DNA of 64,000 bases from an uncultured Methanoregulaceae archaeon (GTDB lineage: Archaea > Halobacteriota > Methanomicrobia > Methanomicrobiales > Methanospirillaceae). The translations under genes and the position numbers were made by a program. This document shows, piece after piece, positions 1 through 64,000 of the stretch. The notes below the pieces were generated by a model, which had not been told where the DNA came from, did no database searches, and was given only the letters and a program-made list of their open reading frames with translations. Numbering within the stretch: the stretch's first letter is position 1; every line of letters begins with the position of its first letter. The stretch is taken from contig OY969564.1 in NCBI GenBank assembly GCA_963701095.1, positions 2,464,001-2,528,000 of the forward strand, in the 5' to 3' direction.

Positions 1-689
1 TGACAGCCACCAATCCTGAAGAGGGTCGGTAAATCCAGAAGAACCCGAGCGGTTTCCACGGTACTTTCAAAGGCCGTGGGGACTTTCTTACGAACATACC
101 GGATCAGATGTTCCTGTATTCCCCCCATGGTTGTTTTACGGCAGCACACATGGGTATGCTGGTGGCCGCATACAAGAAATTTAAGGCCACGCCGTTCGAG
201 CGCCTCAAACGCCATCGGTGCCGTGTAATGGTAACCGGTAAAAGAATCGCCGGCTGAGTGGGAAAGCCGTTGCCAGCACTTAAGTCGGAGTGTCTGGTTA
301 CCGAGATCGAGCGGCCCTCCGTGAACAAAAAGGATCCTGTTTTCCACCCATTCCATGGGCATGTCGGTAAAAAGGCTAAGAAGAGGTGACCCGCGGAGCT
401 GTTCGTGCCTGATGGTGCTGGTTTCATCACTGCCCGATACCGGCACGCCATTGAGGAACGCATGATCATGGTTTCCCAGGACAGAAATCATCCGGAACTG
501 GTGGGAAAGATCCTGGATAAGCTCAAGTGTAGACTCCGGGCAGTTGCCCCGGTGGAGGAGATCGCCGAGGTTGACCAGTGTATCGACCGGGCCAAAATGC
601 AGGGAAAATGATGGGTCCCGGATAAATGCTGCAACATGCCCGAGGGCGTCTGCATCGGCATGCACATCAGAAAAGACAACCGTGCCCAT
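1..689 (-). CDS. Calcineurin-like metallophosphoesterase (runs off the window start)
   Basis: Manual translation from ATG 689 (absent from the ORF track): MGTVVFSDVHAD...NLGDLLHRG...VLGNHD...CGHQHTH, i.e. the DxH, GDxxxRG, GNHD and GHxH motifs. Confidence 0.88.
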   Translation of the reverse strand, partial: MGTVVFSDVHADADALGHVAAFIRDPSFSLHFGPVDTLVNLGDLLHRGNCPESTLELIQDLSHQFRMISVLGNHDHAFLNGVPVSGSDETSTIRHEQLRGSPLLSLFTDMPMEWVENRILFVHGGPLDLGNQTLRLKCWQRLSHSAGDSFTGYHYTAPMAFEALERRGLKFLVCGHQHTHVCCRKTTMGGIQEHLIRYVRKKVPTAFESTVETARVLLDLPTLFRIGGC

Positions 690-878
690 AGATCAGCGTT
701 AAGGATATTGGTCGTTTATTCTCTTATAAACCCGTGATGTCTGCGGTTCGATCAATGGATAAAGAGATAAAAAAAGGGATATGTTCATGTCCGATTTCCG
801 CCTAAGTACTAGATATCAGCTGTACGCGCACTGAACCATCTCTTTAAGCGTGTATCAAACTCAAGGAGACATCAACAT

Positions 879-1352
879 ATGGAAAAATTCCTTAAGGATT
901 ATATTGATCGGATTCGGCCAAGCTTTAGCCGGATATCGGAAGAGACCGGACATGTTATCGCGTCTGCATTTTTTTCCTTCAAGTTTGAACTGTATCCAAA
1001 GACCCTCCGGGAATGCTCGACAGCTCTTTCGCTTGTTCCTGAAGGAAATGGCAGTTCAGCTTTGAAAACCGCTCTTTCGATTGTCCGGGAATATGCAGTA
1101 GCGTACGAAAACGCGCAGGTGAGGCCTGAATCTATTCCGTTTTTTGAAATATCCGATCAGCCGTACCTTGCGGTTAATCTTGCACCTGAGCTCATTGAGG
1201 ATCCACTGACTCTCGATCTCGATAACGCGCTCCTTCTTCTTTATGCCGTAGCAGCAATTACGTCACCGGACGATGAACAGGCCCTTGAAGAGCACCGGAA
1301 ATATCTGGTAAAAATACTTGATACCTACAAACGTGCGCTCGGAATGCTTTAG
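879..1352 (+). CDS. Hypothetical protein (157 aa)
   Basis: Clean ORF with AGGAG RBS upstream; no recognised motif. Confidence 0.75.
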   Translation: MEKFLKDYIDRIRPSFSRISEETGHVIASAFFSFKFELYPKTLRECSTALSLVPEGNGSSALKTALSIVREYAVAYENAQVRPESIPFFEISDQPYLAVNLAPELIEDPLTLDLDNALLLLYAVAAITSPDDEQALEEHRKYLVKILDTYKRALGML

Positions 1353-1478
1353 AATCGAAGATAGTGCCGGATTTTATATCCGGATATAATTTATCAATCA
1401 ATTGTATCTCTTTTGCCACATTAGTTCAAGACGTTCTCTGAGATCAGTGTATCGCCGCTGCGCAATTAAAAAAGTAAG

Positions 1479-2330
1479 TTAATATTTGTACCAGCGTCCC
1501 TTGCTGTCAAACTCTCCGGTGGATGGCTCTGCACCTGGCGTCGGGTTTTGGGTGATTGCCCTGTAGAAACAGGCTTTATAGGTCAGAAGAAGTGGCACCA
1601 GAACAAGGAGTGCAAGGAAAATAACTATGGCGGTTACCCACATTCCGTTGGTGCCGACAAGAGCGATAAGCTGCTGCGGTGTAACTGCGGCGATCTGCGT
1701 CTGGTTGTAGTGCGTGAGGGGTTCGAGTTTATCAAAAAGAAGTCCTTCCCAGATTATGGCAAACACAAAAAAATCAATAAACAAAATCAGGCAGCATATA
1801 ACATAGAATCCCAGTACTTCACCAGCGTGGCTGGCGACAACGCTGACACTGCGGCGCAGGGATTTAAAGACCTGAAGATCCTCAAACACTGCTGCCGTAT
1901 CGCAAAAGAAAGTTACAAACAGCGTAGGGATCATGACCAGAATTGCAAGCGAACCTGTGATCTCAAAATTGACAGAACCCCCGGATGAAATTGATGTAAC
2001 CATAGTGATTGTTACAAAAACGAGCAGGAGTACAAAGCAGATCACCAGCTCTGGAAGAAGTACACGGAAATAGTAACGGATGCCATCTTGTAGCATTACA
2101 CGTACATTGTTCTCTTTTTTCCTTATCAGGCTCAATGTACCAGCGACAAAAAAAATCATTGCAAGACAGGCAATGACGACGAGCTTGCTCGCAAAAAACA
2201 TTCCGGAGATATTTAAGAGGATCCAGAGCACCGCTCCTAATAATCCTGCAACCACGCCGGGTACCCACAGGATCGGAGCCTGTCGTATAGTACGGACCGC
2301 TTCACGCAACTCAATGAGGACCATGATCAT
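1479..2330 (-). CDS. Multi-pass membrane protein of unknown function
   Basis: About 6 hydrophobic segments; start overlaps the upstream stop (ATGA), implying an operon. Confidence 0.75.
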   Translation of the reverse strand: MIMVLIELREAVRTIRQAPILWVPGVVAGLLGAVLWILLNISGMFFASKLVVIACLAMIFFVAGTLSLIRKKENNVRVMLQDGIRYYFRVLLPELVICFVLLLVFVTITMVTSISSGGSVNFEITGSLAILVMIPTLFVTFFCDTAAVFEDLQVFKSLRRSVSVVASHAGEVLGFYVICCLILFIDFFVFAIIWEGLLFDKLEPLTHYNQTQIAAVTPQQLIALVGTNGMWVTAIVIFLALLVLVPLLLTYKACFYRAITQNPTPGAEPSTGEFDSKGRWYKY

Positions 2331-2917
2331 CGGACCCGGGGCATCGCCACGATTTCCCGTACCTGGAGATCGAAGAAACTGGCAGTATATGACGGACGAA
2401 TAACACAGACCGTATCGGCACCACTTGCCGTTCCACCGACGGCGACAACTTCCTTTTCAATCCCGATCGCACCCTGGTCGGCGGCAATAAGAACACACTC
2501 GACCGCAACCTTGAGACCGACAGCGATTACCCGGCGGAATGCTTCGGCTATCGCTTCAGTCCGGGACGCGCCCCCCACCTTGGGAGACCGTGAAAGTGCA
2601 CGTTCGAGACCGGACAGGACATGTGTTCCGGTCACAATCTTTACTCCCTGGCCGCGAAGTTTTTGTGCAACAGGTTCGGAAAACTCCCATTCGCCCGGTT
2701 GCACAAACCCCATTACATGAGTCACAACCACAAGGGAGATACCAGTACCCTTCATTGCATCGAAAAAGACCTGCGCGGTTTCTCCGGAGCTGCTGGCGAT
2801 AACAATGGTCGTAAGACCGAGTTCTTTTGCCCTTTCGACAGCAAAATGTGCCGCATCCCCGGTATTACCCGGGCCAGGTTTCTCGAAATAGTAGCAGGTT
2901 TTTGCAGTAAACGCCAT
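2327..2917 (-). CDS. Pyruvate kinase C-terminal (PK_C alpha/beta) domain protein
   Basis: YFEKPGPGNT...IVIASSSGETA...GLKVAVEC.LIAADQG...GGTASGADT...VREIVAMPR, typical of the stand-alone family. Confidence 0.85.
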   Translation of the reverse strand: MAFTAKTCYYFEKPGPGNTGDAAHFAVERAKELGLTTIVIASSSGETAQVFFDAMKGTGISLVVVTHVMGFVQPGEWEFSEPVAQKLRGQGVKIVTGTHVLSGLERALSRSPKVGGASRTEAIAEAFRRVIAVGLKVAVECVLIAADQGAIGIEKEVVAVGGTASGADTVCVIRPSYTASFFDLQVREIVAMPRVR

Positions 2918-3041
2918 AAGTACCTTTTAATAAGCAGCCATGAAAAACTTTGTCAGATTTTAAAATGGACATTTCCCTGTTTAATTTCGCGGACCACTGG
3001 TCTTGCGGATATTTACATATTCCGATCTTTGAGGACATACT

Positions 3042-4208
3042 ATGATCACCCTCGCACTTGCAGGTAAACCAAACTGCGGAAAATCCACCTTTTTCAAGGC
3101 GGCGACGATGGCGAATGTTGAGATCGCCAACTACCCATTCACGACTATCAATCCCAATTTTGGCGTCGCATACGTACGCACGACCTGCCCCTGCCATGGT
3201 CTTGACCTTAAATGTGGTCATTGCATTGACGGTGTCAGGTTTGTAGCCGTCAATCTTATCGATGTTGCGGGACTTGTGCCTGACGCGCACAAAGGAAAAG
3301 GCCTCGGAAACCAGTTTCTCGATCACCTTCGCCAGGCTGATGCAATCCTCCACATTATCGATGCAAGCGGCGGCACAGACAGTGAAGGAAACCCGGTTGG
3401 GGTTGGGAACCATGACCCGGCAGAAGACGTGAAGTTTCTCGAATATGAAATGACCATGTGGGTGTACGGAATCCTCGACAAACACTGGTCCCGCCTTTCC
3501 CGGCAGGCATCTGTCAAAACGTTTTCCATTCACCAGGGAATTGCCGAGGTTTTTACCGGTCTTGGGATCACACCCGAGGATATCCGTGATGCCGAGCTCC
3601 TCCTCAAGATTGACCTTGTCCATGCCCAGATGGAAAGCCTCGTACCTTTCTGCGCGGAAATGGTCAGAACCTCAAAGCCCATGCTTGTGATCGGGAACAA
3701 GGTTGACGAAACGCCCAACTCTTTGAAGGAGAAACTTGCCGCACAGAAGGTTTCATTTGTCAGTGCCGCGTCAGAACTTGCCCTTCGCAATGCCTCAACA
3801 GCAAAAGTGGTCACCTATCTGCCGGGTGACCAGGAATTCAAAATTACCGAAGGTATCACGCTTTCACCCCCGCAGAAAGCGGGTCTGGTAAAGATTGCCG
3901 AACTTATGAAAATGAACCACGGGACTGGTGTTCAGGATGCAATCAACAGGGCGGTTTTTGAACTGCTCGACCGGATCGTCATTTACCCGGTAGAAGATGA
4001 ACACAAGTTCTGTAATAAGCAGGGAGATGTTCTGCCGGATGCATTCCTGATGAAGAAAGGTTCGACGCCGCATGATCTCGCCTTCCAGGTACATACGGAT
4101 ATCGGAAAAGGGTTTTTGTACGCGATCGATGCCCGTTCCAAGATGCGGATTAAGGAAAATCACGTCTTAAAAGACGGAGATATCATAAAAATCGTGTCCG
4201 TCCATTAG
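3042..4208 (+). CDS. ychF: YchF/Obg-family P-loop ATPase/GTPase, archaeal type, with TGS domain
   Basis: GKPNCGKST, NYPFTTI, DVAGLV, GLGNQFL, NKVD; C-terminal VHTDIG...DGDIIKI. Confidence 0.92.
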   Translation: MITLALAGKPNCGKSTFFKAATMANVEIANYPFTTINPNFGVAYVRTTCPCHGLDLKCGHCIDGVRFVAVNLIDVAGLVPDAHKGKGLGNQFLDHLRQADAILHIIDASGGTDSEGNPVGVGNHDPAEDVKFLEYEMTMWVYGILDKHWSRLSRQASVKTFSIHQGIAEVFTGLGITPEDIRDAELLLKIDLVHAQMESLVPFCAEMVRTSKPMLVIGNKVDETPNSLKEKLAAQKVSFVSAASELALRNASTAKVVTYLPGDQEFKITEGITLSPPQKAGLVKIAELMKMNHGTGVQDAINRAVFELLDRIVIYPVEDEHKFCNKQGDVLPDAFLMKKGSTPHDLAFQVHTDIGKGFLYAIDARSKMRIKENHVLKDGDIIKIVSVH

Positions 4209-4210
4209 CA

Positions 4211-5487
4211 GTGACTACTCCCGCGAATAAATTCGCAGGCATCTATGCCCGTACTAATGATACAGTACTCGCAACGGATTGTAGTCCCAATCCGAGAATG
4301 TTCAGAGCAGCATTAACGTCACGATCAATTACCAGACCGAAATAAGGACATTGATGCACCCGAACATTCAGTTCTTTTTTGACGATTTGACCGCAACCAG
4401 AACACATCTGTGACGTATTGAATGGGTCAACCAGTACCACATGAGAACCAGCCTCTTCCGCTTTGCCCTGTGTGAATTGTACCAGTTGATTCCATGCAAC
4501 GTCATGGATCCTTTTTGCAAGACAATGGTTTTTGACCATTCCTTTCGTGTTGAGGTCTTCAAATACAATTAATCCGAACCGGGCAACCAGATCCCGGCTT
4601 ATTTTATGGGCGAAGTCGGTTCTCCGGTTGGCGATCCTTTCATGTATCTTTGATACAATCATCAAAGATCGCTTGCGTTCCGGTGTTCCCCTTTCGAGTT
4701 TTGATAATCTGTGTTGCGCTCTTGCCAATATAGGTTCATCTCCACAGAAGAACTTCGGCGACTTCACTATTTCACCATTTGAGAAAGCAACAAAATTGGT
4801 TAATCCAAGATCGATACCGATAGCAGGTTTTTCATTGGTTTGAACGGGAATATCTCCGATGTCAACGGTGATTGACGCATACCATTTTCCGGTACATGAC
4901 CGGCGAATCGTACAGGTCTTAATTTCACCTTCAAACGTTCTGTGAGTGATAATGGGTACAGCACCCACTTTTGAGAGTACTAGCCATTGACCATCCAATT
5001 CAAACCCGGATTGCGTATAAGTGATACTGTCATACCTGCCGAACTGTTTGAATCATGGATGACCCGGTTTCTCACCGGATTTGACCCCTCTGAAAAACGC
5101 TTTGTATGCTTTATCAACTCTGGTCACCACGTCCTGCAATATCTGCGAATGAACATTCTTCAATGAGGGGTATTCCTGTTTCCATACCGGTAACATTTTC
5201 TTGGTTTCATAATACCCTACATGTTTCTGTTCCTTTTCCCATGCGTTTTTGCGTAATGCCAATACACGGTTATAGACCATACGGCACTGTTCGAGGGTTT
5301 GGTTGAATACAGTGACTTGTGACTTCCTCGGATATAATCGGTACCGGTGCGCTTTCAACACGTTATCGTTCCTCATATCTCTTATCGATCATTATAATGT
5401 TTGACGTATGTACTGTGAAAGTAATCTCTCCATCAAGACGGCTGTATCTCACCATTGAAATGGGGGGATTAGACTGCACGATCCTAA
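4211..5487 (-). mobile_element. IS200/IS605-family (IS1341-like, tnpB-only) element, decayed
   Basis: tnpB body. Right end on the minus strand: GATG, hairpin CCTGCGAAT-TT-ATTCGCGGG, AGTAGTCAC, ending at 4211. Left-end imperfect hairpin at ~5446-5469. Left boundary approximate; no tnpA. Confidence 0.8.
4243..5376 (-). pseudogene. tnpB: RNA-guided endonuclease TnpB with internal stop
   Basis: ORFs 5053-5376 and 4243-4998 are in the same frame, split by TGA at 5053-5055 (KPGHP*FK vs the usual PRFK). RuvC GIDLG, FEDL and DRDVNAA present; Zn finger CSGC...CPYF has lost a Cys. Confidence 0.9.
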
Positions 5488-5749
5488 AATCATTTTTCTG
5501 TTTTTCTTTCAATTCCAGCATTTCAAATATCGGATTTCCTCATTCCTGTAGATTGCGGCGAAGAAAGCGAAGGATTGTGGTATAGTGCGACATGTGTCTC
5601 CCGTATGTCTGACAACCGTGCCGCTCCTGCCCGAAATTTAGCCTCTTTTTGGCGATTTTAGCCCAAATCTGCCTCCTTTTACCACAAACCTTATAACATG
5701 ACGCTGTGAATAGGGGAAATACCGAGAGAACGGAAAGGAGGTGAATTCC

Positions 5750-6070
5750 ATGGGTGGAGAGATATACCAGGCACAAGTAATCAGGAACTTCTTCGATACC
5801 ATTACCGGAACGGACAGGAACCTGACCCGTATCTATATGTGTGTTATGAGTCTTGCCAAGCTCCGCATGGAGTCCCCGGAAAAGATGGCATCTTTGCTCG
5901 ATCAGCTAAAGAAGAGCAAGGTCAAAAAGGAGCTTTCCATTGACATCCTTGATTATGTCTGTGATGCGGCGAACGATCTGGAGCTTGCAAGTGTTCAGAC
6001 TGCGTTTGGTGTCAAAGATATCAAGGATGTGGCACAGGACTTCAACGCTGTGAGCCTTGATAGCCTGTAA
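5750..6070 (+). CDS. Hypothetical protein (106 aa)
   Basis: Strong AGGAGGTGA RBS at 5736-5744, ATG 5750, T-tracts after the stop. Confidence 0.8.
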   Translation: MGGEIYQAQVIRNFFDTITGTDRNLTRIYMCVMSLAKLRMESPEKMASLLDQLKKSKVKKELSIDILDYVCDAANDLELASVQTAFGVKDIKDVAQDFNAVSLDSL

Positions 6071-6159
6071 CTTTTTAATTTTTTTATTGGCCGTTCATCA
6101 CAATTCGTATATGAAATGTGACTGAGCAATTTTTCCCTTTCTAGAAAAATCCTGACTCT

Positions 6160-7377
6160 TCACCATGAAATACCATGGGTAATAAAAATCCAGTAGAGAA
6201 CGATAGCGAAAAGCCCGCCTCCCAGAGTCGCAAGGAAATTTGTCCCTGCATTGCCTAAAAAGCCTTTATTCTCGAGGAGCGCTCCAACTATGCTGTCAAG
6301 GTTAGTGCCGACAAACCCTGTGATCGTGCAGAGGATCATCATCATCGGGTTAATGATGTTGAATCCAAGTGCGACCATTGAGACGACAAAACTTCCACCA
6401 AGGGCGACCAGTTCACCGGTTACGGTCACTCCACCATTTGTTCCTATGGGAACCTTTCGTAATGTGGTTATCATGTAGGGGATCCCTCCGGTTACCCCGA
6501 TTTCGCTTGCCATGGTATCTGCTGCCGCAGTTGCTACGCTTCCTACATACATTACAATGAAGACCGGCTGGACAAAAACGCCGTACAGAACTGCTGCTGC
6601 ACATGCAACAATCCCGTTTGCAAAGACGTTCCGGTACCCTCTGGCCCCGCTCTTGCCCTGCTCGACACCGATTCGTTTCTTATATTCAAACTTGTACCTT
6701 GTGGAAACCGAACCGAGGATAAAAAACGTGAGCATTACGAGAAACCATGTAGGTCCGGCAAAAACAAGAAGAATAATACCAACAAGGGCTGTTGAGAAGA
6801 GTCCTGAAAGATCGGCAGTCTTGAACCGGAATGCAAAGTACCCAAAAACAAAGGCAATAAAGACGGCTATAATTACAATTTCGATATTGGTCGTGTAGTT
6901 AAGTGCCTGTATGAGATACATCGTCATCGCAATACCAATACCTTCAAGGACAAGTGAGTCCTCGAATCTCAGAAGAATCACTTTCAGGAGCACTGCGGCG
7001 ATGATCCCAAAGACGATCATAAGGAACGCGTTCTCATGGAGATAGACCATGACAAGCATCCCTGCCCATGCAGTGGAAACAACATAGTAAAAGTAGGTGT
7101 TTAGGTCGTCTGCCCCGGACTGGAAGACCAGTTCACCGAGTGAAATCATAGCAAACGTTGTTGCAAGGACCAAAAACGGGAGGAGGTTTACTGCATAAAG
7201 TCCTGACAGGATGCAAAAGACATATGCGAAATATTTCATATCAAAAAAGCGCCAGAGGATCAAAGAACATATGATTATAATGAGTGCCATCAGCCATGGA
7301 GGCTGCACGTACGGGCCGGCCAGGATGGCACCACCGGTGAGCGCTGCTGCATATCCCAGTCCCCGCTGCTTCGCCAT
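6160..7377 (-). CDS. DUF92 / TIGR00297 (TMEM19-like) membrane protein
   Basis: [43 protein letters not shown]. Confidence 0.88.
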
Positions 7378-7490
7378 TTTCCAGATATTTGTTTTCAGAT
7401 GAGAAGAGTCTTATCGTTTTTTATTTCCCGGCTGTTCAAAGGGATGTCGATACGATTACTATATTTTATAAAACGACCTATCCGGTACGG

Positions 7491-10078
7491 ATGGTTTCCT
7501 CTGACGATCTGCCAAAAAATTATGATTTTGCTGTAGTGGAGGAGCGCTGGCGGGAAAGCTGGTGCGATGAGGATCACTATTTTGACCGCACTTCACATAA
7601 GCCGCAGTTTGTGATCGATACACCCCCCCCGTATCCGACAGGTAATTTCCATATCGGTAACGCATTGAACTGGTGTTATATCGATTTTTTTGCCCGCTAT
7701 AAGCGGATGAAAGGCTATAACGTAATGTTTCCCCAGGGATGGGATTGCCATGGCCTTCCGACAGAAGTAAAAGTGGAGGAGCTTAACCACATCACAAAAA
7801 ACGATGTTTCCCGTGAAGAGTTCCGGCGGATGTGCCGGGATCTCACGTTAAAAAACATCGAACAGATGCGTCTCACGCTCCGTCGCATGGCATTTTCCAC
7901 GGACTGGAGCAACGAGTACATCACGATGATGCCGGAGTATTTTTCAAAAACCCAGCTCTCTTTTTTGAGGATGCTGAAATCCGGTTATATATACCAGGAT
8001 GAACATCCGGTCAACTACTGCACCCGTTGTGAAACAGCGATTGCATTTGCTGAAGTCACCTATGAGGATCGAGAGACTCAGCTGAACTATTTCAATTTTG
8101 ACGGCGTTGAAATTGCAACAACCCGGCCCAGCTCATTGCAGCATGTGTTGCGGTCGCTGTCAATCCGAAAGATGACCGGTATCACAACCTTAAGGGTAAG
8201 AGCCTTGCTGTTCCTCTCTTTAGTCACGCTGTCCCGGTTGTCCAGGATGATGCAGTTGATCCGGAATTCGGGTCCGGGGCAGTCATGATTTGTACTTTTG
8301 GTGACAAACAGGATGTCCACTGGTGGAAACAACACAATCTTCCGCTCCGTAAAGCTATCGATCGATCGGGAAAGATGACGGAGATCTGCGGCACATATAC
8401 CGGGCTTTCCACGTCTGAATGCCGTAAAACGATCCTTGCTGATATGAATTCTGCCGGGATTCTTAGAAAACAGGAAAGCCTTTCGCAGCGTGTCGGGACC
8501 TGCTGGCGCTGCAAAACGCCTATCGAGATCCTCTCAAACCGGCAATGGTTCATCAGGATCCGGCAAAAGGAGATCCGAGATGCAGCCCACCAGATTACTT
8601 GGTACCCCCAGCATATGTTGTTACGGATGGAGAACTGGATTGACCAGATGGAATGGGACTGGTGTATCTCCCGGCAGCGGATATTTGCCACGCCGATACC
8701 TGTATGGTCCTGTGCAAAATGTGGAGAGCTGGTGGTACCGGATGAAAAAGACCTTCCCTGCGACCCTACCCTTACACAGCCAAAGCACCCATGCCCCAAG
8801 TGTGGGGGGACCGCGTTCGAAGGTGAGGTGGACGTGCTCGATACGTGGATGGATTCATCCATATCCGTCCTCAATGTTACCGGGTGGGATGGCGCTGGTC
8901 TGCCAAAAATCTTCCCGGCACAGATTCGGCCGCAGGGCCATGATATTATCCGCACCTGGGCATTTTATTCGATCCTTCGCTCGGTCGCGCTCACCGGGAG
9001 CAGACCGTGGGATCAAATCCTTGTCAACGGGATGGTGCTTGGCGAGGATGGTTTTAAGATGAGTAAGAGCCGTGGTAACGTGATTGTTCCCGAAGACCTC
9101 ATCGGTCGGTATGGTGCTGATGCACTCCGGCAATGGGCTGCAACCGGTGCAGCGATGGGATCCGACATTATGTTTTCCTGGAACGATGTGATTGCTGCTT
9201 CACGGTTCCAGACAAAGATGTGGAATATTGCACGGTTTGCACTTATCCAGTTCGAAAAGGAAGGAATCGATAAAGAGGTCCCGGTTACTGCACTCGCAGA
9301 CCGGTGGCTGCTTGCGCGGCTTTCCGCTACCGTTGTGTCGGTAAGCGCTGCGATGGAGAACTATGAATTCGATGAAGCGTTAAAAGCGATCCGGGAATTC
9401 GCCTGGGACGTGCTTGCTGATAATTATATAGAACTGGTAAAAGGCCGGCTCTACGGCAGCGGTGCTTCAAGAAAGAGCGCATGTTACGCTCTCTACACGG
9501 CGTATGACGCGCTCTGCCGGATGCTTGCACCGTTTATCCCGTACTTTGCCGAGGAATGCTATTCGTATCTCGACAAGGGAAGCGTACACAAGCAGCCCTG
9601 GGTCACCTTTAGTTTCGACGATCCTGCGGCACTGGCTGAAGGAAACTTACTCGTTAACGTGGTTGCTGAAGTACGCAAGTACAAGCACGACAACGGTCTC
9701 GCTTTAAACGCCCCGTTGGGAAAAGTCACAGTGTACGCCACTCATTCCGCTAGTGATGAGGGCGATACAGCCCGGACGTTGAATGCCGATGTTCACTGGA
9801 AGAGCAACAAAGCCCATCTTGATAAGGTTGTAGCCGGTATCGATTTCAACCGCTCCATAGTCGGTCCGACCTTCAGGAAAGATGCGGGTGTATTTATGGA
9901 AGCAGTCAAGGCTCTTTCTCCTGAAGAACTTGCAAATCCGCCGCAGAAGATAAATGTTAACGGGAAAACCCTGGATGTCCCGGAAAACGCGTTTACCCTA
10001 AGGTACTCTTACATGGAAGAGGGTGCAAAAGTCGACATGATCACAGTCGGCGATGTGATTGTGACGATTGCAAAGTAA
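7491..10078 (+). CDS. valS: Valine--tRNA ligase (one apparent single-base deletion at ~8130)
   Basis: [33 protein letters not shown]. Adding one base near 8130 restores [14 protein letters not shown] and joins the two ORFs (862 aa). Confidence 0.95.
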
Positions 10079-10658
10079 ACCTGATCGCTTCTGCAACAAA
10101 GCAAGCAATCTCTTCTTTTTCAAGAAGTGCATCAACGACGACAAATCGGGAAGGCTCCATGCGGGCAAATGCGAGGTACCGGTCCTGGACTTTTTCGAGG
10201 ACCTCGCGTCGTTCAAAATGTTCCCTGTCACTTTTACCGGCCAGGCGCATGAGGGCATCGTCTACCGGTATTGCAAGGAGGAATGTCTTGTCAGGCACAA
10301 TCGACCATCCGTTATGCATCGCCCGTAGCCATCCCTCAGGATCGGGTATGACACCGTTGAGAGTGACTGACTGGTAGGCAAAACGGCTGTCAGAGTACCG
10401 GTCAGAAATTACCAGTTTTTTGTTGTTTAGCGCCGGACGGATTACGGTTGCAAGATGAGCGGCATGATCGGCGACAAAAAGGGTTGCTTCAGTAACTGGA
10501 TCGATCTGTTCAGCGACTGCCCGCCGGACAGCATCGCCCACCCAGGTAGATCCTGGTTCCCGGGTGAAGACCGGTGTAAGATCAGCAAGTTTTTCCTTGA
10601 GGGCTTCATGCAGCGTACTTTTGCCGGTGCCATCGATCCCTTCCAATGTCACTAGCAT
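10041..10658 (-). CDS. tmk: Thymidylate kinase
   Basis: EGIDGTGKST, TREPG, SDRYSDSRFAYQ; 3' end overlaps the valS 3' end by 38 bp. Confidence 0.93.
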   Translation of the reverse strand: MLVTLEGIDGTGKSTLHEALKEKLADLTPVFTREPGSTWVGDAVRRAVAEQIDPVTEATLFVADHAAHLATVIRPALNNKKLVISDRYSDSRFAYQSVTLNGVIPDPEGWLRAMHNGWSIVPDKTFLLAIPVDDALMRLAGKSDREHFERREVLEKVQDRYLAFARMEPSRFVVVDALLEKEEIACFVAEAIRFTLQSSQSHRRL

Positions 10659-11329
10659 AAATATCCCCTCTGGATCATATCGACCGGCACAGCCCCGGTA
10701 TGAAGGGCTGTTGCAATAATGGCACCATCAAAGCCGGCATTTTTTAAAATATCAAGATCGGCAACTGATGCCACTCCTCCACCATAAAGCAGGCGCCCCT
10801 CATAGACAGAACGCCACATCCCGAGGTGATTTGAACCCTTGTTGACACCTTCCTGCGTTCCCACAAACCCCAGGTTGAGAATTATACAACCCTCAAAATC
10901 CAAATCACGTGCAGACCGGAGCACAGCCACGGGAGATTCTCCGTTGGGGATTACCTTTCCGTTGATAACATCCACACTCAGGTACCCCCCATGGTAATGG
11001 GAAAGATCCGCAAGGCTAGTCTCAGTGCCGACAACATTTTTAATATTTGGGCCGGTAAGGAGGTCAGAGGGAGTCTTGATTCCTCGATCAACATAACAGC
11101 ATTCAACCAGTCCGGCACAGGCTCGAATCGAATTGTCATGGGAACCGGTTCCTTCGAGACGGTCGAGATCGGCAATATAGAGATATTTTGGTTTGACCGC
11201 CTGCACGAAACCGACCGGTTCTACTGTCGGCGAAAGTCCCCAATCGAGCGGTTTATAGGTCGCACGCATTCCGGATTTTCCATGCACGACCGTATTGAGC
11301 CGCAAATCCAATGCAAGCACCAGTTCCAT
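10652..11329 (-). CDS. HisA/HisF-related TIM-barrel protein (C1-cofactor-associated type)
   Basis: DL..VVHGKSG.R..YKP, LYIADLD, VGTET, GGGV, IATALH; divergent from mfnB. Confidence 0.82.
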   Translation of the reverse strand: MELVLALDLRLNTVVHGKSGMRATYKPLDWGLSPTVEPVGFVQAVKPKYLYIADLDRLEGTGSHDNSIRACAGLVECCYVDRGIKTPSDLLTGPNIKNVVGTETSLADLSHYHGGYLSVDVINGKVIPNGESPVAVLRSARDLDFEGCIILNLGFVGTQEGVNKGSNHLGMWRSVYEGRLLYGGGVASVADLDILKNAGFDGAIIATALHTGAVPVDMIQRGYLC

Positions 11330-11373
11330 CGGCTACCCAAAACCACTATTAGGATAAAAGATCATTAAAGTCT

Positions 11374-12060
11374 ATGCAATTGTTGGTCAGCCCCAGCTCT
11401 ATATCCGAGGCTCACTGTTCTGTCGCTGCCGATATCATTGATGTCAAAAAACCGTCCGAAGGTTCACTGGGTGCCAACTTTCCTTGGGTGATCCGGGAGA
11501 TCAAGGCATTTGCCAAAAAACCGGTGAGTGCGGCGATCGGGGATTTCCCTTACAAGCCGGGCTGCTCTGCCCTTGCCGCCTATGGTGCTGCATGCGCCGG
11601 GGCTGATTATGTAAAAATCGGCCTTGCTTTTGCCGGTAAAGACCCGGCTCGTGAAGTGATCGCTGCAGTTACAAAGGCGGTTAAAGATGAGTTCCCTGAG
11701 AAATTCGTCGTTATTGCAGGATATTCTGATTTCGAACGTATGGGAACAATCTCCCCCTTCGACATCTCACCACTTGCAGCAGCATGTGGTGCTGACTATG
11801 CGATGGTAGACACTGGTATCAAAGACGGAAGAAGTACCTTCTCTTTCATGGATGAGGGAACGCTCACACGGTTCACCGAAAACAACAGAACTCTTGGCCT
11901 TGGAACAGCTCTTGCCGGATCACTTACGTTCGCTGATATAGACGCATTAAAACGCATTAACCCGGAAATCATTGGCGTCCGGGGGATGGTCTGTGGTGGA
12001 GACCGGAATGCGACGATTCAAGAAGATCTTGTGAAAACTGCTCTTGCAAGAATACGGTAA
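11374..12060 (+). CDS. mfnB: (5-formylfuran-3-yl)methyl phosphate synthase (methanofuran biosynthesis)
   Basis: LLVSP, DIIDVKKPSEGSLGA, DYVKIG, MVDTGIKDG, LAGSL, IIGVRG..CGGDR. Confidence 0.92.
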   Translation: MQLLVSPSSISEAHCSVAADIIDVKKPSEGSLGANFPWVIREIKAFAKKPVSAAIGDFPYKPGCSALAAYGAACAGADYVKIGLAFAGKDPAREVIAAVTKAVKDEFPEKFVVIAGYSDFERMGTISPFDISPLAAACGADYAMVDTGIKDGRSTFSFMDEGTLTRFTENNRTLGLGTALAGSLTFADIDALKRINPEIIGVRGMVCGGDRNATIQEDLVKTALARIR

Positions 12061-12083
12061 TAAATAAAAAAAACTGGTGTTCT

Positions 12084-13553
12084 ATGTATCTTGACAAACT
12101 GGATGTCCCACTATCCCTCACTTTCGACGATGTTTTACTGGAACCGCTGGAATCATGGATTGAACCAGCTGAGACTGATACCCGCACGGTTTTCTCAAAA
12201 AACATCGGACTGAATATCCCCCTTGTATCTTCTGCGATGGATACGGTAACCGAATCGATAATGGCAATAGCCCTTGCCCGTGAAGGTGGTATTGGGGTAA
12301 TCCACCGGAATATGACTGCCGAGCACGAGCTTCAGGAAGTTAATATCGTCAAACAGGCCGAGGAGCTCATTGAACGTGACGTCTTGTATGTAGAAGATAC
12401 AGCGACCGTTTCTGATGCCGAGAAACTGATGAACCAGTACAGTATTGGCGGCGTGCCCGTTGTCGGGAAAGGGAGAATCATCGGTATTGTCTCCCGCCGG
12501 GACGTGCGGGCAATTGTCTCCCGGTGCGGAGAAGAGAGCATCAGGACAATTATGACAAAAAAACCGATTACCGCCGGTGCGGATATAACGCCCGAAAAAG
12601 CGCTTGAGGTCATGTATACCAACAAGATCGAGCGTCTTCCGGTTGCTGACGAAAAAGGCAGGTTGATCGGTATCATCACGATGCAGGATATTCTGGAAAA
12701 ACGCCAGTACCCAAAGGCAACCCGGGACAAAAAAGGAAACCTTCAGGTTGCGGCAGCGGTAGGCCCGTTTGACTTTACCCGTGCGACTCTTTTGGATGCA
12801 CATGACGTGGATGCGCTTGTGGTCGATTGCGCCCATGGACATAATATGAAAGTTGTTGAAGCGGTCAAAAACATCAAGGGAAGTGTCAATGCTGATGTAA
12901 TCGCAGGAAACATTGCTACTGTTGCCGCAGCTGAAGCGCTCTTAAGTGCAGGGGTAGATGGCGTCAAGGTGGGCATAGGTCCGGGTTCCATCTGCACAAC
13001 CCGGATCGTCGCAGGAACCGGAGTTCCCCAGATCACAGCTATAGCACAGGTCGCAGAGATTGCATCCCCAGCTGATGTTCCTGTTATCGCTGACGGAGGA
13101 GTGCGGTATTCAGGTGATATAGCAAAAGCAATAGCTGCCGGGGCAGACACGGTAATGATGGGGAGTATGTTTGCCGGCACCGACGAAGCACCAGGAAAAG
13201 TTATTACTATCAAAGGAAGGCGCTACAAGCAATACCGGGGTATGGGGTCACTTGGCGTAATGAGCTCAGGACAATCGAGCGACCGGTACTTCCAGAAAAA
13301 AGAGATCGGAAGAACGAAATTTGTTCCGGAAGGTGTCGAAGGCGTAACTCCCTATGTCGGGCGTGTCGGTGAAGTTATTTACCAGCTTGTGGGCGGCCTG
13401 AAGGCCGCCATGGGCTATTCAGGTGCCCCCACTATCGCAGATATGCATAAAAAAGCACGTTTTATCCGTATAACAAATGCCGGAATGACCGAAAGTCATC
13501 CGCACAATATCCTGATTACTGATGAAGCTCCAAACTACCGGCTTTTTGAATAA
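12084..13553 (+). CDS. guaB: IMP dehydrogenase with CBS pair
   Basis: [45 protein letters not shown]. Confidence 0.97.
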
Positions 13554-13554
13554 C

Positions 13555-13563
13555 TTTTTTTTT
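13555..13563 (+). terminator. Archaeal T-tract terminator candidate after guaB
   Basis: T run beginning 2 bases after the guaB stop. Confidence 0.5.
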
Positions 13564-13634
13564 ATTCCGGAACAATACTCTGTGGTCAAAAAGATGCCAA
13601 AAAACAGGTCGTTTTTGAATAATTGTAATGCTCT

Positions 13635-13862
13635 TTAAACCGCGATTTGTTTTGCGCGGAACCGGTTACGTACCTTTTCGGAAAAGTATTTTCCGACGGC
13701 ACTTGAATTTATGAGATCTGAGTAGACTTTTGAAGGGACGCCAGAATACTGGAAAATGAGTCCTGAATGAAATTCAATCTCCATGTTTTTCATCGCGTCA
13801 TCATACCCCACGGAGCGAAGGATGCAGGATTTTACAGGAAGTCTTTCCAAAAGGGTCACCAA
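13635..13862 (-). CDS. KTSC domain protein
   Basis: VKS..LRSVGYD...EIEF.SG..FQY.GVP..VY..L..S..VGKYF...VR. Confidence 0.85.
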   Translation of the reverse strand: MVTLLERLPVKSCILRSVGYDDAMKNMEIEFHSGLIFQYSGVPSKVYSDLINSSAVGKYFSEKVRNRFRAKQIAV

Positions 13863-13979
13863 TGTACTATGTGCTCTCCGGACAGTTAACGGTTTTTATA
13901 ATACAAAAAAAATGAAGCCGGATCTGAGAAAGTTAATTCAACCTTCGGAGCTCTTAATATTTTTTATATTCTTCAAGCA

Positions 13980-13994
13980 CTAACATTAAGTAAA
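13980..13994 (+). promoter_or_regulatory. Possible heat-shock repressor operator
   Basis: CTAAC-ATTAA-GTAAA just before the ATG; partial match to the CTAAC-N5-GTTAG site of the archaeal HSR1-type regulator. Confidence 0.35.
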
Positions 13995-13995
13995 C

Positions 13996-14637
13996 ATGGA
14001 TGATCTCGCAGAATTCGCACGGTTACTTGATATCCTCGGTAACCGGAATCGACGGCGAATAATCGGGTTGCTGCGGCAGAAACCATGCTTTGTCACCGAG
14101 ATATCGGAAACACTGATGATCTCGCCCAAAGCGGTTATCGAACATCTCCAATTGATGGAACGGGAAGATATTCTATCCTGCCAGATGGACGACCGCCGGC
14201 GCAAGTACTATTATCTCGCAAATGATATCCTCGTAGATGTCACGCTGCGAAGCCTGCAAAGTAGTATAGGAAAACCAGATGATTCAGAGAGGAATGAAGA
14301 GAATGAACGAACCCAACAAGCAGTCGTCATGCTCGCAAAGATGATCCAGGCTCATGACCAGCTCGTTGACCATCTGGAACAACTCAACCATGATGTTGAT
14401 ACTAAACTTGCCGATCTTGCCCGAAACCATAATGATTTATTCAGGAGCGAGCGAGAACTATCTGTAGCAGTTGCCCTATCCCATGAACCACTGACCCGGG
14501 ACGAACTTATGGAAGCTACCGGGTGTTCACCGGACGAACTCGAGCCAATCTTGGCTGAATTCGTAAGAAGAGGCATTGCGTCAAGAACAAAGAACCGGAT
14601 TACACTCAGAGGAGCTCATGCAGACGAATCCCAATAA
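13996..14637 (+). CDS. ArsR-family HTH regulator (HSR1/Phr-like)
   Basis: LLDILGNRNRRRII.LL..KPCFVTEIS..L.ISPKAVIEHL...RRKYY; coiled coil; overlaps an hsp20-like gene. Confidence 0.85.
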   Translation: MDDLAEFARLLDILGNRNRRRIIGLLRQKPCFVTEISETLMISPKAVIEHLQLMEREDILSCQMDDRRRKYYYLANDILVDVTLRSLQSSIGKPDDSERNEENERTQQAVVMLAKMIQAHDQLVDHLEQLNHDVDTKLADLARNHNDLFRSERELSVAVALSHEPLTRDELMEATGCSPDELEPILAEFVRRGIASRTKNRITLRGAHADESQ

Positions 14638-15037
14638 CCCTTACGATGAAGTATTTGGCAACCTCTCAAAAATTGTCGAAGAGATTGTTCGAAACATGCC
14701 CGAGGCAGAACATGCCCGCGTCATAGGGTATACTATTGTCACCCGGCATGTCCCCGGAGAACCCGGAATCTTCACCGGCGGGTTAAACAGCGGCGATGAC
14801 GATATTCCGTATGAAGTTCAAGAGTCCGACACCCAAATCTTCATTACTGCCGCAATTCCCCCTGATGCTGAACATGCCCCTTATGCAGATATAAAGAAAG
14901 ATACGGTACGGATCTGTGTTGATGACCATTCAACCACGATTGATCTGGAAAAGCCTATTGATATTATCCACAGTTCATACCGGGTGCATCGCGGTGTGAT
15001 GGATATAACGCTCCGGAAGATTCCGGATTACCGTTAG
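14618..15037 (+). CDS. Hsp20/alpha-crystallin-like protein
   Basis: ATG 14618 after AGGAG; YEVQESDTQIFITAAIP...IDL..PID...YRVHRGVMDITL. Confidence 0.7.
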   Translation: MQTNPNNPYDEVFGNLSKIVEEIVRNMPEAEHARVIGYTIVTRHVPGEPGIFTGGLNSGDDDIPYEVQESDTQIFITAAIPPDAEHAPYADIKKDTVRICVDDHSTTIDLEKPIDIIHSSYRVHRGVMDITLRKIPDYR

Positions 15038-15174
15038 ATCTTTTTCCCCCTCGTAATTGAGTCATTTATAACCCATATGTGACCAATAGATAATCTTCTC
15101 GCTATTTTTCAAAAGTTAAAACGATAATTCCAAATTATCGTTAGAAAAGATCCTGCATCCTAGAAATAAGAGAT

Positions 15175-17359
15175 TTATGCCTTTGCCGGAATATCTGAAG
15201 GTGTAAACGGGTTGATCCCTTTCTTCTTCTGACGGTACTCGCGGAACTGACGAAGTGATACGGTAAGATCCCGGTGAATGCGAAGTATCCTATCTGCGTG
15301 TTCCGGCAAAGGTTCATTGCCATATCCATAAGACCCCGGGGATCGGGACGGGCCTCTCCGAGCCATATATGGAATATATTTCCTCCATCCACGATCGGGA
15401 AAAAGACATTTTCGATTTCCATGCGTTTAGTAAGCGGAACATCAGCACCCGGGGCGACATGAGTGCCGTTTGTGTAGTAGATTGGCAGATCCCGGGTCTT
15501 CCCGAGGTTTTCAAGTGCGTATTCAAGATCCCCTTTAATAACCTTCGTTGCTGCATCGTGGAATCGCCGGTCAATAAGATCTGCAACGGCAAATCGTTGG
15601 CCTGTGGTTTCCGCTGGGGTCCGGGCAAGGGCAAGGGTCATGTGATTTTTTTCTGATAGTTTCCGGGCATAGATCTCCATCTCAGTCATCGCTCGCACTG
15701 CCAGTTTGAATGCAGCTTTTGATTCATGGGTCTGTTTGCCGGTGTGGTGCTGGACCATTTCATTTACGCCGACAACGCCGATAGTATATACCAGACCTTC
15801 AAGATCGACTGCAATCGCCCCACAATCACCGGAGTTGGGATCTTTGGGGCGCTGCATTGCAAAGGGCATCCGGTCATTGGCACGGATAATATCCATCCAC
15901 CGGCGCTTGATTTTGAAAAGCTCAACAGCCACGTCCATGAGAGACCTGAGTTCGGCAAAGAGACGCTCGTCGTTTCCTTCTGCTTTGTATGCAGCCCGGG
16001 GGCAGTTGACTGAGACCACCTGCCACGACCCCATCGAAAAATGGTGACCTCCTTCAAAGAAGAGTTTTTTATCAAAATCAGAATCTTTGTCAGCTACGGC
16101 CGAGAACTGGTAGGCACAGCACTGGTAGCAGGAAATTCCCTTCCCGGCTCCACGATAAGCCGGTAACTGGTTATCGTAATAAGGGGTGCCGAATTTGGAC
16201 GCAGGCTCGAAGGTCATGAGGTACAGATCCCGGTATGTCGGGAGGTCCGGGTGGGCCCGGTTAAACGATTCGCGCTCGTTCATGAAGTCGGGCTCGATAC
16301 TGATCTCGGGTTTGGGGAAGTTGAACGGTTTACCCCAATAGTCACCTTCTATCATTACCTCCATAAGCGCCTTGAAAAGCAGCCGGACCTCCCGCTCGAA
16401 TTCACCATAGGTGCGGTGCGGTGCCTGCTTACCGTCCCAGACTTTCCCTTTATAAACACAGGGCTTGTCCTGCCAGAGTGCGGGGACGCCAGGTGAAAGC
16501 TGAACCGAGGAAAAAACGAGCTGGCCTCCCCGCGCAACCATCATCTGGGTCATCTCGTAGACAAACATCTGCATGTTCTGTCGGATTTCCTCATAGTTCA
16601 TGCCTTCCATGAACGGCGCAAGGAATGTCAGGAAATTGTAATAGCCCTGTCCGCCGGCAAAATTTGTCTGGGCACTGCCGAGTGCTTTTACCGCATGGAG
16701 GATAGCAACTTCCGCTCGTTTTGCCGGACCGGCAACCGATGCTTTTGTTCCGTTGCCATCCGGCATAAGACCATAATAAAAAAAGTATCGTAGATCCCAG
16801 TCCTGGCAGAATGGGCGTGTACCGAAATATTCGAGATCGTGGATGTGCATCTCGCCGGAAAGGTGATGGTCGGCAAGTTCAGGGGGGAGCTGGAGAAGGT
16901 ACTGCTCTTTTGAAATCTTGTCGGCTTTCTTTTTATGCGATGTTTCCGCATTTTCCTGAAGGTTTGCGTTCTCATGGGACTCAAACCCCTTGCCCACATC
17001 GATCAGGTGCGCATCGTAGACCGGTGTACCAACCCGGTGCAGACGTTCCTGTACTGCATCATACCTTTCTCAAGAAGGGTGATGTTCATTATCTCCCGGA
17101 TTAGCGGACCTGAAAGAGATTTCAGGCCAAGAGAAAGAATACGCTGCTCGACAAGTCGCGCGATTTCCTGAGCAGTATCCGGGTCTGTGCCCTCGTAGCC
17201 GTAAAACACTTCGACGAGTTTAGTTTCTTTTAAAATCTGTTCAGCAATCCGGTTCCGGTCCCATTCGATAATGTGGCCATCGGTAGTCCGTACAAAAGGA
17301 AGGGCCGGGGAAAAACTGCCATCGAGAGTCTGTTGCAGGGTCTCCCGTCGTGCCATCAT
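15175..17359 (-). CDS. nrdD: Class III ribonucleotide reductase large subunit with ATP cone; two apparent single-base deletions; no C-terminal glycyl-radical domain
   Basis: ATP cone, HIHDLEY, AGGQ, FPK, YQCC, PAET, YTNG, GG.I.H. Restoring one base at ~17035 and one at ~15272 gives a single 728-aa ORF ending YFAFTRDLTVSLRQ...PAKA*. Confidence 0.9.
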
Positions 17360-17625
17360 GCACCCGACAGAATGGCACGGAGTTTCTTCTCATCCAGCGT
17401 ACCGCCTGGGAAAAGGTCATCTGTAGTGTAGAAATCGTCACCCCTCTGGAGAACAGGCGCCTCGTTGACAAAGACGCCGTTTACCCGAAGTTCAGTGAGG
17501 GCTTCTGCGGTTGACAGGTCACGCTCTGAAAATGTATGGCCACCTTTCTTTATTGAGTTCTTAAGCATCACGCAATGCGGACAGGTTTCCAGAGTATAAA
17601 CGATCAATGGCACGGTTTCCGGCAT
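17356..17625 (-). CDS. nrdH: NrdH/glutaredoxin-like redoxin
   Basis: VYTLETCPHC...EAPVL; stop overlaps the nrdD start. Confidence 0.8.
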   Translation of the reverse strand: MPETVPLIVYTLETCPHCVMLKNSIKKGGHTFSERDLSTAEALTELRVNGVFVNEAPVLQRGDDFYTTDDLFPGGTLDEKKLRAILSGA

Positions 17626-17762
17626 AAAAATACCCTCTGCTATGTATCTAGCACTACGATTTTGGAGATAAAAAAATCATGGTTTTTAACTTTTAAACAA
17701 ACTGGATCCCTGAGTTATTGAGCGATCACCATTTTGTAGGTAGATGGACAATGTGTACCCTG

Positions 17763-18302
17763 ATGGTAAGGGCGTTTGTGGCATGCGAGTTGTCACTGGA
17801 AATGAAGCAGCAGCTGGCTGCAGCGCAAATCGAGTTAAAGAAAAGCGCAGCCCGGCTTACGTTTGTTGATCCCACACTAATCCATATTACCGTGAAGTTC
17901 CTCGGTGAAGTAGACGAAAAAAAGATACCTCAGGTGATTGCTGCGCTCGAATCCATACGGGTACAACCTTTTCCTGCCAGGGGCGGCAGGATTACTGTCA
18001 ATAACCCTTCCCGCCCTCATACGGTGTGGTGTGCAATAGAGGATGCTGGAAAAGGTCAGGAGGTCTTTTCTGCAGTGGAAACCGTGCTTTCGCCGCTCGG
18101 ATTTCCCCGTGAGACACGGAGTTTTAAACCTCATGCCACGCTTGCCCGGGTTAAGGAAGCAGATTCCTCCCTTTTTAAGTACCTCGACAATCTGAAGAGT
18201 GCGACATTTGGCAGCTGCTTGATATCTGGTCTGAAACTCAAGAAAAGCACGCTTACACCCAAAGGCCCGGTTTATGAGGATCTTTGCGAGGTTTTATGGT
18301 GA
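17763..18302 (+). CDS. thpR: RNA 2',3'-cyclic phosphodiesterase (2H family)
   Basis: RAFVA, HITVKFLG, FKPHATLAR, S.LTPKGPVY. Confidence 0.92.
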   Translation: MVRAFVACELSLEMKQQLAAAQIELKKSAARLTFVDPTLIHITVKFLGEVDEKKIPQVIAALESIRVQPFPARGGRITVNNPSRPHTVWCAIEDAGKGQEVFSAVETVLSPLGFPRETRSFKPHATLARVKEADSSLFKYLDNLKSATFGSCLISGLKLKKSTLTPKGPVYEDLCEVLW

Positions 18303-18316
18303 GCGGGAAAAGCGCA

Positions 18317-19681
18317 ATGAAAGGGCGGCTGCCGCTCGAAGAAGATATTCTCACCCGGCAGCTCAGGCCGTCCAAGGAAGAACGTGAGTTTATTGCCGGT
18401 ATTGCACGCCGGCTGGTAGCCGCCATCAAAGAAAGCGGGAAAGCGGAAGGGATGGTAGTGGGTTCGATTGCCCGGAACACATGGGTCCGGGGAGACCGGG
18501 ATCTTGATGTTTTCCTACTGTTCCCCCCGGATATATCCCGCGAAGCTCTCGAATCAGAGGGGCTTGCCCTTGCCCGTACTATTGCGCGAAAATTTACGAA
18601 AACCTTTTGCGAAAAATACGCTGAACACCCGTACATTAATGCGACGATTGATTCCATCGATGTGGATCTTGTTCCTTGCTACAACGTCGAAAGTGCTGCA
18701 AGTATCCAGAGCGCCGTAGACCGGACTCCCTTCCACACCCGGTATATTACCGAAAAAATCAATGGCCTCACGGACGATGTTCTTCTCCTCAAGCAGTTTG
18801 CAAAAGCAGGCGGAATCTACGGTTCGGACCAGATGACCGAGGGGTTTTCAGGGTACCTCTGCGAGCTTCTCATTCTTTACTATGGAGGGTTTGGCCTGCT
18901 CCTTGATGCGGCAGCCGATTGGCGTCCATCTACACTTATTGATATCTCACAGCATGGCTCAAAAGAATTTTCTGAGCCCCTGATTGTGATTGACCCGGTC
19001 GATCCCCGGCGGAACGTAGCAGCTGCTGTTTCACTGGACCGTATGGCAGAGTTTGTTGAAATAGCCCGTGGCTATAGAGAAGCACCATCCGAAAAGTTCT
19101 TTATTCTCCCTAAAGAACATCCCTGCAGCCGGGATGATCTCTGTGAAATGCTTGCCATGCGTGGTACCGCACTCTATGCAGTGACCTTTACGACGCCACC
19201 GTTTATCGAAGAAATTGTCGTTCCCCAGCTCAAAAAGAGCACGCAGGCGATTTGTGAGCTGCTTTCGCGGAACGGTTTTGCAGTTCATCATGCCCACTAC
19301 CGGATGGGAAAGGAGCGGAGTCTGCTACTTTTTGAGTTACTCATTGATGAGCTCCCACCCATCAGGCGTCATGAAGGCCCACCTCTCTGGAACCGGGCAA
19401 ATGCGGATAAGTTCCGCGAGAAGTACCAGAACTTGTCCGGGCCCTTTATCGAAAACGGACGATATGTTACAGAAGTATCCCGCGAATTTATCCGGGCTGC
19501 CGATCTTCTCTCCTCACCGGCGCTTTTAGATGTGGGCATCGGTCGGCACGTACGGGCGGAACTGGGAAAAGACTGGAGCGTCCTTGAGGGAGCTGACTGC
19601 TGGCAGGAGGAATTTGCCGCTTTTATTGCCGGTTTCTTCTCCCGGTGTTCACCGCTGGTTCGGATAGGGCGGGAAGGATAA
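18317..19681 (+). CDS. cca: Archaeal class I CCA-adding enzyme
   Basis: GSIARNTW..D.DLDVF, YAEHPY, DLVPCY, SAVDRTPFH, GFSGYLCE, DPVD..RNVAAA. Confidence 0.95.
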   Translation: MKGRLPLEEDILTRQLRPSKEEREFIAGIARRLVAAIKESGKAEGMVVGSIARNTWVRGDRDLDVFLLFPPDISREALESEGLALARTIARKFTKTFCEKYAEHPYINATIDSIDVDLVPCYNVESAASIQSAVDRTPFHTRYITEKINGLTDDVLLLKQFAKAGGIYGSDQMTEGFSGYLCELLILYYGGFGLLLDAAADWRPSTLIDISQHGSKEFSEPLIVIDPVDPRRNVAAAVSLDRMAEFVEIARGYREAPSEKFFILPKEHPCSRDDLCEMLAMRGTALYAVTFTTPPFIEEIVVPQLKKSTQAICELLSRNGFAVHHAHYRMGKERSLLLFELLIDELPPIRRHEGPPLWNRANADKFREKYQNLSGPFIENGRYVTEVSREFIRAADLLSSPALLDVGIGRHVRAELGKDWSVLEGADCWQEEFAAFIAGFFSRCSPLVRIGREG

Positions 19682-19753
19682 CGATATCCTTCAGGTTTTC
19701 CTATGGGAAAAGAGGTCTACCCTATTTTGTAAAAGGGAAAAAAACGTTTATTT

Positions 19754-20092
19754 TCAGATCCCGTTGGATCCTCGTTCTCCTGTCCTGACACGAATTGAGT
19801 CTTCGACCGGAAGTATAAAGATCTGGCCGTCACCGACCTTGCCGGTACGTGCTGCGTTTACGATTATATCGATCACTTTCTCTGCAGCATCGTCCCTTAC
19901 GACAATTTCCAGCTGGCGTTTGGGGATTAAGTCGACGACATATTCGGCGCCCCGGTACTGTTGCTTGATCCCTTTCTGGACACCCCTGCCTTCAACGTCA
20001 AATATGGTCATAACTCCAAATCCCGCAGTATCCAACGCCGTTTTAACGTCCTCGAACTTCTCGGGACGTATCATTGCCTTGATCATCTTCAT
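19754..20092 (-). CDS. glnK: P-II nitrogen regulator
   Basis: MKMIKAMIRPEK, GRGVQKG, YRGAEY, RTGKVGDGQIF, IRVRTGE. Confidence 0.93.
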   Translation of the reverse strand: MKMIKAMIRPEKFEDVKTALDTAGFGVMTIFDVEGRGVQKGIKQQYRGAEYVVDLIPKRQLEIVVRDDAAEKVIDIIVNAARTGKVGDGQIFILPVEDSIRVRTGERGSNGI

Positions 20093-20322
20093 GGTGTTCA
20101 CCTGCCGCAAGACAGGACGTCTCTGGTGGGTCCCTCTGCTCACGGTATTGTATGGTAGTATAGAATGAGGAAGGCTTTCTTTAAAACAATTCGGAAATTA
20201 AGAGAGGGAATAAAATATCCGGGTGGCAGGCACGTATCTCGTTTTACTTTTGGAACCTTTTATGAAATGGACTCATAATACTGGATACAATATATCCTGA
20301 AAAGAGGAAGTGAAGGAAAAAA

Positions 20323-20931
20323 TTATGCTTTTTTCACGACATTGGGATAATACTTTGTTAGCGCCTGAAATACCTTTTCCTTGTGGACGTACGCCGGGTA
20401 CCAGATAGTAAATATAATAGCGACCACCATGAACACCCATTTCAGGTTATCCCAGAATAAAATGCTTGGGGATGGGTATGCCATCAGGAAGGCATCCACA
20501 CCAAAACCCAGCGTAAAGGCAAATGCCCACACTGCGGTTATAATATAATTCACCCTTATGAATAGTGCACTTTTGGCACGCTCAGGGTCTACCCCTTCTC
20601 TCGAATACTGGAGTGTAAAGGGGAAATGAAACAGGATAGTGGCCCAACAGACAATCGCAAGGAGGAGCATGGAGCTCGCCGCGAGGTAATTTGCGATATA
20701 ATACTGTCGCAATCCTACGATAACAATAAAGAACACAACAAAGAATGCCAGTGACACAACAGAAAGGATATAGCCTTTGATTAGTTGCCGGTAACTTGTC
20801 AAGAGAGTGAGTGCAATTGCAACTACAAACGCAAGGATCAGGCTTATCTGGGGATTTCCAAGAGGAGCTTCAGCAACAAGGGCAAAAGCGATCCAGGGCA
20901 CGAATGCCGTAAGAAGAGATAACAGATTCAT
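20323..20931 (-). CDS. Membrane protein of unknown function
   Basis: About 6 TM segments; PFTLQYSRE...F..VN..IT.VW. Confidence 0.75.
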   Translation of the reverse strand: MNLLSLLTAFVPWIAFALVAEAPLGNPQISLILAFVVAIALTLLTSYRQLIKGYILSVVSLAFFVVFFIVIVGLRQYYIANYLAASSMLLLAIVCWATILFHFPFTLQYSREGVDPERAKSALFIRVNYIITAVWAFAFTLGFGVDAFLMAYPSPSILFWDNLKWVFMVVAIIFTIWYPAYVHKEKVFQALTKYYPNVVKKA

Positions 20932-21117
20932 TATGCTTTGAAAGTTCTACTGTCCGAGTGATAACGTTTTTGAAATAAAACGTGGTCCTGATCACTATCA
21001 CAGGCATGGTGAATTTTTTGGATGACCGATAGCATTTACCGTGAGAAGAATATACCTTCCAATCGCAGTGATACCCGAAAATTACCGTTAACCACGCCTT
21101 GCTAAAAAAGGAAAAAA

Positions 21118-22149
21118 TTATTTCTTTGCATTCTTCCTGATCTTGGTTGTTGCGAGTTTCTCGATAGCTGTAATATCGACACCCTTTTCGATTATGAGTT
21201 TTTTGTTCCGGACTGCGTTATCAACAAAACCCTTTCCTGTTGGTGTACGAATGACCAGTGTTGTGTATCCGGCCGGACTCCCGACTGCCCCGGCTGAGAT
21301 GTCTGCACCAAGTGATGAAAAGTCCGTGCAGATACGGCATCCCTGACGAATTGTATCATCAAGATCAGCAAGTGGAACGGAAATGTGCGTGTTATCCTGT
21401 TTTAAAATGTCGAGTTTCCCTTTTACATCGAGTTTCTTTATATCATGCGGCGCAATTGCGTATTTCTTTTCAAGTTTTCCATGTACAAGTCCCGCATAAT
21501 CGAAAGTCTCTGTGCAGAAAAGGCCAATTACAAGACGGATGGCTTTTGCATAGGGACGCAGGAGATCGTTATCGCTTGCCCGGATGCGAGATGCTGCCTG
21601 AACAGCGCAGGGCACACCAATAACTGCAATCTTTGTGTATTTCCTGGTTATCGCGGCATCCTTAAGCGCCGCAAGGAGCGGTACCCACCAGCTGTACCTG
21701 CTGCCGGCTTCCCGGATGAGGACATCTGATTTCGTAATAACCGCTGACGAGGGCCGAAGTGTCCAGGGGTCTTCGGTTACAGTAACTACAGCATCGATAA
21801 GTCCTGAGTCGAGGGCATCTGAAAGTATTGCTGTTACCGCGCCGCCGCTATGCCGGTGCGGGATCTCAAAAGATGCTTTTGCCATAAGCATTTCGAGATA
21901 AGTACCGACTGTATCGTTTGGCTGGTCGACAGTCCGGGGGCAGACCGCATAGCATGCCCCGCAGGGAACGCCATCGGTTGCCTGTTTGCAGTACCCGTTG
22001 CTCCTTGGGCTTACGATCATCTCCCCTTCAGCAAAGGACAGGGCATCAGCCGGACAGACGGCGATGCATGCACCGCAGCCGGAACATTTTTTTGTATCCC
22101 AGACCTCACTTTTCAAATCGAGATAATTCTTTTCTGCCATCGCCATCAC
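21118..22149 (-). CDS. FrhB/FdhB-family F420-binding subunit with N-terminal ferredoxin
   Basis: CSGCGACIAVCP, SGGAVT, GVPC, IGLFC.E, C..C.DF...ADIS.G.VGS; last gene of the glt operon. Confidence 0.9.
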   Translation of the reverse strand: MMAMAEKNYLDLKSEVWDTKKCSGCGACIAVCPADALSFAEGEMIVSPRSNGYCKQATDGVPCGACYAVCPRTVDQPNDTVGTYLEMLMAKASFEIPHRHSGGAVTAILSDALDSGLIDAVVTVTEDPWTLRPSSAVITKSDVLIREAGSRYSWWVPLLAALKDAAITRKYTKIAVIGVPCAVQAASRIRASDNDLLRPYAKAIRLVIGLFCTETFDYAGLVHGKLEKKYAIAPHDIKKLDVKGKLDILKQDNTHISVPLADLDDTIRQGCRICTDFSSLGADISAGAVGSPAGYTTLVIRTPTGKGFVDNAVRNKKLIIEKGVDITAIEKLATTKIRKNAKK

Positions 22150-22889
22150 TCCGGTGTATACTTGCTCGCAAACGGCCGTGCGCTCGAAGCAGCGATCCGG
22201 GAATATTGTGCGGAAACCAGTGGTTCTGCATCGATTCCGAAGGTGCGGGCAAAGTCCTCAATAATCGGCTGTATTACCGCCATCTGTTCTGCAGTTGCTG
22301 GCAGCTGTTTTGCACCAACGCCGAGATACTTGTCTTCAACGGCTCCACGGACAAAAATCTCACCGCCATGGATGCCGCTTCCAATACCCCGCTCTGCTAC
22401 TGGTATCTGACCCTTCAGGCCAAGGACAATGAGAAGGCCTCCTGCCATATATTCGCCAAGGAACGCACGGGCAGATCCACCCACAACGAGAATCGGCCGT
22501 TTCTCCATGTATTGTTTCATATGGATACCTCCCCGGTAGCCGATGTTGTCCCGGACATAAATCCTGCCTCCCCGCATGCTATGGGCCGTGGCGTCGCCAG
22601 CACTCCCGTGGATAATTACCTTCCCCTGGTTCATGGTATTTCCCGGAGCATGATCTGCGTTACCGTGAACGATGATCGTCGGGCCGCTCATAAACATCGC
22701 AAGATCGCCGCCAGGGACACCGTTGATCGTTATTTTCACGTCGTTTCCTCTCAGCCCGTCACCGATAAACCGCTGGCCAAGAACATTGTCAATAACAATC
22801 TCCGTTGCGCCTTCGCAGATTGCTTTTCGTATCTGCTGGTTAAGCGGGGTGTAATGAAGGTTGCTAGCATCGATTCGTACTACAGACAT
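22146..22889 (-). CDS. Glutamate synthase GXGXG-domain subunit (GltB3)
   Basis: GQRFIG, repeated G..G beta-helix motifs, GEYMAGG. Confidence 0.9.
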   Translation of the reverse strand: MSVVRIDASNLHYTPLNQQIRKAICEGATEIVIDNVLGQRFIGDGLRGNDVKITINGVPGGDLAMFMSGPTIIVHGNADHAPGNTMNQGKVIIHGSAGDATAHSMRGGRIYVRDNIGYRGGIHMKQYMEKRPILVVGGSARAFLGEYMAGGLLIVLGLKGQIPVAERGIGSGIHGGEIFVRGAVEDKYLGVGAKQLPATAEQMAVIQPIIEDFARTFGIDAEPLVSAQYSRIAASSARPFASKYTPE

Positions 22890-22894
22890 CGGAT

Positions 22895-24406
22895 TTACTC
22901 CCCCACGGACTTTACGTCAAGCACTTTGAGCAGACCCTCGTCCAGCATATAGCCACGGAGCCGGTCGCGGTTGCCCCGGAGACTCTCGATACTGTTGATG
23001 CCGGCGGCACCCATAAGTTCAGCGATTTCATCAGTCCACGCATGGATAAGGTTTGCAACCTGCACAGCATTTGTCTCGGGGTCCAGCCTCTTGGTGAGCT
23101 CCGGTCTCTGGGTGGCGATTCCCCAGGCACAGATGCCCCGGTTGCAGGTGCCGCAGACCCGGCATCCCATTGCGACAAGTGCTGATGTCCCTATATAAAC
23201 GGCGTCAGCGCCAAGGCAGATGATCTTTGCAATGTCAGCACTCTCCCTGATTCCGCCGCTTGCAATAATTGAAACCTCGTTTCGTATTCCTTGGGAGCGT
23301 AGCTTCGCATCGACACTTGCAATTGCTGCCTCAACAGGGATTCCCACATGGTCGCGGAAGACCCGGGGCGCTGCTCCCGTGCCTCCACGGAAGCCATCAA
23401 CGACAACCGCGTCTGCTCCTGAACGGGCGATACCGGCTGCAATCGCCGCAGAATTGTGAACCGCTGCAATTTTGACAAATACCGGTTTCTTCCATTCGGT
23501 CGCTTCCTTGAGGCTGTGCACCAGCTGTTTGAGATCCTCGATACTGTAAATATCGTGATGTGGGGCCGGGCTGATAGCGTCGCTTCCGCAAGGGATCATC
23601 CTCGTACAGGAAACCTCTTCGTCGACTTTTTCGCCCGGAAGGTGTCCGCCGATCCCCGGTTTTGCTCCCTGACCTATCTTGATCTCGATAGCGGCGCCGC
23701 GTTCAAGATAGTTTATATCAACCCCAAACCGGCCGGAAGCCACCTGCACAATTATATGACTCTGGTACGGGAAGAGCGACTCATGGAGACCTCCTTCACC
23801 TGTACCCATAAACGTTCCTACTTTTGTTACTGCTTTTGCAAGAGCAGTCTGGGCGTTCAGGCTGATCGCACCATAACTCATATGGCCAATCATGATCGGC
23901 GTCTCTATCTTGAGATTCGGGGCAAGTTTGGTAAGGAGATCCACGTCACCATTCGGGTACTCTTTTACGGACAGTGACGCAGGCTTCTTCCCAATATACG
24001 TCCTTAGCTCCATAGGCTCACGGAGCGGGTCAATCGAGGGGTTGGTCACCTGGCATGCATCAAGTACAAGCCGGTCAAAGATCATCGGGTAGGGAAGGAC
24101 ATTTCCCATACCGGCAAGGATAATTTTTCCTGTTTTTGCCTGGTTGAATACGGCTTCACGGATCTCACGGGTCCAGACCGGGTGGCTCCGGTAATCCGTG
24201 GGTTTCTCGTAGATCGCGATTGCATCACGCGGGCAGAACGCAGTACAGCGGTGACAGGCAACACAGTTCCGGGAATTTACAACGACCCGGTCGTTCTCTT
24301 TCCGGAAAACGCCGTACGAACAGTTCTCGATACAACGGCCGCAGTTCATGCAACGCTCGGTGTCCAGATCCACTTTGAACCTGAGCGGGATACTGCCGAT
24401 ACTCAT
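22895..24406 (-). CDS. Glutamate synthase FMN-binding subunit with 2x[4Fe-4S] domain (GltB2)
   Basis: MSYGA, TGEGG, QVASGRFG, EIKIGQGAKPG.GG.LPG.KV, HHDIYSIEDL, CRVCGTC...C..GIATQ. Confidence 0.95.
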   Translation of the reverse strand: MSIGSIPLRFKVDLDTERCMNCGRCIENCSYGVFRKENDRVVVNSRNCVACHRCTAFCPRDAIAIYEKPTDYRSHPVWTREIREAVFNQAKTGKIILAGMGNVLPYPMIFDRLVLDACQVTNPSIDPLREPMELRTYIGKKPASLSVKEYPNGDVDLLTKLAPNLKIETPIMIGHMSYGAISLNAQTALAKAVTKVGTFMGTGEGGLHESLFPYQSHIIVQVASGRFGVDINYLERGAAIEIKIGQGAKPGIGGHLPGEKVDEEVSCTRMIPCGSDAISPAPHHDIYSIEDLKQLVHSLKEATEWKKPVFVKIAAVHNSAAIAAGIARSGADAVVVDGFRGGTGAAPRVFRDHVGIPVEAAIASVDAKLRSQGIRNEVSIIASGGIRESADIAKIICLGADAVYIGTSALVAMGCRVCGTCNRGICAWGIATQRPELTKRLDPETNAVQVANLIHAWTDEIAELMGAAGINSIESLRGNRDRLRGYMLDEGLLKVLDVKSVGE

Positions 24407-25453
24407 GCGATAACCCTCCCGATAACCGGTTCTCCGGCTTTTGGCATACTGACGTCCTCAATTGCCGGTTCGATTCTCCGGATCAGCTGCTTCTTCACTG
24501 GAGATGTAGAGCCGGTCGCCATGTTCACCTGCTACCAGAGGTCGTAGCTTAATCCGATCCGTAAACCCGAGCAACGTGTCAGATGTTGCCACACAGATTG
24601 CAAACGGGCCGTTCATAAGCGCCGGGCCATACGTTAGCCGAAGTGCCCTGTTGAGTTCCTGTTCTTTTGGTGGCATTTCGTCAATCTCATCCCAGAACGG
24701 TGGTGCCAGCGCACGTATTGCCAGTTTTTCCGAGAGACCGTGCTTCCTGACCAGTAAATCCACCAGGTACGCCACGACTTCAGTGTCAGTAAACATTGTG
24801 CACTTGTATCCGTCACTCTCGATATACCGCTGGTTGGTTCCGTACGAAGTGATTTCACCGTTATGAACGACACTCCAGTCAAGAAGGTTGAAGGGGTGTG
24901 CTCCTCCCCACCAGCCGGCAGTGTTCGTCGGGTACCTGTTGTGGGCAAGCCAAAGGTATCCTTTATAATCCTCAATCCGGTAGAAATTAGCGACCTGTTC
25001 AGGCCATCCCGAAGCCTTGAAGACGCCCATGTTCTTTCCCGATGAGAAGATAAGCGAACCTTTGTGTGTAGTATTTACCCGCATGACAAGCTCAGTGACC
25101 ATGTCGTCGGCTGTAGTCCGGGGCTCTTGTGCAAGACTTGTGTCAGGCAGATAGAAAAATCGCCATGGCGTGTGGACTTTTTTTATTCCCGCTTCGTAAG
25201 TCGGTATCGGTTCGTCATGGAAAATGGTACCCCATGATTCAAGTTCCTTGACGAGCGCCGGTTTGTCCTCTTTTACATCGTCAAAGAATACATGAAGGGC
25301 ATAGGCGTCCTTAAATTCAGGGTATATACCATAAGAAGCATAGCCGGCTCCCTCCCCGTTTCCCCGCTCGTTCATCATCGCGAGTGATGCTCGGATTTTA
25401 CTGCCGTCCATGAGATGGCGGCGTTTATCTATGACTCCAATAATTCCACACAT
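24403..25453 (-). CDS. Glutamate synthase amidotransferase subunit (GltB1); one apparent extra base at ~24485
   Basis: N-terminal MCG, HNRYPTNT, HPF, HNGEI, DTE. Removing one base restores SEEAAIRRIEP...AGEPVIGRVIA* with an ATGA overlap into gltB2. Confidence 0.92.
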
Positions 25454-25590
25454 TTTCTATCACAGTCGGGATGTCTGGTTAGCTTTTTGTTCCTTTGGGC
25501 TGGAAGCGCCGGTCGGAAATTGAAACGTATATTATTAGCACGTTCCCTGAATTGAATGTAATTATTCTCCTCAAAGGGTTAGTTCAGAAG

Positions 25591-25622
25591 ATATAAATGT
25601 AATTGGTTGGAAAATTAGTTCC
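25591..25622 (+). promoter_or_regulatory. glnA promoter: TATA box plus NrpR operator
   Basis: ATATAAAT at 25591-25598; GGAA-AATTAG-TTCC at 25609-25622, an exact GGAA-N6-TTCC, 3 nt before the ATG. Confidence 0.88.
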
Positions 25623-25625
25623 ATT

Positions 25626-26951
25626 ATGTCAGCAGACGTGGCTAAGTTGCTCAAGAAAATTAATGCCGATGACGTAAAATTTATCCGGCTCCAGTTTACC
25701 GATGTGCTGGGGATGCCAAAGAATGCGGCCATCCCTGTTGTTCAGGCAGAGAAATCCCTGACTGAAGGCACATGGTTTGACGGGTCGTCCATTGAAGGAT
25801 TTACCCGGATCGAGGAGTCGGACATGCTTTTAAAAGCGGATCCGGCATCATATACAACTCTCCCATGGAGACCTCAGGAGGGCAGGGTCGCCCGGTTCAT
25901 GTGTGATGTGTATACCTATGGAAACAAACCCTTCGAAGGCGACCCCCGCTACGTTTTAAAGAAAGTTCTGGCTGATGCTGCAAAGATGGGCTACACATTT
26001 AACACCGGCCCCGAACTCGAATTTTTCCTGTTCAATCTTGTCAATGGCAAGCCAACGACAGAGTTCCCCGACCAGGGGGCATACTTTGATCTTTCTCCCA
26101 ATGACAAAGCAGAAGATGTCCGCCGAGAAATCGTGCTCTCGCTTACCAGCATGGGTTTTGAGATCGAGATGTCACACCACGAGGTGGCGGCAAGCCAGCA
26201 CGAGATCGATTTCAAATACGCGGATGCACTCACGACTGCAGATCGGGTAATGACCTATAAATTTGCAACAAAAGCAATTGCACTCAAATATGGCCTGCAT
26301 GCTTCGTTTATGGCAAAACCAATCGCCGGGATCAACGGCAGCGGAATGCACACGCACGGTTCCCTTTCAAAGAACGGCAAGAATGCTTTCTATGATGCAA
26401 ATGCCCCGGATGGACTTTCTGACACAGCGCTCTATTACATAGGCGGTCTTCTCAAGCATGCAAAGGCAATCACCCGGGTTGCAAACCCGACCATTAACTC
26501 GTACAAGCGGCTTGTTCCGGGATATGAAGCTCCCTGCTACATCTCGTGGAGTACTACCAACCGGTCAGCACTCATCCGTGTGCCGGCAGCCCGTGGTAAC
26601 AGCACCCGTGCTGAATTCCGTAGTCCGGATCCGATGTGCAATCCGTACCTTACGTTTGCCTGTATGCTTGCTGCAGGTCTTGACGGTGTGAAAAACAAGA
26701 TCATGCCCCCGGACGCAACAAACACCAATATCTACCACCTGAATGCAAAAGAGCGCAAGAAAATGAAGATTGATATGCTGCCGGGAAGCCTCACTGAGTC
26801 CCACCAGTACCTGCTCAGGGACCAGGTTCTTTGTGATGCTCTCGGCCCGCATGTTGTCGAAACCCTCACACGTATTACTGAAGCTGAGACCGACGCTTTC
26901 CGTCTCGCGGTTCACCCGTGGGAACTGGACCGGTACCTCGCTACCTACTAA
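25626..26951 (+). CDS. glnA: Glutamine synthetase type I
   Basis: FDGSSIEGF, GPELEFF, HHEVA..QHEI, NGSGMH, NSYKRLVPGYEAP, NRSALIRVP, EFRSPDP. Confidence 0.97.
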   Translation: MSADVAKLLKKINADDVKFIRLQFTDVLGMPKNAAIPVVQAEKSLTEGTWFDGSSIEGFTRIEESDMLLKADPASYTTLPWRPQEGRVARFMCDVYTYGNKPFEGDPRYVLKKVLADAAKMGYTFNTGPELEFFLFNLVNGKPTTEFPDQGAYFDLSPNDKAEDVRREIVLSLTSMGFEIEMSHHEVAASQHEIDFKYADALTTADRVMTYKFATKAIALKYGLHASFMAKPIAGINGSGMHTHGSLSKNGKNAFYDANAPDGLSDTALYYIGGLLKHAKAITRVANPTINSYKRLVPGYEAPCYISWSTTNRSALIRVPAARGNSTRAEFRSPDPMCNPYLTFACMLAAGLDGVKNKIMPPDATNTNIYHLNAKERKKMKIDMLPGSLTESHQYLLRDQVLCDALGPHVVETLTRITEAETDAFRLAVHPWELDRYLATY

Positions 26952-26961
26952 TCTTACAATA

Positions 26962-27035
26962 TTTTCCCGCAAGGTGAGGGACAGACTGGACTTTTCATCC
27001 GGTAAATGCCCGTCGTCCATGTGGGTCCGGGAGAA
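26962..27035 (+). other. Predicted stem-loop, copy 1 of the amtB-upstream motif
   Basis: TTTTCCCG/CGGGAGAA outer stem, GGG(A)CA/TGCCC, apical ACTGGA-CTTTTCA-TCCGGT. Confidence 0.5.
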
Positions 27036-27167
27036 GACAGAAAGGATACGCACAGGTTCGCTACGTTCCGTCCGGCATTTATTGCCGTACCGTGGCATTC
27101 CCTCCTACCCGTATAAATTCTGGTCTTCTTTTGGCTCATTCGTGGACTCACAATAAAGTTACAGGAG

Positions 27168-28370
27168 ATGATTATGGCTCTGGATACCGGTGTTACAACT
27201 TGGCTCATGGTCTCGGCACTTCTGGTTATGCTGATGACCCCGGGCGTTGGGTTTTTTTATGGTGGACTTGTTCGAAAGAAGAATTTTATCTCGATGATCG
27301 CACTCTCTTTCCTGGTACTGGCGCTCACCAGCGTCCAGTGGATCATGATAGGGTATTCGCTTGCGTTCGGTTCAGACGTGGGAGGCTTTATCGGAAACCT
27401 TCAGTATCTTGGATTGAACGGCGTGAGTGCTACTGCTGGCACAGCAGCATATCCGCCGCTTGTCTACATGGCATTCCAGCTCTTCTTTGCCTCAGTCACG
27501 TTAACTATCGTTACGTCGGCTGTTGCAGAGAGGGTTAAACTGTCATCGTTTATTGTGTTCTCGCTCATCTGGTTGAGTGTAGTATACTGCCCGCTTGCAC
27601 ACTGGGCATGGGGCGGAGGCTGGGCACAACAGATGGGTCTTATTGATTTTGCCGGTGGCACCGTTGTCGAGATCTGTTCCGGTTTTGCCGCTCTTGCGCT
27701 CGCGCTGGTTATCGGCAAACGCGCCGGTTTTGGCGAATATTCGATAGAACCTCACAATATCCCGATTGCCCTTCTAGGTGCAGCCCTTCTCTGGTTTGGC
27801 TGGTTCGGGTTTAATGCCGGGAGTGCGCTTGCGGTTAACGGGAGCACGGTGACTGCATTTGTGAATACAAACACTGCTGCAGCCACCGGAGCACTTGCAT
27901 GGATGTTTGCCAGCTGGTACAATGGCAAACCCAGCTCCTTAGGTATGGTAAGTGGCGCGATTGCCGGAATGGTCGCAATCACACCTGCAGCCGGCTTTGT
28001 TACACCTCTTGTGGCAGTTCTTATTGGTGCCGTTGCAGGTGTACTCTGCTTTGGCATGATGCTCCTGAGAATCAGCAAACAGCTGGACGAAAGTCTGGAT
28101 GCATGGGCAATTCACGGGATGGGAGGAGTTTGGGGAACTCTAGCAACCGGCCTGTTTGCAGCAGCAGCAGTCGCCGGATTCTCCGGGCTCTTTGAAGGAA
28201 ATGTTCACCAGTTCCTGATAAATGCCCTGGGTGCAGGTGCCGCTGTCGTCTATGCCTTCGTAGTAACTTATGTTTTAGCGACTCTCATCGATCGCACTCT
28301 GGGATTGCGTGTCACACCTGACGAAGAATACGTCGGGCTTGACATTTGTCATCATGGTGAGAGGGCATAA
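27168..28370 (+). CDS. amtB: Ammonium transporter, Glu-His variant
   Basis: [47 protein letters not shown]. Confidence 0.95.
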   Translation: MIMALDTGVTTWLMVSALLVMLMTPGVGFFYGGLVRKKNFISMIALSFLVLALTSVQWIMIGYSLAFGSDVGGFIGNLQYLGLNGVSATAGTAAYPPLVYMAFQLFFASVTLTIVTSAVAERVKLSSFIVFSLIWLSVVYCPLAHWAWGGGWAQQMGLIDFAGGTVVEICSGFAALALALVIGKRAGFGEYSIEPHNIPIALLGAALLWFGWFGFNAGSALAVNGSTVTAFVNTNTAAATGALAWMFASWYNGKPSSLGMVSGAIAGMVAITPAAGFVTPLVAVLIGAVAGVLCFGMMLLRISKQLDESLDAWAIHGMGGVWGTLATGLFAAAAVAGFSGLFEGNVHQFLINALGAGAAVVYAFVVTYVLATLIDRTLGLRVTPDEEYVGLDICHHGERA

Positions 28371-28450
28371 CCTCTTTTCTTATTACCCTTTTTGAAATTA
28401 CATCCTTACAGGATCAATAACCGTTTTTCTTTCTCTCTCTCATTAATCAA

Positions 28451-28480
28451 AATATTAATATATCTAGGAATAGAACTTCC
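28451..28480 (+). promoter_or_regulatory. amtB2-glnK promoter: AT-rich TATA region plus NrpR operator
   Basis: AATATTAATATAT at 28451-28463; GGAA-TAGAAC-TTCC at 28467-28480. Confidence 0.85.
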
Positions 28481-28522
28481 TTCCTATAAAACATGGTACT
28501 TCATTAAGAGAGCCGATATCTC

Positions 28523-28645
28523 GCGGATAATCAGGCTGTGTGGGTGATACCGGACTTTTCATCCGGACCCTGTCTCCGGCAGCCTGATTCGTTTCCTGGT
28601 TCGGGAAAAAGATCCGCTGCTTTGCCGTCATTACGGTTCGCGGCA
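28523..28645 (+). ncRNA. Candidate structured 5' leader of amtB2 (copy 2 of the motif)
   Basis: GCGGAT/ATCCGC closes a junction holding a 10-bp perfect stem AATCAGGCTG/CAGCCTGATT (topped by GGGT/ACCC and CCGGA-CTTTTCA-TCCGG) and TTTCCTG-GTT-CGGGAAA; followed by a TGCCG/CGGCA hairpin. Confidence 0.5.
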
Positions 28646-28676
28646 TGAAGGGTCAGTTCAGTAAAAGGTGAATTAA

Positions 28677-30232
<1,556 letters not shown>

Positions 30233-30458
30233 AATAAATGGGTACTGATTCGGGATCCCGTCCCTTAAGTTCCAATTCGGGAAGGAGTTAATAATCGACT
30301 CTGCTTCCCTCTTTTTTTAATGATTCCACGTCTTTCGAGAAAACGGTGGAAATATATTTCTTATAATTCTATACTTAAAACGAATTCCCGGAATACTCTT
30401 GTTGGCTCTCTCGCATATTGTTATTTAGCCAGACGGTGAAAATCATAGGATATCTATC

Positions 30459-31742
30459 ATGATCCCGTGGCTCAATTCTAATTTTAAAAATTTTAAACCT
30501 ACAGCGGCAATTGCTCTCAATGCCACGCGGCACATGAATACAATGGAACGTAAAAAACTTTTTTCCCCCGATATCGAGCCCATGCGAACTGCAGAAGGAC
30601 GATGGTTTGAGGCAATCGTATACGAAATGTTCCTTGAGATTTCACAGAAATCCGGCCAGATAAAATATCTCGCGCGTAAGGGTGCGGATGCACCACATGC
30701 CGGTGCCCAGGCTCATCTAGGCCAAAACGGTATTTTTTATTCTAAATATGGGGACATAACCTTCCGGGGAAACGGTCAGGACCTGGCTGAATTTGATCTT
30801 ATGCTTGTCGATTCTGAGAATCAGGTCGCGTTTGGCGAAGTGGTCACCTCGCCGGCAGATCTCAAGGAATTTGAAGTCGAGATCGCTTTTAAAAAACGGT
30901 TACTTGGGTATCTCTATGGCCAGAAGCATGTCTCGTTTGTTCTTGTATCCTCCTTTGACATCTCAAACTATTCTGTAGTTAAGCGGCTTGCAAAAGATCC
31001 GGATAACGCGATCATCCATACCAGTTCCTGCGAGCAGATCAAATCACTGGTTAAACATTACCGGCCCCGTATTCTGTACACAAAACCCACAAACCATCCC
31101 AAGTTGATCCGTGCCACCGATATTCCGCAGAAAAACCCGATCGATTACCGGAAATGCCACGATGAGTTCAGGAACCGTCTTTTCTCCGATATCAAGGACG
31201 GCCACCGGGACACAAAGGAACTGGCACCTTCTACAGATACCGAAGCACTGGTCAAGAAGATTCTCTATGGCGCCCTGTATCCCCACGCGATAAAGGCTGT
31301 CTGTGAACAGTACGGTCTTGTAGTCCGGGGAAAACGTGTCGAATGGGCTGATTTTTTCGGGTATTTCTCTAAAGCGATTCTCGCTACTGATCTCCCCGGC
31401 TTTGAGCTCATCCTGTATCTCCGGTCCCGGGAGAAGACGGAGTATCTTAAGATGGTGCAGACAAAGGAAGGCCACTTCCGGTTTGAACGCCCGACTCCCT
31501 CACGAGTAGGTTTTTTTCTGTGGATCGAGTCGCTCCAACCTTCGCTAGGGACCAGGATTTCTCTTGAAATCCTAAAAACATTCAGTACAAAGGAGCCGGG
31601 AAAAAATAAATCCGTGATTTTCTCAACCGACTTTTTTTTAACTGACGTATTCAACCCTTCAGCCAGACAGGTCAGAGAATGGGAGCGCCTGTTAGCAGGT
31701 AAATTATCAGCACAATCACGATCTGGTGCACGAGATAGATAA
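30459..31742 (+). CDS. Hypothetical protein with N-terminal PD-(D/E)XK-like fold (start may be 30534 or 30543)
   Basis: GRWFEAIV...EFDLMLVD...FGEVV pattern; long clean ORF. Confidence 0.65.
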   Translation: MIPWLNSNFKNFKPTAAIALNATRHMNTMERKKLFSPDIEPMRTAEGRWFEAIVYEMFLEISQKSGQIKYLARKGADAPHAGAQAHLGQNGIFYSKYGDITFRGNGQDLAEFDLMLVDSENQVAFGEVVTSPADLKEFEVEIAFKKRLLGYLYGQKHVSFVLVSSFDISNYSVVKRLAKDPDNAIIHTSSCEQIKSLVKHYRPRILYTKPTNHPKLIRATDIPQKNPIDYRKCHDEFRNRLFSDIKDGHRDTKELAPSTDTEALVKKILYGALYPHAIKAVCEQYGLVVRGKRVEWADFFGYFSKAILATDLPGFELILYLRSREKTEYLKMVQTKEGHFRFERPTPSRVGFFLWIESLQPSLGTRISLEILKTFSTKEPGKNKSVIFSTDFFLTDVFNPSARQVREWERLLAGKLSAQSRSGARDR

Positions 31743-32412
31743 CAAGGGAATGCCTGCCCATGAATAAAAGAGGCGCTAACGCCCGTTCGGGAATTTCAGG
31801 AAGTGTCCAGTGCCGTACTCCGTTGGGATACGCAAATTCGCCGAGGGCAAGTCCAATCAGTACAAGACCCATCCACGGGAATATGGGTGTGTAATCAACA
31901 CTCTGGAATATAAGCGGGTGAATACCAAAGACCAAAAGTCCCATAGGTCCGGGGATAGTGGCAAGAATCCAACCGATGACAATAAAAATTAACCCAATTA
32001 TTGCATTCCCGGTACGGAACCTGAAAAAAAGGGGCGAAAGCATGACCGCGACCCCGATCAGGTGCAGGATGCCGAATATGACATACCCTTCATGAAGATA
32101 CCACCAGGTTGCAACCGTTACCAGAAGCCCGCAGCAGAAAATGCCTGCACCCCGAAAGACAAATTTTTTTACCAGTGCCGGGCCATTGAGGCGGGATACT
32201 GCGCGGGCGTGGCTTATCGAAAGTGATATCCCAACAATTAGCAGGAACAGTGAGGCTGTTGCATAGGCAAAAAACCGCCAGAATCCATCAGTAACATCGA
32301 ACGGAACAATCTGGAAAAACGCAAGATCGAAAATGGTATGAAAAAGGATCATCATCACGATGGCGATACCCCGGAAAAGATCTATTTCGGGATATCGTGC
32401 CGTGCCGCTCAT
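31672..32412 (-). CDS. DUF1624 / HGSNAT-like membrane acyltransferase
   Basis: R..EID.FRG.A...MI.FH, FGILH.IG, DY.PIFPW, GRHSL.IYL.HQ. Confidence 0.88.
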   Translation of the reverse strand: MSGTARYPEIDLFRGIAIVMMILFHTIFDLAFFQIVPFDVTDGFWRFFAYATASLFLLIVGISLSISHARAVSRLNGPALVKKFVFRGAGIFCCGLLVTVATWWYLHEGYVIFGILHLIGVAVMLSPLFFRFRTGNAIIGLIFIVIGWILATIPGPMGLLVFGIHPLIFQSVDYTPIFPWMGLVLIGLALGEFAYPNGVRHWTLPEIPERALAPLLFMGRHSLVIYLVHQIVIVLIIYLLTGAPIL

Positions 32413-32532
32413 GGATACAGGTACAATCGCTCCCGGACTCTGATATGTGTTTGGAAGTACGGTATCCCCCTGTGGCTTACTCAGGCCTTTCTTGCTGAGG
32501 GCGAACAGGTGATAACAGGTACCCGATCCCCA

Positions 32533-33555
32533 TTACAATTGCATTTCGTTATGGATTTTTTGCACCTTAAGGTCCATCTTGCTCATCGTCATAATCATCT
32601 CGTCAATTACCCCGGATATCTTTTGAATAACAGGATCGTTGTCCTTTTTTTCATCCTTTATTACAACCCCCAATCTGGCAAGCAACTGTTCATAATTTGC
32701 CTGCAAGGCTCGTAATTGCTGTTCATGTGCCTTCTCCCGGGTAATATCCTGCAGGATCACTGCCACATATCGTGTGGTTTCTTCAACGAGTGGGAAACGT
32801 ACCATGATATATGTTTTTTGAGCGTCACCAACCATGATCGCCTTTTCTACCCGGGTAATCTGCCTGGTTTCCATGACATCTTTGTATTCCCGGGCGCTAC
32901 CCAGGTATGATCCAGGAACGCTTCGGAAGAAATCTTCGTCAAACCACGTTCTTGTATATCCCATTTTCAGGAAAAGCCGCTCAAGCGCCGTGTTAATGTA
33001 CACGGGCCGCAAATCGGCACTAAGAACCAAAACCGGAGTGTCCATAACGGTAAGGATCATCTTTTCAAAATCTTCAGGCACATGTGGTTTTCTTTCCGGG
33101 GCATGATAATCGGTCACGGGCTGTACTGAAGAAGGTATTTCCTCGTTTTTCGCAGCAATTTCTTTCTGTATCAGACGGTGTTTAAAGAGGGCAATCTGGA
33201 TGGTGGAATGCAGATCCCTTTCGCGAAACGGTTTGATAAGGTATCCGTATGGGAGGGTTTTCCTCGCCCGTTCCAGTGTTTCATTGTCCGAGTGTGCAGT
33301 GAGGTACACTATAGGGATTTTATATAACCGGTTGATCTCCTCTGCTGCTGCAATCCCGTCTTTTTCTCCCTGGATCCTGATATCCATCAGGATCAGTTCA
33401 GGTCTGCTCTCACCGGCCATGCGTATAGCGTCGTCAGCGGTGCAGACGGAACCTACTACTACATATCCCATTCTCTGCAGGGTTTCTTCAAGCGTCATTG
33501 CGATGATAGCTTGATCTTCTACAACCAGAATTCGTGTTTCTGCTTTCGTTTTCAT
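32533..33555 (-). CDS. Response regulator receiver + PAS protein
   Basis: ILVVED, LILMDI, YLTAH, YLIKPF; PAS ending QDITREK; no kinase or DNA-binding domain. Confidence 0.88.
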   Translation of the reverse strand: MKTKAETRILVVEDQAIIAMTLEETLQRMGYVVVGSVCTADDAIRMAGESRPELILMDIRIQGEKDGIAAAEEINRLYKIPIVYLTAHSDNETLERARKTLPYGYLIKPFRERDLHSTIQIALFKHRLIQKEIAAKNEEIPSSVQPVTDYHAPERKPHVPEDFEKMILTVMDTPVLVLSADLRPVYINTALERLFLKMGYTRTWFDEDFFRSVPGSYLGSAREYKDVMETRQITRVEKAIMVGDAQKTYIMVRFPLVEETTRYVAVILQDITREKAHEQQLRALQANYEQLLARLGVVIKDEKKDNDPVIQKISGVIDEMIMTMSKMDLKVQKIHNEMQL

Positions 33556-33748
33556 AAATCTTGTATTCCCATATATCAGTCTCCACTAATAAACCGGGAA
33601 TTGCAGTTTCAAAAAATGAAACTACGTAAAAGTGTGTTGGATTGGGGATGATTCATACCACTGTGACAAAGCAGTATTATCCATCGATGCCGTTTACTTT
33701 ATTTTTCACAAGTAATTCAGAGAAAAGGTTTGAGAAATCCGGATTTTA

Positions 33749-34243
33749 TTACTGCATATCCGCCATCTGCCTGGGCGTCAGTAACCATTGGAGATCACCG
33801 GAGGGTTTACGATCAAATGAATACGTTCGGATTTTTGCCATCCCTCCCTTTGTAAGAATAAGAGAGGCTGTGTCGCCACCGGTAATTATGGTTCCAATAA
33901 GACCGGATAACGCAGGCTCATGCCCGACGAGAATTATTGCCGCATCTTTGTCATACTGTGCAACGTGGGAAAACAGGGTTTCCTGGTTGCCTCCAGGGGA
34001 AAGTTCGTCCCAGACCTCAAGACGGCCCTTTTCTTTGAGGGTCCTTGCCACGATCTCCGCGGTTTCGTATGCGCGTGTGAGGGGGCTCGTCGCAATTACC
34101 TCAAACCGGATTTTTTTCGACCGTATCCATCGTGCTACTTTTCGGATATCGCTTCGCCCCTCAGAAGTAAGCTTCCGGTCACTATCTTCGGCACGATTGA
34201 ATGACTGCCCTGCTTTCCCGTGGCGGAGTATGTAAAGATCCAT
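33749..34243 (-). CDS. sixA: Phosphohistidine phosphatase SixA
   Basis: LYILRHGKA, D..R.LT..G, SP..RA.ETA, LVGHEP, LQWLLTP. Confidence 0.9.
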   Translation of the reverse strand: MDLYILRHGKAGQSFNRAEDSDRKLTSEGRSDIRKVARWIRSKKIRFEVIATSPLTRAYETAEIVARTLKEKGRLEVWDELSPGGNQETLFSHVAQYDKDAAIILVGHEPALSGLIGTIITGGDTASLILTKGGMAKIRTYSFDRKPSGDLQWLLTPRQMADMQ

Positions 34244-34380
34244 GAAGAAACCCTCCTTTGTCTTTATGAGTCAATCTCACGTTCACACGTATTTTCTTTT
34301 CTCCAATGGGGCTTTATGTCATTTTTAATCATTGCCAATCTTTAGGGGGAATCTCCTCGGCATTGGACGTTTTCCATCCG

Positions 34381-34869
34381 TCACTTTTTGTTATCCCCCT
34401 CGGCTTTTGAAAACAATTCTGCGAAACGTTCCATGGATTCAACAGCGCCACTCTCCATACCCGACTGGAGCGTGTTTTCCCTGTCACCGACTGTTTTGAA
34501 AAGAACCATATCGATAACCAGGGTCTTGCCATCCTGATCTTCCAGCGTCAACGTTTCGATCAGTTCGTGCCCCGGCATTCCTTCGTATTCGAACGTAGAA
34601 ACGAGTCTCTCGGGAGGAACGACCTCCCGGTATATACCATGAAAAGCGTAGGTATTGTTATCGGAATCCCGCTGGACAAACCGCCAGGTACCTCCCGGTT
34701 TTGTATCCATTTTATCGACTGTGGTCGTAAGACGTTTCGGGCCCCACCATTTTGGGATGAACCGGGGATCGGTTATAGTCCGGAACACAAGATCACGTGG
34801 CGCATCGAAAACTCGTGATATGACAATTTCTTTTTTTCCAGGTTCTGCAACAAACCGGGTTTTTGCCAT
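34381..34869 (-). CDS. SRPBCC/AHSA1-like ligand-binding protein
   Basis: ISRVFDAPRDLVF...DP..I.KWWGP, PGG.WRF, G.YREVVPPERLV.T. Confidence 0.9.
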   Translation of the reverse strand: MAKTRFVAEPGKKEIVISRVFDAPRDLVFRTITDPRFIPKWWGPKRLTTTVDKMDTKPGGTWRFVQRDSDNNTYAFHGIYREVVPPERLVSTFEYEGMPGHELIETLTLEDQDGKTLVIDMVLFKTVGDRENTLQSGMESGAVESMERFAELFSKAEGDNKK

Positions 34870-35280
34870 AGTAGTCCACTGTGCTGAAGATAACGATATA
34901 GCTTATTATCATGATATTCCGGAAGGGGTTTTGTGTCACACTCGATACATTGTCCGAAATGTCCCGAAATAAAAATAATCACGAAGATAAGGAAAAAGAG
35001 CCGGGCATGTGGGTCTTATGCCCGGGGAAGCTCAATGGAATCTCTGGGTGCTTTCCTGTTGACCGTGCTGGTACGGTCAAACCCTGTGAACCGAATATGC
35101 ATAAAAAAGTCGTGGTCACTTTCTATTTTTTGGAACTACGGTTAGATTAATTCTCTCTTATCGTCAGAAAAAGAAATAATGGTCGTGATAGATAAATACA
35201 CATCTCTCTCGTGGCATTCAGATCCTGTAATAATCTGTCAAAATAGGAAACAGAACGTCTGAATAATCCCTAATGTCCGT

Positions 35281-36300
35281 TGGTCATTTTCAAAATATGT
35301 TATAAAATCTGACAATCAGACAAGACTCTATTAAACGGCAGTTTGAATCAACTAATCGGGTGAATGAAATGATAACATCGACAGAAATGCAAGCCAGAAT
35401 TCAATCTGCGGGAACGTATGGATTGCCACAAGTGGCCGGGAATGAACTGGATGAAATTGCCATGTTCCATAAATTCTTATCCATGCATGTGCGGCGTAAC
35501 CGGATTAAAAGCGTTCAGCGTGCATTGCTCTGGTCGGAATGGGTCCGGTTTCACCTGAAACAGACAAATACGTTTCCCCGTTATATATTCGAAAATGAGT
35601 TTGATAACATAATGACGGGAAAATTAAATATCAACGTTGTGACCGAGGATTTTTTCGGGCACATGTACGATGGCATTCAGTTTATCTCAGGGGAGACTTC
35701 TAAAAAGAAGTGAACGTTGGATTATTCAAAAACTGGTGAGCACCGCCGCATGTAAAAGATGGCTCCATTATTGTTTAGGTGCGATCACGTTTCTTGGCGA
35801 TCGCGTTGTATATTCTATATGTCGAAAGATCACCAATTTTGACATCATTCTGATTTTCGGGCGGTAGAACATCCGGATTATAAATATATGGTGGCAATTT
35901 TCAAAATATGTTATTTATTTTGACAAATAGACAAGATTCTATTAAAAGGCAGGTTTAGATCAACCAATCAGGTGATTACCATTATCACATCGACCGAAAT
36001 GTCAGCCAGAATTCAATCTTCCAAAATGAACGGAATAACGGATTTGAACAATAAAGAATTGGATGAAATGTCTTTGTTCAGTAAATTTTTATCACAGCAT
36101 GTTCGGCGTAACCAGATAAAGAGTGTTCAACGGATGCTACTTTGGTCGGAGTGGGTCCGATTTTATCTGAAAAAGACAAACACGTTTCCCGACCAGATAT
36201 GCGAGCAGGAATTTGACGAAATAATAACGGGGAAATTAAATATTAACGTCGTCAGTGAAAATTTTTTCGGGCAGATGTACTACGGAATTCAGTTTATCCC
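35281..36300 (+). repeat. Tandem duplication of an upstream region + gene unit (~35281-35690 and ~35892-36300)
   Basis: Both copies share TTTTCAAAATATGTTAT, TGACAA..AGACAAGA.TCTATTAAA.GGCAG, ATCAAC.AATC.GGTGA and collinear coding sequence. Confidence 0.9.
35360..35713 (+). CDS. Small protein resembling the D5/P4-primase C-terminal (RFX-like) winged helix, copy 1
   Basis: FL..HV......V....LW.EW..F........F...M.......G..Y.GIQF pattern; fold call is by eye. Confidence 0.65.
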   Translation: MNEMITSTEMQARIQSAGTYGLPQVAGNELDEIAMFHKFLSMHVRRNRIKSVQRALLWSEWVRFHLKQTNTFPRYIFENEFDNIMTGKLNINVVTEDFFGHMYDGIQFISGETSKKK

Positions 36301-36367
36301 GGGAGATCATGGCGAAACGAGTGAAAACCAGTGGTGGGATTTCCATACTGTCGTCAAAGCTTCGTAG
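35972..36367 (+). CDS. Small protein resembling the D5/P4-primase C-terminal (RFX-like) winged helix, copy 2
   Basis: Clear paralogue of 35360-35713 with a longer C-terminal tail. Confidence 0.65.
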   Translation: MITIITSTEMSARIQSSKMNGITDLNNKELDEMSLFSKFLSQHVRRNQIKSVQRMLLWSEWVRFYLKKTNTFPDQICEQEFDEIITGKLNINVVSENFFGQMYYGIQFIPGDHGETSENQWWDFHTVVKAS

Positions 36368-36412
36368 CGAATGTTTGCGGTTTCCATGTCCCAATCCATG
36401 AGGGATTTCTGA

Positions 36413-37513
36413 ATGTCCGGCGAATCGATTCTCGTTGTAGAAGATAACGGAATCATCGCACTTGAGATTGGAGAAATGCTGGAGAAGCACGGGTACCGGT
36501 TGTCCGGCACTACGGCATATGGTGAAGATGCAGTGCAAACAGCGGAGAAAAATCCACCTGATCTTATTTGCATGGATATTGAGTTACAGGGAGAGATCGA
36601 TGGCATTGAAACTGCCCGGATGATACATGAACACGCCGATATACCTGTTATTTACCTGTCTTCTTACGCAGACAAAAAACACGTTAGCCGGGCAAAAGAG
36701 ACTACGCCTTACAACTATATTATCAAGCCTTTTAATGAAGAGGACCTTCTTTTATCCGTAGATCTGGCACTTCACCGGCATGCAATCGATCAACAGATTA
36801 AAGAGACTATTATAGAAAGGGAGCGTGCGGAGAAGGCATTACTTCAGGCGAACAAGCAACTTAACCTTCTTTCCAGCATTACACGGCACGATATAACCAA
36901 TAAACTGGCGGTTTTACAAGGGTATCTCACTTTATTGGAAAAGAGCAGGCTCGATCCCCCGTTCGATGAGTATTTCCAGAAGGCCAAAACATCAGCAAAC
37001 CAAATAATCTCAATGATTCAGTTCACCAAGGAATATGAATCGATTGGAATCAAGGCTCCGGTCTGGCAGGATTGCCGTAAACTTGTAGTCACCGCGATAA
37101 AGAAATCCACTTTTAAGAACATCCTGGTGATAAACAATATTCCCGCCGGAACAGAAGTATTCGCCGATGCTCTTGTGGAGAAGGTCTTCTACAACCTTAT
37201 CGAAAATGCTTTTCGGTATGGTGGCGGAAAAATGACACAGATCCAGTTCTTTACTTCTGGTACGGATAAAGGGCTTATCATCGTATGTGAAGATAACGGG
37301 AATGGGATCAGCAAAGAAGACAAAAAACATCTTTTCGAGAGAGGATATGGGAAAAACTCCGGGCTTGGCCTTTTTCTCTCCCGTGAGATTCTCTCTATTT
37401 CGGGAATTTCTATTACGGAAACCAGCGAACCCGGCAATGGTGCCCGGTTCGAAATTGTCGTACCGAAAGGAATGTACCGGTTTACCGACGCTTCATGCCT
37501 GGAATGTGAGTGA
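36413..37513 (+). CDS. Hybrid receiver-histidine kinase
   Basis: REC (VVED, CMDI, KPF); ITRHDITN; NLIENA, EDNGNG, LFERG, GLGL. Confidence 0.92.
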   Translation: MSGESILVVEDNGIIALEIGEMLEKHGYRLSGTTAYGEDAVQTAEKNPPDLICMDIELQGEIDGIETARMIHEHADIPVIYLSSYADKKHVSRAKETTPYNYIIKPFNEEDLLLSVDLALHRHAIDQQIKETIIERERAEKALLQANKQLNLLSSITRHDITNKLAVLQGYLTLLEKSRLDPPFDEYFQKAKTSANQIISMIQFTKEYESIGIKAPVWQDCRKLVVTAIKKSTFKNILVINNIPAGTEVFADALVEKVFYNLIENAFRYGGGKMTQIQFFTSGTDKGLIIVCEDNGNGISKEDKKHLFERGYGKNSGLGLFLSREILSISGISITETSEPGNGARFEIVVPKGMYRFTDASCLECE

Positions 37514-37796
37514 TTAATTAAAAACTTCGCGCTCGTTGATATCGAAATCCGGGAAAAAGTCATTTTAGGATAATGACACGGAGAAATCTTATAGCATTTT
37601 TTTACTACCGCCACCGCGTTGTAAGGGTTTTTGTTGTAAACGGTAATTTTCTCCTTTCAAGATTACGCTGCTATTGTTGAGCATCTTCATCCCTTTACTT
37701 AAAGAAACAGATCTCTTTTTATTGGTGACTGACGGCTAAAAACTACGAAACAAACGAATTTTTATTTCTTCAAAAAATGGAATGGTGCATTAACTC

Positions 37797-39500
37797 ATGT
37801 CGCTACCTGAAGAAAGCACCCCGAGAACGAAGAAACTCCCGATTCTCCAAGGGATTCTTCCTCTCAAAATATCACAGGTACCTTGGGATATTATTGCCGG
37901 GATAACTTTAGCGGCGCTTGCAATTCCACAGGTAATGGGATACGCAAGAATCGCCGGAATACCTGTCGTCTTCGGTCTGTACACCCTTCTGATTCCTCTG
38001 GCAGTGTTCGCGATTTTTGGAGCTTCCCGCCATCTCGTTGTCGCAGCAGATTCTGCAACCGCTGCCATCCTTGCAGCCGCCCTTGTGACTATGGCTCTCC
38101 CCGATTCGCCCCAATACGTTACTCTTGCAAGCATGGTTGCGTTACTTTCTGCGGGATTCTTAATTCTTGCATATCTCTTTAAACTCGGTTTTATCTCAGA
38201 TTTTCTCTCCCGAACTGTCCTGATTGGGTTTTTAACGGGAGTCGGGATACAGATTGCGTTGAGTCAGATTGCCGGGATGTTTGGAGTTTTGCAAGTGGGG
38301 AGCAACCCCCTCATTCAGATCGTAAATTTGTTCACCGAAGAAATCAGCAGTATGAATGAATTCACGATTTTACTTTCACTCCTTGTCCTTGCTATTATTC
38401 TGGGGGGTAGAAGAGTTATGAAAAAAGTGCCCTGGCCTTTCCTCGTAGTCATTGGGACTATTATCGCAAGCTGGGCTTTTTCTTTTGAAAGCTATGGCAT
38501 AAAAACGATCGGCTCTATTCCTGCGGGACTGCCCGTGCTTGCATTTCCAGCCGTCCCCCTTGATAAAATCCCCGATCTTCTTGGTGTTGCTGCTACCTGT
38601 TTCGTAGTGATTCTCGCTCAAAGTGCAATAACATCGCGGGCATATGCAATACAACACGGAGAACACTTTGATGATGAAGGAGATCTTGTAGGGTTGGGGC
38701 TTTCAAACGTGGCAGCCGGTATATCGGGCACTTTCGTTGTCAACGGAAGCCCGACGATGACTGAAATCACTGACAGTTACGGTAGTATGTCACAGCTTGC
38801 CCAGCTTGTTGCGGCTGGCGTAGTTCTCGGAGTATTATTATTTTTTACCCCACCTCTTTCCTATCTGCCCAGTGCAGTACTAGCGACCATTGTGTTTGCC
38901 ATCGGTGTTCACCTCACCGATCTCCAGGGTATGAAAAATCTGCTTGACCGTCGTCCCGTTGAATTTATGGTGGCGCTTGCAACGGCACTGACCGTGATCT
39001 TTGTCAGCGTGGGATGGGGCATAGCTCTTGCGATATTGCTCTCAATGCTAGCCCACCTCCGTCATAGTTACCATCCCCGGAACTTTCTCCTTGTCGAATC
39101 ACCAAACCGGGGGTGGGCATTAAAATCTATCGAATCCGGAAGCCTGGCTGCACCGGGACTTGCGATATACCAATTCGGAGCAAACCTGTATTATGCGAAT
39201 GAAGAACGGTTCATAAGTGATATTCTCGAAATCGTGAAAAATGCCGGCCCGTCGTTGAAATGGATCTGCATTTCGGCGTTATCCATTCAGGATGTAGATT
39301 ATTCCGGCTCTGAAGCTCTTAAGCAGATTATTAGCGAACTCAAAAAACGGGGTATAGTTCTCGTCCTGAGCAATGTAGAAGAAGCGGTAAAACGTCAATT
39401 GGAACGCGACAAAATTATTGATCTTATCGGAAAGGAACACTTCTTCGAGTTCAACAAAGATGCCTTGGTAACGTATCGAAAAATAATGGGAATCTCCTGA
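37797..39500 (+). CDS. SulP/SLC26 anion transporter with STAS domain
   Basis: DIIAGITLAALAIPQ.MGYA.IAG.P...GLY, GFLTGVG; STAS LYYAN...DVDYSG. Confidence 0.93.
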   Translation: MSLPEESTPRTKKLPILQGILPLKISQVPWDIIAGITLAALAIPQVMGYARIAGIPVVFGLYTLLIPLAVFAIFGASRHLVVAADSATAAILAAALVTMALPDSPQYVTLASMVALLSAGFLILAYLFKLGFISDFLSRTVLIGFLTGVGIQIALSQIAGMFGVLQVGSNPLIQIVNLFTEEISSMNEFTILLSLLVLAIILGGRRVMKKVPWPFLVVIGTIIASWAFSFESYGIKTIGSIPAGLPVLAFPAVPLDKIPDLLGVAATCFVVILAQSAITSRAYAIQHGEHFDDEGDLVGLGLSNVAAGISGTFVVNGSPTMTEITDSYGSMSQLAQLVAAGVVLGVLLFFTPPLSYLPSAVLATIVFAIGVHLTDLQGMKNLLDRRPVEFMVALATALTVIFVSVGWGIALAILLSMLAHLRHSYHPRNFLLVESPNRGWALKSIESGSLAAPGLAIYQFGANLYYANEERFISDILEIVKNAGPSLKWICISALSIQDVDYSGSEALKQIISELKKRGIVLVLSNVEEAVKRQLERDKIIDLIGKEHFFEFNKDALVTYRKIMGIS

Positions 39501-39606
39501 AATTGTTCGATGGATCAAAAAGAGAAGTCCCATAAAATTTGTTGGAATCGCCACTCCGACGGCTTTTCAACAATATTTAAATAAAAAGGGAAAACAGTGA
39601 GGATTG

Positions 39607-39840
39607 ATGGCCATGGACCGAAGAAAAGGGATCGAGCGTTGTCTCTGCCGGGAGTGCCCGACTTTTGTTGATTGTAAAGAAGAGGTCGCGTATTGTCTGG
39701 GAAATACCGGAAAGAGCACCTGTATAATGGAAGAACAGGGTTGCCTCTGCCCCGGATGCCCGGTACTTGAAGAAGAGGGATTTTCGTATGTCTATTACTG
39801 CACCAGAGGAACCGAAACAGACCAGCTTGCCCCCAGGTAA
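39607..39840 (+). CDS. Cys-rich DUF2769-like protein
   Basis: CLCRECPTF..C...YC...GKS.CI....GCLCPGCPV........YYC..G. Confidence 0.8.
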   Translation: MAMDRRKGIERCLCRECPTFVDCKEEVAYCLGNTGKSTCIMEEQGCLCPGCPVLEEEGFSYVYYCTRGTETDQLAPR

Positions 39841-40621
39841 GGTCTGGAAATGTCACGTATGCGGATTCATCTACCGGGGTGAGAGTCCTCCGGAAGAATG
39901 CCCGCAATGTGCCAGTACATACCGTGAATATGAAGAAATTACCGATACAAAGAAACTCAGGTATGACAGGGAAAAATTCGATGTCCTTCTCATCAACGGC
40001 AGCAATCACCGGGCGAATAATACCGGGTACATGGTTGATCTCATCGAAGAGGTCCTCAAAGAAAAGGGCGTGAGTTACCGGCGATATAACCTTAATGAAT
40101 TCACTATTAACCATTGCTGGTGCTGTTACAGTATGCGGGACAATGCATGCAGGTATCCATGCCGTGACCAGCTGGATGATATGCCGGCGTTCCATGAGAT
40201 GATCATCGCTGCAAAGGGAGTCATTGTTGCCTCCCCTATAAACTGGAACAATATGGCAGCACGGCTCAAGGATTTCCTCGACCGGTTAAACTGCATCCAG
40301 AACCTCTACCTGTTAAAAAAGCCGGGATTAACGGAAGGTAAAATAGTGGGTATTACGGTTTCCGGTCATGAAGATGGTGCGACGAAAACCGCGATGGACA
40401 TTTACCTCTATTTTCAGCAGATGGGGTATATTCTCGCACCTTTCGGCATCTCATACCGCACGCACGGGGCACAGTTTAACACGAATACTGATACGGAATA
40501 TCTCAAGAGTGATCCACTTGTGAATCAAAAAGTCAAAGGAATGGCTTACAACGTAATAGAAATGCTATCTCTTGATATTGAAGGAAAGGTGAAAGGGAAA
40601 CTGGTACCTGTCTGTGAATGA
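39788..40621 (+). CDS. Rubredoxin-like domain fused to an iron-sulfur flavoprotein / FMN-reductase domain
   Basis: WKCHVCGFIY...PPEECPQC; INGS....NT, CWCC...C..PC, DDM, ASPINW, K.FLDR. Confidence 0.85.
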   Translation: MSITAPEEPKQTSLPPGKVWKCHVCGFIYRGESPPEECPQCASTYREYEEITDTKKLRYDREKFDVLLINGSNHRANNTGYMVDLIEEVLKEKGVSYRRYNLNEFTINHCWCCYSMRDNACRYPCRDQLDDMPAFHEMIIAAKGVIVASPINWNNMAARLKDFLDRLNCIQNLYLLKKPGLTEGKIVGITVSGHEDGATKTAMDIYLYFQQMGYILAPFGISYRTHGAQFNTNTDTEYLKSDPLVNQKVKGMAYNVIEMLSLDIEGKVKGKLVPVCE

Positions 40622-40643
40622 TGTTAGAACCCCATTTTCCGAC

Positions 40644-40763
40644 TCATGAATAGGGATGGATGCGATTAAACAGCCAGACTTTCACGATATCATTTACTAC
40701 AAAGAAGAAGAGCGCGTAGCCCCATACAAGGAGTGCGAGGAACACACCGATAGGTGATAATAA
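40644..40763 (-). pseudogene. Relic of the C-terminus of a P3A-type H+-exporting P-type ATPase
   Basis: Manual translation: LLSPIGVFLALLVWGYALFFFVVNDIVKVWLFNRIHPYS*; no start codon or upstream body. Confidence 0.6.
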
Positions 40764-40845
40764 CTTCTCGGGAATTATGTAACCTTCTCTAACTTATTAC
40801 GTCGAAAAAATTCATATTTTATTGAATTTTTCCTATTAGTACCGA

Positions 40846-41473
40846 TCAGACTGTTTCAGATATCATGAGTTGAGAGCTAGCGGAATTCGTAAGCGAGGCA
40901 CCAAGGGAAAATCCCTTATTATAAGCAGTATTGAGAAGATCTTGACGGGTTGTTATATCTTTGATCCTGTCCATATTGCTGATGAGTAATTCGTCATAAT
41001 ACGGGCTATCGATGATCTCGAAAAACGCCCGGGCCGTTTGTTTTGTTCCGTTGAACACACCGGGAATATCCATTCCGGAAAGACCGATAAAGAGACTTTT
41101 CCTTTTCTTTTTGAGCGCCGGCGAGACAAGAGGCTCGTTCCGGAAGTACTTCGCCATGTAGAAGACCTGAAACCGGTCGATAAACGATTTGAGGTGCCCG
41201 GGTATCCCCATCGTCATGACCGGTGTGGCAAGGATCAGGCTATCCATAAATGCAAACTTTGGATAGATCGAGATCATATCGTCGTTCAAGAGACAAGTAT
41301 CATGATCCTTGCAATAATAAATCTCCTGACAGACTCTGGATGTCCAGACCGATTACATCGATAAGCTCTACTTCACAGCCGGCTGCCTTTGCTCCCTCAA
41401 GGGCCTTATCGAGCAACAGGGCGGTATTGCCTTGCGGAATCGGGCTCCCCAGAATCCCAATGATCTTTGGCAT
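40846..41473 (-). CDS. Iron-sulfur flavoprotein / flavodoxin family; one apparent extra base at ~41333
   Basis: MPKIIGILGSP...GNT; removing one base restores CQEIYYCKDHDTC...DDM; ATPV, LKSFIDR.Q (208 aa). Confidence 0.85.
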
Positions 41474-41548
41474 ACGTGAAATTGAGAGGAGGAGTGAAAT
41501 TATAGTTTTGTATAGGTACGATAATCAAGTGGGATTGATACTGAACAA

Positions 41549-41914
41549 TTACCTTTGGAAGATCTTCTCTATTGCAGCGAGAAGATCTTTTTCCAAATAT
41601 GGCTTGCCGAGATAACCACAGGATGATATGCTTTAACCTCTTCGATTTTAATTAAATTCACATATGCAGTGAGAAATGGGATCAGGATATTATACCGTTG
41701 CGGATTTTCCGGGCAGTTCGACTCCATCAGGAGAACCAGCAAGCCCGATGTCCATAAGGATAAGATCAGGTTCGGGGATTTTTCGAGTGCTTTAAGCACC
41801 ATCTCACCTGAATATATGGGGCCAATAATCTTGTATCCGGCATTTTCCACTGTCTCAACAATGTGGAGGGATGAGACCGGTATCTTCTACAATCTGGACG
41901 GTTTGCCCGGTCAT
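41549..41914 (-). pseudogene. Decayed stand-alone response regulator
   Basis: ATG overlaps the kinase stop; REC pieces (IVED, PDLILMDIGL, FLTAY, YLGKPY.EKDL) are spread over several frames. Confidence 0.8.
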
Positions 41915-44900
41915 GGATTATTCTTGGTATTTTTCAGACGGAAGATAAACTCAGTTCCTTTATCCCGTTGAATCGAAATCTCGGCCAGCAGCTGGTGTCG
42001 GGAAAGGAAGTTCACCAGCTTAAGGCCAAGTGATTTTGAGGAGAAGGGATCAAAACTTTCCGGAAATCCGCATCCATTATCGGAAACTCTCAACACATCG
42101 GTTCCATCTTCCTTAGCAAGAGAGACCCGGATTGTGCACGGTGCTCCGCGAAGCGCCATACAGTCAAAATCCGGTGGGAATGCGTACTTGAACGAATTTG
42201 TTACCAGTTCGTTGATAATCAGCCCAGCCGTTGTTGCCCGGTCAATACTCAGGGTTCCATCAACTCCGACATATATTTTAATGTCAGAGCGTATTCCGTA
42301 CGATTGGGCAATCTGATCGACAAGATTTTTTAGGTAGATGCTCATATCCACATTTGAAAATTTCCCGGTCCGGTAAAGGGTCTCATGGATCAGAGCCATG
42401 CTCCGGGCCCGGTTCTGGAGGTCTTTACGTAATGCACGCCCGCTTTCGGAGTCCTCATACGAACCATCAAGACTCAGAAGCGAGATGAACGCGGTTAGGT
42501 TATTCTTGACCCGGTGGTGAATCTCGGAGAGAAGGACCTCTTTTTCGGCAAGTGCCGTTTGTAGTTCCTTTTCCCGAAGGGCAAGTTCTTCGACATTTTG
42601 GTGAAGTTCCTCTTCTGATGCTGTGAGTTCTTCGTTTATTTCATTGAGTTCTGCATTTTTACGGATTACTTCATTTTCGGCTTTCTTTCTTTCGGTGATA
42701 TCGTGAGAGATCGCACCTACACCATATATCTGGCCATGAATGTCCACGAGCGGAAACTTGTTTGAGAGGAAGATATGGTGACGGTCCGGGAGATCAGCCT
42801 CTTCTTCAATTTGGATTGGTTTACCCGTGTTTACTACTTTTTTGTCGTGAGATCTCCAATAATCAGCCAACTCCTTTGGTGCAATGTCATAATCGGTTTT
42901 GCCTTTCAGCTCTTGCCTTGACTTTCCAAGCATTCTCTCCAGAGCTGAATTGATTGAAATGAACTTTCCCTCGAGATCTTTGAGAAAAATCGGAGAAGGA
43001 CTGCCTTCCATAACCTCTTCCAGGAGCCGGATGTTATTCTGCAACGCTTCCTCTCCTTTTTTGATATCCGTAATATCACGGCCGACCACTACCGAACCAA
43101 CGATTGACGCGTTTTTGTCACGGATCGGGCCGAAGCTATAACTTCCCACCCAGGTCTCACCCGTATCCTTCCGCTTGAGCCGGTATTCGATGTTAGTGGC
43201 AGATTCACCTCGCAACGCCCGCGGAACTGCCCACATATCAAGTGGTGCCAGAGTTCCATCTGCCATATACACATCAAGGAACTCAGGATATTCTGAAAGG
43301 GTTGTAGCGCATTCGTCCCGGTTCCGGAACTTGTGGAACGTGGCAAATGCATCGTTGAATTGGATGAAACGCCCCTTAGTATCTGATATAAACACGGCAT
43401 CAGTCATACTATCCAGCGCTGCATCCAGTTTCGCCCTCGTTTCCCGGAGGGCTTCTTCAGTTTTCTTGAGATCCGTGATGTCACGATTGGTTTCCAGCAC
43501 TAAATCGAAGCCATCACTGTCATGGATAAGCTGATGCCTGGAATTGACAATTATCTCACGGCCATCTTCAGTACGGTGGCGAAGCTCACCCTCCCACATG
43601 CCTTTTTCCCGAATCTCGGTCTCGATCTGGTCCCACGGTTTGGGGTGAATGGTTGCCAGTAATTTGTGAGTGATCTTGCCACACACTTCATTTTCAGTGT
43701 ACCCATACAACAGCTCGGCACCACGATTCCAGCTCTCGATGCCACCATCCAGGCGCCACACAATAATGGCATCGTACGACAGCCTCAGAAGTTCGGCCTG
43801 ACGACGCTGTATCGCCTCAGAACGCGTGAGTTCTTCGAGATTTTGGCGCATTTCTTCCTGTATAGAGCTGAGCTCTTCATTGAGTTCATTGAGATTGTCT
43901 CTTTCCAGCCTCAATTCAAATTCAGCTTTTTTGAGTCCGGTAATATCCATACCGTAAATTCGCACCCGCTGAATTTCCGGCAGATAATGAATTGACTGCT
44001 GATAGCACCGGTCACCTACCCAGACTTCCCGAAACGTCAAATTCGTCGTACCTTGGATCAATTCTGTGAAAGTACTCTCAAGATTTGCTAAGAATGGGTG
44101 ATTATTCATCTGAAGATCGGGAAACAGCCCTACAGCTGAAGGATTGTTGTACAGGATATGGCCACTAACGTCAATCTCGATAATCGGGTTTGTGTTCTTT
44201 TCCGGAAACGATGATAACCGCAGGAGGCTCGCCTCCGTTCTTTTACGTTCGGTGAGGTCACGCAGGATGCAGGTACTTATCCACGTACCTGCTACCAGGT
44301 TCCAGGAACACGCTAGTTCCAGGGGGAATAAATTGCCCTCTTTTCTCCTGGCTGAAATCTCCACTGATTTTGGAGTAGGGGACCTCGTTTCAGGAGGTTC
44401 CGGGTTCGGGAAACTGTTTTTTACGACGTTTGTGAATTCGTCCGGGATAACCCTGTGAAAAAAAGAGGATCCTGTTGCTTCGGCTGATGTGTATCCGAAC
44501 ATCTTTTCAGCGGCCCGGTTCCATACGATTATCCTGTCCTCAGAATCAAAGACTACGATGGCGTCAGTTGCAGTATCAATGAGCGTCTTGTAATTCGTCT
44601 CGGATTCACCAAAGAACCGGGATAACATTTCGCTGACCTGAATGCCAGTTCGATGAGCGCTTATGTTAAGGGAAATAAATGCGATAAGAAGATAGGCTCC
44701 CCCAATATACTGGGCTGACCTTCCGATCCAACCAAGTGGGCTACCGAGTACTGAAGGGAAATGGACTGCGAGGAGACCAAGCCCGATCAGTTCCATTCCG
44801 ATCGAGTACCAGAAGAAAAAATTCTCATGTTTCTTGAAATACAACCAGAGGAGAATCCCTGCTGAAAGGACGAAGAATTCAATCGCACTGGTGATGATGA

Positions 44901-45429
44901 ATTCACGAAGCGCCGTAAAGCCGATACCCTGAATAAAAAAGGGGGGGACTGCCCCGAGCACGGCAGCAATCGAAAAAAGGGAAAATCCGAGAATACATCC
45001 GCTGTAGAGGATCGTTATCTTAGAAACATCACTCCGTCGTTGTTTTGGCATTGTTCCGGAGAGTGCTATCAGAATTCCGATTAGTTGAAAAAAAGCGCCG
45101 ATGCAGAATCCGGTGTTCTGGACAGTAACATTGGCATTCATGGAGTTCGGCAGGTAGTTGACGATCCCGGCAATAATCGCTCCAAGACCGATCATCAGCA
45201 TACCTGTTCCCTTCAGCAGCACGCCGTTAGAACCGCTCACCCTGAAGGATTTGTACGCAATATACGCGGCATACAGAGGGATCAGGCCAAGGAACAGCGC
45301 GTTGAACACCAGGAGCAGAATTGGCGGATTGAATGAAGTACTAATATTCAGAATCAGGAAAATGGTGATAAGAATAATAAAGACCGGGATGAGCAGCAGC
45401 GACAGAAATTTCCGGGTATCAAGGGTCAT
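41911..45429 (-). CDS. Membrane (MASE3-like) multi-PAS HisKA_2-type histidine kinase
   Basis: About 8 TM helices, ~5 PAS, EIHHRVKNN, NELVTNSFKYAF, DNGCG, SLGL. Confidence 0.92.
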   Translation of the reverse strand: MTLDTRKFLSLLLIPVFIILITIFLILNISTSFNPPILLLVFNALFLGLIPLYAAYIAYKSFRVSGSNGVLLKGTGMLMIGLGAIIAGIVNYLPNSMNANVTVQNTGFCIGAFFQLIGILIALSGTMPKQRRSDVSKITILYSGCILGFSLFSIAAVLGAVPPFFIQGIGFTALREFIITSAIEFFVLSAGILLWLYFKKHENFFFWYSIGMELIGLGLLAVHFPSVLGSPLGWIGRSAQYIGGAYLLIAFISLNISAHRTGIQVSEMLSRFFGESETNYKTLIDTATDAIVVFDSEDRIIVWNRAAEKMFGYTSAEATGSSFFHRVIPDEFTNVVKNSFPNPEPPETRSPTPKSVEISARRKEGNLFPLELACSWNLVAGTWISTCILRDLTERKRTEASLLRLSSFPEKNTNPIIEIDVSGHILYNNPSAVGLFPDLQMNNHPFLANLESTFTELIQGTTNLTFREVWVGDRCYQQSIHYLPEIQRVRIYGMDITGLKKAEFELRLERDNLNELNEELSSIQEEMRQNLEELTRSEAIQRRQAELLRLSYDAIIVWRLDGGIESWNRGAELLYGYTENEVCGKITHKLLATIHPKPWDQIETEIREKGMWEGELRHRTEDGREIIVNSRHQLIHDSDGFDLVLETNRDITDLKKTEEALRETRAKLDAALDSMTDAVFISDTKGRFIQFNDAFATFHKFRNRDECATTLSEYPEFLDVYMADGTLAPLDMWAVPRALRGESATNIEYRLKRKDTGETWVGSYSFGPIRDKNASIVGSVVVGRDITDIKKGEEALQNNIRLLEEVMEGSPSPIFLKDLEGKFISINSALERMLGKSRQELKGKTDYDIAPKELADYWRSHDKKVVNTGKPIQIEEEADLPDRHHIFLSNKFPLVDIHGQIYGVGAISHDITERKKAENEVIRKNAELNEINEELTASEEELHQNVEELALREKELQTALAEKEVLLSEIHHRVKNNLTAFISLLSLDGSYEDSESGRALRKDLQNRARSMALIHETLYRTGKFSNVDMSIYLKNLVDQIAQSYGIRSDIKIYVGVDGTLSIDRATTAGLIINELVTNSFKYAFPPDFDCMALRGAPCTIRVSLAKEDGTDVLRVSDNGCGFPESFDPFSSKSLGLKLVNFLSRHQLLAEISIQRDKGTEFIFRLKNTKNNP

Positions 45430-45836
45430 TGATATAAGTCCGTGAAAACATCTTCCGAGATGAAATTTTTATATTTTTTGATATTTTACATCTTAATGGA
45501 TAAAGATATTTATTTAAACATTTATGCTGCGCCAGATTTGAAGGTCCGATCACTTCCTACGCCTCATGGCCTAACCCTAATCCTGCTTAACAGGAGAGCG
45601 AACCGGTGCTATGCCGATCGAGATTCAAGGGTGTGTTGTAAATGGTCAAAGACGCATTCGAGCGTAGGCTGTGGCGTTTCTCCGCACTTGTGGAGATTCT
45701 CAAGCGTTAGGATCAATAAAAAATATACGAGAAAGAATGGGATCCTTGATTTGATATATCTGATAAAAGGATGTTTTATCAGACGGTTTACGGACAATTC
45801 GATAACATTATCATGTCAATTATAGAATAGCGCTTT

Positions 45837-46562
45837 ATGATTATGCCGGCTCGGCTTTCCCTCATTGAACTCCTTGATATGTCGGACCCTGATATCGTCC
45901 AAATCATCAATACTTTTGTCACTCATTTCAACAAAGCCTATGGCCATACGGGTACGGATCGATGGGATATTTCCAAGGAAGACTGGGAGCGGTATGAATT
46001 CCTTGGTGACCGGGTGATTAACCTGGTTATTGCCCAGAACCTCTTTACCCGGCGCAATTCAGTCCTGAACGAAGGGGAGATGACAAAAATGTTGAGTTCT
46101 GTCGTGTCCAACGAATCGCTTTCTGCTCTCGTCTTGAGACTTGATTCTTTGGGATTTGAACGGCTGGTCCCGGCATCTATCGCTGTACAGGATAGTTATG
46201 GAAAGCGAATTATCGGAGGAACATTCGAGGCATTCATTGGTGCTCTGTACTGTGAGATCGGACTTGACGATGTCGCTTATTTCATTAACACTATAATGGC
46301 AAAATCACTCGACGATTATAACCCAAAAAGTAATGCAGTCGGCATTTTGCAGGAACATTTCCAGAAACTCTTCAAATCTACGCCATTCTACCGTGAGAAA
46401 AACCGCACCGGGCCAGACCATAAGCCTGTCTTTACGTACGAGGTTCTTTTCAATAACGAAGTTCTTGGCGAAGGATGCAGCGATAGTGTCCAGCAGGCGC
46501 AACAAGCTGCGGCAAACCGGGCGCTCCAAAATCTCGGCCTGATGGATCACTCTCCGTCTTAA
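45837..46562 (+). CDS. rnc: Ribonuclease III family protein with dsRBD
   Basis: ERYEFLGD, EGEMT, VSNESL, FEAFIGALY; dsRBD LQE..Q....P.Y....GPDH...F...A.Q.AA..AL. Confidence 0.88.
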   Translation: MIMPARLSLIELLDMSDPDIVQIINTFVTHFNKAYGHTGTDRWDISKEDWERYEFLGDRVINLVIAQNLFTRRNSVLNEGEMTKMLSSVVSNESLSALVLRLDSLGFERLVPASIAVQDSYGKRIIGGTFEAFIGALYCEIGLDDVAYFINTIMAKSLDDYNPKSNAVGILQEHFQKLFKSTPFYREKNRTGPDHKPVFTYEVLFNNEVLGEGCSDSVQQAQQAAANRALQNLGLMDHSPS

Positions 46563-46615
46563 AACTTCGAAAAAATCGTATGAACTGGTGAAATATCGAC
46601 AAAGCAACTTAACCT

Positions 46616-47404
46616 TCAGGAAGAAAAAAACTCAATGAGCACAGGAGCGAGGACTGCTTGATCATATTCGTGAGTCTGGCCTTCCAGTGTTCGATACTGC
46701 GCACGGGGAGCTGCATCCTTAACTCCTTTTGCGGCATTACGCATGAAAAGAGGGCTTGCTCCTCCATCTATGACAAGGAGAGGTATAGTAACGGATGCAA
46801 CGAGTTTTTCCGGCAAAGAACCATCACCCATGATTTCATTATCATACGCAAGTGTCGGTGCTACGGACTCAAACATTGACCATGCAGGTGTTTGTTTCAT
46901 CACGGCAATTATGTTGGGAGGAGTCCCCCAGCTCCTCCTGGCAAGTTCAACAGCCTCACTCCGGCGGTTCTCCAGCAACAGGAGGTTCAGCTGTTTTGTG
47001 TAGCGTTCTGCCGCTTTGCGGGCGTCATCATTCCCGGAGTTGAATGGAGGCTCATACACCGCCAGTTTCTTAATATCGAGACCTTGTGCAGCTGCGTGCA
47101 GGGCAAGGACTGCTCCTGACGACATACCGAATAGATATACTGATCTACCGGAATCTTTGATGAGGGCACTGATGTCTTCAATCTCACGATCTACTGCGTA
47201 TGGCTGTGCGTCAGTGCTGTCTCCTCTTCCCCGGCGATCATAGTGATACGTTGTGTAGTATTTGCTCAGAAGTCTGGCAAGCTGTGTCATTCGTGGGTCA
47301 ATTGATCGGGAATGGAAAGCACCACCGACCAAAATAAGGGCCGGGCCTTGGCCAATTTTATCAAAAGCAATCTGTGTACCATCTTTTGAAATTACCGTTT
47401 GCAT
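46616..47404 (-). CDS. Alpha/beta hydrolase
   Basis: Probable start ATG 47404 (MQTVISKDGT); YDRRGRGDS, GMSSG nucleophile elbow, YEPP, GQTH. Confidence 0.88.
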   Translation of the reverse strand: MQTVISKDGTQIAFDKIGQGPALILVGGAFHSRSIDPRMTQLARLLSKYYTTYHYDRRGRGDSTDAQPYAVDREIEDISALIKDSGRSVYLFGMSSGAVLALHAAAQGLDIKKLAVYEPPFNSGNDDARKAAERYTKQLNLLLLENRRSEAVELARRSWGTPPNIIAVMKQTPAWSMFESVAPTLAYDNEIMGDGSLPEKLVASVTIPLLVIDGGASPLFMRNAAKGVKDAAPRAQYRTLEGQTHEYDQAVLAPVLIEFFSS

Positions 47405-47695
47405 GTAAGCCTCAACAGATTTGTTTTTTGGATAGATACAAAAAACTTTTATTAATATTTTTTCCATGCGGGTACTGTCAAGTTTGCATTTCTGAACTTT
47501 AACACTCCGAAGAAACTTGACAACCTGCCGAAGATTTGGAAGTAATCTCCTCTCCCGTATGCACATGGAGAGAATAGAATTCAGTGAAGTGCGTTCCGTG
47601 ATATCTGCGGGAATGTTAAAAAACAGTCAATATTGAGGATAACGACGATGTCATCTTTCTTTAAGCCCCTTGGACGAATAGCACTGAAAAAAGTA

Positions 47696-49750
47696 TCAAA
47701 ACTTTTCCGGGAACGTGATCGTGAATGTAGTGCCTTGCTGGGAAGTGATGGTGATCTCCCCGCCAAGCTGGCGCACCAGTACCTGCACTAGTTGCATTCC
47801 AAGCGTAGCTGTACTCTTGAGATCAAAATTTTTTGGAAGACCTGTTCCGTTATCACTGACTTTAAGTGTGAAACGATGATCCGGGGAAAGATGCAGGGAT
47901 ATGCCGAGTGTCCCGGAAGATCTCCCCTTGAATGCATACTTCAGTGAATTAGTTAGCAATTCATTGATAATCAACCCGCAGGGAATTGCCGTATCGAGAT
48001 TAATATTGATATTCTCGACATCAACTTCAAATTTAACCTCAGTCTGAACGACGTAAGATTCCTGAAGCTCTGAAGTGAGACTTTTTAGGTATTCGGCAAC
48101 ATTGATGAACCCGAGGTGCTTTGATTGATAGAGTTTCTCATGGACCAGTGCCATGGATCTCACACGTCGCTGGCATTCTTCGAGCTTTTCGGCAGATTCG
48201 GGATCTTTAATATAATTAGTCTGAAGCTGGAGGAACCCAGAGATTACCTGCATGTTGTTTTTGACCCGGTGGTGAACTTCTTTGATGATAACTTCTTTCT
48301 CCCGGACGGATGTCTCGAGCTGGTTTTCATACTGCCGCCGGTCGGTGATATCCAGATGAATGCCTACAAAGGATGTGATCTTTCCAGAACTGTCACGGAT
48401 CGGAGAACCACGGCTTAAGATAAAATGTTCCTGGCCGGTTTTATCAAAAATCCGGTACTCGTAATCCCAGAATCCTCCAGTCTGAACGGTCTGCATCCAG
48501 TCATTCTTTGTTCGCTCTGCATCTTCGGGAGAAAGTTGTCTCATCCATGCGTGGTTCTTACAATCCTCCTGTTTCATTCCAATAAGCGCAAGGAAGGATT
48601 CCGAACAATAAGTAAACTGGCCGGAGGCATCACAGATCCAGACCCCATAGGGAATGAGTTCTCCCGTCATACGAAAACGCTGCTCACGTTCCCGGATCGA
48701 CGTTTCCGCTCGTTTCCGCTCCGATATATCGCGTATGATGCAGATCACGGCAGGGTGGCCATGATAATCGATGCGGCTGCTGCTGATCTCCGTAGGAATC
48801 TCACTTCCGAATCGGTTACGGTGGATTGTCTCGTAAATCAGTGACCCTTTGACTTCCATTTCTTTTATATTGGCACGTGTTCTTTCTGCGCACGGTGAAA
48901 TACCAAGATCCATAATGCGCATTTTTTTGAGTTCATCTAATGAGTACCCGGAACTCTGGCAGGCAATCTTGTTTGCATCAAGGATGATTCCGTCCATATT
49001 ATGGATGACTATTGCGTCGCCAGCCTGATCAAAAAGGAGCTGGTATTGGACTTCGGATTCACGAAGCTTGTCGCTGACGTTTTTTCGCTCGCTGATATCA
49101 GCTACGAAACATACCACGAGGTTCTCTACGGTGAGCGATGCCGTAACCTGAGCCCAGACCCGGGAACCATCTTTTTTTACAAACTCGATTTCAGCATCGT
49201 TAACCGCACGATCTTGCCGGATCCGGGAGATTAGCGTATGCATTACGTCAGGTTTATCCCAGAGTATTGATATCTCCCGGTTATCCAGATCCCCACTCTC
49301 ATACCCGAGGATATGGTCAAGTCGGGCGTTGTGTTGCTGGATTTTTTGGGATTCAAGATCGAATGTGAAGATTCCCGATTGTGAGTTTACGAAAATATCC
49401 AGGTATTTCCGTTGTCTGACGATCTCATTTGTATATGCGGAGATTAGGACACCCAAAGAGACGAAAACATAGAACCACACGCTGCTGGATGCAAGCAGTT
49501 GCACATTAAATGCGCCATAAAAGTAGACTAGTCCCAGGTACAGCCATCCAAGGATGATAGTAAAATAGACACCTGATCGTGGATATTCGTATGCAACAAG
49601 AATAACCGGCACGATGTATAAATAAGGATAAACATCAACAACACCGCTTTTCAGGCTGAAGATCGTTATCAGAAGAGTGCTCAAAGTAAGAAGTGCAGCG
49701 ACAATAATAATAATTAATCGAGACCTGGAGATTTCAGCCAATTTTACCAA
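47696..49750 (-). CDS. Membrane 3xPAS HisKA_2-type histidine kinase
   Basis: 4 TM, 3 PAS, EVHHRVKNN, NELLTNSLKYAF, DNGTG, TLGM. Confidence 0.92.
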   Translation of the reverse strand: MVKLAEISRSRLIIIIVAALLTLSTLLITIFSLKSGVVDVYPYLYIVPVILVAYEYPRSGVYFTIILGWLYLGLVYFYGAFNVQLLASSSVWFYVFVSLGVLISAYTNEIVRQRKYLDIFVNSQSGIFTFDLESQKIQQHNARLDHILGYESGDLDNREISILWDKPDVMHTLISRIRQDRAVNDAEIEFVKKDGSRVWAQVTASLTVENLVVCFVADISERKNVSDKLRESEVQYQLLFDQAGDAIVIHNMDGIILDANKIACQSSGYSLDELKKMRIMDLGISPCAERTRANIKEMEVKGSLIYETIHRNRFGSEIPTEISSSRIDYHGHPAVICIIRDISERKRAETSIREREQRFRMTGELIPYGVWICDASGQFTYCSESFLALIGMKQEDCKNHAWMRQLSPEDAERTKNDWMQTVQTGGFWDYEYRIFDKTGQEHFILSRGSPIRDSSGKITSFVGIHLDITDRRQYENQLETSVREKEVIIKEVHHRVKNNMQVISGFLQLQTNYIKDPESAEKLEECQRRVRSMALVHEKLYQSKHLGFINVAEYLKSLTSELQESYVVQTEVKFEVDVENININLDTAIPCGLIINELLTNSLKYAFKGRSSGTLGISLHLSPDHRFTLKVSDNGTGLPKNFDLKSTATLGMQLVQVLVRQLGGEITITSQQGTTFTITFPEKF

Positions 49751-49946
49751 TCCTTTTCAGGTCCGGTGATTAGTTTGTCCATGATACCTACAATCCCCTC
49801 GTTCTCTCATCAGTGTCAGAGTATTATATAGTTTTATATAAATCAGAAGCGACGGTTACTCTAGGGTACTATAAGGTTCGTGGAACGGGAAATTCCAGAT
49901 ATCCCGTATCTTAAACCCCAAAACAACAGAAGGAATTCGTGGGAAC

Positions 49947-50716
49947 ATGCAACAAAAGAAAGTACTTATTGTCGAGGACGAAGGGGTCGTGGCCCTGTCG
50001 CTCCAGTCCATCCTGACAAAAATGGGATATACCGTTGTCGGGAATGCAATTACCGGGGATGAAGCGATTGCGCTGGCCCGGGATCATCGTCCTGATGTCA
50101 TCCTTATGGACATCCATATCAAGGGATCCTTGGATGGTATCCAGACGACAGAAAAGATCAACGAGTTTTCCGATGTGCCAGTAATCTACCTGACGGCGTA
50201 TGCCGATGACGAGACCGTCAGCCGTGCAATCAAGACACGGTCCCACAGTTACCTGGTTAAACCGGTAAACCAGCGGGAACTGTATTCCAATATCGAATTT
50301 GCGATCTACAAGCGCCGGTCAGAGACCGGGCAGGGACATCACAGGAAAACCTCGAACTTTTCCTAACCAATATAAAAGAGGCAGGATTTATCATTAACCT
50401 GAAGAACCGGATCGTTTTTTCCAATTCTGCTGCCGAAGTGCTGACCGGATACAAGGCGGAAGAAATGAAGGAAATGAATTTCTTCGACCTCATGAACTTG
50501 GCCCCTTCCCAAAGGGGAGATGCCGGAGATGAGACGATACAGAAGATTCTCGATCTCGAGGCAATTGATTATCTCCCACCAATTGCAACGTTCTCAGCAA
50601 AAAGTGGTAAACGGAGAACTGCACTCATCAGGGCCGGTATGATCCGGGAGGATAAAGACGAGCACAAGAATGTCTTTATCCTGGTTAAAGAGATGGATCC
50701 TGCGGATTATTCATAG
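49947..50716 (+). CDS. Receiver + PAS protein; one apparent single-base deletion at ~50317
   Basis: REC motifs; adding a G gives KRRVRDRAGTSQENLELFL..., continuing into ORF 50438-50716. Confidence 0.85.
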
Positions 50717-50760
50717 TAAAAACCCTTTTACGAGAGAATATCGTGAATGAGTGGGATCCC

Positions 50761-52572
50761 TTATCCTTCAATATTGTAATGTTTCCGCAAAAACATTCTG
50801 ATTTTTTCCGATTCGAGATACCCTTTGTCCATTCGGTCAAGAATGAATTGGATCTCTTGTGATCGTTCGACGATTTTGCGCGAATGCTCATCATCGCAAA
50901 GACCGGCCAGCATCATAATGACCGTAAGGGGGTTACGGATGTGATCATTAAGCGTCGCAAACTGCTGGAGGTTCTGTTCAATCTGACGATATAACGTGCG
51001 CTGTTGTTCTTCGATCTCTTTGTTACGGGTAATATCCCGTCCCACGGACTGGTATTCAGTTATATTCCCGGCTGCATCGAAAAATGCCCGGTTGCTCCAT
51101 TGTTGCCAGACAACTGCACCATCACTCATGATACAACGGTATTCGATGAGGCCAATCGGATGATCTGGCGTAAGAGATGCAAAATGGGCGTCCAAAACAT
51201 GTTGATCATCCGGATGAACTGGTAGACGGAAAATATAGCCAATCGTTCCCTTTTCTTCAAGAGCAAAATAATCAAGGAATGCCTTGTTTGCAAACAGGAT
51301 CCGCCGGTCTAAACGGAACCGGTAGATCAACTCCGATTGATCCTGAACAACAGCCCGGAACCTTTTCTCGCTTTCTGAAAGTGCTTCTTCGACCCGAACC
51401 CGCTCACTAATGTCCACCATGACACCGATAATCCCCCTCGTCTTAATCTTGCCATCACTGAACGTCGCTTGTCTGATAATCATATCCCGAATCGATGAGT
51501 CCTGATGGGGGAACTTGATCTGGTAGACCTGGATACCCTGGTGACTGATCAGGTACCTATCTTTACTGCTGATCGGTGCAGCTAGTTCGCTTGCAAGAAT
51601 TATATCCGCAGTTTTCCCGATTATGGCATTCCGCGAAAGACCAAAGTAGCTTTCGAATGTCTTGTTACATCCCATATATCGGAGATCATTATCCTTGTAA
51701 TAGACCGGGCTAGGGATTGTATCGATCAGCTGCTGGAGGAATTGAACCTGATGATCAAGTGACGCGGTCCGTTCCTGAACCCTCATTTCCAGTTCCTCGT
51801 TTATATGGCGCAATTTTTCTTCAGCCATCACACGATCCGTGATATCCGTAAGCATGGAAAAGGATCCAGAGAACGCTCCACGCTCATCATAGACCGGAGT
51901 GGCCGAGATATGCATCCATCGTACTGTACTGTCTGGATTCAACATCCGCAAATCGTAGCTTCCAAGTTTCCCGGCTCGTTGCCCCTCCAGTTCACGGGAA
52001 AATATAGGGAGATCCCCTGGGAAGATAAAATCGACAATACGGTGCCCGGTAATCTCATCTAAAGAACGTCCAATAAGATTGGCCATTCGCTGGTTGACAA
52101 GAGTTGTTTTGCCTTCTGCATCGATGCCCCAGATACCTTCATTGGCCGTTTCAACAATACGACGATATTTTTCTTCATTCTCTTTGAGCTGCCGGTCAAG
52201 ACTATATTTGTAAAGGGAGATCTCAATGATTGTATTCAGTTCCCTTTCCTGATAGGGTTTGAGAATATATCCGTAAGGCTGGGTAACCTTGGCCTTCTCC
52301 ATGATAGCCGCATCGGCAAATGCGGTCAGGTAAACTACGGGCACTTTTGAAAATTTCCGTATCTCCTCCGTTGCAGTGAGCCCGTTCATTTCCCCCGCAA
52401 GAAAAATATCCATGAGGACAAGATCGGGATTGGTCTCTCTAGCGAGCCGGACTGCATCTTCACCCGTCCCAGTACTTCCTGCAATATCATAACCAAGCTG
52501 GATGAGAGTCAACCGGAGATCCTCAGCGACAATCCGTTCATCCTCAACAATCAGGATCCGAGCAGCCGTCAT
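50761..52572 (-). CDS. Receiver + 3xPAS + His-phosphoacceptor protein lacking a HATPase domain
   Basis: REC, 3 PAS, LNDHIRNPL; ends ~50 aa later with no N/G boxes. Confidence 0.85.
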   Translation of the reverse strand: MTAARILIVEDERIVAEDLRLTLIQLGYDIAGSTGTGEDAVRLARETNPDLVLMDIFLAGEMNGLTATEEIRKFSKVPVVYLTAFADAAIMEKAKVTQPYGYILKPYQERELNTIIEISLYKYSLDRQLKENEEKYRRIVETANEGIWGIDAEGKTTLVNQRMANLIGRSLDEITGHRIVDFIFPGDLPIFSRELEGQRAGKLGSYDLRMLNPDSTVRWMHISATPVYDERGAFSGSFSMLTDITDRVMAEEKLRHINEELEMRVQERTASLDHQVQFLQQLIDTIPSPVYYKDNDLRYMGCNKTFESYFGLSRNAIIGKTADIILASELAAPISSKDRYLISHQGIQVYQIKFPHQDSSIRDMIIRQATFSDGKIKTRGIIGVMVDISERVRVEEALSESEKRFRAVVQDQSELIYRFRLDRRILFANKAFLDYFALEEKGTIGYIFRLPVHPDDQHVLDAHFASLTPDHPIGLIEYRCIMSDGAVVWQQWSNRAFFDAAGNITEYQSVGRDITRNKEIEEQQRTLYRQIEQNLQQFATLNDHIRNPLTVIMMLAGLCDDEHSRKIVERSQEIQFILDRMDKGYLESEKIRMFLRKHYNIEG

Positions 52573-52704
52573 AATTCTTAAGTCTCTTTAATATTCTTAT
52601 CGCTTAATAATTCTCTTATTTCCGTCCATTCACCTGAATATCATCTCAACCATGTGTTTTGAAGTAAATCTACCTGAACAATCTCCGAACCCCATATTCC
52701 CAGC

Positions 52705-55700
52705 TCACCCAACAGGATGGATCTCTCCTATTTTCTCGCTGATTGGAATGGTAAGACTAAAACAGGTCCCGCATGCATGATCAAGTGTTATTGTCCCCCG
52801 AAGTTGTTCTATGAGGATTTGAACGAGCTTTAACCCAAGAGTCCGGGTATTTTTCCAGTCGAAATCCGCAGGGATCCCGATACCGTTATCACAAATCGAC
52901 ACCGTAAGAATCTGCCCATCACGATGCGCCGAGATCGTACATTCTCCTTTTCTCCCATCAGGGAACGCATATTTGAGCATGTTCGATATTAATTCGTTAA
53001 ATATGAGACCAAGAGGAGCGGCGGTATCAACATCGAGCACGATGTTTTCTGCATCGAAGATAAGACTGAGGGTGGCAGGATCTTTCTGGTAGAAGGCAAA
53101 CAGGCTCCTGCTTAGGTACCGAAGGTATGCCCCGAAATCGATCCGTGCTAAATCCTTTGACATATGCAGGCGTTCGTGCACGAGCGAGATTGCCCGGACC
53201 CGGTTCTGGGTGTCCCTTAGCGATTCAACCACGGCGGGATCGTGGATGATTTTTGACTGGAGATTAATGAGGCTAATGATGATCTGGAGATTGTTCTTTA
53301 CCCGGTGATGAACTTCGCGGAGGAGGATTTCCTTTTCCTTGAGCTGGTCAGTGATTAGCTGTTCATCATGCAGGATCTGTGTGATATCATGAAGTGTTAC
53401 AAATACACCGTTAACGGAACCATCGCTATCTCGGAAGAGATTTGAACCGGAAATCACTGGTGTACCATGCCCATCGAGGTGAAGAATGATATACCGGCTG
53501 CCTATTACCTTTCCGTCTTTCAGGACTGCATCAAAGCCTGATTGGGCCTGTTCCTTATTTTCGACATAATCCAGAAAGGGAGTCCCGAGGAGCAAATCTC
53601 GCCCCAGCCCCGTAATTTTTTCACCGGCCTTGTTGACATCCTTTATCCTGCCATCGGTACCGATAAGGACAAGAGGATCGAGATCCGCTTCGATCAGGCT
53701 GCGCGTATACGTTCTCGCATCGTCAAGTTCCCGGGTCCTGTCCTGCACGCGTTGCTCAAGAGTGTGGGTGAGTTCCTTGAGATCATTCTCAGTTTTTTTG
53801 ATTGCGGTGATATCCCGGATGGATTCTATCGCGCCAGCGATTTCTCCAGTTTGATTGAAAAGAGGGGTTGCGACGATCCAGAGATCTGCTGGTTTTCCCA
53901 ACAGGGAATGTACGTGGAACTGGCCGGAGAGAATTTTACCATCCTGGCGGGTATTTTTGTAATGCTTCTGGAGTTCTTCAGAATCCATGTGAATGACTAG
54001 ATCGATCAGAAGAGGTCTTCGTTCCCCAAACAATCGGAAAGCGTATTCATAGTCACCCTTTCCAAGAATTGCTTCCGGGGGAATTCCAGAGAGATTCTGG
54101 ATAGCGAGGTTCCAGGAGATGACCTTTCCTTTGTTATCGATCACAAATGTCGGATCTGGAAGGAAGCTGATGATATCAAAGAGCTGGTGTCTTGACTCAC
54201 GGAGTGCATTTTCCATCTCCTTACGTTCTGTAATATCCTGATTTGCACCATATGTCCGGATTACGGTTCCGTCAGGACCCATGACCGGCGCATATCGTGC
54301 AATAATCGTCCGGACACTCCCGTCCCTGGGTGTAATACGGTGTTCCAACTGGCCGGTATAGGCTGGATCCTTAGTTACAAGTAGTTTCTGGATTTCTCCA
54401 GGTACATTTTGCCGGTCTTCCGGATACACAAACTGCTGCATGTAGGTCTCAGCTGACATCAGGTTACCACCCTCTCGGTCGGCATTTGATCCATAGAGTG
54501 CATAAAACCGGTCATCAAACGTGAACATCCCTGATGCGACATCAAACTCCCAGTTCACGAGATGGGCAATATCCATTGCTGAGGCAAGCCGTTTTTGGCT
54601 CTCCCGAAGGTTTTCCTCACTTTTTCTAAGCGCCTTTTCTGCCTGCCGGCTTTCAGTGATGTCGCTGAAAACCGCAACAAAAAATTCCTCTTCCGGGGAA
54701 TATACAGAGATATGCAGCAGTTTTTTCGACGGGGTGAAATCGAGATCGAACGATTCGGGTTTGCGGGTCCGGGCGACCCTTCCGTAAATTTCGAACAACT
54801 CTGGAAATGCAGAGCGGATACCCGGGAATACTTTCGTAACCGGTTTCCCTAAAACCACGTCGGCGCCGATAATCCGGTTAAAGACGTCGTTGACAGCGAG
54901 ATAAATAAAATCTATTGATTGACCCTTATCGTCATAGATCATGCGACAGTAGGCTAACCCTTCTGCCATGTTATCGAAGAGGGTGCGGTATTTCTCCTCA
55001 CTCTCCCGCAGCGCTTCTTCGACTAGCTTGCGGTCAGTGATGTCAAGTGTGGTGCCGACATAACGAATCAGCGTTCCATCGTCGGCAAAATACGGATTCG
55101 CACGGTTATATACCCATCGCACGCTACCGTCAGGCCGAATAATCCGGTGCTCCAACACATACATCGAGCGGTTCCGCATCGCCGTGGTGAAAGTCTCATG
55201 CAGCAAGGTCGCGTCATCGGGATGGACGTACTTCTTTAGCATTTCATCGTACTCCGGGGAGGGGCCTGCGGGATCGAGGCCATATATACGGTACTCCTCT
55301 TCAGACCATACCGTAGTCCGCGTCACGGCAAAATACTCAAAGCTGCCCAGATGCGCGATCTTCTGGGCTTCCGCCAACGTTTTACGCGTCTCCTCCAACG
55401 CCTTTTCGGCCTTTTTCCGATCGGTAATGTCCCGAATGACAGACTACAACTACTTTTCTTCCGCCAAGGAAGGAAACATGGGCATTGATCTCGACCGGAA
55501 CAATTGTCCCGTCTTTTCTCCGATGTTCGGTTTCGAATATCGATTGGCCGACAGTTGATAACTCTTTAGTAATCTCTGGCAAAGGCTTGGAGTGGGACCC
55601 GCTCACAAAATCAAGAGGTCCAAACTGAAGCAATTCCTCTCGTGTATACTGCAACATCCGGCACGCGACTTCATTTACCTCAACAAATTTTCCCGGTTTA

Positions 55701-56554
55701 CCGTCAGATTCTATCTCGTGAATATGGATTCCATCATTTATCGTGTCAAAGATGCCCCGGAATTTCTCCTCACTCTCACGGAGCGCCCGGTCTGCCTGTC
55801 TACGGGTGGTGATATCCTCAAAAATCGTGACAAATCTGCCTTTTCCGGATGAATAAACGGATATTGCAAAATGCTTTTTCATCGGTGGAAAATATTCTTC
55901 GAACACTTCTGGCTGACCCGAAGCAGCAACCCGTCCATAGAGATCGAGGAATGGAGGAGTGTCGATACTATATGCCTCCCGGCTAGTTTTTCCGATAACA
56001 TCATTTCGATTGATTCCAAGGATCCTTTCGAATGCCATATTCACCTCGAGAATACGGTAATCGACCGGGTTTCCAGATAAGTCATAGATTATCTCATGGA
56101 ATGCACTCCCGTTGATCATCTGGTTTGAGAGATTCCGGAAGTCCTCCTCACTTTTCCGCAGATTTTCGATTGCTAGTCGTAAATCTAACGATTTTCTCTC
56201 AAGATTATCAGAGAGCATGGCAATAATGACACCAATGATGATAAACATCCCTGCACGAAGACCAGCGAATTCGATCTCAATAACTGAGGGATAAACGAAA
56301 AAAACAGCAAGGGCAAAATAGATCCCTGAAAGGATAAAGATCAGCGGTATGCCACGACACCGATAGTAATACCCAACAAGGACAAGCGGGAAAAAATACA
56401 GGAGGTTGAAGGCAGAGTTGATATGGTAGATAAAGCAGAACACCGCAATTGCAAGAATGACGGCAATACTCCCCCAGATAGCAACAGGAAGAATCCAGGA
56501 ACGTCTTCTTTTCCAGAAACCGGATCCTGCTGAAAACATCTGTAATCGTCTCAC
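52705..56554 (-). CDS. Membrane multi-PAS HisKA_2-type histidine kinase; one apparent extra base at ~55443
   Basis: Removing one base gives KVVVAVIRDITDRKKAEKALEETR and joins both ORFs; ~7 PAS; EVHHRVKNN, DNGIG, TLGL. Confidence 0.88.
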
Positions 56555-56711
56555 CGGTGAGTTGATATCTGAACTATTTAATGGTTCAGCTCTGATTGGC
56601 TTTGCATCTCAGATCCTCAAAGTCGATCTCTTCGAAACATTTTTGTGGGCCGAACCTCACAGTGACTATACCTGAACTTGAGGGAGCGACAGTCAGCCAG
56701 ATCGTTTTCTT

Positions 56712-57041
56712 ATGGATTCCCATGATGAATATTCTCAACAGACCGCAGAATACGCAATGGCATTGGATCTCTGTTCCCGGAAGATGGACTTTTCCTGCCA
56801 TACATCCGAGACTGGACTTTTCCTCACATATCGCGATAATGGTGTGGGTATCTCTGAAGAGGACAAAAAGAAACGCTTCAAGAAGGGGTTCGGGAAGCAT
56901 ACCGGCCTTGGCCTCTACCTCTCCCGCTCGATCCTTGCAATCACCGGTAATTCCATCACAGAGACCGGGGTCCCGGGGACAGGGGTGCAATTTGAGATAC
57001 TTATTCCATTTAGACTGTACCGCTTCCCAATTCCTCGTTAA
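56712..57041 (+). pseudogene. Orphan HATPase_c fragment
   Basis: YRDNGVGISEEDKK..F.KGFGKHTGLGL.LSR.IL...G..I.ETG.PG.G..FEI; no H or N box. Confidence 0.75.
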
Positions 57042-57250
57042 TGGTAAAGATTCCCTGTTTAGCTGACAAAACAAGGATGCATTTTCCTCAGTTGGTTCAC
57101 AGCTTCCCGTGGAAGGCGAAAATCACGTCTTATGTAGTAGAGTGGAGATAATATATTGAGTGATTAATTATATTAACATTGATAATCTCACCATCCCTAT
57201 ACTCCTATGCAAACTATCGGATTATTTTTTTAATAATCTAGTAGGGGAGC

Positions 57251-60127
57251 CTGCAAAATACGTCCTCATACAGAACAGCGGAGAACCCACCTCTTGAAGA
57301 GGATTCTAAAGAGGGCCGGTCGATTTTCCGGAGCCTTCTCATTATTTCCGGTGCCGGATCCTTTGTTATAGGTGCTGCCGGAATTCTAGGGTTGTTTTTT
57401 GGGATTTCCACACTCACCAGTGTCTGGCCGGGAGACAAACCAATCGCTTTATCTGCTGCATTGGTATGGGTTTTTTTTGGGTTGGTACTGATCATCCATG
57501 CGCGACACTCGCCCTCCAGGGCCGGGCAGATATTCGTTGGGGCACCGCTTGCTCTTATCGCCGTATCAGCCGCCCTTGAACTTCCCCTCAACCTGCTCGG
57601 TCACCATTTCCTGATCGAGAACTTCATCAACAGCGTTGCAGCACCTTTCATGGCCGCCTCTCTCTCCCCCATTTCTCCTGTTGCCACGTTTCTGGTTATT
57701 CCTTCTGCTATTGGCCTGTTTCTGCTGAACTTCATGCCAGAAAAACATCCCCGGGACCAGCACGAACAGAATATCGTGAGTATAATCGGGTTTTTTTGCG
57801 CTGCAACCGGCTTTCTGTTAGCGGTGAGCTACCTGTATGGTTCGCCATTTTTCTATAACACTCAGATCACACCTATTGCCTTCACTTCTGCACTTGCCGG
57901 TATGTTTGTGGGAACCGGCTTGATAGTGGCGGCAGGGTTAGATGCATTTCCACTGGTTTATTTTTCCGGCTCCAGCACTCGAGCACGGCTCCTCCGGGTC
58001 TTCTTCCCCCTTACGATCGCATTTGTCCTTCTCCAAAACCTGTTTTCTGTTGTTTTAGTCTCAATCCTGCATGTTCGTCAGGCAATCGAATTTGCAGTAT
58101 GCCTTCTCCTGTTCTGCCTCCTCACCAGTTTGGTCATCAACAAAGTTACAAAAGAAATAGGATTGTCCATAGATCAGGAAGCGAAGAAGCGAAAGGAAGC
58201 TGAAGAAATACTTGTAAAAAGCCAGGCAGATCTGACTGCTGCCTATGAAGAGATTATAACCTCTGAAGAGGAGAGAATCCTTCTTGCGGCCATCGTAGAA
58301 TACTCTGATGATGCCATCATAGGTAAAACACTGGATGGGATCATTACCAGCTGGAATGCTGCTTCTGAGAAGATCTATGGATATACTTCAGCCGAGACCG
58401 TTGGTAAGCATATTTCGATTATCGTCCCCCCGGACCGGCTAGATGAACTTGCTGGAATCATGCCGAAGATTTCTCATGGTGATCATGTCACCCATTTCGA
58501 AACCGATCGGCTGAAAAAAAACGGTTCCCGTATCAGGGTTTCCCTGACAATATCCCCCATCAGGAGTCATGATGGCCGTATTACCGGAGTCTCCACAATT
58601 GCACGAGATATTACCGAACTCAAAGAAACCGAATTATCACTTAAAAAAAGCGAAGAGCAGTACCGGTTGCTGTTTGAGAATATGAATGAGGGATTTGCCT
58701 ATTGCCGTATGTTCTATACTGACAGAGGTGAGCCAATCGATTTCGTATTTCTGAATGTCAATAATGCATTTGAAAGAATTATAGGTACGGGTATCGTAAT
58801 CGGGAAACCGGTTACGGAAGTGTTCCCCGGTATTCGCAATGCATTTCCGCAACTGTTTGAGATTTACGGCCGGGTGACCCGGACCGGGAAACCCGAATCG
58901 TTTGAGATCAATTTTATGCCCGTGAAAAAATGGCTATTCATCTCAGTGTATTCTCCTTCCCCGGAACACTTTGTTGCAATCTTTACTGATATCACGGACC
59001 GTAAGCATGCAGAAAAAAATCTTCGTGATGCCAATGAATATCTCCAAAACCTGATAAACTATGCAAATGCCCCGATCATCGTCTGGGATCCGGAGTTCCG
59101 GATCACCAGGTTCAACCACGCATTCGAACTGCTGACCGGCAGAACCGAGAAGGACGTTATTGGCCTAAATCTTGGGATTCTCTTCCCGGAAACAAGTAGA
59201 GATGCATCCTTCGAATTCATAAGAAAAGCTCTTTCCGGTGAGCGGTGGGAGATCGTAGAAATACCGATTCTCAATGTATCCGGTGAGATAAGGATAGTAC
59301 TCTGGAACTCGGCCAATATTGTTGATCCCAGCGGAAAAATAATATCGATCATCGCGCAGGGTCAGGATATTACAGACCGTAAGCTGACTGAAGCAGAACG
59401 TGAGCAAATTATCAAGGATCTTGAGCAGAAAAATGCCGAACTCGAACGCTTTACGTATACCGCTTCGCATGACTTAAAAAGCCCGTTAATCACTATCCGC
59501 GGTTTTTCTGACATTTTGGCAGAAGATATCAAGAAAAACGATATGGTCATGGTGGTACGGGATCTGGATCGAATCAATGCAGCAGCACAGAAGATGGAAA
59601 TTCTCCTTAAGGATCTCCTGAATCTTTCAAGGATCGGCAGAATCGTCAACCCCCCCGAAAATGTGCCGTTTGGTGAAATTGCAAACGAAGCTGTTGAGCT
59701 CCTGAATGCATCCCTCCAGCAGCATAACGTTACAGTAACAATTGATCCGGATATGCCAACCGTCTGCGTCGATAACGTCAGGGTTCGCGAAGCCCTGACA
59801 AATCTTGTAGAGAACGCGATCAAATTCATGGATGACCAGTCACACCCGGAGATCCATATCGGAGTGAAATATGATGAAAAACAGCCGGTATTTTTTGTTC
59901 GAGACAACGGTATCGGTATCGATCCAAGATACCAGATACGAATTTTCAACTTGTTTGAAAAACTGGACCCAAGAAAGGAAGGTTCGGGTGCGGGTCTTGC
60001 CATCGTTAAACGGATTATTGAAGTTCACGGCGGAAAAATCTGGGTGGAATCCGCAGGTGACGGTAGTGGAAGTACGTTCTGGTTCACGCTGCCGGTTGTC
60101 CCCGCTACTGGAGAAGATACCGTATGA
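57251..60127 (+). CDS. Membrane 3xPAS histidine kinase (SHDL H-box type); start uncertain
   Basis: Frame is open upstream of 57392 back to CTG 57251, right after AGGGGAG; 7 TM, 3 PAS, ASHDLKSPL, NAIKF, DNGIG, GAGLAI. Confidence 0.88.
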   Translation: MQNTSSYRTAENPPLEEDSKEGRSIFRSLLIISGAGSFVIGAAGILGLFFGISTLTSVWPGDKPIALSAALVWVFFGLVLIIHARHSPSRAGQIFVGAPLALIAVSAALELPLNLLGHHFLIENFINSVAAPFMAASLSPISPVATFLVIPSAIGLFLLNFMPEKHPRDQHEQNIVSIIGFFCAATGFLLAVSYLYGSPFFYNTQITPIAFTSALAGMFVGTGLIVAAGLDAFPLVYFSGSSTRARLLRVFFPLTIAFVLLQNLFSVVLVSILHVRQAIEFAVCLLLFCLLTSLVINKVTKEIGLSIDQEAKKRKEAEEILVKSQADLTAAYEEIITSEEERILLAAIVEYSDDAIIGKTLDGIITSWNAASEKIYGYTSAETVGKHISIIVPPDRLDELAGIMPKISHGDHVTHFETDRLKKNGSRIRVSLTISPIRSHDGRITGVSTIARDITELKETELSLKKSEEQYRLLFENMNEGFAYCRMFYTDRGEPIDFVFLNVNNAFERIIGTGIVIGKPVTEVFPGIRNAFPQLFEIYGRVTRTGKPESFEINFMPVKKWLFISVYSPSPEHFVAIFTDITDRKHAEKNLRDANEYLQNLINYANAPIIVWDPEFRITRFNHAFELLTGRTEKDVIGLNLGILFPETSRDASFEFIRKALSGERWEIVEIPILNVSGEIRIVLWNSANIVDPSGKIISIIAQGQDITDRKLTEAEREQIIKDLEQKNAELERFTYTASHDLKSPLITIRGFSDILAEDIKKNDMVMVVRDLDRINAAAQKMEILLKDLLNLSRIGRIVNPPENVPFGEIANEAVELLNASLQQHNVTVTIDPDMPTVCVDNVRVREALTNLVENAIKFMDDQSHPEIHIGVKYDEKQPVFFVRDNGIGIDPRYQIRIFNLFEKLDPRKEGSGAGLAIVKRIIEVHGGKIWVESAGDGSGSTFWFTLPVVPATGEDTV

Positions 60128-61344
60128 AAAAACAACCCGTAGCATCAATCAATTCAGAAAAAAAGCCGAAAAATTCTGCCGGCATAATAAAAAAGCAGAG
60201 AAGATCAGAGAATTCCAGGGAACCTGAAAAGACAATCAGTTGGGAATCAGTCTTCCGTGCAATCGGTACACCAGTCCTTATTCTTTCCCCCGATTACACA
60301 ATCCTTGCTGCGAATGATACAATCTTGCGTTTGACCGGAAAAACAGAAACAGAACTCCGGAATATGAAGTGTTGGGAGGTTTTCCACGGGCACGACGCGA
60401 AATGTCCCCCGCAGGGTTGCCCGATGGAAAAGTTACTCATCTCTAAAAAACACGAAACTGCTGATATGAAGGTATCCTTGGATAGCGGGTGCTACCTGGT
60501 ATCCTGCACGCCGGTTTTTGATAAGAGGGGAGTTCTCACCACAATCATCCACATTGCCACAAATATCACAGGAACGAAGAAGATTGAACGGGAGCACGAG
60601 ATCCTCATAAAGGATCTCGCGCAGAAAAATGATGAGCTCGAACGGTTCACATACACCGTTTCGCATGATCTCCAGAGTCCACTCACAACCATCCGTGGAT
60701 TCGCAAGCCTTGTGGAAGAAGATATTAGGAAAAATGATAAGGCGAACGTGGCACGGGATCTTGAACGTATAAATAAAGCCGCACAGAAAATGGAGACACT
60801 CTTACAACATCTCCTCACCCTTTCAAGAATCGGCAGAATTGCCAACCCCCCGGAAAATGCTCCGTTTGTTGAGATCGCACAAGAAGCAGTGGAACTTCTG
60901 CATGCAAACCTTCATGTGAGGCATGTGAAGGTCACGATCGATCCGGGTATGCCATCAGTTAATGTAGACCGTATTCGAATGCGTGAAGCGATAATAAACC
61001 TCATCGATAATGCGATCAAGTTCATGGGAGACCAGTCGCACCCGGAGATTCATATAGGTACACAGTATGTCGAAGGGTCGCCGGTATTCTTTGTCCGGGA
61101 TAATGGTATCGGGATTGAATTGAAAAACTACGGACAGATCTTCAACCTGTTCGAAAAACTGGATGACAAAAAAGAAGGTTCCGGGGCAGGTCTTGCTATT
61201 GTAAAACGTATCATTGAAGTCCATGGGGGTAAGATCTGGGTAGAATCGAAGGGTAATGGAAACGGATGCACATTCCTGTTCACGCTTCCTGCCCTTGTAA
61301 CGGATAAAAGAGATATGTATAATAAGGCTAACAGGGGAGAATGA
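60124..61344 (+). CDS. Cytoplasmic PAS histidine kinase
   Basis: PAS with CWEVFH...CP...CP; VSHDLQSPL, NAIKF, DNGIG; ATGA overlaps at both ends. Confidence 0.92.
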   Translation: MKKQPVASINSEKKPKNSAGIIKKQRRSENSREPEKTISWESVFRAIGTPVLILSPDYTILAANDTILRLTGKTETELRNMKCWEVFHGHDAKCPPQGCPMEKLLISKKHETADMKVSLDSGCYLVSCTPVFDKRGVLTTIIHIATNITGTKKIEREHEILIKDLAQKNDELERFTYTVSHDLQSPLTTIRGFASLVEEDIRKNDKANVARDLERINKAAQKMETLLQHLLTLSRIGRIANPPENAPFVEIAQEAVELLHANLHVRHVKVTIDPGMPSVNVDRIRMREAIINLIDNAIKFMGDQSHPEIHIGTQYVEGSPVFFVRDNGIGIELKNYGQIFNLFEKLDDKKEGSGAGLAIVKRIIEVHGGKIWVESKGNGNGCTFLFTLPALVTDKRDMYNKANRGE

Positions 61345-61808
61345 TTTATATGGTTGAACTTAATGGAGGACCACTCGTTATTCTGCTTGTCGAGGATAAT
61401 GAAGCTCATGCTGAACTTGTTGTGAGGAGTATGAAAGATCAACGCGTGGCAAATAAAATTTATCACGTTATTGATGGCCAGATGGCACTTGATTTCCTGA
61501 ACCGTACTGGAGATTTCAAGGATAAAGCAAAAAGTCCGTACCCGAACCTGATCCTCCTTGACCTGCGGCTTCCCAAAGTGGACGGGCTTGAAGTACTCAA
61601 AGAGATTAAGACTACACCTCACCTCCAGCGCATTCCTGTCGTTATCCTCACGAGCTCTGACGCTGAGACCGATATCGCCCAATCGTATGATTACCATGCG
61701 AACAGCTATGTGGTCAAACCACTTGAATTCAAAAAATTTACCCAGTTAATGGGAGACCTCGGGTTCTACTGGCTGGGCTGGAATACCTCTCCCCATAAAG
61801 AAGAGTAG
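61341..61808 (+). CDS. Single-domain response regulator, Rcp1-like
   Basis: LLVEDN, LILLDLRLPKVDG, IPVVILTSS, ANSYVVKP, FYWL. Confidence 0.92.
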   Translation: MIYMVELNGGPLVILLVEDNEAHAELVVRSMKDQRVANKIYHVIDGQMALDFLNRTGDFKDKAKSPYPNLILLDLRLPKVDGLEVLKEIKTTPHLQRIPVVILTSSDAETDIAQSYDYHANSYVVKPLEFKKFTQLMGDLGFYWLGWNTSPHKEE

Positions 61809-61811
61809 TAT

Positions 61812-64000
61812 ATGAAAACTCCGCCACAAAAAAAACAACGAAAACGACGTTCGCCTTCCCTCCCAAACAATAAACCGCTCCATTTTCTTATCGTGGAAGA
61901 TGAGCCTTCTCATGCCGAACTTATCCGGCGCGGGCTTCTTTCGTATGATAACCCGTACCGGCTGACTGTCACGACATCGTTGGCTGGAGCCCGGGATCTG
62001 ATTTCTACTGATCCCCCGGATCTCATAATCTTAGACTGGCTGCTCCCGGACGGGAAAGGAGAGGAACTTCTGCCGGAAAACCCGGATTCGATCCTGTTTC
62101 CGGTTATTGTCATGACGAGTTATGGGGACAATAAGCTCGCCGCACAAATCCTCCAGAGAGGGGCGATAGATTATTTAGTAAAGGGGAAGCCTTTTTTCGA
62201 TGACTTACCTCACATCGCGGAACGTGCATTACAGACGTGGAAGAACCTTCAGTCACAGAAGATACTTGAAGGGAAGCTGATTGCCCAGGAGTCAGTTCTC
62301 CGTGCCCTTGTAAACAACCCGGCAGATTCCATCGTTCTGCTTGATAGTGATGGCACTATACTTGACCTGAACACAACCATGGTAGATCATCTGGGAATGC
62401 ATACGTCAGCTCTCATTGGAACATGTATATTCGATTATTTTCCGAAAAATCTTGCATCATCCCGGCGCCGACATATAAAAACGGTTTTCGAGACGGGAAC
62501 AGTGGCACGTTTCGATGATGAACGCGATGGCAGGTGGTATGATAATATTCTCCAGCCGGTTTTGAATAATACCGGAAAAGTTTCTCAGATCGTTATCATC
62601 GGCAGGGATATCAGTGAACGGAAACAGGTTGGTGAGGCGTTAAAAAAGAGCGAGGAACGGTACAGGATTCTAGTCGAGAATGTGCAGGAAGTTGTGTTTA
62701 TGATGACTTCCGACTTGAAGTTTACTTTCGTTAATCGAGCCACTGAGGATATGACCGGTTACTCTGCTGATGAAATGACCGGAAGATCCATTCTTGAGAT
62801 CCTGACGCCGCAGTCCGCAATGATTGTACAGAAGCGGCTTGATATGCGTAATGAAGAGGCGAACCACCACATAAAAGGTGCAAGCACCACATTCGAAATA
62901 GAAATACAGAAAAAAAACGGGGATATTATTCAGGCAGAGGTAAGTTCTAATCCCATTATAACCCCACGGGGAACATTGGCCGGCTTCCGGGGAATCGTCA
63001 GGGACGTCTCCGAGCGCAAACGGGTAGATGAGCGTCACAGGACGTACGAAACCCGACTCAATACCGCCATGGAGATCGGAAACATGGCGTGGTGGGAAAT
63101 GGATCTGCCGGGAGGGGAAGTAAGATTTGATGACCGGAAAGCCGCCATGCTGGGATATCCTTCAGACCGGTTCCATCATTACTCGGATTTTACAGCACTC
63201 CTCCACCCAAACGATTTTGAACCGACAATGCAGGCTATGCGGGATCATCTCTGCGGGAATCTTGAACGGTATTGTGCAGATTACCGTATCCGAACAGCTG
63301 ACGGAAAATTCCGATGGCTCCGGGATGTTGGCGGTATCACGAAATGGCATACCGATGGAACACCAGCAACGGTGACCGGTATCGTCATTGATATTACCGC
63401 GGGAAAACACGCAGAAGAGGCCCTGTATGAGAGCGAGGAGAGGTATCGAACCCTTGTTGAAGAGCTCCCTGACCTTGTTATTGTGCAACGGCAGGGAGAA
63501 CTCGTATATGTCAATGCAGCAGTCTTGAGGTTACTGGGGAACTCCGGGGTTAATGTGATTCACACCAGTATCTTCGACTATATCATGCCGGAATCCAGGG
63601 AAACGATCGTTAAGGCGATGGAAACGCGGGGAGGAGGAAGAAACCCGCTACCGTATGTCGTCAAGATTACTGTACCGGATGGTTCAATCCGGTGGGTTGA
63701 AATCCGGGGCGCTGACATCATGTATGAAGGACTACCGGCAACCCTCAATGTCCTGACAGACGTCACCGAGAAAAAATGGGCAGAAGAGGCAATCTTCGCA
63801 AGCGAACAGAAATTCCGGACACTTGCAGATTATACCTTTGATTGGGAGTATTGGATCGGCCCGGATGAGAAATACATTTATATCACTCCCTCCTGCGAAC
63901 GAATTACCGGATTCACGCCAGATGAGTTCTATTATAACAAGAATCTCCTTGACGATCTCATTGTACCTGAAGACAGAGATAAATTCCGGACACACAACAA
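61812..64000 (+). CDS. Receiver + multi-PAS protein (runs off the window end)
   Basis: Manual translation from ATG 61812: LIVEDEPSHAELIRR...LIILDWLLPDG...MTS...DYLVK, followed by several PAS/PAC repeats. Confidence 0.85.
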   Translation, partial: MKTPPQKKQRKRRSPSLPNNKPLHFLIVEDEPSHAELIRRGLLSYDNPYRLTVTTSLAGARDLISTDPPDLIILDWLLPDGKGEELLPENPDSILFPVIVMTSYGDNKLAAQILQRGAIDYLVKGKPFFDDLPHIAERALQTWKNLQSQKILEGKLIAQESVLRALVNNPADSIVLLDSDGTILDLNTTMVDHLGMHTSALIGTCIFDYFPKNLASSRRRHIKTVFETGTVARFDDERDGRWYDNILQPVLNNTGKVSQIVIIGRDISERKQVGEALKKSEERYRILVENVQEVVFMMTSDLKFTFVNRATEDMTGYSADEMTGRSILEILTPQSAMIVQKRLDMRNEEANHHIKGASTTFEIEIQKKNGDIIQAEVSSNPIITPRGTLAGFRGIVRDVSERKRVDERHRTYETRLNTAMEIGNMAWWEMDLPGGEVRFDDRKAAMLGYPSDRFHHYSDFTALLHPNDFEPTMQAMRDHLCGNLERYCADYRIRTADGKFRWLRDVGGITKWHTDGTPATVTGIVIDITAGKHAEEALYESEERYRTLVEELPDLVIVQRQGELVYVNAAVLRLLGNSGVNVIHTSIFDYIMPESRETIVKAMETRGGGRNPLPYVVKITVPDGSIRWVEIRGADIMYEGLPATLNVLTDVTEKKWAEEAIFASEQKFRTLADYTFDWEYWIGPDEKYIYITPSCERITGFTPDEFYYNKNLLDDLIVPEDRDKFRTHN

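Follow-up and report, generated by a model that had tools for sequence, protein, structure and literature searches.

A conserved hairpin at amtB genes of Methanoregula and a sister genus: a probable new RNA element controlling nitrogen uptake

Genes, promoters and hairpins at the glnA-amtB locus

The window, by which we mean the whole 64-kb stretch of DNA analyzed, carries on its plus strand glnA (glutamine synthetase; 25626..26951; Pfam Gln-synt_C, 7.9e-132, and Gln-synt_N), amtB1 (ammonium transporter; 27174..28370; Pfam Ammonium_transp, 5.8e-127), amtB2 (ammonium transporter; 28677..29888; Ammonium_transp, 6.3e-132) and glnK (PII; 29903..30232; Pfam P-II, 3.1e-29). All features described below lie on the same strand. 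As read from the sequence, the glnA promoter contains TATA-like GATATAAATG (25590-25599) and, downstream of it, an NrpR-type operator GGAA-N6-TTCC (25609..25622), located 3 nt before the glnA ATG. In the amtB2-glnK promoter, also read from the sequence, the TATA-like box TTAATATAT (28456..28464) precedes the NrpR-type operator GGAATAGAACTTCC (28467-28480), which spans 28467..28484 if an extra TTCC is included. This TATA-like box layout recurs in relatives, and GGAA-N6-TTCCTTCC has a single site in the genome, the amtB2 operator. The SD of amtB1 is GGAG (27164-27167).

According to an earlier note on this DNA, the intergenic regions upstream of the two amtB genes share an exact 15-mer that forms the tip of a hairpin in both. 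Indeed, GGACTTTTCATCCGG was found at 26988-27002 and 28552-28566, each time upstream of an amtB gene, and at no other place in the window, even with up to 2 mismatches. Shuffled windows contained 0.24 such sites on average, and only 2 of 100 shuffles reached two. The likeness of the copies extends in the 5' direction, with 83% identity over 29 nt (26974-27002 versus 28538-28566). Both tips consist of a 5-bp stem and the 7-nt loop CUUUUCA, and differ, as had been described, by a U-G versus a C-G pair: CUGGA-CUUUUCA-UCCGG in copy 1 (26986..27002; 33.7 bits and E 8.9e-5 with our covariance model R1) and CCGGA-CUUUUCA-UCCGG in copy 2 (28550..28566; 31.0 bits, E 4.3e-4). The genome contains one further site with 1 mismatch (C1:648487); it is coding, overlapping the start codon of an ORF on the minus strand, and was taken as chance.

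Each tip sits on longer arms, whose sequences differ between the copies as the note had stated. The long stem-loop of copy 2 (28529..28589; −29.6 kcal/mol, z −3.52) comprises an outer 10-bp helix of AATCAGGCTG (28529-28538) and CAGCCTGATT (28580-28589), a middle helix GGUGAUA/UGUCUCC and the closing tip, and it persists when the whole leader is folded. Copy 1 forms a long imperfect stem-loop in the glnA-amtB1 spacer (26966..27025; minimum free energy −27.1 kcal/mol, z −1.0, which alone is not significant), with an alternative outer arm in which TTTTCCCG (26962-26969) pairs with CGGGAGAA (about 27028-27035); its orthologues retain the stem at the same place. Two further proposed shared elements were not borne out: GGTTCG occurs at chance frequency (37 sites in the window versus 35.4 expected), and support for CGGCA/TGCCG as part of a shared element did not emerge.

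Since the operator at 28467-28480 lies behind an A/T-rich TATA-like box, copy 2 is placed in an amtB2 leader of ~190 nt. Copy 1 comes after the glnA stop codon and a T tract and has no NrpR operator of its own, and the earlier caveat that it may belong to the glnA 3' trailer stands. Copy 1 and its orthologues are located ~17 to 22 nt after an A/T tract, a possible terminator or TATA box. TATA-like GTATAAAT (27111..27118, read from the sequence), between copy 1 and amtB1, falls within a long-range helix of the folded spacer; in the orthologues, a box of this type was not found at a conserved position, and some of them have TATA-like boxes further downstream. The amtB2 leader also harbors an upstream AUG with an 8-codon mini-ORF (28645..28671) whose stop codon lies within the SD AGGUGA. 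The AUG recurs at the matching place in relatives. Among 47 leaders, 35 have an AUG at −36..−23, compared to 48 of 164 control windows.

Distribution of the hairpin and its link to amtB

A check for conservation in relatives revealed that the hairpin is kept upstream of amtB. The 102 amtB upstream regions compared came from 17 genera, and C(C/U)GGA-YUUNNNN-UCCGG was present in 30 of them: in 19 of 24 from the genus of the window, in 11 of 13 from a second genus and in none of the remaining 65. In 101 genomes of the family, all 11 sites of the exact 15-mer outside the own genome were upstream of amtB on the same strand. When 151 genomes of the order were searched with R1 (E < 1e-3), only amtB loci of the two genera were retrieved, and both R1 matches in the own genome were at amtB. 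Weak R1 matches in other families comprised 17 loci, none adjoining amtB, glnA, glnK or a tRNA. Scanning 185,579 species genomes for an exact 19-mer yielded 66 loci. The 18 titled Methanoregula, Methanoregulaceae or Methanomicrobiales all had amtB downstream, at 2 further loci a Methanoregulaceae-like amtB or glnA was present, and the remaining 46, nearly all bacterial by title, had neither amtB nor glnA. The 58 loci matching the pattern in the two genera were distributed over amtB (21), tRNA-Leu (13) and other places (24, of which 22 were inside ORFs of at least 90 aa). A dispersed repeat, which the note had considered, or a mobile palindromic element was ruled out: R1 has just two matches in the own genome, both at amtB. 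We take both copies to represent one conserved and structured element, which belongs to the amtB genes of Methanoregula and of a single sister genus.

For the structural analyses, 68 instances were used, 40 found with GGA-N7-TCC and 28 with a pattern fixing YUU; 15 of 40 extra pattern matches were left out, having no amtB start within reach. In 47 of the 68, a GGAA-N6-TTCC operator is located within 120 nt upstream. These 47 hairpins lie inside a long 5' leader, since they are 63 to 178 nt before the start codon and behind a TATA box and the NrpR operator.

The note had not recognized a known family, and no similar model exists in Rfam; cmscan of 25000-31000 (both strands, E ≤ 10) gave three unrelated weak matches, mir-6129, Prion_pknot and DnaX. 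No account of the hairpin was found in the accessible parts of the literature on amtB/NrpR leaders, Methanoregula amtB stem-loops and archaeal structured RNA. The hairpin appears to be a new RNA motif with a narrow range.

Constant tip and variable stem

The whole element is an imperfect stem-loop of 60 to 75 nt with a tip of 17 nt. What stays constant is the upper stem of 5 bp, the YUU with which the loop begins and an unpaired A, located 3' of the stem at a distance of two bases. In 28 of the 68 instances, YUU was set by the search pattern, and it could vary only in the 40 retrieved with GGA-N7-TCC. The upper stem is without covariation; GGA/UCC is invariant, and the one C-G to A-U change concerns the outermost pair. 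The previously proposed "conserved loop on variable stems" was borne out for the variable, paired stems but not for the loop as a whole, which has 20 variants among relatives and differs even between paralogous copies in one genome (e.g., CUUGUAA and CUUAAAA). Conservation is asymmetric: among 46 representatives, 40 have A at +2 while only 15 have T at −2, and the YUU of the loop 5' end is not mirrored by AAR at its 3' end.

The lower helices are unrelated in sequence among the 68 instances, yet the flanks of each instance form a longer stem. Since these helices have variable bulges and cannot be arranged in columns by MAFFT, we used alignment-free comparisons of own and cross pairing. Left and right flanks of the same instance paired with −7.75 kcal/mol, compared to −5.01 kcal/mol with flanks of unrelated instances (n = 68). 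Own flanks were better than the cross median in 63 of 68 instances and 44 of 46 representatives, but in only 7 of 21 unlinked control hairpins of the same pattern, and the effect was present in both context types. Upon flank shuffling (n = 40), the mean z was −1.46, with 28 instances below −1. For the second helix, 56% of cells were paired in one fixed register and the covariation score was 0.196 versus 0.126 after shuffling, a value not reached in any of 500 shuffles. RNAalifold, applied to an ungapped alignment of 28 leaders, recovered the invariant 5-bp tip only and found no covariation. In summary, the lower stems change in sequence and stay complementary, and the element is almost certainly under selection.

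The fold itself is neutral with respect to strand. The flank z was −1.65 on the forward and −1.50 on the reverse strand, helix-internal G-U and A-C combinations (6 versus 5) showed no strand preference, and the mean fold energy was −23.5 kcal/mol forward and −25.4 kcal/mol reverse.

Several other candidates were rejected. A minus-strand peptide (MKSPV...) starting in the loop loses its ATG in CUUUUUA, CUUGUAA and other variants, and small ORFs across the hairpin on either strand are contradicted by flank indels and the lack of a 3-base pattern. An intrinsic terminator or attenuator would need a U run, but none directly follows the stem; copy 1 continues with UAAAUGCCC and copy 2 with ACCCUG, and in relatives only short U4-5 runs, inconsistently placed, occur after the long stems. 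A tRNA gene or tRNA-like element was likewise dismissed: ARAGORN detected no tRNA in the window, and the flanks pair together, extending the hairpin.

Possible function and comparison with known systems

The element likely acts as RNA of the sense strand, the strand being read from context only, since both strands fold equally well. It would be transcribed along with amtB as a cis-acting RNA. Copy 2 would be part of the ~190-nt 5' leader made from the NrpR-controlled promoter, and copy 1, in the glnA-amtB1 spacer, would reach RNA through read-through from glnA. As our best reading, proposed tentatively, we regard it as a cis-acting stem-loop whose invariant tip docks a putative trans-acting factor, most likely a protein, in addition to NrpR control. 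Such a factor may set translation or stability of the amtB mRNA, as a second layer above NrpR repression; that factor docking applies, rather than another RNA mechanism, has somewhat less than an even chance. The amtB link, the covarying flanks and the leader position in 47 of 68 instances argue for the RNA stem-loop, as does the asymmetry of the tip, which a symmetric DNA-binding dimer does not need. Against it, the opposite strand folds as well, the G-U/A-C count is neutral, the non-covarying upper stem also fits a DNA site, and the A/T tract before copy 1-type sites suggests that the left arm may escape transcription there. The earlier idea of an RNA-level element added to NrpR control is thus backed as to conservation and flank covariation, while with a strand-neutral fold the RNA level is inferred.

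The strand-neutral fold would also suit a DNA site, with CCGGA-N7-TCCGG as the operator of a dimeric regulator such as an NrpR-like protein. Its half-sites are invariant and, with GGA/TCC, similar to those of NrpR, two genes with NrpR domains are present in the genome, and the glnA-amtB1 site lies ~20 nt after an A/T tract that is a possible TATA box. However, a protein-DNA site has no need of flanks that co-vary to arbitrary sequences, conservation is without mirror symmetry, 47 of 68 sites lie at a variable distance of 55 to 110 bp downstream of the promoter, and the spacing is unlike GGAA-N6-TTCC; we consider such an operator rather improbable. It is very unlikely that the fold is that of an antisense RNA running across amtB leaders: although the reverse strand folds as well or better, neither a gene nor a promoter was seen on the minus strand of the locus, the mini-ORF that CAT in the loop suggested on the reverse strand is lost in variants, and the orientation to amtB is constant.

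At the RNA level, the hairpin could be purely structural, protecting amtB mRNA from nucleases or serving as a processing site that uncouples amtB1 from glnA. The long and stable stem, the freely changing lower-stem sequence and the position of copy 1 between two cistrons would fit, but a mere stabilizer would not keep a 5-bp stem, three bases of the loop and a single unpaired A constant over two genera while their surroundings diverge, making a hairpin with no specific partner unlikely. Doubtful, too, is a small riboswitch-like sensor in which internal loop and tip bind glutamine, 2-oxoglutarate or ammonium and the leader refolds. It would be in keeping with the long leader of a nitrogen gene, with conserved unpaired bases beside variable helices and with the bacterial glutamine riboswitch that precedes amt and glnA genes (PMC2864571); yet few bases are conserved beyond one plain hairpin, no conserved alternative pairing with the ribosome-binding region was seen, and an Rfam match is absent even at E ≤ 10. 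We give equally little credence to a loop that docks a trans-acting sRNA or a distant part of the leader as an anticodon-like U-turn, for instance by pairing just 5' of the SD. The loop has an anticodon-like shape, with U at position 2 and a non-Watson-Crick first and last base, and near-SD words match some variants (UUAUCU/AGAUAA and UUCUCAU/AUGAGAA). In permutation tests, own loops matched over 4.89 versus 4.43 nt (p 0.014, n = 47), and over 5.32 versus 4.73 nt among 28 leaders (p 0.014). However, the effect is small, disappears on an energy measure (p 0.15 to 0.6, and 0.2 for the 47 leaders) and is missing in 21 operator-less cases, the partner position is inconsistent, and the differing loops within one genome speak against a single sRNA.

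Among the methane producers of peat and freshwater sediments, Methanoregulaceae are abundant. For methanogens, nitrogen control has been described mainly as transcriptional repression by NrpR. To our knowledge, cis-regulatory RNAs are rare in archaea. An amtB-specific structured leader element would add a posttranscriptional layer on ammonium uptake. The motif is small, with clear constant and variable parts, and so is directly testable, and a covariance model of it is usable for genome annotation; its two-genus range limits its general importance.

The NrpR operators are found at the same genes and in the same leaders and are also inverted repeats with GGA/TCC cores. Their consensus in methanogen nitrogen promoters is GGAA-N6-TTCC (PMC2723118). 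The tip does not conform to this repeat, being GGA-N7-TCC (GGAC-N5-ATCC), one base shorter than GGA-N8-TCC, and the true operators, 25609-25622 at glnA and 28467-28480 before copy 2, are separate from the tips. Moreover, the NrpR operator adjoins the TATA box at the transcription start, whereas the hairpin lies 55 to 110 nt further downstream in 47 instances and has co-varying flanks and asymmetric conservation.

The glnA RNA (glutamine riboswitch) and the Downstream-peptide motif are bacterial three-stem folds with a pseudoknot. Like the amtB element, they are cis-RNAs that precede genes for ammonium transporters, glnA and PII, in some cases as tandem copies, and occur in cyanobacteria and marine bacteria (PMC2864571). 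The amtB element differs from them as a single long hairpin of an archaeon, and their covariance models had no match in the Rfam scan of 25000-31000 at E ≤ 10.

In the eukaryotic iron-responsive element, a stem-loop bound by IRP proteins, the apical loop is constant and sits on 5 bp of upper stem, one unpaired base is conserved and the lower stem varies. The amtB element shares the constant apical part on 5 bp, the unpaired base and the variable lower stem, as well as the use of one element both in a 5' leader and after another gene. The two have no sequence relation, the upper-stem sequence of the amtB element is also fixed, and its protein docking is putative; we know of no protein that binds it.

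Anticodon arms of tRNAs are mimicked in mRNA leaders, e.g., in the E. coli thrS operator. The tip has the corresponding 5-bp stem and non-Watson-Crick 32-38 pair, and its loop likewise counts 7 nt with U in second position: all 20 loop variants have 7 nt, U2 and the ends C-A, U-U, U-C or C-C, with positions 1 to 3 fixed by the search in 28 of 68 instances. In the same genera, tRNA-Leu(UAA) or tRNA-Leu(UAG) has an anticodon stem identical to the stem of the tip; this identity may be chance, because only 1 of the 48 tRNAs of the own genome shares the stem. Unlike in a mimic, the anticodon is not fixed. Loop positions 3 to 5 vary, with at least 9 triplets (including UUU, UAU, UGU, UAA, UCU and UUC), and therefore no single tRNA is mimicked. 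In addition, tRNA position 37 is a purine, while loop position 6 is mostly C or U (CUUUUCA, CUUUUUA, CUUCUCA). A true mimic, in which a tRNA-binding or -modifying protein reading C32-U33-U34 on the CCGGA/UCCGG stem also binds amtB leaders, is a long shot. It would couple ammonium uptake posttranscriptionally with the tRNA pool and its state or with an amide-dependent tRNA pathway, possibly jointly with the conserved upstream AUG-Gln mini-ORF. Archaea would then have a counterpart of the operator mimicry of thrS, and methanogens a first cis-acting nitrogen RNA switch.

Methanosarcina mazei has the nitrogen-responsive sRNA154 and long 5' UTRs of nitrogen genes. It belongs to another order, its regulator is a trans-acting sRNA, and we know of no homologous hairpin there. 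What the amtB stem-loop would have in common with it is an archaeal posttranscriptional layer on nitrogen genes beside NrpR.

Two hairpin copies in a nitrogen-assimilation cluster

Pfam analysis revealed a nitrogen-assimilation cluster on the plus strand of the window, comprising glnA (25626-26951), amtB1 (27174-28370), amtB2 (28677-29888) and glnK (29903-30232), with split, divergently oriented glutamate-synthase genes upstream. The glnA promoter contains a GGAA-N6-TTCC site (25609-25622) ending 3 nt before the ATG and a TATA-like box about 30 nt upstream (window 25590-25628). With this spacing, the glnA mRNA is probably leaderless or nearly so. In the amtB2 promoter, a TATA-like box (28456-28464) is followed by GGAATAGAACTTCC (28467-28480). 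The operator consensus of NrpR, the repressor of methanogen nitrogen promoters, is GGAAN6TTCC as published (PMC2723118), and two NrpR-domain proteins are encoded in the genome.

The earlier note had reported that both amtB upstream regions share the 15-mer GGACTTTTCATCCGG (copy 1, glnA-amtB1 spacer, 26988-27002; copy 2, amtB2 leader, 28552-28566). Even with two mismatches allowed, the window indeed holds no other site (mean of shuffles, 0.24), and the likeness of the copies reaches 29 nt at 83%. Both tips are 5-bp stems with a CUUUUCA loop, one pair of the stem being U-G in copy 1 and C-G in copy 2, and the longer arms below them differ in sequence. The predicted fold of copy 2 (28529-28589) has -29.6 kcal/mol (z -3.52) and that of copy 1 (26966-27025) -27.1 kcal/mol (z -1.0). 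The supposedly recurring GGTTCG element turned out to be about as common in the window as expected by chance (37 sites vs. 35.4).

A third genomic site, with one mismatch, was rejected as a further copy, since the start codon of an unrelated ORF falls within it. A palindrome of the same pattern, CCGGATTTTATATCCGG (1367-1383), lies between convergent genes, 15 nt past the stop of ORF 879-1352; it has no link to amtB and is probably unrelated to the amtB hairpin. Furthermore, the long stem is succeeded by a small hairpin, GGUUC(C)GGG, both in the window (28598-28612) and in the closest amtB2 leaders, including five loci in relatives; this small hairpin is kept only within that clade.

Distribution and genomic contexts of the hairpin

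Allowing up to one mismatch, the 15-mer was detected in 51 of 101 family genomes (reversed control, 12), and all 11 exact sites outside the source genome were located upstream of amtB on the amtB strand. With the pattern NNGGA-YUUNNNN-UCCNN, scored in 102 amtB upstream regions of 17 genera, the hairpin was found in 30 regions (19/24 in the own genus, Methanoregula; 11/13 in a sister genus; 0/65 in the other 15 genera), in line with its proposed conservation. Among 151 genomes of the order, matches to R1, a covariance model of the tip, were confined at E<1e-3 to amtB loci of these two genera; in the own genome, R1 recognized the two amtB sites and no others. None of 17 weak R1 matches examined in other families adjoins amtB, glnA, glnK or a tRNA. 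Searching one genome per species (185,579 species) for an exact 19-mer yielded 66 loci. In all 18 loci whose titles name Methanoregula, Methanoregulaceae or Methanomicrobiales, amtB follows directly; two more loci are in otherwise labelled bins, and the remaining 46, nearly all bacterial by title, lack amtB and glnA. The two in otherwise labelled bins, L299 and L305, are titled Rokubacteria and delta proteobacterium and contain the hairpin with a Methanoregulaceae-like amtB (83% identity) or glnA (78%); their contigs are probably mis-binned or mislabelled.

By these surveys, the element is amtB-specific rather than a dispersed repeat. We conclude that it is a real and selected structured element, restricted, among the genera searched, to Methanoregula and one sister genus. 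In another genus (g18), two loci share a conserved hairpin of another kind, C(C/U)GGAA-(G/U)AAUG-UUCCAG, about 38 nt before amtB, which resembles two NrpR half-sites separated by N5.

The set of 68 distinct amtB-linked hairpins falls into two contexts. The layout of copy 2, a long leader behind an NrpR operator, recurs in 47 instances, with GGAA-N6-TTCC at most 120 nt upstream of the hairpin and the start codon 63-130 nt after it (one at 178); these are of the amtB2 type, within a long 5' leader. The other 21 have no such operator: in most, a glnA stop and an A/T tract precede the hairpin and an amtB1-type gene starts 97-193 nt after it, whereas three belong to the amtB2 type but have a deviant operator or are truncated by a contig end. 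Where glnA is directly followed by an NrpR-controlled amtB, no hairpin was found between glnA stop and promoter, showing that the hairpin accompanies amtB, not glnA.

In amtB2-type leaders, an upstream AUG was observed 23-36 nt before the start codon (35/47 vs. 48/164 control windows), in the window at 28645-28671 and in relatives at five loci, among others. Its second codon is Gln (CAA/CAG) in 16/35, and the mini-ORFs of 1-12 codons often stop in the Shine-Dalgarno sequence (GGUGA) or overlapping the amtB AUG (UGAAUG). This AUG could belong to a leader mini-ORF or to an RNA box (ATGCA in 20/47).

Constant tip and covarying lower stems

Of the 68 instances, 53 have CCGGA/UCCGG as upper stem and 10 have CUGGA/UCCGG; the rest are one ACGGA/UCCGU, in which A-U replaces C-G, and four further variants. 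The loop, described as conserved in the earlier note, is so in length (always 7 nt) but not in sequence, with 20 variants (CUUUUCA, 22; CUUUUUA, 9; CUUCUCA, 6; others). Its bases 1-3 are YUU, unconstrained only in the 40 instances found by a loop-blind pattern and imposed by the search pattern in the other 28. Two positions 3' of the stem, 40 of 46 representatives have an A, and the mirror position before the stem follows no such rule.

The variable lower stems stay complementary, as the earlier note had suspected. When core pairs were fixed and natural flanks compared with shuffled ones, the mean z was -1.46 (28/40 below -1), with 16.7 vs. 10.4 pairs enclosing the tip. In an alignment-free covariation test, each left flank was paired in turn with the right flank of the same instance and with those of unrelated ones. 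Own flanks paired better, both at 14/16 nt (-7.75 vs. -5.01 kcal/mol; 63/68 below the cross median) and at 30/35 nt (-16.14 vs. -11.45). This held for 44 of 46 representatives below 55% flank identity, and for 18/21 operator-less and 45/47 operator-bearing instances. As a control, 21 representative same-pattern hairpins not at amtB showed no effect (-5.84 vs. -5.45; 7/21). Visual inspection showed the second helix to be formed by unrelated sequences (CAAU/AUUG, GAUC/GAUC, AACCAA/UUGGUU), even with strands swapped between instances (GGAU/AUCC vs. AUCC/GGAU). In one fixed register, 56% of its cells pair, and the covariation score (0.196 vs. 0.126 shuffled; 0/500 shuffles as high) is above all slid registers. 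RNAalifold on an ungapped alignment detected nothing beyond the invariant tip, because bulge sizes differ.

The covariation of the flanks to arbitrary sequences and the unmirrored conservation fit folding of a single strand better than a DNA palindrome bound by a dimer. The sequence itself favors neither strand: flank z was -1.65 on the forward and -1.50 on the reverse strand, and within Watson-Crick-defined helices, G-U occurs 6 times and A-C 5 times. From context, we infer a sense-strand RNA, since amtB2-type sites are located downstream of the promoter and ahead of the start codon, orientation relative to amtB is constant and no antisense gene is present. The left arm of copy 1 starts directly at the T tract after glnA, so as RNA this copy would need glnA read-through. 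The whole glnA-amtB1 spacer folds with z -2.73, the TATA-like GTATAAAT being within a long-range helix (window 27027-27135) formed by GGGAGAAGACAGAA and UUCUGGUCUUCUUUUGG across some 80 nt, enclosing the box. In orthologues, TATA-like boxes between hairpin and amtB1 have no conserved position.

Possible function and comparison with known families

A new cis-regulatory RNA motif is the likeliest identity of the hairpin. The earlier note did not recognize it as a known family, and Rfam agreed, with no match even at E<=10, which also removed the bacterial glnA RNA as a candidate; a literature search, limited to search-result level, found no description of it. Spacing and position differ from those of the NrpR operator and exclude this identity. 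The tip has anticodon-arm geometry, with a stem identical to that of tRNA-Leu(UAA) or tRNA-Leu(UAG) of both genera. The combination of CCGGA/UCCGG and a 7-nt loop recurs in the anticodon arm of these tRNAs (CCGGACUUAAGAUCCGG in tRNA-Leu(UAA)), as seen at C1:233010-233094 of the own genome and at five further loci, among others, and one amtB variant, with loop CUUAAAA, is one base off the tRNA-Leu(UAA) arm. However, the "anticodon" of amtB tips varies. The tip stem is present in only 1 of 48 tRNAs of the own genome, and the identity may be due to chance.

No U-run terminator shape was found at the hairpin. Paralogous copies in one genome carry different loops, which makes it unlikely that one sRNA pairs with the entire loop. 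A word-length measure (p about 0.01) hints weakly that the loop may pair with sequence just ahead of the Shine-Dalgarno site, but an energy measure does not support this. We tentatively favor, at slightly less than even confidence, a tip that would serve as docking site for a trans factor, which would adjust translation or stability of the amtB mRNA on top of NrpR, because the pattern of tip and lower stem matches factor-binding stem-loops of the IRE kind. These combine a constant apical part, a conserved unpaired base and a variable lower stem. By analogy, not homology, the amtB hairpin has a constant apex, one conserved unpaired base and a variable lower stem, and like them it occurs in a 5' leader and also after another gene.
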